Origin: a virus
Reading direction: 5' to 3' (one strand)
Virus record (IMG/VR): IMGVR_UViG_3300005828_000015
Span: 1-39,033 of that record
Length of the DNA: 39,033 nucleotides
The translations under genes and the position numbers were made by a program. Below the pieces are notes generated by a model, which was not told the DNA's origin, ran no database searches, and was given only the letters and a program-made list of their open reading frames with translations. Shown piece after piece: positions 1 to 39,033 of the stretch. Within the stretch, counting starts at the first letter, position 1. Every line of letters begins with the position of its first letter.

Positions 1-120
1 AATAAACGCAGGATGGGCATGGTCGGACGAGTGTGCATTTTATGACGAGGCGGCATTCCTTGTCCTCATAGGACGAATAAGGGACAAGAAAGCGCCATGC
101 CAATGGAAGGGAACAACAAC
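1..120. repeat. Direct terminal repeat, copy 1 (identical to 38914..39033). This is a circular-closure or terminal-redundancy overlap.
   Basis: The first 120 nt (aataaacgcaggatgggcatgg...gggaacaacaac) recur base-for-base as the last 120 nt. The overlap lies inside one continuous terminase reading frame. Confidence 0.95.
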
Positions 121-865
121 ACCAAATGGATTTAATTGGGTTTACAGGAGATTTGTTAAAGAGCCGATGAATAGTTCGGTGATTGTTTTTGGTTCATCAA
201 GTGATAATGCGGAAAATCTCGGCAGCAACTATATTGATGACCTATATGCTAACTATGACCCAAAACTTGCCCAGCAAGAACTGGAAGGAAAATTTATAAA
301 TTCAACAGATGGACTTGTTTGTCATGCGTTTAATCGACACTTCAATTGTGCGAAAACAAATGACCACGACAAACAAATCTGGATGGGACTAGACTTTAAC
401 GTAAACCCTTTGTGCGGAACATTTGTTTATGAATCCAGTAATTCGCTGTTTACAACAAATGAACTATATCTAAAGCACTCCAACACATTTAAAGCCGCAA
501 AGGAGATCGCTCGGATCTATCCAGAGTGGAGGATCAAGATTGTCCCCGACGAGACCGGGAATCGAAGGAAAACAGCAGCAGCTGAAACCGATCATCAAAT
601 ACTGAGGGCGGCTCGGTTTGATGTTGTAAACTTTAAAAACCCACCGGTGAAAGACAGAGTAAACAATTTAAATCGATTGTTTCACCAACAAAGATTATTT
701 GTAGACCCAGAGAAGTGCCCCAATTTAATGAATGATTTAGAGACATTGACACATGAGTCTAAAGATGATATGCTTGGACATCTAGTAGACTCCCTTGGTT
801 ACGTTTGTTGGCATTTGCTTCCAATGAGCAAACCGAGGCGAGAAGTGTCGGTACACTACCTATAA
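2..865 (+). CDS. terL: Terminase large subunit, C-terminal part. It continues the ORF that leaves the window at 39033.
   Basis: The frame is open from base 2, with no stop before 863..865. It joins in frame to 38591..39033 through the 120-bp overlap, giving about 395 aa. The Walker B-like WAWSDE motif lies inside the repeat. The gene sits immediately upstream of the portal gene. Confidence 0.85.
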   Translation: MNAGWAWSDECAFYDEAAFLVLIGRIRDKKAPCQWKGTTTPNGFNWVYRRFVKEPMNSSVIVFGSSSDNAENLGSNYIDDLYANYDPKLAQQELEGKFINSTDGLVCHAFNRHFNCAKTNDHDKQIWMGLDFNVNPLCGTFVYESSNSLFTTNELYLKHSNTFKAAKEIARIYPEWRIKIVPDETGNRRKTAAAETDHQILRAARFDVVNFKNPPVKDRVNNLNRLFHQQRLFVDPEKCPNLMNDLETLTHESKDDMLGHLVDSLGYVCWHLLPMSKPRREVSVHYL

Positions 866-867
866 GG

Positions 868-2373
868 ATGAATATGAAAACAACACGACCATTAATAGAG
901 CTTGTTCCAAATATTGTGTCAACTTGGAATAATGACAGGAAAAACAGGGAGCTTGATTGGCATTTATATGAGATTCTGAACAACAGCCTGTTGAAGCATG
1001 TGAGAGATTCTTTAAGAGATGAGATGATTTCATCGCGGTCATATCATCAAACGATCAAGAGAATCCCATCAATAAATATTCACAAAAGGGTTGTTGATAA
1101 AACAAGCAAGGTATATATAAGGCCGCCAGTAAGAACAACAAACAAACAATCGGACAAGGACCTAATGGAAGCAATCGCGGACAACATGGAGCTTGATAAG
1201 GTGATGATGGCTTCAAATAGATTCCTTAATTCAACCTTTCGATTTTCTATTGAGCCGTATATTGATGACTCAGGCACACATCGTTGCAGGGTTCTTCCGG
1301 CGCACCAGTTTATGCCGTATGCGGACAATATCTTATATCCAAACACAATGACAGTTTATGTTAAATATATAACAACAGAGACAGATAAAGATGGTCAGGA
1401 CCATGACGTGTTGTCGCTTGTTTCAGATACTGAATTTTTGATTATTGATACGGCCAAAAGAATAAGAACAGACATAATGAGCAGCATGGGATTTTCCGCA
1501 GAAAATAGATTTGGAATTATTCCGGCCATTTATGGAAAAACAACGGAGGATATGCTCGTCCCTTTTAGGAACGAAGAGGGTATGGACATGGCCATACTTA
1601 TCCCGAAACTTTTTGCTGATATAAATTTTGCTTCAAAATACCTATCTCACTCAATAATGTGGGGAAAAAACATCAATATGGCGAAGATTGATGTTAACGC
1701 CGATGCATTTATGGACCTTGGTGATTCAGCAAACGGATCCGACCCAGAGATCGGTGTTATCACCCCGTCGGTCGATATCCCAAATCAATTGAGTTCCATA
1801 AGCTCGCAGGTGCAGAGCTACTTTGAGTCAATTGGGATAAAAACAAGCGTTGATACTGGTGGAAGTAATCCAGTAAGTGCGGTATCTAAGGCAATTGATG
1901 ACGCCGATGTAAGCGACATCCGACTTGAGCAGATTGGAATATATAAAGGAATTGAAAAAGATTTTTGGAGACTTGTCTCAATCCTTCAGGAAGACTGGGT
2001 CAGAACAAACAAATCAACAATAAAAAAGACATTTACTCCTGGGTTTGTAAATTCATTTAGGATATCCTACCCAGAAACTAAAGCACTTCAGAGCGTTAGC
2101 CAGCGACTTGATGAGGGAGAAAAATGGATGAACCTCAAGCTCTCATCGAGACGACAAATACTAAGAGAACTAAAGCCTGAGTTGACCGAGGAGCAAATTA
2201 CAGCACAACTTGCTGAGGCTGACAAAGAGATACTTGAAAGTGTTGAATTGAGGCTTGCGGGACTTCCTGGGTTAAGACCAGAAAAAAGACCGGACGGCAC
2301 TTTTCAAGAAGGAAACGAGGCAGGAGCAAACGCAAGACCAGAGAATAATATAAGAGGGCGATCCGATGGCTGA
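868..2373 (+). CDS. Portal protein (positional call)
   Basis: This 501-aa ORF starts at an ATG 3 nt after the terL stop. The tracked TTG start at 805 has no SD. Its size and its position directly after terL are typical of portal genes, and it has an acidic, coiled C-terminal third. Confidence 0.6.
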   Translation: MNMKTTRPLIELVPNIVSTWNNDRKNRELDWHLYEILNNSLLKHVRDSLRDEMISSRSYHQTIKRIPSINIHKRVVDKTSKVYIRPPVRTTNKQSDKDLMEAIADNMELDKVMMASNRFLNSTFRFSIEPYIDDSGTHRCRVLPAHQFMPYADNILYPNTMTVYVKYITTETDKDGQDHDVLSLVSDTEFLIIDTAKRIRTDIMSSMGFSAENRFGIIPAIYGKTTEDMLVPFRNEEGMDMAILIPKLFADINFASKYLSHSIMWGKNINMAKIDVNADAFMDLGDSANGSDPEIGVITPSVDIPNQLSSISSQVQSYFESIGIKTSVDTGGSNPVSAVSKAIDDADVSDIRLEQIGIYKGIEKDFWRLVSILQEDWVRTNKSTIKKTFTPGFVNSFRISYPETKALQSVSQRLDEGEKWMNLKLSSRRQILRELKPELTEEQITAQLAEADKEILESVELRLAGLPGLRPEKRPDGTFQEGNEAGANARPENNIRGRSDG

Positions 2374-2887
2374 ACGTCAACAAAAAACCGTTGACTTTTT
2401 TGTTGATCAAAGATATACTACCGAACAACGAGAAAACATCGGGAAAGAAATTATTAAGTACATTAAAGAGAGGACGTCCAAGGGAAACGGAATTGACAAT
2501 CAACCGTTTCAACAGACATCAAAATATTTGGGTAACAGAACAAACCAAAGGACATATTCTGACAGTTATAGAAATTCAAATGAATTTGAAATCGCAGGGA
2601 AAGGAGCAAGCCCGATAAACCTACGACTAACTGGAGATATGCTTGACAGCCTTGAGGTCCTTGATATAAGCTTAAGGGGCAGGATTCGGGTCGGGTTTGA
2701 ATCATCCGGCGACGAATCAGACAAAGCATGGTTTAATGAAGAGAAGGGATATCGGTTTTTGGATCTATCACAAGAAGAATTAGAAAAACTAACAAGGATT
2801 GGAGCCGGTTCAGTAAGAACACAGGCAAACGCGGTTTCCCAGAGCTTTGCTGAAAGTATAGCAAGGAGGTTGTTTGGCAGATCTTAA
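2366..2887 (+). CDS. Hypothetical head-module protein (possible minor head or morphogenesis protein)
   Basis: The ATG overlaps the portal stop by 8 nt. The gene lies between portal and scaffold. No motif was recognised. Confidence 0.5.
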   Translation: MAERQQKTVDFFVDQRYTTEQRENIGKEIIKYIKERTSKGNGIDNQPFQQTSKYLGNRTNQRTYSDSYRNSNEFEIAGKGASPINLRLTGDMLDSLEVLDISLRGRIRVGFESSGDESDKAWFNEEKGYRFLDLSQEELEKLTRIGAGSVRTQANAVSQSFAESIARRLFGRS

Positions 2888-3362
2888 TGATTTACGTGGC
2901 TTTATGGTCGATTTAAACCAAACCATAAACTCTCCAAGATTTTTAAAACAAATATGTCAGGCTCTTATTAAGAGAATTAGAGTTCGCACAAGACTTGGAA
3001 AGGGAGCAAAGCCGCCGGAAGGGGACAGGTACCCGACAGCTCACAAACTACCAAAGCTTAAGGATAAGACAATACTAAGAAGAAAACGCATGAAACGAGC
3101 AGGGAAACTAACCGGACCAGGCGCAAGGCCGCCGAAATCCGGCATAAACCGAACAGGCGGCACACTAAATCAAATACACATAGCTGCGTCAGGACGAGAG
3201 GTTTCGTTAAGACTTGGTCAAAAGGGAAAAAGGATTGCAATAGAGCTCGCTAAAATTAACCCTGACTTTGAATTTTTCAATCTATCTAAAGCTGAGTTTA
3301 ATTTTCTTCGGGACGAAATTCAAAAAGAAGTTGATAAGATACTAAAAAGGAGATTAGGATAA
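2874..3362 (+). CDS. Hypothetical, very basic head-module protein
   Basis: A TTG start lies 5 nt downstream of a strong AAGGAGG SD. The protein is K/R-rich and is coupled by a TAATG junction to the next gene. Confidence 0.5.
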   Translation: MADLNDLRGFMVDLNQTINSPRFLKQICQALIKRIRVRTRLGKGAKPPEGDRYPTAHKLPKLKDKTILRRKRMKRAGKLTGPGARPPKSGINRTGGTLNQIHIAASGREVSLRLGQKGKRIAIELAKINPDFEFFNLSKAEFNFLRDEIQKEVDKILKRRLG

Positions 3363-3958
3363 TGGCAAAAAAGCAACAAGAGCAACAAGAAGAACAGGAA
3401 AGCACAGACAAGGAAGAGTCTAAGTTTGTCCCAGTTGATGCTTATAATTCGCTTCAAGCAAAGGCAAGTTCAGAGGCACAAGCAAGAAAAGAACTTGAGG
3501 CGAGACTTGCTCAACTCGAAGCTGATCGGAAAGCAAATGAGGAGGAGGAACTCAGACAGCGCCAAGAGTTCGAAAAGCTCTGGAAAAAGGAAAAGGAGGA
3601 GAAAGAGGCTCTTGCTAAAAGATTTCAACAAAACGACCAACTTTATAAGGACTCAATAAAAAAGAGCCACTTAAAAGAGGCACTTGGCGGAAAAATAAAG
3701 GACCAATATTTAGATTTTGCTGATATTTCAAAAATTGAGCTTGACGAAAGGGGTCTTCCTACGGTAGAATCATTAAAAATGGTCGAGGAGAAGTTTAGGG
3801 AGGAGCATAGCCAGTTGATTCCTAAGTCTTCAGGGCCCGACCCAGGGGACATCCCTCCTGGTGTTGGTCCAGGGAAACCGGACCGAAACTTGGAAAGTGC
3901 AATGACGAGCCGAGAGGCTTTTTACGAGTTAATAAAACCAATTCTAACCAAAAAATAG
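3362..3958 (+). CDS. Scaffolding protein (compositional and positional call)
   Basis: The 198-aa protein is E/K/Q-rich and coiled-coil-like (QQEQQEEQES..., EARLAQLEADRKANEEEELRQRQEFEKLWKKEKEEKE). It lies directly upstream of the capsid gene. Confidence 0.6.
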   Translation: MAKKQQEQQEEQESTDKEESKFVPVDAYNSLQAKASSEAQARKELEARLAQLEADRKANEEEELRQRQEFEKLWKKEKEEKEALAKRFQQNDQLYKDSIKKSHLKEALGGKIKDQYLDFADISKIELDERGLPTVESLKMVEEKFREEHSQLIPKSSGPDPGDIPPGVGPGKPDRNLESAMTSREAFYELIKPILTKK

Positions 3959-3985
3959 AACTAAACGAACAAAGGAGTAAAGAAA

Positions 3986-4843
3986 ATGTCAATAGATGTA
4001 GCCTCAAAGGCAAAACTTGAGACCGAGCAGCTGCTTGCGTCAATGGTTCTGCAATCACTAAAGAAGGAAGTTGTTTTTTGGAACCTTCTTACTGATTTAA
4101 CGACCAGAGTAAAGCCTGGTCATAAAACGGTTAGAATTCCAAGAAATGTTGGACGTCAGGTGTCGGATACGCCATCGGATGGAAACGAGTTGGCCGATCC
4201 AACAACAGAATATAAAGATGATATTCTTAAACTTGATATCCATAAAACCGTGTACGACTATATCTATGACACAGAAGACGCGGAAACTCTTGTTGAGCTA
4301 AAATCCGACTTTTATTTTGATGCTCCCGCCGCCCTTGCTGATAAGATTGAGGATGAGATTATTGCATACATGATTGCTGTTGGTACAACTAGACCAGACG
4401 CGACAGCAAACCCCAATAAGTTTCAATTGGACGGTGTTACAACAATGAGTATTGACCAAGTCTCTTCTTTAAATCGACAGATGACAGAGGCAAACATCCC
4501 AAAAAGCGGAAGATATCTTGCTTTGTCGCCAAATCTTTTGCATGAACTTCGGATCCAGGACGGGATTTCAGATGCGTCTAAATTTGGAAATAATGACGCT
4601 GTTGTGAATGGGTTTGTCGCAACCCTCCATGGGTTCACCATCATTGAGTCCAATGGACTTTCAGCAACTCAAGCACTTGCGTTTCATCGAGATGCAGTTG
4701 TCAAGGCCTTATCGCGCCAAGTGTCGCGAGATGAAGAGAGACAGTCATCCAAAAAGCGAGAATTCGTTTCTTTGGATATCTCTTATGGTCGAGCTGCAAT
4801 AAGAAATGCCGACCTCATCTGGTTCGGTAACGAAGTAGCTTAA
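3986..4843 (+). CDS. Major capsid protein (positional call)
   Basis: A strong AAGGAG SD precedes this 285-aa ORF. It follows the scaffold gene and is followed by an 11-bp perfect hairpin. Confidence 0.6.
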   Translation: MSIDVASKAKLETEQLLASMVLQSLKKEVVFWNLLTDLTTRVKPGHKTVRIPRNVGRQVSDTPSDGNELADPTTEYKDDILKLDIHKTVYDYIYDTEDAETLVELKSDFYFDAPAALADKIEDEIIAYMIAVGTTRPDATANPNKFQLDGVTTMSIDQVSSLNRQMTEANIPKSGRYLALSPNLLHELRIQDGISDASKFGNNDAVVNGFVATLHGFTIIESNGLSATQALAFHRDAVVKALSRQVSRDEERQSSKKREFVSLDISYGRAAIRNADLIWFGNEVA

Positions 4844-4855
4844 TAAGTGCTCACC

Positions 4856-4883
4856 AGGATCTGGGAACCTAATCCCAGATCCT
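4856..4883 (+). terminator. Perfect 11-bp stem-loop after the capsid gene (partial terminator or mRNA-stabilising hairpin)
   Basis: The structure is AGGATCTGGGA - acctaa - TCCCAGATCCT, 13 nt after the capsid stop. No clear U-tract follows it. Confidence 0.5.
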
Positions 4884-4904
4884 ACCCTTTACAGGAAGTT
4901 GACG

Positions 4905-5096
4905 ATGACCGAAATTGTTTCATTGAGAGCAAAAACCGAGACTGAACTTTCTGAGATGATTAACAAATATTTCGGTATGATTGCTGGACTTAATGCTAAG
5001 ATTTTAAATATAGTCTCTGACAAGAGAGGATTTATTGCATTTATAGTTGTTGAAACAACCGCACAAACAGCCAACCTTGGAGAAATAAATGAGTGA
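4905..5096 (+). CDS. Hypothetical small protein
   Basis: The ATG lies 6 nt downstream of AGGAAG. The tracked start at 4899 is TTG. Confidence 0.45.
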   Translation: MTEIVSLRAKTETELSEMINKYFGMIAGLNAKILNIVSDKRGFIAFIVVETTAQTANLGEINE

Positions 5097-5577
5097 TTTT
5101 CCAAAGGGAAGGCTGACCAGGGATAAGGCTGCATATAGAGAGAATCCTTCTGACGGAAAAACCGACAGAAGAGTTGCCGATTTAGAGGCCATTGAAAAGC
5201 TTAACGAAATGATAATTCTCCTAGGCGGAAGCGGGAACGGTGAGATAAAAAGTGAGTATGGAGAAATAAACTCCCTCACAAGTTCAACCAAAGGGACAAT
5301 TACCAGTATTACAGCAAATATTAATAAGAAGTCATTTTTGCAGCTGGTTGAGGTTGGCGGAGAGAACATCGCGACATATACGGTTGAGATCTCGGGCGTT
5401 GTGCACGCAAAAAGGCGAACGTATTTTAGTGGGGGACTTAGTACGCGGTTTGATTTTGATAAAGACGGAGTACGTGGATTCCCCATAGATCCGGGAGACG
5501 TGGTAGAGGTCAAGGTGATTCATGAGAGGCCAACTGTTGCTGACTTTGAGGCCAGAATACAAGTTTATGAGGAGTAA
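5089..5577 (+). CDS. Hypothetical structural-module protein
   Basis: This 162-aa ORF overlaps its upstream neighbour by 8 nt. No motif was recognised. Confidence 0.5.
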   Translation: MSDFPKGRLTRDKAAYRENPSDGKTDRRVADLEAIEKLNEMIILLGGSGNGEIKSEYGEINSLTSSTKGTITSITANINKKSFLQLVEVGGENIATYTVEISGVVHAKRRTYFSGGLSTRFDFDKDGVRGFPIDPGDVVEVKVIHERPTVADFEARIQVYEE

Positions 5578-5578
5578 T

Positions 5579-5758
5579 ATGGACAAGCTAAGGGAACTCG
5601 AATTGAAAAGTAACATCATGAGAGCTGAGGCAGCAAAGGCCGAACTTGAATTTAAGATCGAAAAATTATATATTGATATTGAAAGAATGAAGGATCATGT
5701 AAAGAAACAAGACGAATTGATACAAACACACACGCTAGAATTAGGGAGTAATAAATGA
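5579..5758 (+). CDS. Hypothetical coiled-coil protein (59 aa)
   Basis: The ATG at 5579 is preceded by GAGGAG. The tracked longer start at 5522 would overlap the previous gene by 56 nt. Confidence 0.45.
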   Translation: MDKLRELELKSNIMRAEAAKAELEFKIEKLYIDIERMKDHVKKQDELIQTHTLELGSNK

Positions 5759-6519
5759 GTGATTATGATAGTTCACTACCAATAAGAACAGAGGCAGACG
5801 TTGACGAAAGAGTCCAGGTAAAGATTGTAGACGCAACGGATCCAAACATACAACAGGAGGTTGATTCAGATGGAAACTCCCATGTAGAGGCTCATGGAAA
5901 CGACCCCGGAGGACTTGATAGAGCGCTTAGAACGTCAGAACTTGGTCACGCATCAATGGACGGGGAATATCACGCATCAAACAACACAGACCCATCAAAC
6001 ATAGGGATACTTGCCCATGTGAGAAACGCATCGCCCGCCGACTCACAACAAACCGAGAGATTGACGTCGGTTGAGAATGTCGCTGGTGATACAAGAAGCC
6101 TTGATGTATCTCTCCATGACGAAGCCGGAGAACCGTATTCACAAACAAATCCACTTCCGGTCGCATTTGCTGAATCTGAGGGTGATGAGATCGCTAACTA
6201 CCAAACAAGCGCAGCGGTGGCGTCAGATGCCTCTGTTGACCATGACTATACAGTGACTGCGGCGAAGACGTTCCTTGGTCGATCCGCATGGGTCAGTGGA
6301 AGTGGAAAATTAAAGGTTGAGCTTAAGTTGGAAACTGCGGCGGCGTCTGGAGTCTATAACACGGTTTTTGTTGGGTTCAACTCAACCGGAAACCCGAATG
6401 TTTCGTTAGACATTGGAACACTAAAGCAAGTAACAGGAGCAAAGGTACGGATTTCAATAACAAACCGGGACAATCAGGCGCAGGACTTATATTCAACGCT
6501 TTCGGGCATTGAGCGGTAA
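5755..6519 (+). CDS. Hypothetical virion-module protein (254 aa)
   Basis: An ATGA overlap couples it to the upstream gene. The protein is acidic, and its N-terminal motif VKIVD...EVDSDG resembles one in the next gene. Confidence 0.5.
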   Translation: MSDYDSSLPIRTEADVDERVQVKIVDATDPNIQQEVDSDGNSHVEAHGNDPGGLDRALRTSELGHASMDGEYHASNNTDPSNIGILAHVRNASPADSQQTERLTSVENVAGDTRSLDVSLHDEAGEPYSQTNPLPVAFAESEGDEIANYQTSAAVASDASVDHDYTVTAAKTFLGRSAWVSGSGKLKVELKLETAAASGVYNTVFVGFNSTGNPNVSLDIGTLKQVTGAKVRISITNRDNQAQDLYSTLSGIER

Positions 6520-6524
6520 TAAAA

Positions 6525-7619
6525 ATGGCCGATATAGACGAGAAAAAGCAATCAGAAACGGTGCGGATTGTTGGTGGTGACGAGGAGTATGCGGTTGACG
6601 TCATATTGGATGACGGGATTAAAAAACTCGCAGCACTCGCCGACGTTACAGTTAACAGTCTGCGCGGCTTCGACCCAATAGCCGACTCCTGGTTCTATAT
6701 CGGTTCAGAGATTGATGACGATGGAACAGTTGGAACTGCTGGTGACACAATTAGAGTTCAGATTGCGGCTGGCTCAGACCAAGCGCTGTATCCCGCAATT
6801 GACGTGACGTACACATTGACTGCCGGAGATGCAGCAAATGATGAAGACGCACTTGCGACTAATGTTGCTGCTTACCTGAATGCCGACGTGACGTTTTCTG
6901 ATCTATGGAGAGCACAGAAAGTTTCAGGAAACGGTTGCGTGTACATCACGGCGAAGAAACCAGGCGGACACTACGAAAGACCAAACGCCGGAGATTTCAT
7001 GGTAACAACAACAGGAACAGTTACCGTCACTCCTGCGTTTGGAAACCTTATTCGAAGACAAAAGGCAACGTCGCTTGCTCGTGATCCATCTGATCCTCGA
7101 CAGGGTATTCTAGGAATTCAGGGATCTGTTGTTCAAACCGAAGGAGATGTTACAAGTCGATTTCAAGAAGTTTTTCCAGAACTAAGAGTTAACGGAAGTG
7201 TGACTCCCGTTGATTTCACGGTTTCGGCAGATCAAACCCAAGTTAAATTTATCACATCTGTCGTTTTTTCTGGTCGAGCAAATGGAATAAAATTTGGGCA
7301 GTTTTTATCAAGTTCTTCACTAACAAACGGGATTCAAATAACATTTAAATCAAATGATTTCATGGCGGAAAGGGAACCGATAAAAACAACGGACGACCTT
7401 CTGGATTTTCACGCAGAAGACCCAGACAATTTTGCTGTGTTTATTCAGGCAGGAGGTGATAAGTTCACGGCTGTCTTAGAGTTTAAATCGCCGCTGGAGC
7501 TTAGACCGCAGGGTGAATTTGCTGCCGACGATTATATAACAATTTCTATAAGAGACAATTTGACGTCCGGGACTTCACAGCTTAGAGCAATCGTTTCGGG
7601 CTTCAATAGGGAGTATTAA
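6525..7619 (+). CDS. Hypothetical virion-module protein (364 aa)
   Basis: This is a long uninterrupted ORF in operon context. Its N-terminal VRIVGGDEEYAVDVILDDG resembles the N-terminus of the previous product. Confidence 0.5.
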   Translation: MADIDEKKQSETVRIVGGDEEYAVDVILDDGIKKLAALADVTVNSLRGFDPIADSWFYIGSEIDDDGTVGTAGDTIRVQIAAGSDQALYPAIDVTYTLTAGDAANDEDALATNVAAYLNADVTFSDLWRAQKVSGNGCVYITAKKPGGHYERPNAGDFMVTTTGTVTVTPAFGNLIRRQKATSLARDPSDPRQGILGIQGSVVQTEGDVTSRFQEVFPELRVNGSVTPVDFTVSADQTQVKFITSVVFSGRANGIKFGQFLSSSSLTNGIQITFKSNDFMAEREPIKTTDDLLDFHAEDPDNFAVFIQAGGDKFTAVLEFKSPLELRPQGEFAADDYITISIRDNLTSGTSQLRAIVSGFNREY

Positions 7620-7621
7620 TT

Positions 7622-8062
7622 ATGTATATACCAGACAGAGATTCAAACGGAAACCTTATTCAAACAAATTCTCCGTTTTGTTCTAAGTCATTAGCAAATG
7701 GTAAGAAGGTATTTACAAGGAGTACAGGGAAAACCTTCGGTTTGGTTGTTGGTTCCAATAACTTAGACTTTACGGTTGCGTTTACGGAAGTAAAGTTTAG
7801 TGGGATTGAGATTGATAATGCCATGGTCGGTGAGTATGTAACTCTGCAAATACTTGATACTGACACAGGGACAGTTAGTGGTACACCAAACTTAGTATTA
7901 AATCAATTCGGAGATTGTGTTAATCTTCCCAATGGATTTTATCGGCGGGAAAGCCCGTACGACGCTGACCTATTTGTTGGTCTTAAAATTCGGGTTATTT
8001 ATTATGCGACTGAAGCCAGGACGATTGGAATTAATTATAGTCTGCACGAGCTGAAGGTATAA
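7622..8062 (+). CDS. Hypothetical protein (146 aa)
   Basis: The ORF is tightly packed in the operon, starting 2 nt after the upstream stop. Confidence 0.5.
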   Translation: MYIPDRDSNGNLIQTNSPFCSKSLANGKKVFTRSTGKTFGLVVGSNNLDFTVAFTEVKFSGIEIDNAMVGEYVTLQILDTDTGTVSGTPNLVLNQFGDCVNLPNGFYRRESPYDADLFVGLKIRVIYYATEARTIGINYSLHELKV

Positions 8063-8064
8063 TC

Positions 8065-8556
8065 ATGAGGATAGACTATCTGTTTAGCCGAAATCGAAAA
8101 ATGGGATCAAGGCTGATATCATGGGCGGCTAAATTTGAGGGATTGGACATAGAAAAGAGACCGAGCCACGTCGCCGTTCTTGTTGACAATATTTGGGTCA
8201 TTGAGTCAACAATGACAACCGGCGTTCGGATTATCCCATACTGGCGATGGCGCGAACTAAACGAGCAACTATACAAAATCCAGTATAGTGAGGTTTTTAT
8301 TGATTCTAGGAGTGTTCTGTCCAGGCTTTTAACTGTTTGGGGGAGAGGGTATGACTGGGTTGGCATACTTTATTTCGCCTACAGATACTTGCGATTGATT
8401 GTTTTTCGTGATAAACTACCAAGAAGAAACAGATTACAGGACAGAAATAGGTATTTTTGTACTGAGTTTATAAGCACACTAACAGGCGAAGATCTTTCAA
8501 TGAAGTCTCCTGCGAAAATATGTAATGATTGGATGACATATGAACGACCAAAATGA
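8065..8556 (+). CDS. Permuted papain-fold (NlpC/P60 superfamily, YiiX/C92-like) peptidase or amidase
   Basis: A His-bearing segment (RPSHVAVLVDNIWVIESTMTTGVRI) precedes a Cys-bearing segment (NRYFCTEFIS), with GRGYDW between them. This His-before-Cys order is the signature of the permuted YaeF/YiiX family. Confidence 0.5.
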   Translation: MRIDYLFSRNRKMGSRLISWAAKFEGLDIEKRPSHVAVLVDNIWVIESTMTTGVRIIPYWRWRELNEQLYKIQYSEVFIDSRSVLSRLLTVWGRGYDWVGILYFAYRYLRLIVFRDKLPRRNRLQDRNRYFCTEFISTLTGEDLSMKSPAKICNDWMTYERPK

Positions 8557-8773
8557 CTATAAACTAGATAAGTGCTTAGAAAAGCTACATGAACTTGACT
8601 TAAAAATAGCAACGCTTCAGAGCCTTGTAAAGAGAATGAATCAGTTTGAGGACAAACTTGATAGGGTTGAAACAAAGCTTTTCCGTCTAACAATCACTCT
8701 TGTTGTTGTCCTTAGTTCGCTTGCCGCACACTACGGAACAGAGCTACTTAAAATTATGAAGGTCTTTATATGA
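8540..8773 (+). CDS. Small coiled-coil protein with a C-terminal transmembrane helix
   Basis: The 77-aa product contains the hydrophobic segment LFRLTITLVVVLSSLAAHY. The gene overlaps the peptidase gene by 17 nt. Confidence 0.45.
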   Translation: MNDQNDYKLDKCLEKLHELDLKIATLQSLVKRMNQFEDKLDRVETKLFRLTITLVVVLSSLAAHYGTELLKIMKVFI

Positions 8774-9600
8774 TTGACAGAAAAGACAGCCTAACAATAA
8801 AGCATTACTCGGGTGTTTATGATGATTATTCGTCTGACGCTGCTGACTTTATTCGAGATAACTTCTCGTTTACGATGTTATCGTCGGAATATATATACGC
8901 AGGACTTCACAAACCGTTTGGTGCCGTCTTTGTTGCACTAGAAAGCCCAAACACGGTCCCTGTCGAAATGTTCGTTGAGTATTATGATGGAAGTTCGTGG
9001 GTTGAGTCTTCGTATTTAAGTGACGAAACAAAAGGACTGTCGAGAAGTGGATTTGTTTTTTGGGACAAAACAAAAATGAGTTCAATCAGCATTGATGGAT
9101 CGGAAAGATTTTATATCAGGATCTCCCTATCGGCAAACACATCGGCAATGACATTTCGTGGGATAAACCTTATAATGTCAGATGACAGCCGAATGAAGGC
9201 AAACTTCCCTCCGATAACAGGGACAAGTTTTTACCCGGAAGGGGAGTCAAGCCATCTACTGACTCATGTCTCAGCCCGTGATGAAATTATAATGGAGCTC
9301 AGAAAGAGATATCAGAAAAACAACTCAAGCACAGCAGACCTGTGGGAAAAAATAAATGTATGGGATCTTATAGATCTATTTGAGTTGCGTGAAGCGGCAA
9401 CATACCTTGCACTTGCGAAGACCTTTCATAACATATCAGACAACACGGAGGACCACTGGTATGAAAAATATAGACACTGGTCAGAAAAATATAAGGCCGC
9501 GTTTGAGGCCGCATACTTAAGCATAGACACCGACGATGACGGAATTGATGATGTTGAGGAAGTTCAACAAACAAATAAAAGCGGAAGCTTGTACCGATGA
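8770..9600 (+). CDS. Hypothetical neck or connector-region protein
   Basis: The 276-aa ORF has ATGA coupling at both ends and lies between the head and tail genes. Confidence 0.45.
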   Translation: MIDRKDSLTIKHYSGVYDDYSSDAADFIRDNFSFTMLSSEYIYAGLHKPFGAVFVALESPNTVPVEMFVEYYDGSSWVESSYLSDETKGLSRSGFVFWDKTKMSSISIDGSERFYIRISLSANTSAMTFRGINLIMSDDSRMKANFPPITGTSFYPEGESSHLLTHVSARDEIIMELRKRYQKNNSSTADLWEKINVWDLIDLFELREAATYLALAKTFHNISDNTEDHWYEKYRHWSEKYKAAFEAAYLSIDTDDDGIDDVEEVQQTNKSGSLYR

Positions 9601-10043
9601 CACAGATGGAGAATATAACAAACGCAATTAAAGATAGACTTATTCTGGTACTGCCGCCAGAATATAAAGAGCTTGCATATGTTGAAGACGTCGAAGAGAA
9701 CAACTGGAATCAAATAATAAACGGATTTGGTGTTAGAGCGCTTGAGGCAAATGAAGTTTCTGGTGTGAACAAGGTTTATACTCTAAGTCAGACATTTGAA
9801 GTTATACTGACGGGGAGATATTTACATAGCCAGGAAGATGACGTGAGACTTAGAGATATTAGTTACCAATTGAGGGCGTTTTTGCTTGACATTTATAGGG
9901 ATCTTATAAATAATAAAGCGGGACTCCCTTTGGTTGTTATGAATGTAAGTACACTATTAATACAACCGCCAGAGATAGACTTTGAGTCAAAAAATGTTAT
10001 ACAGAGAATGGAATTTTTAGTTTTGTATCGAATATCATTATAA
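9597..10043 (+). CDS. Hypothetical neck or tail-terminator-region protein
   Basis: This 148-aa ORF lies immediately upstream of the putative major tail gene. Confidence 0.4.
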   Translation: MTQMENITNAIKDRLILVLPPEYKELAYVEDVEENNWNQIINGFGVRALEANEVSGVNKVYTLSQTFEVILTGRYLHSQEDDVRLRDISYQLRAFLLDIYRDLINNKAGLPLVVMNVSTLLIQPPEIDFESKNVIQRMEFLVLYRISL

Positions 10044-10053
10044 GGAGAAGTAA

Positions 10054-11247
10054 ATGGGAAACGCAGTTAAAAATACAACAGTCTGGGCGGCTGTTGTTGA
10101 AGACACAGAAAACGTATATAAAGCACCACAATCAGCAACAGACTATGTCCAGTCGCTTGTTGATGGCTCTGAACTTACTCCGGCAAAAGAACTATTAGAA
10201 AGAAACGTATTCACCGGAAGTATCGGAAAAAGCACACCAAGAACAGGCTTAAGAACAGCTTCGGGCGCGCTTCCCGTTGAAATGCGTGCATCTGAGACAG
10301 AAGGTCAGGCACCTGAATACGACTCCTTAATGAAATCGGCCTTGGGTGGATCGCGGAGCTTTGCTTCCTTTGATATAGATAACACAGACGCAGCAATGGC
10401 CCATACAACATCAAGAATGTATATATTAGACGTTGATATAAATAAAGTAAACGTCGGGGACGTGATAACAGTGAAGGTTCCTGGCGCTTATCACACCAGT
10501 CCGGTTTCCGCAGTAAGCAACACTCCGGGAGATGCGTATGTCGATGTTCTTATCCCTGCGTCTGGTGCCTTTGTAAATGGTCAATCAATTGCGTCGTGCT
10601 CTACCTACGTGACTGCCGAATCGGGTCATCCAAGCCTGTCTATTTCAAAATATATCGAGGCAGCGAGAAGAGAATCGGCCTCCGGGTGCAAGGTGACAAC
10701 ACTTTCGCTCGAAAACTTTACAACGGGCCAGCTCGCCAGCTGGAATTTTGCTTTCGAGGGAATGTCATTTGCACAGGTACTTGAAGCCCAGCCCCACACC
10801 CCGGACTTTGACGGACAGCTTCCCCCAATAATTTTGAGCGCTTGTGTATATCAAAACTCGGTAAAGCTCCCAGTAAACCAGCTCGGGATGAGTCTTGAAA
10901 ATGTTCTCGGATACACATCAAGTACGTGTTCAGAAAACGGAAGAACATCAAGCAGACCAACATCAAGAACAGTAACCGGCACATTAAACCCATATAAGCA
11001 AGACGACAGTGTCAGCCAGTTCGATCGTTTTAACACAAACGAGGAGTTTAGTGTATTTGCATTCGCAATGTTACCGACTGGCGTTGCCGGAGAGTACGGC
11101 GGCGTTGTTGGGATATACCTCCCGAAATGTACAATCACAGAGCTTTCTGAATCCGACTCTGATGGAATATTACAGGAGGAGTTGTCGTTTACTGCTGGTC
11201 GTGGATCGGATGGGACTTCTGAGGAACTTTACATAAGCTTTAACTAA
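10054..11247 (+). CDS. Major tail protein (positional call)
   Basis: A strong AAGGAG SD precedes this 397-aa ORF. It lies directly upstream of the chaperone pair and tape measure gene. Confidence 0.5.
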   Translation: MGNAVKNTTVWAAVVEDTENVYKAPQSATDYVQSLVDGSELTPAKELLERNVFTGSIGKSTPRTGLRTASGALPVEMRASETEGQAPEYDSLMKSALGGSRSFASFDIDNTDAAMAHTTSRMYILDVDINKVNVGDVITVKVPGAYHTSPVSAVSNTPGDAYVDVLIPASGAFVNGQSIASCSTYVTAESGHPSLSISKYIEAARRESASGCKVTTLSLENFTTGQLASWNFAFEGMSFAQVLEAQPHTPDFDGQLPPIILSACVYQNSVKLPVNQLGMSLENVLGYTSSTCSENGRTSSRPTSRTVTGTLNPYKQDDSVSQFDRFNTNEEFSVFAFAMLPTGVAGEYGGVVGIYLPKCTITELSESDSDGILQEELSFTAGRGSDGTSEELYISFN

Positions 11248-11257
11248 GGGGTTAATT

Positions 11258-11644
11258 GTGAGAAAGGTTTATTCAACCAACGATAGAATCAGACTTAAGA
11301 TCGGAGATCTTACAGTATTCTTCAGGCCGTTAACTTATGCAGAAAAATCAGAGATCCAGGCAAGCATGATGTCTGGTAGCGTAAAGGGAGCAATGCAGGG
11401 GGCGTATGATACGCTCCGTGCCGCGCTTGTTGATGTTCAGGGGTTAGAGTATCACGACGGGTCGAGCTTTAAATATGATGAAGACAAGTTCGACGACATT
11501 CTAAACTTGCCGGAGTCGCCAACAATGACGAAGGCAGCACTAAACCTTTTAAGCAACGTACCTGATGAGTTTAAAGACCCCGAGAGCGGTCTAAAGCTTG
11601 ATGGAGTTGAAATACTTAAGGAGGAGTCAGCAGGAAAAAAGTAG
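11258..11644 (+). CDS. Tail assembly chaperone (lambda G-like)
   Basis: This 128-aa acidic ORF with a GTG start ends in the slippery heptamer A_AAA_AAG followed by TAG. It occupies the position just before the tape measure gene. Confidence 0.7.
   Translation: MRKVYSTNDRIRLKIGDLTVFFRPLTYAEKSEIQASMMSGSVKGAMQGAYDTLRAALVDVQGLEYHDGSSFKYDEDKFDDILNLPESPTMTKAALNLLSNVPDEFKDPESGLKLDGVEILKEESAGKK
11635..11641 (+). promoter_or_regulatory. Programmed -1 ribosomal frameshift site A_AAA_AAG
   Basis: The zero frame reads gga aaa aag tag. After a -1 slip the reading continues gta gaa atg ctc tgg, which is exactly the frame of ORF 11647..12093. Confidence 0.7.
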
Positions 11645-11646
11645 AA

Positions 11647-12093
11647 ATGCTCTGGGCACTACCAACATGGCTTGAGTGCATATTCCGATATTCATACATG
11701 ATTAGCGAGGTTTCTTTGATTGAATATGTTGAGATTGTTGCACACTACAACAGGTCCGCAAATGGGCCCAGGGTGGACACAAGGATAAACGGTTCGAGGT
11801 ATTCAGGCGAACAATTGAAGGCCTTAAAGGAGCAGATGGGAAAGGACAAGATGCGATCTCTTAACCTAATTATTGATGATCCAGACCGGTTTGTTTGTCA
11901 TAGATTTAGTTATTACTTTGAACTATATAGTGCATTTCAAAAAGGAATATTGCCTTATAAAGGAGCATTGGTTGACCAGCCGAACAAAATTATAGAGATA
12001 TTTAACATTTTTGCGATGCTTGACCTAGAGCGTCAAGAAAAACACATAAAAGAAATGGAACGGAGCAAGAGAAGTGGCAAACGTCGAAATTAA
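11647..12093 (+). CDS. Tail assembly chaperone extension (lambda T-like), probably expressed as a fusion with 11258..11644 by -1 frameshift
   Basis: The ORF is in the -1 frame relative to the G-like ORF and starts 2 codons after the slip site. There is no SD within 15 nt of its ATG. Its end overlaps the tape measure start. Confidence 0.65.
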   Translation: MLWALPTWLECIFRYSYMISEVSLIEYVEIVAHYNRSANGPRVDTRINGSRYSGEQLKALKEQMGKDKMRSLNLIIDDPDRFVCHRFSYYFELYSAFQKGILPYKGALVDQPNKIIEIFNIFAMLDLERQEKHIKEMERSKRSGKRRN

Positions 12094-14146
12094 AATTAAG
12101 TTTGTTGATGGAGCAGCAGCGGCGTCAGCGAACAAGTTTAAGGGAGAAGTTGAGGGTCTAAACAAGAGCGTTAAAAACTTAAACGTGAACTTAAGCTCAA
12201 CAAGCAGCTTTTTAAAGAATTTTGCCGCTAATGTTGCCTCTGATGCTGTTGGTGCGTTAACCAGAAGTATTATCGGGTTTGGTAAAGGGTCGGTTGAGGC
12301 AATAAAAAGTATCGAAACAATAAACACACAATTTGAAGTTCTAACGGGATCGGCAGCCAAGGCGGGCGATCTAGTAAAGGACTTAACTGATTTTGCTGCA
12401 AGAACACCATTCCAATTACAGGGCATTTCGGATGCGGCATCACGACTTCTTTCGTTTGGTTTTTCTGTTGAAGAGGTCAAGGATCGGATGCAGGATCTCG
12501 GTGATGTTGCGGCTGCGTCGAACTCAGACCTTGGTGAGGTTGCTCTGATTTTTGGGCAAGTTAGGGCTGCCGGAAAGCTAACGGGGGAGAGACTGCTTCA
12601 GTTACAAGAACGAGCGATCCCGATAGGCCCAGCACTGGCAAAAAGTTTGGGGGTTGCTGAGAGCGCGGTAAGAGACCTAGTTACAAAGGGAGTTGTAAGT
12701 TTTGATATATTTGAGGATGCGTTCAGGTCACTTAACGAAGAGGGCGGAATTGCCTTCGGCGGAATGGAAAAACAGTCAAAGACACTTGCTGGACGACTGA
12801 GCACGCTTGATGACAGTATAACACTTTTGCAAGCAAGCGTAGGCTCTGATTTGGCTCCCGCATTTAAGGCCGGCGCCAGTGCGTTAACTGCGTTTATAGA
12901 GTCCATACAGAATGACAAAGGGATTAGGGCATTTATTGTTGACATAGCCGACAGCATTCCGGCAGCGTTTCGCGCGGTTTCTCAAAGTCTTATTTTTGTT
13001 AACGACTCTTTTCAAAATACCAGACAAGTTTTAAATTCACTTCGTGCGGCATTCAATGCAACAGCATCTGGCGCCATAGGCGCAGCAATAGCTTTAAACG
13101 AAGCCGAAATTGCAACAAAGGCGTTTCTTGGTATAAATACAAAAAACCTTGAAAAACAAAACGCGGCACTTCAGGAACTTCGTGACACGTTTGATGAGGT
13201 TGGTGTTGAGGCAATTGAATCAAATAACAAGATAGAAAAGAGTCAACAAAAGGTTGAGGAGTTTGTTAGTAAGTCAACAGGAAATTTAATTAAAACATAT
13301 AATGACGAGAGGGCGGCACTAAAGGGTGTTGCTGAAGAGTCAGAGGATTCCGCCCAAAAACAAATTGATGTTGAAACAAAAAAGAGAGACATATTAACCC
13401 TTCTCCGTGAGAGTGACAAAATTGCTCGGGACGAGGCGGTTGCTGAAGCCGATGCTTTTGCGGAGGCCCAGGCAAGTAAGGAGTTTGCGTTTTTAGTTGA
13501 GAACCTTGGGGAGCAGGAGGCCGCTCGTGTAGCAGCACAAGCAAAAAGACTTGAAAATGAAGGAAAGACAAACGAAGCTTTAAATGCGCTTGGTGAGGCA
13601 AGGATAAAGGCAATTGAAGAACAGAATAAAATCAAGAAGAAACACGACGAACAAGCTCTAAGTGACCAGCGACGCTTTTTATCTACCGCATCGACATTAC
13701 AACAATCAAGTAACAAAGCTCTAAACGCGATAGGAAAGGCGGCGGCTATCACACAGGTTGCGATAGACACAGAGGCGGCGATTTCATCGGCATTTGCCTT
13801 TGGGACCAGGATTGGAGGTCCTACAGTTGGGTTCACGTTCGCCAGTATCGCTGCGGCGGCTCAGGCAGCGACGGCGGCCCGGATCGCAGGAATAAGCTTT
13901 GAAGATGGCGGCATTGTCCCAGGAAACTCATTTAGTGGGGACAACGTCGTTGCGAGGGTCAATTCCGGTGAGATGATACTAAATAGACAACAGCAGGCAC
14001 AACTTTTTGAACAGGCAAACGGAGCGGCCTCCGGGAGCAGACAAGAAATTGTCGTAAACACGACAGTAAACCTGGATGGTGAGGTTGTGGGAAGGTCCGT
14101 TAGTCGTCAGGTTGCAAATGGTCTCAAACTTGGAGAAGTTGTATGA
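12074..14146 (+). CDS. Tail tape measure protein
   Basis: The 690-aa protein is Ala-rich and helical. It contains the core-like segment LGDVAAASNSDLGEVALIFGQVRAAGKLTGERLLQLQERAIP and the C-terminal GGIVPGNSFSGDNVVARVNSGEMILNRQQQ. It follows the chaperone pair. Confidence 0.85.
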   Translation: MANVEIKIKFVDGAAAASANKFKGEVEGLNKSVKNLNVNLSSTSSFLKNFAANVASDAVGALTRSIIGFGKGSVEAIKSIETINTQFEVLTGSAAKAGDLVKDLTDFAARTPFQLQGISDAASRLLSFGFSVEEVKDRMQDLGDVAAASNSDLGEVALIFGQVRAAGKLTGERLLQLQERAIPIGPALAKSLGVAESAVRDLVTKGVVSFDIFEDAFRSLNEEGGIAFGGMEKQSKTLAGRLSTLDDSITLLQASVGSDLAPAFKAGASALTAFIESIQNDKGIRAFIVDIADSIPAAFRAVSQSLIFVNDSFQNTRQVLNSLRAAFNATASGAIGAAIALNEAEIATKAFLGINTKNLEKQNAALQELRDTFDEVGVEAIESNNKIEKSQQKVEEFVSKSTGNLIKTYNDERAALKGVAEESEDSAQKQIDVETKKRDILTLLRESDKIARDEAVAEADAFAEAQASKEFAFLVENLGEQEAARVAAQAKRLENEGKTNEALNALGEARIKAIEEQNKIKKKHDEQALSDQRRFLSTASTLQQSSNKALNAIGKAAAITQVAIDTEAAISSAFAFGTRIGGPTVGFTFASIAAAAQAATAARIAGISFEDGGIVPGNSFSGDNVVARVNSGEMILNRQQQAQLFEQANGAASGSRQEIVVNTTVNLDGEVVGRSVSRQVANGLKLGEVV

Positions 14147-14916
14147 GCGGGATAACCTTTTTGTCTGAGAATTATGCGTTAACTTCGAACCTAACACTGG
14201 ACACTGGGACAGAGAACGCGCAGTTTCCGTTGTCTAATTTGAAGAATGAAAAGACAGTTAAAAAGTTTAGGTCGGTTGGTAATGCCGTTGTTATTGTATT
14301 TGATCTTTTGCAAACAAGGGACATAGAGGCCGTTGCACTTGCTGGAGATGCAACCGGTCAATTTGGTATAACGTCAGCAAGCTTTAAGACGTCAGTCACT
14401 CTCGATTTCAGCGGCTCTCCAGTAAACAGTATAGGAATATCAACTGAGCAAAATATGGGCTATTCAATAATTGCCGAAGTCTCCCACCGATATGTCGAAC
14501 TTACCCTAACCGGGACGGGATCATATGTTGAGGTTGGTTCGGTTTACATCGGCCCAAAGATAAACCTGCAGTCAAATAATCTATCAATTGGCTCATTTGG
14601 ATACGGATATGATGATAATAGTGTTGTGTCAGAGAACCGTTACGGAACAAAGTTCATCGACAAATTACCCCTAAGAAAGACGCTTGTTGGTTCAATAGAA
14701 TACGCAACAAAGGCCGAACAGGAAACTTTAGATGATATGTTTATTTTTCTTGGCAAAACAAACCCTTTATGGGTTATAATAGACGAAGACGGAAACGGAA
14801 TGAACGAAGGAGAGTATAAGTTGAGCATTTATTCGTACTTGACAGAAGTACCAAGCTGGCGAGCAAGCGGCGGGCAGCATTACTCAACTCAACTGAAACT
14901 GGAGCAAGTCATATGA
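14143..14916 (+). CDS. Distal tail protein (positional call)
   Basis: This 257-aa ORF is ATGA-coupled to the tape measure gene. Confidence 0.45.
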   Translation: MSGITFLSENYALTSNLTLDTGTENAQFPLSNLKNEKTVKKFRSVGNAVVIVFDLLQTRDIEAVALAGDATGQFGITSASFKTSVTLDFSGSPVNSIGISTEQNMGYSIIAEVSHRYVELTLTGTGSYVEVGSVYIGPKINLQSNNLSIGSFGYGYDDNSVVSENRYGTKFIDKLPLRKTLVGSIEYATKAEQETLDDMFIFLGKTNPLWVIIDEDGNGMNEGEYKLSIYSYLTEVPSWRASGGQHYSTQLKLEQVI

Positions 14917-15386
14917 GCACGCTACTTGTCGATGAGCTTTACGAAGACGTTGTCTTTCGACAACCCTTCAAGATATTGAGAGATATAAACATTGCACATA
15001 TTAGAGCGTGGATATATAAACAAGGAACGCTTGTTGACGGTGACCTGACCTGCGAGGTCTATGATGGTGCAACACTACTTGCGACAACTTCTATAAATTA
15101 TTCTGTTGTGAATGCGGCCTTTAGTGAAGCCTATGCCCACGGGTTCGTCCGATTTGATTTTAGGTCACTGTCACTAAGACTACCAGAGGGACAAACAGAG
15201 AAGGAATATTTTATTGAATACTCTATGAAGAATCACACAACCGATGATGCTAACTACATAGGGATTACGCGCCGATGGGAAGAAAAGACATATCAGACCT
15301 ATGGCGTCGGTGTCTCTAACGGGGAGGCACCGAACGATTCGGTTGAACCATCGGGACTAGAACTTTTTGTTTATGACAATGTGTAG
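14913..15386 (+). CDS. Hypothetical tail-tip protein
   Basis: This 157-aa ORF is ATGA-coupled within the tail-tip operon. Confidence 0.45.
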   Translation: MSTLLVDELYEDVVFRQPFKILRDINIAHIRAWIYKQGTLVDGDLTCEVYDGATLLATTSINYSVVNAAFSEAYAHGFVRFDFRSLSLRLPEGQTEKEYFIEYSMKNHTTDDANYIGITRRWEEKTYQTYGVGVSNGEAPNDSVEPSGLELFVYDNV

Positions 15387-15394
15387 GAGAGCAA

Positions 15395-17596
15395 ATGGCC
15401 AAGCGTATTAATTTTTTCGACGGAGCACAGAGCGGGACCGTTCCAACAATAGGAAACATTACAACAACGGACCTGGTGACGTATGCAAACGACGCGGCAT
15501 TTGAGGCAGCAAACGTCGGTTCGCCGGTTGCCGGAAACATATATTTTAACACAACACTGAACCTAATAAGGTACTACAACGGATCGAGCTGGGGAAGTAT
15601 TGTTGACGAAAGCTCGACGCAGACGGTGACAAATAAGGCAATTGACGGAAGTAACAACACAATTTCAAATCTGGACGGCGATGAAGTCATAATTGATGCA
15701 ATACCAGGATTGACAGCAACTGACGCCCAAGCAGCCTTTACCGAACACCAAACCGAGATAGAACAAAACACGACCGACATTGCAACCAATGTGACGAATA
15801 TTTCGAACAACGCATCCGACATTAGTGACCTTCAAACGGATAAAGAGGACAAAGCAAACAAGGGTATTGCAAACGGCTATGCATCACTTGACTCGGGAGG
15901 AAAGGTCCCGGTTACACAACTTCCATCATCGTTGATGGAATATAAGGGAACCTGGGACGCGTCAACAAATACGCCAACACTTGCTGACGGCATAGGCGAC
16001 AACGGGGACATTTATGTTGCATCCCCCGGTGGAACACAAAACCTAGGAAGCGGAAACATAACATTTGCAACTGGTGATTGGGTTATATACAACGGATCTG
16101 TTTGGCAAAAATCAATAAATTCAGATGCCGTCCAGTCGGTTAACTCATTCACCGGAGCCGTGACATTAGACACTGACGATATTCCCGAGGGGACAAACAA
16201 ATATAACGCAACCCACACAGGCGAAGTGACCGGAAGCACCGTTCTTACTGTTGATAAAACGACCATAACAAACAAGACGATTGGCACGCCAGAATCTGGA
16301 GACTTTTTCTTGTTTAGTGACACTTCGGACTCTGGAAACATGAAGGCCGCTGACTTTTCGTCATTATCAGGAGGAGGATCCGGAGGTTCGCCAAAGCTTG
16401 TTGGCGGCGGAACTGTTTCTATGTCAATGACACAAATAATAACCGAGCAGCTTGTTTCCGACACTTCCGATCCAGCGCCGGCAATGCGATGGGAGGGAGG
16501 GACATTTACTCCATCCCAAACATTCACAGCAAACACAGTAGCAATGGACCTACGGAATGCAACGGCAACAACTGGTGACTACGAGATGTTGTTATATAAT
16601 ACGGCGGCGGGTCAACCGTCAGGAGCCCCAATTGCAACAACAGGCCCAATTGCAATAACAACCTTACCGGGAATAAATGGAACATTGATCGAAAAGCCTC
16701 TTGTCTCACCGGTCTTACTGAATTCTGGAGTAACTTATGCAATAATAGTACATAACATTGACGGAGACGGGGACGTTCGCTGGATGAAAACCGTATCTGA
16801 TCTCGGCGGAGGAGACCTCATGGGATCCAATGACGGGACCTCCTGGACGACAACCGCAGGAAGGCAGGCGGTTTACCAAATTAAAAGCGATGATTTAATT
16901 GCTATAGGGTTCACTTCTCCGCTTTTTCTTGAGGTTGCGGGCCTCGACTATGTTGATAATCGAATACCAATAACAGAATCTCCAATTATTTTTGGTACAA
17001 CAGACGAAGTTGCGTATGTAACACCAAATAACTCCTCTCCTGGACCCGACCTTAGTGTTGACGTGGGAACACTAGACGGGGTACCACCAGGGTCTGCTAT
17101 TATTGCTCGGGTCGATGGTGCCGATGTTCTTGTTGGGGACACCGATAGATATGAAGACGGGGCGGCCTCCAGGCTATACTCTGGTTCAGAGACCGATTTG
17201 GTTGAGGCACAAGGACAGCCATTTACGTACCCAGCGTTTGTTGCGGGAGTGTGGCTTGATATAACGTCCTTTGAATTGCCTCCTGGTACTTGGGACGTTC
17301 ATGTGATAGCGGTCCATAGAATAGGTTCGGCAACTCTTCCTGGAGCTGCTAGCGATTTGTACACACATATTCATACTGTACCAGGGAATGCTGTTGGGAC
17401 GACAGTGTACGGGAGCAACACCGGCGTATCACCATATAACAACCTGATATTACAAAATATGCCAACAAGCTTTAGGTCTGAAATAACCGTCTCAAGTCCG
17501 ACTACATATTACTTGAAACATGGTACAGACATATCCCCGGCGGCGAACAGCGTTAGGCTTGATTATTACAAAGTATTTGCCCGGAAAGTAAAGTAG
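15395..17596 (+). CDS. Tail fibre or receptor-binding protein
   Basis: The 733-aa protein has the N-terminal motif TNKAIDGSNNTISNL, which is common in phage fibre proteins. It also has a Gly-rich linker (SGGGSGGS) and is T/S/G/N-rich. Confidence 0.55.
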   Translation: MAKRINFFDGAQSGTVPTIGNITTTDLVTYANDAAFEAANVGSPVAGNIYFNTTLNLIRYYNGSSWGSIVDESSTQTVTNKAIDGSNNTISNLDGDEVIIDAIPGLTATDAQAAFTEHQTEIEQNTTDIATNVTNISNNASDISDLQTDKEDKANKGIANGYASLDSGGKVPVTQLPSSLMEYKGTWDASTNTPTLADGIGDNGDIYVASPGGTQNLGSGNITFATGDWVIYNGSVWQKSINSDAVQSVNSFTGAVTLDTDDIPEGTNKYNATHTGEVTGSTVLTVDKTTITNKTIGTPESGDFFLFSDTSDSGNMKAADFSSLSGGGSGGSPKLVGGGTVSMSMTQIITEQLVSDTSDPAPAMRWEGGTFTPSQTFTANTVAMDLRNATATTGDYEMLLYNTAAGQPSGAPIATTGPIAITTLPGINGTLIEKPLVSPVLLNSGVTYAIIVHNIDGDGDVRWMKTVSDLGGGDLMGSNDGTSWTTTAGRQAVYQIKSDDLIAIGFTSPLFLEVAGLDYVDNRIPITESPIIFGTTDEVAYVTPNNSSPGPDLSVDVGTLDGVPPGSAIIARVDGADVLVGDTDRYEDGAASRLYSGSETDLVEAQGQPFTYPAFVAGVWLDITSFELPPGTWDVHVIAVHRIGSATLPGAASDLYTHIHTVPGNAVGTTVYGSNTGVSPYNNLILQNMPTSFRSEITVSSPTTYYLKHGTDISPAANSVRLDYYKVFARKVK

Positions 17597-17604
17597 GGGG
17601 ACCG

Positions 17605-20367
17605 ATGAGCCGAACCGGATTTATTGAAAAATACGCTTCCGAAAAGACCTTGCTTGTATGGGTTAGTGGTGTTGAGAGGCTATACACATGGACCCTTGAT
17701 TCGGGATCAGTCTATAAAAGGGCGGTTCCGTACTTTGTTACCGGTCTGGCTCAAGGCGAAAATGCATTAGGTCAAGTACAAAGTATGGGCTCGCTATATG
17801 CCGGGAGCTGGTACTATAACTCAGAAACTTCAGTGCTATATGTATGGACAACTGACTCGGGCAATCCACAAACAACAAAAGAAATGATTGTAACGTACAG
17901 ATTCTTTTTTGGAAACAAAACAACAACGGCCTCGTGGAACCTAGAAGACACCGGATCACATGTCAACTATGACGGCTATATTGTTAGCACGCCGGGATAT
18001 AAGCACAAGATCGGGGTCGAACAGGACCTTGTGTCGCTTATAGGCGGCGGAGATCTTGTCCTAGATAACACCGAAAGTTCATTTGATGAGATCTTTGATA
18101 CAATCATTTTTGAGAATAAGCAGGTCTCGGTGTTCTCTTGGGGAGAAGGACTGTTGTTCTCTGAAGCAAAATTGATATTCAGAGGAACAATCAACCAAAA
18201 AAGCTATGACGGAAAAAGGATCAGTTTTAGTGTTAGTGATGATTTGTTTTCCTTAGAAAGAGAAATTTCACAGGAAGTATATACAGACTCTGACAATGTC
18301 GCTGACTCCGTTAAAGGGTCAACAAAAAGATGGGTCTATGGCAGAGTTGACGGACTAAAGCTTCAGTCAATCGATCAAATAGCAAACGGATATAATATAA
18401 CGGGAACCGTTTCTGGAGACGTTAAGAATCGACTACTTAGAGGTGTCGGGACCCTGTTTATTTCAGAGTTGTCACCAGACGATAAACTGACAATAGGGAC
18501 ACAAGAATTTAAGGTGTCAACAATAGAGTCAGACACACAACTGACACTTGACGATATTCCTGAATTCTCATTCACGGGGCTTTCCTGTTCAGTAGCTCCG
18601 GAAGTACCTGTGCGCACAAAAAACAGAGAGTTCCTTGTTGCCGGGCACGCCACGGCAAAACTTACAACAACGGTTGTTTCAATTATCCAGTTCAACCGGG
18701 TTCAACTGTCAAGCACCGCAGGAATAGCAGCCGGAGACTTCCTTGAGTTTGCAACAAGCGAAAGAATAGAGGTTAAAAATGTCGCACCGGGAAACATCGT
18801 TGTTCTTAGAAAAAACTTCATAGTTGCTCCAGCAATATCATCGGCTGTTATCAGGCAACCAGTCCAAAAGATATATGTTCAGTCTGAGGCCGTCCCTGAT
18901 AACGCATACACAATAAACAATACACCAACCGAAACGACTGTCACACTGGATCAGTCAACCGAGTTCGACTTCACACGAGCAACGTCACTTGGGATCGACC
19001 TTGAATATACAAATGGATCAAGGAGGGTTGAGTACGGAGGCACACAAAATCTAAGTGAAATTTTAAATCCGAGGGATTTTATTCGTCCAAGTGATTTGCT
19101 TTATACGACATTCTATGAGGTCTTAAGTGTTGGCCTAGGCTACGCGTTGACCGGGACAATAACAGTTAACGAAAATTCAACGACAATAACCGGGGTTGGG
19201 ACCTTATTTACAACTGAACTTGGTATCGGAGACACCGTCGTTATTGGAGAACTCTCATTAACAGTAGACACAATAGTCAATAACACATCATTCACCGTTT
19301 CAGCTCTTCCGGATTTCTCAGAAACCTCAGTCATTGGTCGAATACTTTCGGAGTCATTTATAGAACTGCGAACACCGTTTGCTGACCCAACACACGTCGG
19401 CCCTTCAAAAGGGAAACTCCCGAACTACATAAGTGACTCAACAATTGTTAGTGCAAACGTCCTTGGTAGAACGGTTGACAACACACCGACGGGAACGTGG
19501 ATCCAAACAGCAGCACAAGCGATTAGAGACCTTATTACACTCAGTGGTATAACCGAAGTCAATAACCAAAGCTTTGTTGATGGACAGGTTGACAACAACG
19601 CACTGGTCTCTCTTGCTGTGCCGCTATCTCCAGGCAGAGGACTGACAAAAATAAAGACAGTTGTTGATTTACTTGCCAAATCAACATATTCGAGTATAAC
19701 ACTTGATAACGACCTTAAGGTGAAATATAAAGTTTTGAATGTCCAGATCAACGAGAACCCAATCGTCATAAAGGATGAAGACGTTATAGACTGGAGGATC
19801 CGAACGGTGAACAGGAAAAACGTGAGAAATGTAGTAGTGAATTACAGACACCGGGATGTTGGTAGGTACTCGTTTGAGAGCTCAGTCAAGACTGAAACAT
19901 ACTTCAATGATTTTGTTGACAAGTATATCGGAACTAACAAGACGAACGAGAGCGACGTTTACCTCTATAACACAGATGACGCCAAAATAATGACACACAG
20001 AATAGCGTATTATAATAGCTTAAGTCGGACTGATTTAGTTGTGACAACCGACCTTAGATTTGAGGGGATTGAAATAGGGGAGGTTGTTGTTGTTAACTTT
20101 GCACGAATGTATAAAAGATTCGGCGATTCGGCATCAAGGAAAAAGGCAATGATCGTTATAGGAAAGTCTGTCGATGGATCAAGGATTACACTTGACATGA
20201 CGGACATGGGGAACATTTGGAACAGGTCGTCAATCATAACGCCAAACACGGCGCCTGATTTTGTCTCAGCAACCGAGGACGAAAAGCTTAAATATGGTTA
20301 TATAACAGACAATTCTGGAATTATTAATGACGACGATGACACAAGTAATACACATTTGATAAGTTAA
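17605..20367 (+). CDS. Large tail-tip or baseplate-hub protein
   Basis: At 920 aa this is the largest ORF. It lies distal to the tape measure gene. No motif was recognised. Confidence 0.5.
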   Translation: MSRTGFIEKYASEKTLLVWVSGVERLYTWTLDSGSVYKRAVPYFVTGLAQGENALGQVQSMGSLYAGSWYYNSETSVLYVWTTDSGNPQTTKEMIVTYRFFFGNKTTTASWNLEDTGSHVNYDGYIVSTPGYKHKIGVEQDLVSLIGGGDLVLDNTESSFDEIFDTIIFENKQVSVFSWGEGLLFSEAKLIFRGTINQKSYDGKRISFSVSDDLFSLEREISQEVYTDSDNVADSVKGSTKRWVYGRVDGLKLQSIDQIANGYNITGTVSGDVKNRLLRGVGTLFISELSPDDKLTIGTQEFKVSTIESDTQLTLDDIPEFSFTGLSCSVAPEVPVRTKNREFLVAGHATAKLTTTVVSIIQFNRVQLSSTAGIAAGDFLEFATSERIEVKNVAPGNIVVLRKNFIVAPAISSAVIRQPVQKIYVQSEAVPDNAYTINNTPTETTVTLDQSTEFDFTRATSLGIDLEYTNGSRRVEYGGTQNLSEILNPRDFIRPSDLLYTTFYEVLSVGLGYALTGTITVNENSTTITGVGTLFTTELGIGDTVVIGELSLTVDTIVNNTSFTVSALPDFSETSVIGRILSESFIELRTPFADPTHVGPSKGKLPNYISDSTIVSANVLGRTVDNTPTGTWIQTAAQAIRDLITLSGITEVNNQSFVDGQVDNNALVSLAVPLSPGRGLTKIKTVVDLLAKSTYSSITLDNDLKVKYKVLNVQINENPIVIKDEDVIDWRIRTVNRKNVRNVVVNYRHRDVGRYSFESSVKTETYFNDFVDKYIGTNKTNESDVYLYNTDDAKIMTHRIAYYNSLSRTDLVVTTDLRFEGIEIGEVVVVNFARMYKRFGDSASRKKAMIVIGKSVDGSRITLDMTDMGNIWNRSSIITPNTAPDFVSATEDEKLKYGYITDNSGIINDDDDTSNTHLIS

Positions 20368-20376
20368 GGAGAGACA

Positions 20377-20889
20377 ATGGCATACGACCCATTAAATGTT
20401 AGTGAAATTGCTGCTGGAAAGCCAACTAAAGAAGAAATATTCACAAAAATAAAGAATAACCAGGACGGGTTTAACGTGGACATTGAGGCACTGAAACAAA
20501 CGTCCGTAATAGACGTGTTCGACGTTAAGTTTGGTGGTCGAATTGACCAATACAGTCAGGCACAGATAAATACAAGGTCACCGGTTTTTCGTGCCCCTGT
20601 TAATGCAACCATTGTTGCATTTAAGGCGTCCTTACTGACTGCGTCGACAAGCGGGGTTCTTGAAATTGAGCTCGAAAAATCAACAGACGAGGGGGTGAAT
20701 TGGTCGCCTCTTTTATTGACTCCTGTTCAAGTCAGTGGGCTCACGGTTGGATCTATTAGTGGATCTGTTAACTGGGTTGATGTCCCATCACAATCATTCA
20801 ACCAGGGGGACCTTCTGCGACTCCTTATAACCGGGGTCCAGGTCGATCAAGGAGAATTCCACGTTTCAATTTATGGGGAGGTATCATAA
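20377..20889 (+). CDS. Hypothetical tail-fibre-region protein
   Basis: An AAGGAGAG SD precedes this 170-aa ORF. Confidence 0.45.
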   Translation: MAYDPLNVSEIAAGKPTKEEIFTKIKNNQDGFNVDIEALKQTSVIDVFDVKFGGRIDQYSQAQINTRSPVFRAPVNATIVAFKASLLTASTSGVLEIELEKSTDEGVNWSPLLLTPVQVSGLTVGSISGSVNWVDVPSQSFNQGDLLRLLITGVQVDQGEFHVSIYGEVS

Positions 20890-21545
20890 TGTCCGCATCA
20901 TTGGTTTATTTCTTAGACAAGGCTATTTTTGGTAGAACCGAATTCCTGTCCGATGGGGCAATTGTTGTTCCAACGGGGGTCACTCAAGTCTTCATTGAAG
21001 GCTGCGGAGGCGGCGGAGGTGGCGCCGGCGGGGCCGGAGGACCATTCCCAGGAGGGTATGGAGCCACGTATGTTTCGGGCATGTTTGTTGTTTCTCCGGG
21101 TGAAACACTAACTGTCTCAATAGGACTCAGCGGCGTCGGCGGGACTGCCGGCTATGGACTCCCCGGCGGGAATTCAACTGTCAGCGGATCAAGTAGTGGG
21201 TTAATTTACAGAGCAAATGGCGGGAGTGGTGGCCCTAATAGTGTAAACTTAAATCTTGGTTTAAATGTTTCTTTGGTGCCTGGAGGCACCGCTGACGGAT
21301 TTAACGGATCAAACAACCCCTACGGCGTCTATTCGGGTGGTATTGCCACTCCTGGCGCGGGAAACGGCGGCGGCGGCGGAGGAGGACCCTATGGCAACGG
21401 AGGGGCCGGAGGAGTTGGCGGCGGAGGTGATGGAGGCCCAGCCGGAAACAACACAGGCGGCGGAGGTGGAGGAGGAACGACAACCGGCGATGGCGGCAAC
21501 GGCGGTTCAGGAAGAGTCATTATATATATGGTTAATCACGTCTAA
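20889..21545 (+). CDS. Glycine-rich tail-fibre-associated protein
   Basis: The 218-aa product has the N-terminal beta-like segment VVPTGVTQVFIEGCGGGGGGAGGAGG. Long poly-Gly tracts follow, and the protein ends in GGNGGSGRVIIY. This resembles phage glycine-rich domain proteins. Confidence 0.55.
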   Translation: MSASLVYFLDKAIFGRTEFLSDGAIVVPTGVTQVFIEGCGGGGGGAGGAGGPFPGGYGATYVSGMFVVSPGETLTVSIGLSGVGGTAGYGLPGGNSTVSGSSSGLIYRANGGSGGPNSVNLNLGLNVSLVPGGTADGFNGSNNPYGVYSGGIATPGAGNGGGGGGGPYGNGGAGGVGGGGDGGPAGNNTGGGGGGGTTTGDGGNGGSGRVIIYMVNHV

Positions 21546-21557
21546 TTAAGGATTGGT

Positions 21558-21767
21558 ATGAAACACATTAAAAGTGACATAGAAAAAATGATTACGAAAA
21601 TTGAAGACAACCAGGACTCAACAAACGGCCTGGTTGTGGTCATGTTTAGTGCAGACGGTAGAACCTTTGTGGATCATTCCTGTACCCTGAATCAGCTTGC
21701 GATTGCAATAGCGTCCCTACAGGCGGAATATAACCGTTATTATAATGAGGAAGTTTCTCTAAATTAA
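21558..21767 (+). CDS. Hypothetical protein (69 aa), last gene of the late operon
   Basis: An AAGGA SD precedes the ORF. Confidence 0.4.
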   Translation: MKHIKSDIEKMITKIEDNQDSTNGLVVVMFSADGRTFVDHSCTLNQLAIAIASLQAEYNRYYNEEVSLN

Positions 21768-21969
21768 TTTGAAAGTCTTTTATGTTACAATGTTTTGTGC
21801 GAAGTTTTCCAACCCTTTCAAGATAATGTCCTGACTTGTGTATGTAGTCGTTGATTAATCTTGTTTCTTTGAACTTTCCCCCGTCTTTGACTTCAGTCGT
21901 TTGTTAGATTGATTACCCATAAGACCCCCTTGAGTACAACGGTTATTGATATAATTAATGTCTCTTGTT

Positions 21970-22929
21970 TTAATACTTCCCTCTACTTAATTGCTTCATA
22001 GCAAGTTTTACGTATTCAAAAACATCCTCACATTCTTCTTCAGAGTATTGATTCTCATTTCCTATTTGCCTGTAGTTCTTCTCAAAATCTTTAAGAGAAT
22101 CCCAAGTGTGACAGCCTATGCTGATGGCTGCAGCAGTTACCGTAATTGGGTGCCTGTGAAAGGAAATGGAGACGTAGTCTTTAGTTGTTTTGATGTTTGA
22201 AGAACCAGAAACCAAAGCATCACCATAAACCCAAGCATCACCATAAACCCAAGCATCACCATAAACCCAAGCATCACCATAAACCAAAGCATCACCAGAA
22301 ACCCAAGCATCACCATAAACCCAAGCATCACCATAAACCCGAGCATTATCATAAACCTTAGCATTATCATAAACCTGAGCCTTACCATAAACCCAAGCGT
22401 TATCATAAACCCAAGCATCACCATAAACCCGAGCATTATCAGAAACCCTAGCATTACCATAAACCTTAGCATCACCAGAAACCCTAGCATCACCAAAAAC
22501 CATAGCATTACCAGAAACCCTAGCATCACCAAAAACCATAGCATTACCAGAAACCCAAGCGATATTATAAACCCTAGCATTACCATAAACCTTAGCATCA
22601 CCAGAAACCCTAGCGATATTATAAACCCTAGCATTACCATAAACCCAAGCGATATTATAAACCCTAGCATTACCATAAACCTTAGCATCACCAGAAACCT
22701 TAGCATTACCATAAACCATAGCATCACCAGAAACCTTAGCATTACCATAAACCTTAGCATTACCTAAAACCATAGCATCACCGTCCTGAGATAGGTTACT
22801 CTCTGATTGAATGTAACCACCAAGATCACCTTGTTCAACTCCGTATCTTGGAATGTCTATTAAGGCTTTAATTCTATATAGTGTTATTCCGTCATATTCT
22901 ATTTTATCATCTGTTAGTTCGTATTTCAT
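21970..22929 (-). CDS. Hexapeptide-repeat (predicted left-handed beta-helix) protein of unknown function
   Basis: The 319-aa protein has a 49-aa N-terminal domain (ITLYRIKAL...GDLGGYIQSESNLSQD). About 33 consecutive hexads of the form G-[ND]-A-x-V-[YSF] follow. The C-terminal 70-aa domain contains ISIGCHTW. Confidence 0.8.
   Translation of the reverse strand: MKYELTDDKIEYDGITLYRIKALIDIPRYGVEQGDLGGYIQSESNLSQDGDAMVLGNAKVYGNAKVSGDAMVYGNAKVSGDAKVYGNARVYNIAWVYGNARVYNIARVSGDAKVYGNARVYNIAWVSGNAMVFGDARVSGNAMVFGDARVSGDAKVYGNARVSDNARVYGDAWVYDNAWVYGKAQVYDNAKVYDNARVYGDAWVYGDAWVSGDALVYGDAWVYGDAWVYGDAWVYGDALVSGSSNIKTTKDYVSISFHRHPITVTAAAISIGCHTWDSLKDFEKNYRQIGNENQYSEEECEDVFEYVKLAMKQLSRGKY
22189..22782 (-). 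repeat. In-frame 18-nt-periodic tandem repeat array (about 33 units) encoding the hexads
   Basis: Units such as accataaacccaagcatc, accagaaaccctagcatc and accataaaccttagcatt recur with few substitutions. All three frames on this strand stay open across the array. Confidence 0.9.
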
Positions 22930-23219
22930 ACATTACCACCATCTCTGTACTTTATTGTTTGTAAATAACGCCGAAGGTCGTTTTTATACCAACCTCGATC
23001 CAATAGTCTCATTTTAATTTCTTTTTTGAAGAGCTTTTCGAGAGTTAACTTTCGTGGATTTTTGGATCGGGTCTTGATACTGACCTTGCTAACAAAGGGA
23101 TAGTCGCCGGAGCTTCCTCTAAAAAAATACAAAAAATGAGGATGCCCTGGTTCGTCGTATGGCCCGAAGAGTGAACCATTTTCATATATTTTATTGACAA
23201 TCATATCAAGTCTTTTCAT
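22926..23219 (-). CDS. Hypothetical protein (97 aa)
   Basis: A strong GGAGGGGAG SD precedes the ORF. It is ATGA-coupled to the hexapeptide gene. Confidence 0.55.
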   Translation of the reverse strand: MKRLDMIVNKIYENGSLFGPYDEPGHPHFLYFFRGSSGDYPFVSKVSIKTRSKNPRKLTLEKLFKKEIKMRLLDRGWYKNDLRRYLQTIKYRDGGNV

Positions 23220-23235
23220 CTCCCCTCCAGGTTCA

Positions 23236-23436
23236 TTAATATATCTTCTCCAAGACTACTTTATAAACAAAGTCCTGACAACTATTATTTATAAAATCAA
23301 GCTCATCTTCACTTAGGTCGCGCCCTTCGTATCGTCCTGATACAATGAACGCGTCGCAGTAGTCTGGATAATCACTGTGATCAATCCCATCAATCTCGAT
23401 ATCCTCTATCTTAAGCAGATCAGTCACCCTTAACAT
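23236..23436 (-). CDS. Small, highly acidic protein (66 aa; 11 Asp + 6 Glu against 6 Lys/Arg)
   Basis: The ATG at 23436 lies 7 nt downstream of AAGGAG. The tracked upstream start at 23508 would overlap the methyltransferase gene by 89 nt. Confidence 0.55.
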   Translation of the reverse strand: MLRVTDLLKIEDIEIDGIDHSDYPDYCDAFIVSGRYEGRDLSEDELDFINNSCQDFVYKVVLEKIY

Positions 23437-25048
23437 TTTCTGACTCCTTAACAAAAACAAGCAAAGATTGGTCGCGTTTGCTAAATTGAGAGTATTTATT
23501 CGCTTCACGCCCTGTAATAGTGTCTTCTAATAATTTAAATCCAGTCGATGTGATCACCTTAATCCACTCATCTTTCTTCTTTTTATCTTTCTCAGTCTGA
23601 AGAGCTAGAACGCCGCCTTCAATCAAATACTCATACACATTTTTGAATACAGGAATTGTGACCTTCTCATGGAATTCAGCATATGTTTTACACTGCCACA
23701 CAACATCGCTTGTAAACCCATACTCTTCGAATTGAAAATATGGCGGACTCGTGTAGCATAGGTCGAATGTGTTGACCAACTCTGACAAAAACACCGAAGA
23801 GTCCTGATGGCGAATCTCAACTTTAGCGTCATTGATTTCGCAATCATCTATGGCCCTTTGAACATAGGGCAAGAGATAGTCGTCCATTGTGTTCTTATTT
23901 AAATCAAATCCAAGATAGTTTTTGTTATTAGCCTTTGCATATAGAGGACTTGTCCCCCATCCACAGAAGGGGTCAAACCAGTTACTACATTGAGCCACCA
24001 AGTCTTTGTTTATTTTCCAATTGCCAGCAATTCCGTACTTGTTCTTTTGAAAAACAGGCGGATGTTCAAGTCCATCTACCGGACCTAGAGCAGCGGGTAC
24101 CGTGAGCCAGTTCGAGTTTCCGTTTGAGGCGCGGCTGGCGCGGCTGGCATTGCTGACGCTGCTGGCATAGCTGGCGCGGCTGGCATTGCTGACGCTGCTG
24201 GCGCTGCTGGCATAGCTGGAGTTGCTTGCATGGCTGGCGCGGCTGGCGTGGCTGGCGTGGCACGCAATCCCCAACTTTTTGCTTGTAGAGGCCTTGGTGT
24301 AAAATCCATACAGCTCTTCGTTAACTCCGGTCAGCTCTCCCTCTTTTAATAGACGCTTTTCATTGGATTTATAAGGGTCAGTCTTTACGTGCTTTATTTT
24401 ATCAAAGAGCCATTGTCTTTCTGGCAAAGCCTTTATGTTTAAATCTTCGCACCATTGTTCTACTGTACGCTGATTCGTTCTTTGTCTAAAGATTTCATTC
24501 TTAGCCATATTCGTGCCCTCATCAAAAAGCGAAAGGGCTTTTTCCTTGTCTGGGTAGACCGAGTCTTTATTAATAAAGCGCCGAATCTTACTGCCGTCAA
24601 CCGTACGAACGATCCCATCAAAATCCATGTAACCATTTTGGCCAACGTACTTCCATGCATAAGTTGCTCGACTTGTGCAATCAAGCCAGGTTGGTTCGCT
24701 GTCCTTGTGGTAAGATTGAGAGTCGTTTCTACGGTGACGCTGTGACCAGGCGCTCAGTTGCCTGAGGACTTTAACTTTGCCGTGTAGATACCAATGGAGT
24801 TCTTCCTGTAACTTTTTACGGTTTCTGATGGCATCTATTCGCCAACCGTAATACTCCATTAGTATTAGGGCAGACAACTTTTGCTCATAAGTTGCCTCTT
24901 TAGTGATTCTACGTTTTTCAGCATAGCCGATAAGGTAATCGCACGTATTCCACCAATTCATGTTTATTATATCCCGAACTATGTAGGGTACCGATTGTTC
25001 ATCGACAGCGAAATGTTCATTTTCAAATAAAGCGTTTAGTAGTCTCAT
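23420..25048 (-). CDS. Composite DNA amino-methyltransferase (N6A/N4C type) with an unknown N-terminal domain of about 290 aa and a Ser/Ala repeat linker
   Basis: Motif I is FDPFCGWGTS and motif IV is CYTSPPYF, in the order I then IV. The ATG at 25048 overlaps the GNAT stop (ATGA); the tracked start at 25066 is TTG. Confidence 0.75.
   Translation of the reverse strand: MRLLNALFENEHFAVDEQSVPYIVRDIINMNWWNTCDYLIGYAEKRRITKEATYEQKLSALILMEYYGWRIDAIRNRKKLQEELHWYLHGKVKVLRQLSAWSQRHRRNDSQSYHKDSEPTWLDCTSRATYAWKYVGQNGYMDFDGIVRTVDGSKIRRFINKDSVYPDKEKALSLFDEGTNMAKNEIFRQRTNQRTVEQWCEDLNIKALPERQWLFDKIKHVKTDPYKSNEKRLLKEGELTGVNEELYGFYTKASTSKKLGIACHASHASRASHASNSSYASSASSVSNASRASYASSVSNASRASRASNGNSNWLTVPAALGPVDGLEHPPVFQKNKYGIAGNWKINKDLVAQCSNWFDPFCGWGTSPLYAKANNKNYLGFDLNKNTMDDYLLPYVQRAIDDCEINDAKVEIRHQDSSVFLSELVNTFDLCYTSPPYFQFEEYGFTSDVVWQCKTYAEFHEKVTIPVFKNVYEYLIEGGVLALQTEKDKKKKDEWIKVITSTGFKLLEDTITGREANKYSQFSKRDQSLLVFVKESENVKGD
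24124..24264 (-). repeat. GC-rich tandem repeat encoding (S-x-A-S)n low complexity inside the methyltransferase
   Basis: The 36-nt unit ctggcgcggctggcattgctgacgctgctggcatag at 24135..24170 repeats at 24171..24215 with a 9-nt internal duplication. The peptide is HASHASRASHASNSSYASSASSVSNASRASYASSVSNASRASRASNG. Confidence 0.85.
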
Positions 25049-25458
25049 TTTATATTTTTCTCCCAATATAACATATTTTTACCGGCCCACAGTGAGGCTG
25101 GCATATACAGCCGAAATCCACAGGCCTGTAAGTTGTAAAACGACGGCGCGTTATCGGTTGACGTGTATGTAACAACGATACTTATTCCGTTCTGCTTTGC
25201 CCACCGAAGACGGACCTTTATCATTTTTTGCTGAAGTGCGCGTCCTCGGGCACACGCCAAAAGACCGCTCCTGGACAAAAACGCAACTCCGGGTTCCCCT
25301 GGTATTTCATAGCAAGAACAAAACCCAACCGGCATTTTGTCTCTGTCATACATTAACCAAAATTGCTCGTTCTTTCTTGGTCGCCACTCGTCGTTTGGAA
25401 GGATCACCTTATGGAGCGCCTTACAAGCGTCCGGATCCTTTACTTTTCTAAGCTTCAT
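25045..25458 (-). CDS. GNAT-family N-acetyltransferase
   Basis: The motif A-like segment is LLACARGRALQQKMIKVRLRWAKQNG, followed by NAPSFYNLQACGF. The product is 137 aa. Confidence 0.6.
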   Translation of the reverse strand: MKLRKVKDPDACKALHKVILPNDEWRPRKNEQFWLMYDRDKMPVGFCSCYEIPGEPGVAFLSRSGLLACARGRALQQKMIKVRLRWAKQNGISIVVTYTSTDNAPSFYNLQACGFRLYMPASLWAGKNMLYWEKNIK

Positions 25459-27607
25459 TGTTTGTCCTTATTCTTTCTAATATACTTGAATTCTTTTTTA
25501 ATGCCAAATTTGGGAACATTTTATAGTCAATAACCTCTCGAAAAACCTTCGTCGTTGCATACAGTTTTTCTAGTAGCTTTTTCTCTGAGAACAGTCCATC
25601 AAAATTCTCTTTTCTGCACAGCTCGTCCTTTTTCTTGAAAAATATCAAGGCTTTATCGGCCTCTTTGTAGTTTCCTCCGGCAAGTGCCTCTCGTATCCGT
25701 CTTGGTCGTGTGTCGTTGCTTTCAAGCACCGATTTTGATACAGTGATTTTTGAACACCAAGGAAGTATCAACTCTTCGCTATTTATTTCGGTTATGCTTT
25801 TTGCATATTTAAAATAAATATTAAGTAAACATTCTTTGTCTTTCCGAGAAATCAGCGCACATATTAACTCATTTATAAAACTCTTTAGTGCTGGTTCCTT
25901 CATTGTTGCTTTTATGCTATTCCCTCGGTCTACCCTCTTTCCATTATAGTCAACAAGAACATAGTTTTTTCTCTTTAGAACCAGAATCGTCTCATATTGT
26001 CCGTCGTTTGTCCATTTTATTTCGTTTGGATATAAGGAATTAAGTTCTTTTATATGATCACTGAACTCGTTGACGCTTAGATGCTTTCCTGTTGAATAGC
26101 TAAAGCTATCTGTGTCGGCATTTATCACAAGCCAGCCCTTCTCTTTGGCCCACTCCATTCCCTTTTTTGTGATCTCCCTTCCTTCTTCGGTAACCATGTC
26201 GGCGGCTTTCATTGAATTGAAGTTTAGTCCGGGCGCACCAAGAAAACCATAAAGAGAGTTTATAAATATCTTTTTTGCTGCCTGCTGTGAGTCGTAGTAT
26301 TTGTCACCTGTCTCTGTGTATCTTTTTTTGTCCTTTAGTCTTGACTCAGTGAAGGATTTTGTTATCATTGGAAAAATTCTTTTTGGATCCTTGTTTTGAA
26401 CGCAGAGATCCTTCATTATCATTATGCTTGGATACATGGATTGTACGTCGACTTTATTAACGTCATTAAAAAGTCCGGGGTCTCCGGCAACAAGCCCCCC
26501 TGTATAGCTTTGTTTTTTGTCGCTAACCGGTATGCTGTGTCTGTCTTGTAAGTATGCTCTTAGCATAAGGTTATTTACTTTTGTTCCCGTTGCTGTCTGG
26601 GTCATTCGTTCAAATGTCATTGGTATAAAATTGCTAAAATAAAAATAAGGCTCCCACACATAGTCTAGTAGCTTAAGGGCGTCCTCTCCGTCATCCTTGT
26701 TGTATTCTTTTATTTTCTGCCACTCGGTCTCGTTTTTATATGTTTCTCTTATTTTGGACGCGTCATAGTGTTGTCTGTTCTTTTTTTCTAGTCCAAGAAA
26801 CGCCATAACCTCCTTCAATTTATACGAAGGAAGGAGCCTTGAATTTGAAAGATCATAGTCTATAACCAAATGAAAGGCGTCAATGATCTGTCTTCCGAAC
26901 GCATGACAAGCATTAAATGAATATGATTGGCTTGCGTCCTTTCTTTTTTCTCTTGTTTTTTCCTCGATCTGAAGACTTGATCGGTCTCTCCCGATTCTGA
27001 ATTTTTTGTGTCTCTTCACAATAAATGGAATATCAAAACCCAGGATATTATATCCCGTTATTATGCTTGGATCGACCTTTCTTATATAGTCAGCAAAATC
27101 TAGGACCATGTTTTCTTCGTTTCGATACTCGTCATATGCGAACAGCCGGTTCTCTGTTATTGTTCCCTTTCTGTATGTTGAGGCAATGGAAAGAATTTTT
27201 GAGTCTTCATCCAGCGGATTTATTCCGACGGTCTCAATATCAAAACTAAGGATAGAAATGTCCGTTGGTTTTCTTCCTAGAAAAAACGTATATCCCTTTG
27301 AAATCATTGCTCCTTCCACTGTGTTGTTTGCTTTCCATACATAATATCCATTATAGGAGGCCTTTTGGTATTCCTTATTTTGTTTCCATTCTGAATCATA
27401 TTTTTTGTAGAACTTAAGGGGGAGATGTCCCTCAAGGGGACGACATTCGGTATCTATCGCAGAATCAAAGAGTGTGTATGGCTTGTGTTTTTCAACATAT
27501 TTTTCAACGCCAAGAGGACCTTCAGTAAAGATTATAAGATCACCATCTTTCCATTCAATACAAACAACACCCTCCATGTTGTTCTTTCCATATAAGATAC
27601 GTTCCAT
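25448..27607 (-). CDS. Family B DNA polymerase with 3'-5' exonuclease domain
   Basis: Exonuclease motifs are Exo I FDIET, Exo II GYNILGFDIPF and Exo III YNKDDGEDA. Polymerase motifs are A DVQSMYPSIM, B KIFINSLYG and C NADTDS. Confidence 0.9.
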   Translation of the reverse strand: MERILYGKNNMEGVVCIEWKDGDLIIFTEGPLGVEKYVEKHKPYTLFDSAIDTECRPLEGHLPLKFYKKYDSEWKQNKEYQKASYNGYYVWKANNTVEGAMISKGYTFFLGRKPTDISILSFDIETVGINPLDEDSKILSIASTYRKGTITENRLFAYDEYRNEENMVLDFADYIRKVDPSIITGYNILGFDIPFIVKRHKKFRIGRDRSSLQIEEKTREKRKDASQSYSFNACHAFGRQIIDAFHLVIDYDLSNSRLLPSYKLKEVMAFLGLEKKNRQHYDASKIRETYKNETEWQKIKEYNKDDGEDALKLLDYVWEPYFYFSNFIPMTFERMTQTATGTKVNNLMLRAYLQDRHSIPVSDKKQSYTGGLVAGDPGLFNDVNKVDVQSMYPSIMIMKDLCVQNKDPKRIFPMITKSFTESRLKDKKRYTETGDKYYDSQQAAKKIFINSLYGFLGAPGLNFNSMKAADMVTEEGREITKKGMEWAKEKGWLVINADTDSFSYSTGKHLSVNEFSDHIKELNSLYPNEIKWTNDGQYETILVLKRKNYVLVDYNGKRVDRGNSIKATMKEPALKSFINELICALISRKDKECLLNIYFKYAKSITEINSEELILPWCSKITVSKSVLESNDTRPRRIREALAGGNYKEADKALIFFKKKDELCRKENFDGLFSEKKLLEKLYATTKVFREVIDYKMFPNLALKKNSSILERIRTNNEA

Positions 27608-29091
27608 TAGTAGTCCTCTTCGCTTTGTTTGTAGTCAGAAGGTTCGTACCACCTCTTTTGGTCGTTGTACTCAATTGCAAATTTCTCCCATTTTTTTCCT
27701 CCTCTTGTTTTTGTTGTTGTAATGAACCGACGGCGGCCCTCCCCCTCGAACACCATCATCATCTCTCCAGCAGCACTTATCGCATATGATCCAGCAATTG
27801 AGTCCTGCCCCTGGGAGCTCTTGTTTTGGTGATGGACAATTAAAACAGAGCAGTCGGTTCGATCTGCCATATTCTGAACAGGAGCAAAATAGCGGTTAAC
27901 GTCGTTTTGTTGGTTGATATCAAGGTCCCCGGAACTTCTTATTAGAGAGTCTATTATAAGCAGTTTTGCGCCTTTGTCTACTATTGCTTGCTCCAATTCA
28001 GGAAGGCTCGCAAGAAGGTTTACTGGCTTTAAATGAATATAATAGTTGTCAACATCACGAAGACCTTGAGCTGTTGCCTCCTGCTTTAGAATCTGCCTGG
28101 TTTCCTCAAGGGTTATGTGAAGCACGGCACCCTTTGTTGTCTGTCTATCAAGGAACTTGGTCCCCGTACACACACAATACGCAAGCTGTCTTGTTAATGT
28201 TGATTTTCCTTTCCCTGCCCTTCCTGCTATCAGCCCAAGCCCACCAAGACTTAAGACTCCGTCAATCAGCCATTCTACGTCCTCGGAGTCGGTGAGTGTG
28301 TCAACCCTTTCCCAAACGAAGTGACCCGATCTTTTTGTGAATTTTGCTTGATTTTTAAATGCCGAATTTATGGTCTCCATGTCCCGATTATCTAGGTCCC
28401 CTGAGAAGTTAAGAGCCGCTCTCCTGAGTTTTTTTGTTGCGTCTTCTTTGCTATAGCCCTGCTCCTGCATATCTTTCGCGGCCTTAAATAGCCTTCTATT
28501 CCACGTTCCTTCCGCTGCGCCAAATTCAAGGAAGTTGTTTGTTAGCTTCGACAAACTCCCATAGTCGCCCTCGGTCAATTCCTCTGGCTCGACCTCATTT
28601 CGTTCTTCTTTACAGACAGGAACACTCAAGCCTTCCTCTTGGACGTGAACTATCTCGTTTCCGGTGTACCACATCCTAGATGCGTCCTTGCACGCAGTGT
28701 CAATAACAGGAAAAATTTCATACAGCCTTTGCCATGTTGCATAGAAGTGTTTATGGTCGGTTATCGGTTCTTCAAGCTTTAGTATGATTCTGTATCGGTC
28801 GGCAACCACTCCGTTCTTCTCTTTGTTGTGACTCTTGGACGTGACAATGCAGTGAGCGTATTTGTTAAAGACAGAGACTGCTTCCTCGATCGTTGCTCCT
28901 TCGTCAACATCAAGGCCAATAAAGTACGCCTTTTGAAAGTTGTCAAGGTTTCTGTAGTTCTCCTTAAATATACCACAAGACCAGTTTTGTTGTGGCTTTG
29001 TTGTTGCGATTTTCGCGACGTCCAACAAGCAACTAACCTCAACCTGCTTGTAGTTCCTTGAATTGTGTTTTGATGTGGTAACAAACGCCAT
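27607..29091 (-). CDS. Primase-helicase fusion: N-terminal AEP-like primase and C-terminal RepA/DnaB-like P-loop ATPase
   Basis: The N-terminal half has FIGLDVDEG, VTSKSHN and IDTACKDASRMWY. The C-terminal half has Walker A GRAGKGKST, GAVLHITLEE, Walker B LLIIDSL and LIVHHQNKS. Confidence 0.75.
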   Translation of the reverse strand: MAFVTTSKHNSRNYKQVEVSCLLDVAKIATTKPQQNWSCGIFKENYRNLDNFQKAYFIGLDVDEGATIEEAVSVFNKYAHCIVTSKSHNKEKNGVVADRYRIILKLEEPITDHKHFYATWQRLYEIFPVIDTACKDASRMWYTGNEIVHVQEEGLSVPVCKEERNEVEPEELTEGDYGSLSKLTNNFLEFGAAEGTWNRRLFKAAKDMQEQGYSKEDATKKLRRAALNFSGDLDNRDMETINSAFKNQAKFTKRSGHFVWERVDTLTDSEDVEWLIDGVLSLGGLGLIAGRAGKGKSTLTRQLAYCVCTGTKFLDRQTTKGAVLHITLEETRQILKQEATAQGLRDVDNYYIHLKPVNLLASLPELEQAIVDKGAKLLIIDSLIRSSGDLDINQQNDVNRYFAPVQNMADRTDCSVLIVHHQNKSSQGQDSIAGSYAISAAGEMMMVFEGEGRRRFITTTKTRGGKKWEKFAIEYNDQKRWYEPSDYKQSEEDY

Positions 29092-29131
29092 CTTTTCTCC
29101 AGTCTTGATTATTTTTTCCTATAAACTATAT

Positions 29132-29557
29132 TTAAAAATCTCCTCGATCCGGCTGTTTTTTTGTTGACGCCTTTTTGCTTGGTGCCCGTCCAGCCGCAAA
29201 ATTTCCGTCGTCATCCTCAGATGGTACAGCAAGTAAGTTCTGAAGAGTGAGTCGACGAAAATATGTCGAACAAGCAAATTGCTTTTGGGGATCATCGAGC
29301 TTCGGCATTATGCACCACGACGACGCCTCATCATCGGAGTTTAGGTCGTATATACAGGTCCCCTGGTGTGTTTGTCCGTCCTTTACAATTGATGGCTGCA
29401 ACATTAACATTTCGTATTTCTCAAGAATTGGTTGCACCCGTTTCAGCATGGATGTGATATCGGCGTACTTTGATTTGAAAAACGGGTTGCTGCTACTTTT
29501 CTCTAGTACACCAATCTCCTTCTGTACTGCCGACAACCTTTTCATAAAGTCGCTCAT
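29132..29557 (-). CDS. ERF-family single-strand annealing protein
   Basis: The N-terminus LSAVQKEIGVLEKSSSNPFFKSKYADITSMLKRVQPILEKYEM matches the ERF signature. The gene is ATGA-coupled to a nuclease gene. Confidence 0.6.
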   Translation of the reverse strand: MSDFMKRLSAVQKEIGVLEKSSSNPFFKSKYADITSMLKRVQPILEKYEMLMLQPSIVKDGQTHQGTCIYDLNSDDEASSWCIMPKLDDPQKQFACSTYFRRLTLQNLLAVPSEDDDGNFAAGRAPSKKASTKKQPDRGDF

Positions 29558-30495
29558 TTTTTTCTCCTTTTGGTTAGCCCTGTTTCATTTTTATAATGAC
29601 AAAAATTATAGTATTCACATTTTCTACCATATACAAAGTCACAAGTCGAATAATTTCTTGGGTAGTTTCTATTTTTGCTATTATAGAGCTCAATGAGTTC
29701 CTCGGCGGCTCTTATTGAGTCAATCATCGTTTCTTTCATGTGTTCGGACGGCCTCCCCTGGATCCACTGAATCGCCGGATGGTACACAACTTCAAATTCC
29801 CAGTTCCCGTGACATCGCCCCCCATCTGTCTCTTTATTGCACGTCTTATGACTTGAATTTGTCTCATTCCCACACTTAATACACCTCTTCATTTTTGATG
29901 TCCGTATGTCTTTTAACAGTACACAATATGCAACGTCCTCTATTCCTTCCTCGTTTGCGTATAAAGCAAGCTGTGGGCCCGTCGATGCCGCCTCTTGGGA
30001 ATACTCATAATAGGAGCATTTGTGATCAATTAGGATTGGCTTATCGCTGTTGTTAACGTGTGCAATTAAATCAGTAAATCCCTTTCGTCCGTTGAGTTCT
30101 TTTTGAACACCGACGACCTTTGTTATCATTGGAAACACAGTCTCCATATAATGCTCAAGTAACACCCTTCCTCGAACTCTGAGAGCAGCCCAAGACACAT
30201 ATTGATCATCTTTCCCGTTTATATCCTCTAGTTGGCTTTGAGTAAAGATGGACCTCGACAAATCCTTTCTATGGAAGACAACACTCTCCATTTGTTCATA
30301 TTTGAAGTTTTCTTTAAATACATCAACCGGGTTTGCGTTTGATTTATAGAGCTCGTTCAATGCTGTATCAATGGCACTGCCAAACATTAGCGAGGACGTC
30401 GTTTGTTCTGGCTCAAGGTCCTTGTTGTAGTGAATGTCATACATTGACGGACATAACATAAACTTAGACCATGCAGAGTAACTAATTTTACTCAT
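29554..30495 (-). CDS. PD-(D/E)XK (Cas4/RecB-like) exonuclease with Fe-S-type cysteines and an inserted zinc ribbon
   Basis: Catalytic-type motifs are FTDLIA, ILIDHKC and GPQLALYA. One N-terminal Cys (FMLCPS) pairs with the C-terminal CDFVYGRKCEYYNFC. The insert is CIKCGNETNSSHKTCNKETDGGRCHG. Confidence 0.7.
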   Translation of the reverse strand: MSKISYSAWSKFMLCPSMYDIHYNKDLEPEQTTSSLMFGSAIDTALNELYKSNANPVDVFKENFKYEQMESVVFHRKDLSRSIFTQSQLEDINGKDDQYVSWAALRVRGRVLLEHYMETVFPMITKVVGVQKELNGRKGFTDLIAHVNNSDKPILIDHKCSYYEYSQEAASTGPQLALYANEEGIEDVAYCVLLKDIRTSKMKRCIKCGNETNSSHKTCNKETDGGRCHGNWEFEVVYHPAIQWIQGRPSEHMKETMIDSIRAAEELIELYNSKNRNYPRNYSTCDFVYGRKCEYYNFCHYKNETGLTKRRKK

Positions 30496-30513
30496 TATTT
30501 TTCCTTTCAGTCA

Positions 30514-31290
30514 TCACAGACTTCTCGGTTTTTTGCCTTTAGCGTCAACTCTACCAACCGAGCCGCACTCCTTGCACCTAATCCTTTGATATAATGCCGT
30601 TTTTGTTAGAGCAAAGCCGTCCCTTATTGTGTTTCCACTACCACAAGACGGACATAATGACGAGTTTCCTGGGTCCTTGGTAAACAGGTTATAATTTGGT
30701 ATGTTTGAAACAAGAGGCCTTAGCTTTAAAAATACGTCTCTTAGAACCAGAACGTCCTGTTTGCAGTAACGCTCCATTTTTCTTTGTGCAGACTTTATTC
30801 GTTTACTGACGTCAACCCACAGCTGCCATCCACCATTATCGAGTTTCTCCTCAAGGCTTAAGAATTGGGCGATTGTGTTCAGTCGGTTTCTATGCAAATA
30901 AAGCCTTTTTCTTGCTACAAGGCAAGTGTCTATGTGTGGGATTTGGGGAACGAGAGGAAGTCCATGGTATAAAAGCCTGCTATTTAAAAACGGTAAGTCG
31001 AACTTTGATCCGTAGTGTGTGACAATTCCATCGGCGTCCCTCAAGATTTCCCCGGCGGCTTTAACAACGTCATAGTCATCATTAACGTCCCTTTTCCATC
31101 TATCGTAAAAGTCCCACGCATTTATGCAACGTACCCTTTTTTCTCCTAAAACCATATAACCAAAGCATATCGTTGTTGACATTGTTGCCTTCATTGTTGC
31201 TCGATCGTATGTCTCCATGACCTTCTTCATAAATTCAGGAAGATTTAGGAGAATTTCTATGTCCCATAATATTATCCTTGGTCTTTTCAT
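30514..31290 (-). CDS. DnaQ/PolB-exo-like 3'-5' exonuclease with a C-terminal zinc ribbon
   Basis: Exonuclease-type motifs are ILWDIE, HYGSKFDLPFL and YCKQDVLVL. The C-terminus reads CPSCGS...CKECGS. The ATG at 31290 follows a GGAGG SD, while the tracked start at 31353 overlaps the upstream gene. Confidence 0.7.
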   Translation of the reverse strand: MKRPRIILWDIEILLNLPEFMKKVMETYDRATMKATMSTTICFGYMVLGEKRVRCINAWDFYDRWKRDVNDDYDVVKAAGEILRDADGIVTHYGSKFDLPFLNSRLLYHGLPLVPQIPHIDTCLVARKRLYLHRNRLNTIAQFLSLEEKLDNGGWQLWVDVSKRIKSAQRKMERYCKQDVLVLRDVFLKLRPLVSNIPNYNLFTKDPGNSSLCPSCGSGNTIRDGFALTKTALYQRIRCKECGSVGRVDAKGKKPRSL

Positions 31291-31303
31291 TTTTCCTCCG
31301 GGA

Positions 31304-31633
31304 CTATAGGTCGTCGTCGTTTCGAGATTTCTTTTTCGGTTGTTCCTCAACATCCTCGGTCTTTACTGCGATGTATTTTTTTATAAACTCTGGTGCCTCT
31401 TCATGAGGATCAAATAAATATAAATCCTTTTCGAGTATAATATCAAGAAGTCTTGCTTTTTCGTCTTTTGATAGTGTAACCGGCGGGATTACCTCGCCCT
31501 TTTTTTGTCCCGTTGCGAAATATCTTTCACCAAGCTGAAGCATGCTGTATTTATACTTCTCTCCTTTCTTGTTCTCGCCGTCCCTGACAACAATTTTTCC
31601 TATGTATTTGTACTTGTATTTTTCACTTTTCAT
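31304..31633 (-). CDS. Hypothetical protein with an acidic C-terminal tail (possible ssDNA-binding protein)
   Basis: A strong AAGGAGAAAGAGA SD precedes this 109-aa ORF. The product ends in KKKSRNDDDL. The SSB idea rests only on the tail and the gene context. Confidence 0.5.
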   Translation of the reverse strand: MKSEKYKYKYIGKIVVRDGENKKGEKYKYSMLQLGERYFATGQKKGEVIPPVTLSKDEKARLLDIILEKDLYLFDPHEEAPEFIKKYIAVKTEDVEEQPKKKSRNDDDL

Positions 31634-31661
31634 TCTCTTTCTCCTTCATTTTGTTGTTGTA

Positions 31662-31922
31662 TCAATGGTTAAACTCACTCAACTCTGGTCCTTCTTCTAT
31701 CAATTTTTCACACTCAATTTGTCCGTAAGCATAGCCTGTTATTAGACTTAATATCTCATATTTCGTCATGTCATCCAAATGTTCTTTTTGGTTTAAAATC
31801 AATTGATAGAACGGCACGTCTCTCGCTGCCTCTTCATATCCATCAATCAAGAGCTGGTCCTTTTTTGTTTTTGGTTCTGTTGTTCCGTTTATAAGGTTTT
31901 TTATTTCTTTCAGTGTCTTCAC
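31662..31922 (-). CDS. Hypothetical protein; start uncertain (GTG 31922, GTG 31988 or TTG 31850)
   Basis: The frame is open from 31988. GTG 31922 lies 5 nt after GGAG, and TTG 31850 lies 7 nt after AAGGA. All three options overlap the 3' end of the DHH gene out of frame. Confidence 0.4.
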   Translation of the reverse strand: MKTLKEIKNLINGTTEPKTKKDQLLIDGYEEAARDVPFYQLILNQKEHLDDMTKYEILSLITGYAYGQIECEKLIEEGPELSEFNH

Positions 31923-32784
31923 TCTCTCTCCATAAAACAGATAAGTCGTTGAGATAAAACCCGGCAGCGTTTTTGTGGCCTCCTCCACCGAATTTTTTTG
32001 CGATTAAAGAAACGTCTATATTACCAACCGACCTTAACGAAACCTTTGCTTTGTTGAATTCATTTAACGATACTACAACAGCAACGTCAACGTCAAGTGC
32101 ATTTGCAATTAGATTTCCTACCTCCGAAATATAAATCGGACAAAACACAAACTTTGCTTTATAGCCCGAGATGGTTCCATAGAATGCGTTTTCTGCTACC
32201 TGGGCGGCCTTCACTTTTATGTATTCCTGTATGCTTGCATACCTACTAAGTAGTCTATTTAGCTCAACTATGCTCATATATCGATTCCATTCAACAAATT
32301 CCTTTGGTACCATTTCAAGGGCGTTGAACAGGGTTTTTGTGTCGTTTCCGTATTTAAATGTGTACAGATCATAATCGTCTAATAGTTTGACAAACAGAGG
32401 CACAATTGATCTCGGGAAAAAATACTCCCAAGTAAGCATTGTCCCCGATTTCTTTGTATCAAATTTATATCTGAAGGTCTGCTTCCATCTTTCCGATGCA
32501 TTCTTGATCGTGCTCTGAGCAGTTATGTGGTGGTCTATTGTGTACACATTGTGCTTACAAGCGAGGTGGGCTATCATTTTCTCACTTGGACAAAAGTCAA
32601 GAAAATAAATTTCTTTCGTTTGTTTGCTCATGTGTAGGTTATACCGCCAAATTGTTTCCTCCATTGTATTGTACTGTATTGGAATATATTTGGCGTTCGA
32701 TTCACCAAGCGCCTTCCACGCACACAATGCAGCTCCAAACCCATCATTACAGTTGTCGTGATAAAAAACATAAGTCTTAGCCAT
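31843..32784 (-). CDS. DHH/DHHA1-family phosphoesterase (NrnA/RecJ-like)
   Basis: Motifs in order are FYHDNCNDGFGAA, FLDFCP, TIDHH and GGGGHKNAAGF. The ATG at 32784 follows an AGGAG SD; the tracked start at 32823 is TTG. Confidence 0.8.
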   Translation of the reverse strand: MAKTYVFYHDNCNDGFGAALCAWKALGESNAKYIPIQYNTMEETIWRYNLHMSKQTKEIYFLDFCPSEKMIAHLACKHNVYTIDHHITAQSTIKNASERWKQTFRYKFDTKKSGTMLTWEYFFPRSIVPLFVKLLDDYDLYTFKYGNDTKTLFNALEMVPKEFVEWNRYMSIVELNRLLSRYASIQEYIKVKAAQVAENAFYGTISGYKAKFVFCPIYISEVGNLIANALDVDVAVVVSLNEFNKAKVSLRSVGNIDVSLIAKKFGGGGHKNAAGFYLNDLSVLWRESEDTERNKKPYKRNNRTKNKKGPALD

Positions 32785-32932
32785 TGGATCTCCTCTCACG
32801 TATTTTTCGAACAACTCGCTCAACCAGCGAGGACATCGTGATAATCGCGATCGTCACAAAAAAGCTTAGAACAAGCACATACTCAAACTTTTCAAATATT
32901 CCATATTCAAATACTCTGTAAACGTGTCCCAT
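32777..32932 (-). CDS. Unlisted small membrane protein (51 aa)
   Basis: I translated it as MGHVYRVFEYGIFEKFEYVLVLSFFVTIAIITMSSLVERVVRKIRERRSNG. It forms a TAATG junction with the upstream gene, and its stop overlaps the DHH start. It has one hydrophobic helix. Confidence 0.4.
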   Translation of the reverse strand: MGHVYRVFEYGIFEKFEYVLVLSFFVTIAIITMSSLVERVVRKIRERRSNG

Positions 32933-33168
32933 TACTCCGCCCTTTTGTAACTATCATGATAACCAATGAATAGTCTCAGCCATGCGCTTACCTGCTCATA
33001 GGAAAAGCCTCCGTTTGCTGCCCCAAACTGGCTTCCGTCTCTATATACTCGGCACGTAAAGTTTCCGTCTGGTTCCTCTGTTATTCTAAACTCAAGTCCA
33101 TTTAGTCTTATCTCGGCGTTTGTGTTCTCATCTAACGTCTCATTTTCAATCAATCTTAATTCTTTCAT
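32932..33168 (-). CDS. Hypothetical protein (78 aa)
   Basis: The ATG directly follows the upstream stop and has a GGGAGGGG SD. Confidence 0.5.
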   Translation of the reverse strand: MKELRLIENETLDENTNAEIRLNGLEFRITEEPDGNFTCRVYRDGSQFGAANGGFSYEQVSAWLRLFIGYHDSYKRAE

Positions 33169-33468
33169 TTACCCCTCCCGGTTTGTATATCTTTTTATCG
33201 GGACCTGATCAGGAAACTTTAGCTCTTTTTTTATCCCTCTTAATATTTTTTTGTAATTATACGATGCGCTGCTAACGACCTTCGTTTTTTCATGTTTATA
33301 GCCGATGGTTATTATTGTCGATGGCATTCCAGGCCGTGATTTGTTCTGATTTGTTATTACGGCACCTAAGAATAAAAATCCTTCCATTCTTTTTCCCTTC
33401 AAGAACTCATAAACCGGGTCTCCGGGAAACTCCTCATATTTTGTAACATTTTCTGTTGGATTTTTCAT
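33169..33468 (-). CDS. Hypothetical protein (99 aa)
   Basis: The ATG at 33468 follows a GGAG SD and overlaps the upstream stop (ATGA). Confidence 0.5.
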   Translation of the reverse strand: MKNPTENVTKYEEFPGDPVYEFLKGKRMEGFLFLGAVITNQNKSRPGMPSTIITIGYKHEKTKVVSSASYNYKKILRGIKKELKFPDQVPIKRYTNREG

Positions 33469-33764
33469 TTTTTCTCCTTTTTTAATGAACACCAACATTT
33501 GATTGTTGTGTCGAAAATCGTTCGAAGCTCTTTTTTTCCTCTACAAACAGGACAAAACTCCTTTATCATTTTCTGTATTTGATCAAGCGTCAGTCCCTTG
33601 TTATATAGGACTGACATTGCATTTGCAACTTCAGGATCAAAGGTGTCGTTTGTTTTTTGAACTTCCAAAGAGGTTTCACTTGGTTCTGGGTGCTTCTTTG
33701 GCTGTTTTATTCTGTCTAGTTCATCCGAGAACCCCTTCATTAGTTTTTCATATATACTAGACAT
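33465..33764 (-). CDS. Hypothetical protein with a C-terminal Cys cluster
   Basis: The ATG at 33764 lies 6 nt after AGGAGG. The C-terminus contains CPVCRGKK...KCWC. Confidence 0.5.
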   Translation of the reverse strand: MSSIYEKLMKGFSDELDRIKQPKKHPEPSETSLEVQKTNDTFDPEVANAMSVLYNKGLTLDQIQKMIKEFCPVCRGKKELRTIFDTTIKCWCSLKKEKK

Positions 33765-33951
33765 CTTTTTCCTCCTCATTTAGTATTATTAAAATACCAC
33801 TTTTGGTTGCCCAATTGCCGAGGTTCCGTTTGTGGTGACTCCTTGCCAGTATAACGCAGCTTTTTTCTCCGTCAATTTTCACCTCCTTCACTTCAACAGG
33901 AACAAAAGAGCAAGCCGAATCAATTGCCTTTATAATATCATCTTTTTTCAT
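33757..33951 (-). CDS. Hypothetical protein (64 aa)
   Basis: It is ATGA-coupled to the upstream gene. Confidence 0.45.
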   Translation of the reverse strand: MKKDDIIKAIDSACSFVPVEVKEVKIDGEKSCVILARSHHKRNLGNWATKSGILIILNEEEKDV

Positions 33952-34154
33952 TTACACTCCCTTTGTAGTGTTGTTTTAATCTTTTTTATGTTTTTCTCAA
34001 CAATCTGAATTGCTTCCCTGTTTGATACAGGGTCTTGGCTTAGTATGTAGTGCAGTGAGTGCATTGTTGAAAGCAGCTCTGTCATTCCGCAAGTCATTTT
34101 CATATACAAATTAAACCATTTTTTGTCTTCCATGTTCAAATGGTACCACGACAT
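33948..34154 (-). CDS. Hypothetical protein (68 aa), first gene of the leftward operon
   Basis: This is the first ORF after the divergent intergenic region. No clear SD was seen. Confidence 0.4.
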   Translation of the reverse strand: MSWYHLNMEDKKWFNLYMKMTCGMTELLSTMHSLHYILSQDPVSNREAIQIVEKNIKKIKTTLQRECK

Positions 34155-34261
34155 TTCGTAAGAGCAACTTAATTATTTTTGTTGTCTCAACCTGGGATTT
34201 TTGTCGAATATTCTTTATGTTTGGTGTTTGCTGGTGTATTCTTTATTTATTGGAGGTTGTT
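34155..34261. promoter_or_regulatory. Divergent early control region
   Basis: This 107-nt AT-rich gap separates oppositely oriented operons. The direct repeat TATTCTTTAT occurs at 34209..34218 and 34237..34246. No confident -35/-10 pair was assigned. Confidence 0.4.
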
Positions 34262-34441
34262 ATGAAAGAAGTAAGTTATAGAATACAGCACGCAAAAGGA
34301 ACAAAGGGATACTACATAGACATTTATGTAGGCAAAAGACTTCACATAACAAAGGTTGCAACAGACACCGAATCAATGCTTGAGACTATCCGAAACCTCG
34401 AAGTGCAGTTCAGAATGATTGGACTAAAAGTTGTCGTATGA
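34262..34441 (+). CDS. Hypothetical protein (59 aa)
   Basis: The ATG at 34262 lies 5 nt after GGAGG. Confidence 0.45.
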   Translation: MKEVSYRIQHAKGTKGYYIDIYVGKRLHITKVATDTESMLETIRNLEVQFRMIGLKVVV

Positions 34442-34827
34442 AAAGCCGATGGTTGATATTTCAATACATAACGGATCTTATTCATTCCACAAGAAGGTCA
34501 ACTGTCGGATGGACCTCGGAAGCAATAGCAACCGAGATTCTTTCTATCATAGAGAGGGAGCTTCCCATGGATGGATTGTGGGATAAAACAACACTTCCTG
34601 AACTGTCCAAGGATGGCGGGAAACGGAACATATGGAGCGGAAACTATGAGGAAGACAAAAGAGCATTTGATATTAGTTTCATTGAAAGGGCTTTACAACT
34701 CAATGGCGGAAACATCTCGAAGGCAATAAGAACTTCCGGGATAAACAAGTCCTCAATGCTTAGAAAGATAAAGAAATACAAAATTGACACAGAGAAATTT
34801 AAACGGGAGAGTGCAAAGTGGTTATAA
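34438..34827 (+). CDS. DNA-binding protein with a C-terminal Fis-type helix-turn-helix
   Basis: The segment ERALQLNGGNISKAIRTSGINKSSMLRKIKKYKI matches the Fis/NtrC-family HTH pattern. Confidence 0.6.
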   Translation: MKSRWLIFQYITDLIHSTRRSTVGWTSEAIATEILSIIERELPMDGLWDKTTLPELSKDGGKRNIWSGNYEEDKRAFDISFIERALQLNGGNISKAIRTSGINKSSMLRKIKKYKIDTEKFKRESAKWL

Positions 34828-35057
34828 CAATTATAGACAAATGGGGAAATCCAACAAGAGGCGTTGCTGCCGAAAAGAACCTTCTATTTGATCCAATCAA
34901 AGATATGCACCATGTTGAAGAGTTCGAGAACATGCTTGTTAAGCTTGGTATTTCTCACTTCGTTGTGGAGTGTCGAAAAATAACAAGGCGTGGAGATGTG
35001 TTCTTGGGCTGGTCGATATGCACAGCGGAAAAGATTTACTCGGAGGCAAAACAATGA
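34818..35057 (+). CDS. Hypothetical protein (79 aa)
   Basis: The GTG start lies 6 nt after GGGAGAG. Confidence 0.45.
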   Translation: MVITIIDKWGNPTRGVAAEKNLLFDPIKDMHHVEEFENMLVKLGISHFVVECRKITRRGDVFLGWSICTAEKIYSEAKQ

Positions 35058-35299
35058 CCAAACGATTTAAGCTCATCACAGAAGTAGTAACTCTGCACCT
35101 ATACTATGAGAACAATTGCAGATTACCGCGGGAGGAGTACGTGAGGGACGCGATTGACTTATTTTATTTCGACCCATACAAATACATGGCAATAGAGCGT
35201 ACATACTCCGATTGTATTAAGCTGTGTGAGATAACCGGAGAGCGCCCAGAAACAGTCCTTGTTTATCGACCATATCTATCATGGGAAAGTGAGGTATAA
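35054..35299 (+). CDS. Hypothetical protein (81 aa)
   Basis: The ATG at 35054 follows a GGAGG SD and overlaps the upstream stop (ATGA). Confidence 0.45.
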   Translation: MTKRFKLITEVVTLHLYYENNCRLPREEYVRDAIDLFYFDPYKYMAIERTYSDCIKLCEITGERPETVLVYRPYLSWESEV

Positions 35300-35300
35300 A

Positions 35301-35483
35301 ATGAACCTGGAAGCAACCCTTCTGTATTATTTACTAAGCAGTGCATTTGTTGTTGTGTCTTTATTCTCGGTCCATCTGGTCGAACCGGAACCCCTTAAGG
35401 TTGTCGTGGCGGTGGCTGCTGCACTGTGCATGCTAATGAACATGGCGCTCATATTGATAGACATAAGGCTGTTGTTCATGTAG
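35301..35483 (+). CDS. Small two-helix membrane protein (60 aa)
   Basis: The ATG lies 6 nt after GAGG. The two hydrophobic segments are LLYYLLSSAFVVVSLFSV and VVVAVAAALCMLMNMALILI. Confidence 0.45.
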   Translation: MNLEATLLYYLLSSAFVVVSLFSVHLVEPEPLKVVVAVAAALCMLMNMALILIDIRLLFM

Positions 35484-35998
35484 TACCAAATTGAGACCCG
35501 GGATCCCCGCATCAGTGGACATTTTGTTATTAGTATGGTATGCTCAATGCATACTTTAAAGCCTTGATCATGATTGCTTAATGCTTGCACAGCCATAGAG
35601 CTGTGCGTTTGAATGCCCATAGGTGACCTTTATAAACCCTTTAAATTTGAATAAAGACCTTTGTTTGTAATGAGCATTGCTGACTGTTAGCTCACGCGAT
35701 AAGGCATTTTGTGTTGCTGTTGTGCGCACAGTATCTGTAAGTCTGCGTAAAGACTTGGCTTGGATTGGTTTTGTATAATCATAATACTCTCTCTCCCTAT
35801 GTATAACCTTTAGACAGTGACCGTGTTTGATCAGTGTCTTATTGAGGGACGTCGGCTCTACAATTTTCCCAAAGTGGAAAAATATGTTTGAACTTACCCG
35901 TGGATCCGGTGGAGTTTGTATAAAGGTGTCATTTTGGCACCATGGTAAGCAAAAAGGAATATTCCGTATTCCAATACTGAATTTTTTGCTTAAAGGAC

Positions 35999-36027
35999 TT
36001 GACAAGATTTTTTATGGTCAGTATAAT
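35999..36027 (+). promoter_or_regulatory. Perfect consensus sigma70-type promoter
   Basis: TTGACA lies at 35999..36004 and TATAAT at 36022..36027, separated by a 17-nt spacer. An A/T-rich upstream stretch precedes them, along with the 10-bp palindrome GGAATATTCC at 35956..35965. Confidence 0.7.
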
Positions 36028-36033
36028 AGTATT

Positions 36034-36383
36034 TTAAGACCTTTACAACGGAGTGAGCTTTTCTTCGAAAGCTCAACACATCCGTTATGGATTGCCGGCT
36101 ATTATATAAGGATACCTTTATTTTCCCTATACAGCCAACTGCCGGCAACAATTGATCCACTGACAGTCAACTGTACATACGCTGGACGCACAAACGCCCT
36201 CAGACGCACCACAAAGGCGTTTGGATTGGCCTTTTGCTTGCAGTTGCCATCATGTACGCCTTGTTGCTCTCTGCCCCCCTCTGATTGCTCAAGGCCGCAC
36301 TGATAGCCCGGTAGTGTACGTTGGCACTGTCTACCGGGCCGTCAGTCATCTTAATTCTAAACCAAGACCATAGCGAGGTTAGT
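36034..36383 (+). ncRNA. Predicted structured 5' leader or ncRNA of about 350 nt
   Basis: Four extended hairpins were read directly: 36047..36086, 36088..36159, 36191..36223 and 36299..36346. No credible ORF is present. Its class is unknown. Confidence 0.35.
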
Positions 36384-36998
36384 ATGAAATTCTTTATTGC
36401 GATGCTTATGATGTTTGTGACTCCAGGCCACGGGGCCGAGATACTGGACACAGACCTTTTTGTGTTCCGCAAACTGGTTGCTCCGAGAGCAAACAAAGTC
36501 CATGTAATAATAGCATACTCGACAGGAAACAAGAACTGGAGGAAGGAGCTGGCGGAGCTAAGGAAAAGGGTTTATTATATTCAATCAAGGTTAAAGAACA
36601 GAGACATAGAGTACCACCAAATTGACTTTATTGAATACACTCGTTACATGTCAGGACAAGGAAAGGTACTACCAATGGAGGCAAGGATAACATGTGGATT
36701 TGGCCAAACCGAGATCCTTTCATTTGGTCCTGATATTTCAAAGCGGCAGTTGAACCTTGTTGTTAGGATTCTTGATGCTGTTGAGCGTCGGGGGAAGCTC
36801 CGAGAAATTAACGACAAGTCTAAAAAGAAATACTCAGTGATGCACCTAGCTCCTTATCCGATCGAGCATAGATACCAACAGAGAACCCAAGGAATAAATC
36901 TCTTTGAACTTCAATTGTATAAATTGGAGTTGATGTATTTAGACTCGACTTCACGCTCAGAGTCCATCGCTTCTTATTTTGGTCGTATCGTTGCTTAG
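36384..36998 (+). CDS. Secreted protein of unknown function (moron-like cargo)
   Basis: The ATG lies 5 nt after GAGG. The N-terminus MKFFIAMLMMFVTPGHG/AEIL looks like a signal peptide. The 3' 179 nt overlap a convergent ORF. Confidence 0.5.
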   Translation: MKFFIAMLMMFVTPGHGAEILDTDLFVFRKLVAPRANKVHVIIAYSTGNKNWRKELAELRKRVYYIQSRLKNRDIEYHQIDFIEYTRYMSGQGKVLPMEARITCGFGQTEILSFGPDISKRQLNLVVRILDAVERRGKLREINDKSKKKYSVMHLAPYPIEHRYQQRTQGINLFELQLYKLELMYLDSTSRSESIASYFGRIVA

Positions 36999-37194
36999 TT
37001 GTGTTTTTTGAACTTGTTGTTATTTTTCTTTTTATGACTTCTCCGTTGGGCTTTGATATAACCTCTGTGGTTACTGTTGTTGAGTCCGTTTTGGATTCGC
37101 TAAAAGTTGGTTTACTTTTATTAAGGTTGTTGTAAATGCTTGTGGATAAAAAAATAACAAAAAAGAAAATAATATAATTAATCTTTCTTTTCAT
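36820..37194 (-). CDS. N-terminally anchored protein with an outer-membrane beta-signal-like C-terminus (spanin candidate)
   Basis: The N-terminus is MKRK followed by the hydrophobic INYIIFFFVIFLSTSIY. An S/T/K-rich linker follows. The C-terminal strands alternate in polarity and end in LGASLSISF. The protein has no Cys, so it is not a lipoprotein. Confidence 0.5.
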   Translation of the reverse strand: MKRKINYIIFFFVIFLSTSIYNNLNKSKPTFSESKTDSTTVTTEVISKPNGEVIKRKITTSSKNTTKQRYDQNKKRWTLSVKSSLNTSTPIYTIEVQRDLFLGFSVGIYARSDKELGASLSISF

Positions 37195-37522
37195 TTGTCA
37201 GCTCCAGGTAGTAGTCGAGCTCCATCGCGACCCATATCTTTTCCCTATTTTTTGTGAAAAATACAACAGGTCGAAATGATGCCGCATTATGTATTGCTTG
37301 TTTTATTGCTCCCCATATATTGAGCCTCTCGGTATTTTTGCACTCCGGGGAGATAGGGTATTTTTTTCGTGCAAGAGGGCTAAGTAATAGGTCTTCTCCG
37401 GAAGAACCCATTGGTGTTGATCTTATGTCGTCGGGTTCCAGGTCCGGAGCATTCTTTAGAAGGGAGTCACGGACGTTTTTTTGTAGTCGTCTCCCTTTGG
37501 CTTTCGCGCTTGATGTTTTCAT
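37178..37522 (-). CDS. PD-(D/E)XK nuclease, Hjc-like Holliday junction resolvase
   Basis: The pattern AKGRRLQKNV...GSSGEDLLL...ISPECKNTERLNIWGAIKQA...RPVVFF parallels the archaeal Hjc-type D...E-x-K core. Confidence 0.45.
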   Translation of the reverse strand: MKTSSAKAKGRRLQKNVRDSLLKNAPDLEPDDIRSTPMGSSGEDLLLSPLARKKYPISPECKNTERLNIWGAIKQAIHNAASFRPVVFFTKNREKIWVAMELDYYLELTNEKKD

Positions 37523-37680
37523 TTTTTTGCTCCATCAAACATATTTGCGCCAAAAAAGGCAGCAAGTATCGCTGTCGTGTATTTGAGCCAATCGGATCCC
37601 TCAACCAGGCCCATCTTGAGCGCGACCATAGACAAAATTAGATATAAAAAGCAGACCATTGTTTTTCTGAGTCCTATCAT
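37519..37680 (-). CDS. Unlisted holin-like protein (53 aa, two hydrophobic helices)
   Basis: I translated it as MIGLRKTMVCFLYLILSMVALKMGLVEGSDWLKYTTAILAAFFGANMFDGAKK. It has ATGA overlaps with both the amidase stop and the next gene's start. Confidence 0.55.
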   Translation of the reverse strand: MIGLRKTMVCFLYLILSMVALKMGLVEGSDWLKYTTAILAAFFGANMFDGAKK

Positions 37681-38081
37681 TTTTCTGATACCTCTCTTCT
37701 TAGTTTTTCCATATCAAGATTTGGACAAGTCTTTTTATTGTCATATTCGAAATGTCCCATTACTTTCGATTTGTCAAGAGAAAATTTCTCAAGCAAGCTT
37801 ACGATGAGACCAACAAGTGCCATATATTGCGCGTCCGTTGGCTTGTCTCTTCCAACCCAGCAAACACCAATAGAGTCCGCGTTTTGTCCGCGCGTATGCG
37901 CTCCGACAACGTCGACACTACGACCTATTTGTATTTGAGCCGACCTCGTTATGACAAAGTGGTATCCGATATCAGACCATCCATTGCCGTCGACATGCCA
38001 TCGACGAATTTCATCAACACCAATATCACGAAAATCCGGACTATCGGAGCAATGGACTATGATTTTATTGATTTTTCTCAT
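37677..38081 (-). CDS. N-acetylmuramoyl-L-alanine amidase (T7 lysozyme / PGRP type) endolysin
   Basis: Motifs are IIVHCSDS, GWSDIGYHFVI and GHFEYDNKKTCPN, which supply the Zn-ligand-type His/His/Cys. The ATG at 38081 follows AGAGG. Confidence 0.8.
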   Translation of the reverse strand: MRKINKIIVHCSDSPDFRDIGVDEIRRWHVDGNGWSDIGYHFVITRSAQIQIGRSVDVVGAHTRGQNADSIGVCWVGRDKPTDAQYMALVGLIVSLLEKFSLDKSKVMGHFEYDNKKTCPNLDMEKLRREVSEK

Positions 38082-38132
38082 AAATACCTCTATGGTGATT
38101 ATATACTGATTAACTTGTTTAGTCAATTTTTG

Positions 38133-38161
38133 TTGACTTTATTGACAATGTAGGTTAAAAT
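38133..38161 (+). promoter_or_regulatory. Sigma70-like promoter for the packaging and structural operon
   Basis: TTGACT lies at 38133..38138 and TAAAAT at 38156..38161, separated by a 17-nt spacer. It sits 20 nt upstream of the terS ATG, which has a GGGAGG SD. Confidence 0.55.
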
Positions 38162-38181
38162 GACAGGACCTGGGAGGTCTA

Positions 38182-38586
38182 ATGGCCAGAATAAGCAAGA
38201 GAGAGGAGCTTCTTCGTGAAACAAAGTGTCTTGAAAATATAGGAGAAGGACTTACTAAGGATCAAAACATAAATGACCTGACTAAGACTTTTGGTGTGAC
38301 TCACGACACGGCTGAACAGATTTATTTTCAGACAACAAGGAAGGTTGCTGGACTCCGAGAGGCAAGCCTAGAAGAACTAAAGGCCCAGGTTCTGTGCCAG
38401 ATGGATATTTTATACAAGAAGTCAGTTGCTCATAAATCATATAAAACTGCGCTGGACATTTTGATGTCGAAGGTTAAAGTTTCTGGTTTGGACGAAAAAG
38501 AAAAGAGTAATGCCGACAATAAAGGAAGGTCGGAACTACCAAAGATCATTGAAGTTCGGGAAAAAGACTTCACAAAAAAAGGATAA
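38182..38586 (+). CDS. terS: Terminase small subunit (positional call)
   Basis: This 134-aa ORF lies immediately upstream of terL. It has an HTH-like N-terminal half (INDLTKTFGVTHDTAEQIY). Confidence 0.55.
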   Translation: MARISKREELLRETKCLENIGEGLTKDQNINDLTKTFGVTHDTAEQIYFQTTRKVAGLREASLEELKAQVLCQMDILYKKSVAHKSYKTALDILMSKVKVSGLDEKEKSNADNKGRSELPKIIEVREKDFTKKG

Positions 38587-38590
38587 ATGC

Positions 38591-39033
38591 TTGGAGATAG
38601 GACTTCACAAAAATCAACTAACCTTTTATAAGTCAGATAGTCGTTACACTGTCTATTCCGGCGGGATCGGCTCCGGGAAGACATTTGTTGGGGCTTTCTG
38701 GGCCATTTCGATGATCTTGGCCTACCCCAAATCAAAGGGAGTTATTACTGCAAACACACATTCACAATTAAGGAAGTCAACACTTCCCCTGGTTTTTGAA
38801 ATCCTTGACAAGTTTGGAATAAAATACAGATATTTGGCAAATCAAGGACTACTGAAGGTTGGGAATGTTGATGTTTACTGCTCCTCAATGGAAAACTATG
38901 ACAATATCAGGGGAATAAACGCAGGATGGGCATGGTCGGACGAGTGTGCATTTTATGACGAGGCGGCATTCCTTGTCCTCATAGGACGAATAAGGGACAA
39001 GAAAGCGCCATGCCAATGGAAGGGAACAACAAC
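38591..39033 (+). CDS. terL: Terminase large subunit, N-terminal part (runs off the window end and continues at base 121 through the repeat)
   Basis: The Walker A motif is GGIGSGKT, and Walker B-like WAWSDE is also present. The TTG at 38591 lies 7 nt after AAGGA. An alternative in-frame ATG occurs at 38510. Confidence 0.8.
   Translation, partial: MEIGLHKNQLTFYKSDSRYTVYSGGIGSGKTFVGAFWAISMILAYPKSKGVITANTHSQLRKSTLPLVFEILDKFGIKYRYLANQGLLKVGNVDVYCSSMENYDNIRGINAGWAWSDECAFYDEAAFLVLIGRIRDKKAPCQWKGTT
38914..39033. repeat. Direct terminal repeat, copy 2 (identical to 1..120)
   Basis: It matches 1..120 base for base. Confidence 0.95.

Follow-up and report, generated by a model that had tools for sequence, protein, structure and literature searches.

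The sequence points to a moron-like gene whose structured 5' leader acts in cis and is transcribed from a strong host-RNA-polymerase promoter, a reading to which we assign a probability of roughly 0.4. The DNA analyzed, referred to here as the window (39,033 nucleotides), comes from an uncultured tailed phage of about 38.9 kb with 42% GC. According to our model, a sigma-70 promoter would initiate rightward transcription near 36035. An untranslated, hairpin-rich 5' leader would take up the initial ~350 nt of the RNA and be followed by a secreted-protein gene at 36384-36998. The leader would act in cis on its own mRNA: hairpin 1 (H1), near the 5' end, and hairpin 4 (H4), near the AUG, may protect or process the message, and the C-rich stretch between the hairpins may expose untranslated RNA to Rho. 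The promoter is probably regulated at the DNA level; the candidate sites are palindromes between -79 and -58 and, at +5, an ACCTTTA motif. The features on which this model draws are as follows.

35484-36383, no strand assigned: ORF-free control region (ORF lists, codon scores, no Pfam or PHROG match)
35626-36120, no strand assigned: cluster of ACCTTT(A/G) motifs, 6 of the 14 genome copies lying within 500 nt
35772-35900, no strand assigned: block A, a conserved non-coding block of ~130 nt (blastn, MAFFT, nhmmer)
35946-35992, no strand assigned: hairpin with a perfect 10-bp stem, TAAGCAAAAA/TTTTTGCTTA (z -2.5 on the plus strand, -2.0 on the minus strand)
35999-36027, plus strand: sigma-70-type promoter, TTGACA-17 nt-TATAAT, the sole 12/12 match in the genome
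36020-36048, minus strand: weak promoter-like site from the promoter scan, TTGTAA-17-TATACT, 9/12
36047-36086, plus strand: H1, -15.9 kcal/mol (z -5.0 plus, -4.5 minus)
36088-36159, plus strand: hairpin 2 (H2), -18.7 kcal/mol, z -2.9 plus; -26.0 kcal/mol, z -3.6 minus
36155-36330, no strand assigned: GC-rich island with C in excess over G, 52-60% GC (genome, 42%), extending over the 3' two-thirds of the leader
36191-36223, plus strand: hairpin 3 (H3), 8-bp stem and 17-nt loop (z -0.64 plus, -0.78 minus)
36299-36346, plus strand: H4, -26.5 kcal/mol, z -3.9 plus; -29.9 kcal/mol, z -5.6 minus
36384-36998, plus strand: gene after the leader, 204 aa with an N-terminal signal peptide, no homologues, Shine-Dalgarno sequence (SD) GAGG at 36376-36379

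The textbook promoter described in the original prediction is present. Its -35 hexamer (TTGACA, 35999-36004) is separated by a 17-nt spacer from the -10 hexamer (TATAAT, 36022-36027), and no other 12/12 match to the sigma-70 consensus occurs on either strand of the window. By our estimate, chance would yield ~0.01-0.02 such matches per genome (78,000 positions x 3 spacings / 4^12). Immediately 5' of the -35 hexamer lies an A/T-rich, UP-like tract (35979-35998), and the GC content of the promoter patch is 26-28%. The promoter is genuine-looking and strong, would be read by host sigma-70 RNA polymerase, and is expected to start transcription near 36034-36036. No second plus-strand promoter scoring at least 9/12 was found within 36028-36383; the gene at 36384 therefore depends on the promoter at 35999-36027. 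The hairpin at 35946-35992 ends 6 nt 5' of the -35 hexamer and encloses the candidate regulator sites upstream of the promoter, namely, the perfect palindromes GGAATATTCC (35956-35965) and GTATTCCAATAC (35966-35977).

Promoter and leader form the right-hand ~40% of an ORF-free region of ~0.9 kb, in a genome whose genes are elsewhere packed and abutting. The absence of a credible ORF downstream of the promoter, as originally proposed, was borne out, and the ORF-free stretch proved to be larger than first described (~35484-36383). All frames of the gap scored as random: the codon log-likelihoods of the gap ORFs ranged from -0.111 to 0.027 (null mean, -0.079; 95th percentile, 0.031), and in six frames evaluated against a simulated null, every stop-free run scored below all 29 training genes. 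Two of these runs, of 160 and 147 codons, exceed the 95th percentile of the null (133 codons). The gap ORFs had no Pfam or PHROG match, and tblastx revealed no translated similarity between the gap and the relative loci that we fetched. For a 158-aa gap ORF, HMMER run in full against 1.84 billion representatives returned no true homologue; the only two matches were translated tandem or satellite repeats. A frameshifted minus-strand pseudogene tiling the gap was likewise rejected, with no piece above the null. Coding explanations of the gap were thus opposed by codon scores, a scan for ribosome-binding sites and starts, Pfam, PHROGs, tblastx, and HMMER.

Coding signal returns at the end of the leader, where a good SD, an ATG, and a positive coding score set in precisely at 36384; the codon log-likelihood of 36384-36998 is 0.114 over its non-overlapping part. 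The database searches gave the 204-aa protein itself as the sole match, with no Pfam or PHROG match. The description of a moron-like secreted-protein gene downstream was upheld, as the gene is lineage specific, carries a signal peptide, and is absent from relatives. Phage morons are autonomous promoter-gene cassettes inserted between conserved genes, for example, in lambdoid and HK97-like phages. The cassette studied here resembles them in having its own promoter, deviant composition, a secreted accessory product, and a position between conserved modules, with the gene missing from all relatives. It differs in its unusually long structured leader of 350 nt and in lacking a 3' terminator. Instead, the last 179 nt of the gene overlap the convergent gene 36820-37194. 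No terminator directly follows 36384-36998, and the nearest plus-strand terminator-like sites (37431-37450 and 37558-37576) lie past the convergent genes. The missing closing terminator, the convergent overlap, and a length that is great for a simple leader all count against our preferred reading.

We compared the folding energy of the predicted transcript with that of shuffled controls, the check named in the original prediction, and found it to be better. The 350-nt transcript had a minimum free energy of -107.4 kcal/mol, compared to -88.8 +/- 5.2 kcal/mol for shuffles that keep dinucleotide composition (z -3.57), and 0 of 100 shuffles folded as well. Among 155 genome windows of 350 nt, the leader ranked 3rd on the plus strand and 2nd on the minus strand. 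Its perfect stems of 7 bp or longer number five, against ~1.5 expected. Two plus-strand coding windows (24534 and 12034) and one minus-strand coding window (22284) had a lower z than the leader; because two coding windows exceed the leader, a z of this size alone is no proof of function.

All four hairpins that had been proposed were found where they had been placed. H1 begins ~12 nt 3' of the predicted start and has an inner stem of 8 bp (36054-61/36068-75). One base separates it from H2, whose 8-bp GC-rich stem (36092-99/36141-48) encloses a 41-nt interior with an ACCTTTA motif. H4 is an irregular helix of ~18 bp with internal loops, including a 9-bp stem (36306-14/36331-39); its 3' end lies 37 nt from the ATG at 36384, and CAUCUUAAUUCU follows directly 3' of it. 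The claim of a heavily structured RNA stood for H1, H2, and H4, each of which was more stable than expected, and failed for H3, which is at chance level (54 of 200 shuffles were equally stable). The GACGCAC direct repeat does not flank H3 as had been described; of its two copies, that at 36185-36191 adjoins the 5' arm, whereas that at 36203-36209 is part of the loop.

These energies also bear on the possibility that the promoter is real and the hairpins are functionless, the leader being a spacer of foreign or decaying DNA. Such a spacer could be a gene-borne remnant or a degraded gene in which GC-rich composition and chance palindromes lower the energy. The 3' part of the leader is indeed a compositional island (53% GC versus 42% for the genome), and its C/G ratio in 78-nt windows is 1.05-2.15 across the leader (genome plus-strand median, 0.93; 95th percentile, 2.2). 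Both strands fold well, H3 is insignificant, coding windows reach similar or lower z values, no relative or database showed any conservation, and the two long stop-free runs could be relics of a dead gene. However, no dinucleotide-preserving shuffle matched the leader, three hairpins are individually significant, and the gap has no translated similarity to any gene. Moreover, genomes as compact as those of phages rarely keep 350 nt of junk, and the over-structured layout repeats in three relatives of unrelated sequence. On balance, we regard a functionless spacer as rather unlikely. The compositional island and the absence of the cassette from every relative and database are also consistent with our preferred reading, that of a structured leader.

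A further difficulty for the leader is that folding is stronger on its minus strand (-125.6 kcal/mol, z -4.33) than on the plus strand, which also holds for H2, whose minus strand gains G-U pairs, and for H4. The stems are therefore possibly DNA-level palindromes or parts of a leftward RNA. If so, the functional entity would be the minus strand or the duplex DNA, in the form of a leftward transcript into block A or of protein-binding or cruciform sites. In two relatives, conserved minus-strand promoters face block A (10/12 in L166 and 11/12 in L168, each aimed at its own copy), and the block A sequence ACAGTGACCGT, by reading, pairs with G-U wobble only on the minus strand. The weak minus-strand site in the window, at 36048-36020, overlaps the plus-strand -10 hexamer and is also directed at block A. 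H1 to H4, however, lie to the right of this site and are thus outside a leftward transcript. The best minus-strand promoter further right scores 9/12 and lies within the 36384 gene, and the perfect promoter is directed rightward. We consider a minus-strand or duplex function very improbable.

We also evaluated several classes of regulatory RNA. An Rfam search of the whole window (release 15; 4,227 models; score at or above the gathering threshold as the criterion) gave no match, which agrees with the original prediction, where no known RNA family had been recognized. At E values up to 10, four weak matches were obtained in 35300-36500 (13 to 24 bits, compared to gathering thresholds of 45 to 90). 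Of these, NsiR9 (13.5 bits) is the only one to overlap the leader. No Rfam match was detected in the relatives. The suggestion of a riboswitch-like leader was not sustained, as there is no known aptamer, the sequence is confined to a single phage, there is no terminator, and the SD is not sequestered: it has no dominant pairing partner (pair probability, <=0.3). A thermosensor did not fit either, since the unpaired probability of the SD was 0.37, 0.39, 0.37, and 0.31 at 20, 30, 37, and 42 C, respectively. A terminator scan of the plus strand of 36028-36383 detected no intrinsic terminator, and a classical attenuator or a stand-alone noncoding RNA (ncRNA), both previously suggested, would call for one between promoter and gene. 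With no Rfam match, no terminator, and a free SD, riboswitch, thermosensor, and classical attenuator are unsupported. Rho-dependent attenuation of the leader may occur, in view of its C/G ratio of 1.05-2.15. A trans-acting antisense RNA was rejected, as no significant complementarity was found between the leader and other parts of the genome. Interpretation as a riboswitch or a new RNA family is unsupported, and the transcript is therefore best read as a lineage-specific mRNA leader within a larger control region.

The placement of H1 and H2 invites comparison with one further class, the antiterminator put RNAs, which bind the beta-prime zinc-binding domain of the polymerase and suppress terminators further along. 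Those of phage HK022 consist of two stem-loops, ~70 nt in all, that follow shortly after the early promoter PL (PMC9378689). Similarly, H1 and H2 are adjacent stem-loops immediately after an early sigma-70 promoter, and their start ~12 nt into the transcript, the high folding z-scores, and the lack of an ORF are what a strict regulatory RNA, whether a ligand or temperature sensor, a put-like antiterminator, or a stand-alone or trans-acting ncRNA, would lead one to expect. H1 and H2 together nevertheless span 113 nt, and there are no downstream terminators or long operon needing read-through. As only one short gene lies downstream, processive antitermination would have no obvious use. No terminator in or after the leader would define a small RNA or an attenuator, and an aptamer confined to one genome among billions of sequences is unlikely. 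Together with the absence of an Rfam family, of a sequestered or temperature-responsive SD, and of complementarity to other phage genes, these points make a strict regulatory RNA quite improbable.

Irrespective of regulatory class, the arrangement of the cassette resembles the early regions of T7 and T3. In T7, the RNase III site R0.3 lies ~35 nt before gene 0.3, after an untranslated early leader of ~400 nt. The T7/T3 early leader is transcribed from the host-polymerase promoters A1 to A3. In the window, a strong sigma-70 promoter likewise precedes an untranslated stretch of several hundred nucleotides, and a long irregular hairpin lies ~35 to 37 nt before the start codon. The window differs in having one promoter rather than three and no sequence similarity, and the phage has no RNA polymerase of its own. 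A T7-type RNase III site is an irregular helix of ~20 bp; by analogy, H4, with ~18 bp, might be cleaved by RNase III.

To place the cassette in context, we searched for related DNA. Blastn against the nearest relatives with usable DNA (62-66% TerL identity) yielded no counterpart of the leader of the kind that the original prediction had proposed to collect; these relatives lack the leader as well as the genes on either side of it. No conservation or covariation of the leader was obtained from them, which counts against our preferred reading. L164 is a second JGI contig of the same phage and, being 100% identical, carries no variation. Searches with the amidase and the RusA-like nuclease retrieved mostly unrelated phages, and a search with the DHH phosphoesterase retrieved only three distant loci. 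The leader, the downstream 204-aa protein, and an upstream HTH gene had no counterpart among 5.8 billion proteins. We obtained no useful DNA match in INPHARED phages or PLSDB plasmids or in IMG/VR (by exact promoter string, downstream protein, or block A pattern), no match in JGI metagenomes by TerL, and no contig from look-ups by the downstream protein. A loose block A pattern gave 120 JGI matches, and nhmmer recognized none of the fetched loci as a real homologue. The INPHARED collection holds no cultured member of this ~39-kb PolA/primase-helicase clade. The absence of the leader and its flanking genes elsewhere is in keeping with an accessory cassette that was acquired recently or evolves fast, and the cassette sits within a hypervariable early region of the phage.

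Despite this divergence of sequence, the architecture recurs in relatives: behind a perfect promoter lies a stretch of 0.3-1.1 kb that has no ORF, is over-structured, and diverges fast. In L003, a 12/12 promoter precedes the next gene by 309 nt. In L168, the 12/12 promoter carries a TG, an ATG-started ORF of 45 aa or more first appears 695 nt downstream, and the first called gene lies ~1.1 kb 3' of the promoter. Both have a second, gene-proximal promoter. DNA 3' of promoters in the relatives folds better than shuffles (z -3.2, -2.9, -3.0, and -2.3). For the leader reading, this shared layout adds to the unique promoter and the absence of coding signal before 36384.

The only conserved DNA of the early region is block A, which is kept in relatives although the flanking early genes are not. 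Nhmmer detected it in L166 (4.5e-38), L168 (6.1e-29), L293 (4.1e-40), and L294 (1e-09). Its motifs are TAATCAT..CTCTC, ACnGTGACCGTGT, GGCT(C/G)TAC, and CAAAGTGGAAAAAT. It lies upstream of the promoter in the window and downstream in L168. ACCTTT(A/G) sites occur at 35626, 35657, 35806, 35921 (minus strand), 36039, and 36114; that at 36039 is the one at +5 of the promoter, and that at 36114 falls in the interior of H2. ACCTTTA is the top-ranked 7-mer, with 5 of its 7 genome copies in the gap (p 8e-7). The motifs are irregularly spaced, and no regular iterons or tandem repeats were found.

Block A and the motif cluster are central to the main rival of the leader reading, namely, a transcription-activated replication origin like that of lactococcal phage c2, in which a structured non-coding transcript opens or primes the origin. 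In c2-type phages, the origin follows the first early promoter, PE1, contains no ORF, and varies between relatives more than any other part of the genome; its non-coding transcript appears to be essential, as do the length and structure of that transcript (PMC7150918). On this reading, PE1-T is the model, and block A and the ACCTTTA repeats would be DNA-level origin elements. As in PE1-T of Ceduovirus, an ORF-free, structured, hypervariable stretch directly follows a strong promoter, and the layout is kept. The Ceduovirus (c2-type) phages are unrelated to the phage studied here, and the likeness is one of layout. The second, gene-proximal promoter of L003 and L168 resembles PE2. The phage encodes a primase-helicase, a split family-A DNA polymerase, and an exonuclease in a replication module at about 25.4-33.8 kb, and none of its scanned proteins had a PHROG or Pfam match to an initiator. 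It also encodes an HTH_8 protein (34438-34827). Block A as the sole conserved early DNA, the motif cluster, a DnaA-box-like TTTTCCACT, and the AT-rich patch around the promoter also favor an origin.

On the other hand, the window has no closing PE2-like promoter, and a GAGG and an ATG (36376-36386) follow instead. With no second promoter before the gene and a normal ribosome-binding site, the transcript doubles as an mRNA. Stable R-loops are disfavored, since the RNA is rich in C and poor in G. Since the order of block A and promoter differs between the window and L168, their geometry is not conserved, and the irregular motif spacing without regular iterons is a further point against an origin. 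We consider an origin to be unlikely, while noting that the origin-like traits of the region weigh against the leader reading in turn.

If the transcript is only a cis-acting leader, it adds a further case of a phage accessory gene with a strong host-type promoter and stabilizing hairpins; it would be usable as a portable strong promoter and leader part, and would be unsurprising. The wider pattern is more interesting, with a consensus promoter and 0.3-1.1 kb of structured DNA kept while the sequence turns over completely. This kept layout, together with a conserved block of 130 nt, is a hallmark of cis-acting control regions or origins. It is a doubtful proposition that the long, over-structured post-promoter transcripts of the clade are functional ncRNAs and not mere leaders. 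They could be, for example, origin-activating or -priming RNAs working with block A, in a phage group without an initiator protein, and the 350-nt RNA of the window would then be one lineage-specific version. For this phage group, the region would offer an entry point for experiments on the start of replication or on early/late switching.

Other assignments of block A were considered. A sigma-54 promoter was rejected by reading the sequence, as the GG-N10-GC rule is violated. A cos or pac site is unlikely because the distance of block A from terS varies (2.3-6.4 kb). The RNA fold of the block A consensus is weak on both strands (-3.9 and -3.4 kcal/mol), and a two-sequence RNAalifold alignment of L166 and L168 was uninformative and discarded. 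No tRNA or tmRNA was found. By reading, the DnaA-box-like sequence lies within block A itself, and the wider region has an origin-like appearance in its conserved block, repeated motifs, and AT-rich promoter patch.

The contig begins and ends with the same 120 bases (1-120 = 38914-39033, an exact direct repeat), and the reading frame of the large terminase gene continues across the junction. The window thus represents a complete phage genome of ~38.9 kb, assembled as a circle. Another JGI contig (sample 3300005825) matches it at 100% identity. The genes are arranged as listed.

Layout of the phage genome
~38.2 kb, round the junction, to 21.5 kb, plus strand: structural genes
22.0-33.8 kb, minus strand: replication module (family-A polymerase, its exonuclease subunit, primase-helicase, exonuclease, DHH phosphoesterase)
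34262-35483, plus strand: short early cassette, including a Fis-type HTH protein
~35484-36383: ORF-free stretch, after the early cassette and before a single plus-strand gene
36384-36998, plus strand: gene that the leader would serve, converging on the minus-strand cassette
36820-38126, minus strand: convergent cassette (membrane protein, RusA-like nuclease, 53-aa ORF, amidase endolysin)

The original prediction placed a promoter at 35999-36027 and, from there to 36383, a structured leader with no credible ORF; codon scores, a ribosome-binding-site scan and homology searches bore out the lack of coding potential. All stop-free runs in 35300-36600 had codon log-likelihoods within the distribution of random sequence of the same composition, and they scored below 29 of 29 confident genes. 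The scan of the gap found no plausible small gene with a start codon and a good ribosome-binding site. Searches of the ORF-free stretch against Pfam, PHROGs and, by tblastx, all relatives returned no real match, nor did a full HMMER scan of 1.84 billion representatives return a real homologue of a gap ORF. The ORF-free stretch, from ~35484 to 36383, exceeds the leader. The ORF at 36384 looks coding (GAGG and ATG, positive codon score, signal peptide), and no homologue of its protein (36384-36998) was found in any database searched.

The predicted promoter is present. TTGACA-17-TATAAT at 35999-36027 is the sole 12/12 sigma-70 match on both strands of the whole genome, where we estimate that about 0.01-0.02 would be expected by chance. 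An A/T-rich tract lies directly upstream of the -35 hexamer, and the promoter patch has a GC content of 26-28%. Consensus promoters are widespread in the clade and also precede the small terminase gene, and this wide use supports the view that they are real host-polymerase promoters. Two adjacent perfect palindromes, GGAATATTCC and GTATTCCAATAC, occupy 35956-35977 (~-79 to -58 of the promoter) and are enclosed by a hairpin at 35946-35992 with a 10-bp stem. Elsewhere, two near-consensus promoters stand back to back at 38098-38161, between the amidase gene and gene 38182-38586, presumably the small terminase, which immediately precedes the large terminase gene.

Promoters at 38098-38161
minus strand: TTGACT-17-TATAAT
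plus strand: TTGACT-17-TAAAAT

Both have very short leaders, compared with 356 nt for the element studied here.

All four predicted hairpins were found, at 36047-36086, 36088-36159, 36191-36223 and 36299-36346 (hairpins 1 to 4). Contrary to the original description, hairpin 3 is not flanked by GACGCAC: of the two copies of this repeat, one adjoins the 5' arm and one is in the loop. The comparison with shuffled controls, originally named as the decisive computation, gave -107.4 kcal/mol for the 350-nt transcript versus -88.8 ± 5.2 for dinucleotide shuffles (z -3.57), and 0 of 100 shuffles folded as well. In a genome scan of 350-nt windows the leader ranked third of 155 on the plus strand; in 150-nt windows on that strand it was less extreme (z ~-2.5 to -2.7; genome mean -0.2, sd 1.2). 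Taken singly, hairpins 1, 4 and 2 were better than shuffles (z -5.0, -3.9 and -2.9) and hairpin 3 was not (z -0.6). Five perfect stems of 7 bp or more occur in the leader's 350 nt, against ~1.5 expected. The observation is real and statistically above chance. A functionless spacer is a less likely reading of the leader. The reverse complement folds better still (-125.6 kcal/mol, z -4.33). A minus-strand or DNA-level role for the hairpin region is likewise considered less likely. Since the reverse complement and some ordinary coding windows reach lower z-scores than the leader, the energy test, although passed, establishes neither strand nor function. Coding windows with a lower z are 24534-24883 (plus, -5.6), 12034-12383 (plus, -5.4) and 22284-22633 (minus, -6.3), the last within a repeat-rich gene (21970-22929) whose product is a repeat protein by multiple internal tblastn matches.

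Rfam release 15 gave no match at gathering thresholds and noise alone at E up to 10, in agreement with the earlier view that no known RNA family is present. No tRNA or tmRNA was found, no intrinsic terminator was found between promoter and gene, and the leader had no complementarity to other phage regions. The Shine-Dalgarno sequence lacked a dominant pairing partner, and its accessibility did not rise from 20 to 42 C. These negatives argue against roles first suggested: a thermosensor (accessibility not raised), the expression platform of a riboswitch (no dominant partner or terminator), an attenuator of the terminator type and a stand-alone ncRNA in the form of a terminated small RNA (no terminator). 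The absent complementarity also argued against antisense control of phage genes. None of the specific regulatory-RNA readings is supported, and the element is in no known family. A true regulatory RNA such as a put-like antiterminator, whose two-stem geometry is matched only loosely (PMC9378689), is less likely.

A terminase search of 5.8 billion proteins revealed a sizeable clade of ~37-42-kb phage contigs. The nearest non-self terminases were 73% identical (on a 1.8-kb contig), then 66, 64, 62 and 56%; no INPHARED phage had a terminase above about 32% identity. Early regions were compared with the related contigs that reach this region (L166, L168, L169 and, from IMG/VR, L003 and L004). The leader, the downstream gene and the upstream cassette are all absent from these relatives, and the upstream HTH protein is likewise unique in the database. 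Absence of the leader from relatives this distant is no fair refutation. The architecture recurs although the leader sequence does not: L003 has a 12/12 promoter, 309 gene-free nt, then a second promoter and a gene; in L168 a 12/12 promoter with an extended -10 TG opens a 1283-nt gap; and L166 has a gap of 881 nt. Gap stretches in relatives also beat shuffles in folding (z -3.2, -2.9, -3.0 and -2.3).

DNA conservation in the early region of three related phages is confined to a ~130-nt non-coding block upstream of the promoter, block A, which is conserved in L166 and L168 whereas the flanking early genes are not.

Copies of block A
window, 35772-35900
L166, 3048-3184
L168, 6329-6465
L293, 4958-5094
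L294, 4016-4087

A GTDB pattern scan found the version of L166 a second time, on a contig binned as Zixiibacteriota. The copy in L293 (JAGLON010000056.1, a 'Candidatus Zixiibacteriota' MAG) scores the same as that of L166, 130.4 bits, and the two match over ~180 nt around the block, the extent read; L293 is probably the same phage as L166, mis-binned, or a hint at the host. A partial homologue turned up in the same scan, in a Bdellovibrionia MAG where its neighbours are an integrase and an IS481-like transposase; its 12-pair hairpin and T-run look like an intrinsic terminator. One base pair of this hairpin co-varies across the four sequences, and the consensus fold of the block is weak. Possible identities of block A are an origin, a regulator site and a terminator remnant. 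Of the 14 genome copies of ACCTTT(A/G), six are clustered in the ORF-free region, in the ~500 nt of 35626-36120; one of them is at +5 relative to the perfect promoter and another within hairpin 2. ACCTTTA is the top-enriched 7-mer in the gap (p 8e-7). The cluster looks like a candidate operator or iteron set for a DNA-binding protein. The 3' two-thirds of the leader form a C-rich island of 52-60% GC. Together, block A, the motif cluster, the palindromes and the GC patches point to a composite control region that acts in cis, and not to a simple leader.

The main rival reading is a transcription-activated replication origin of the lactococcal c2 type, in which replication requires a structured, hypervariable transcript that has no ORF and starts at the first early promoter (PMC7150918). 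The clade-wide promoter and ORF-free layout, the lack of a recognisable initiator gene in the phage, and block A with the motif cluster all fit; however, a ribosome-binding site and a gene follow the leader, the second promoter is missing and the RNA is C-rich, and we regard such an origin as unlikely. The most economical reading, given a probability of about 0.4, is that a strong host-type promoter transcribes an mRNA whose long structured 5' leader would serve a lineage-specific, moron-like secreted-protein gene. The hairpins would work in cis on message stability or processing. Phage T7 has a similarly placed RNase III site, R0.3, whose position hairpin 4, 37 nt before the AUG, would mirror. 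The element is best classed as a lineage-specific case of a phage early promoter followed by a long structured untranslated region. Its importance would rise if the clade's recurrent promoter and long structured non-coding DNA were an origin RNA or another functional ncRNA.

Further arrangements were seen in this part of the genomes. L168 has a perfect plus-strand promoter at 5867-5896 and, facing it from 6718-6746, an 11/12 minus-strand promoter that is conserved in L166 (3409-3437). The ~800 nt between the two are free of ORFs and contain block A, so the 5' leaders of the divergent operons would be long and would overlap in antisense, much as in an excludon. Both long gaps of L003 carry, on the minus strand (5719-5695 and 7509-7484), AACGCGACA followed by a 4-bp hairpin and ATTAT. 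The stem is flipped between copies (GTGC-TTC-GCAC versus GCAC-GAAA-GTGC), a compensatory change that suggests a small conserved RNA or DNA hairpin. In the window, the 204-aa homologue-less gene and the convergent membrane-protein gene, which is conserved in L003, overlap by 179 nt (36820-36998). RNA started at the perfect promoter would be antisense to the membrane-protein and RusA-like genes (36820-37522), which form the distal end of the lysis-side cassette on the minus strand, and would extend as far as terminator-like sites at 37431-37576.
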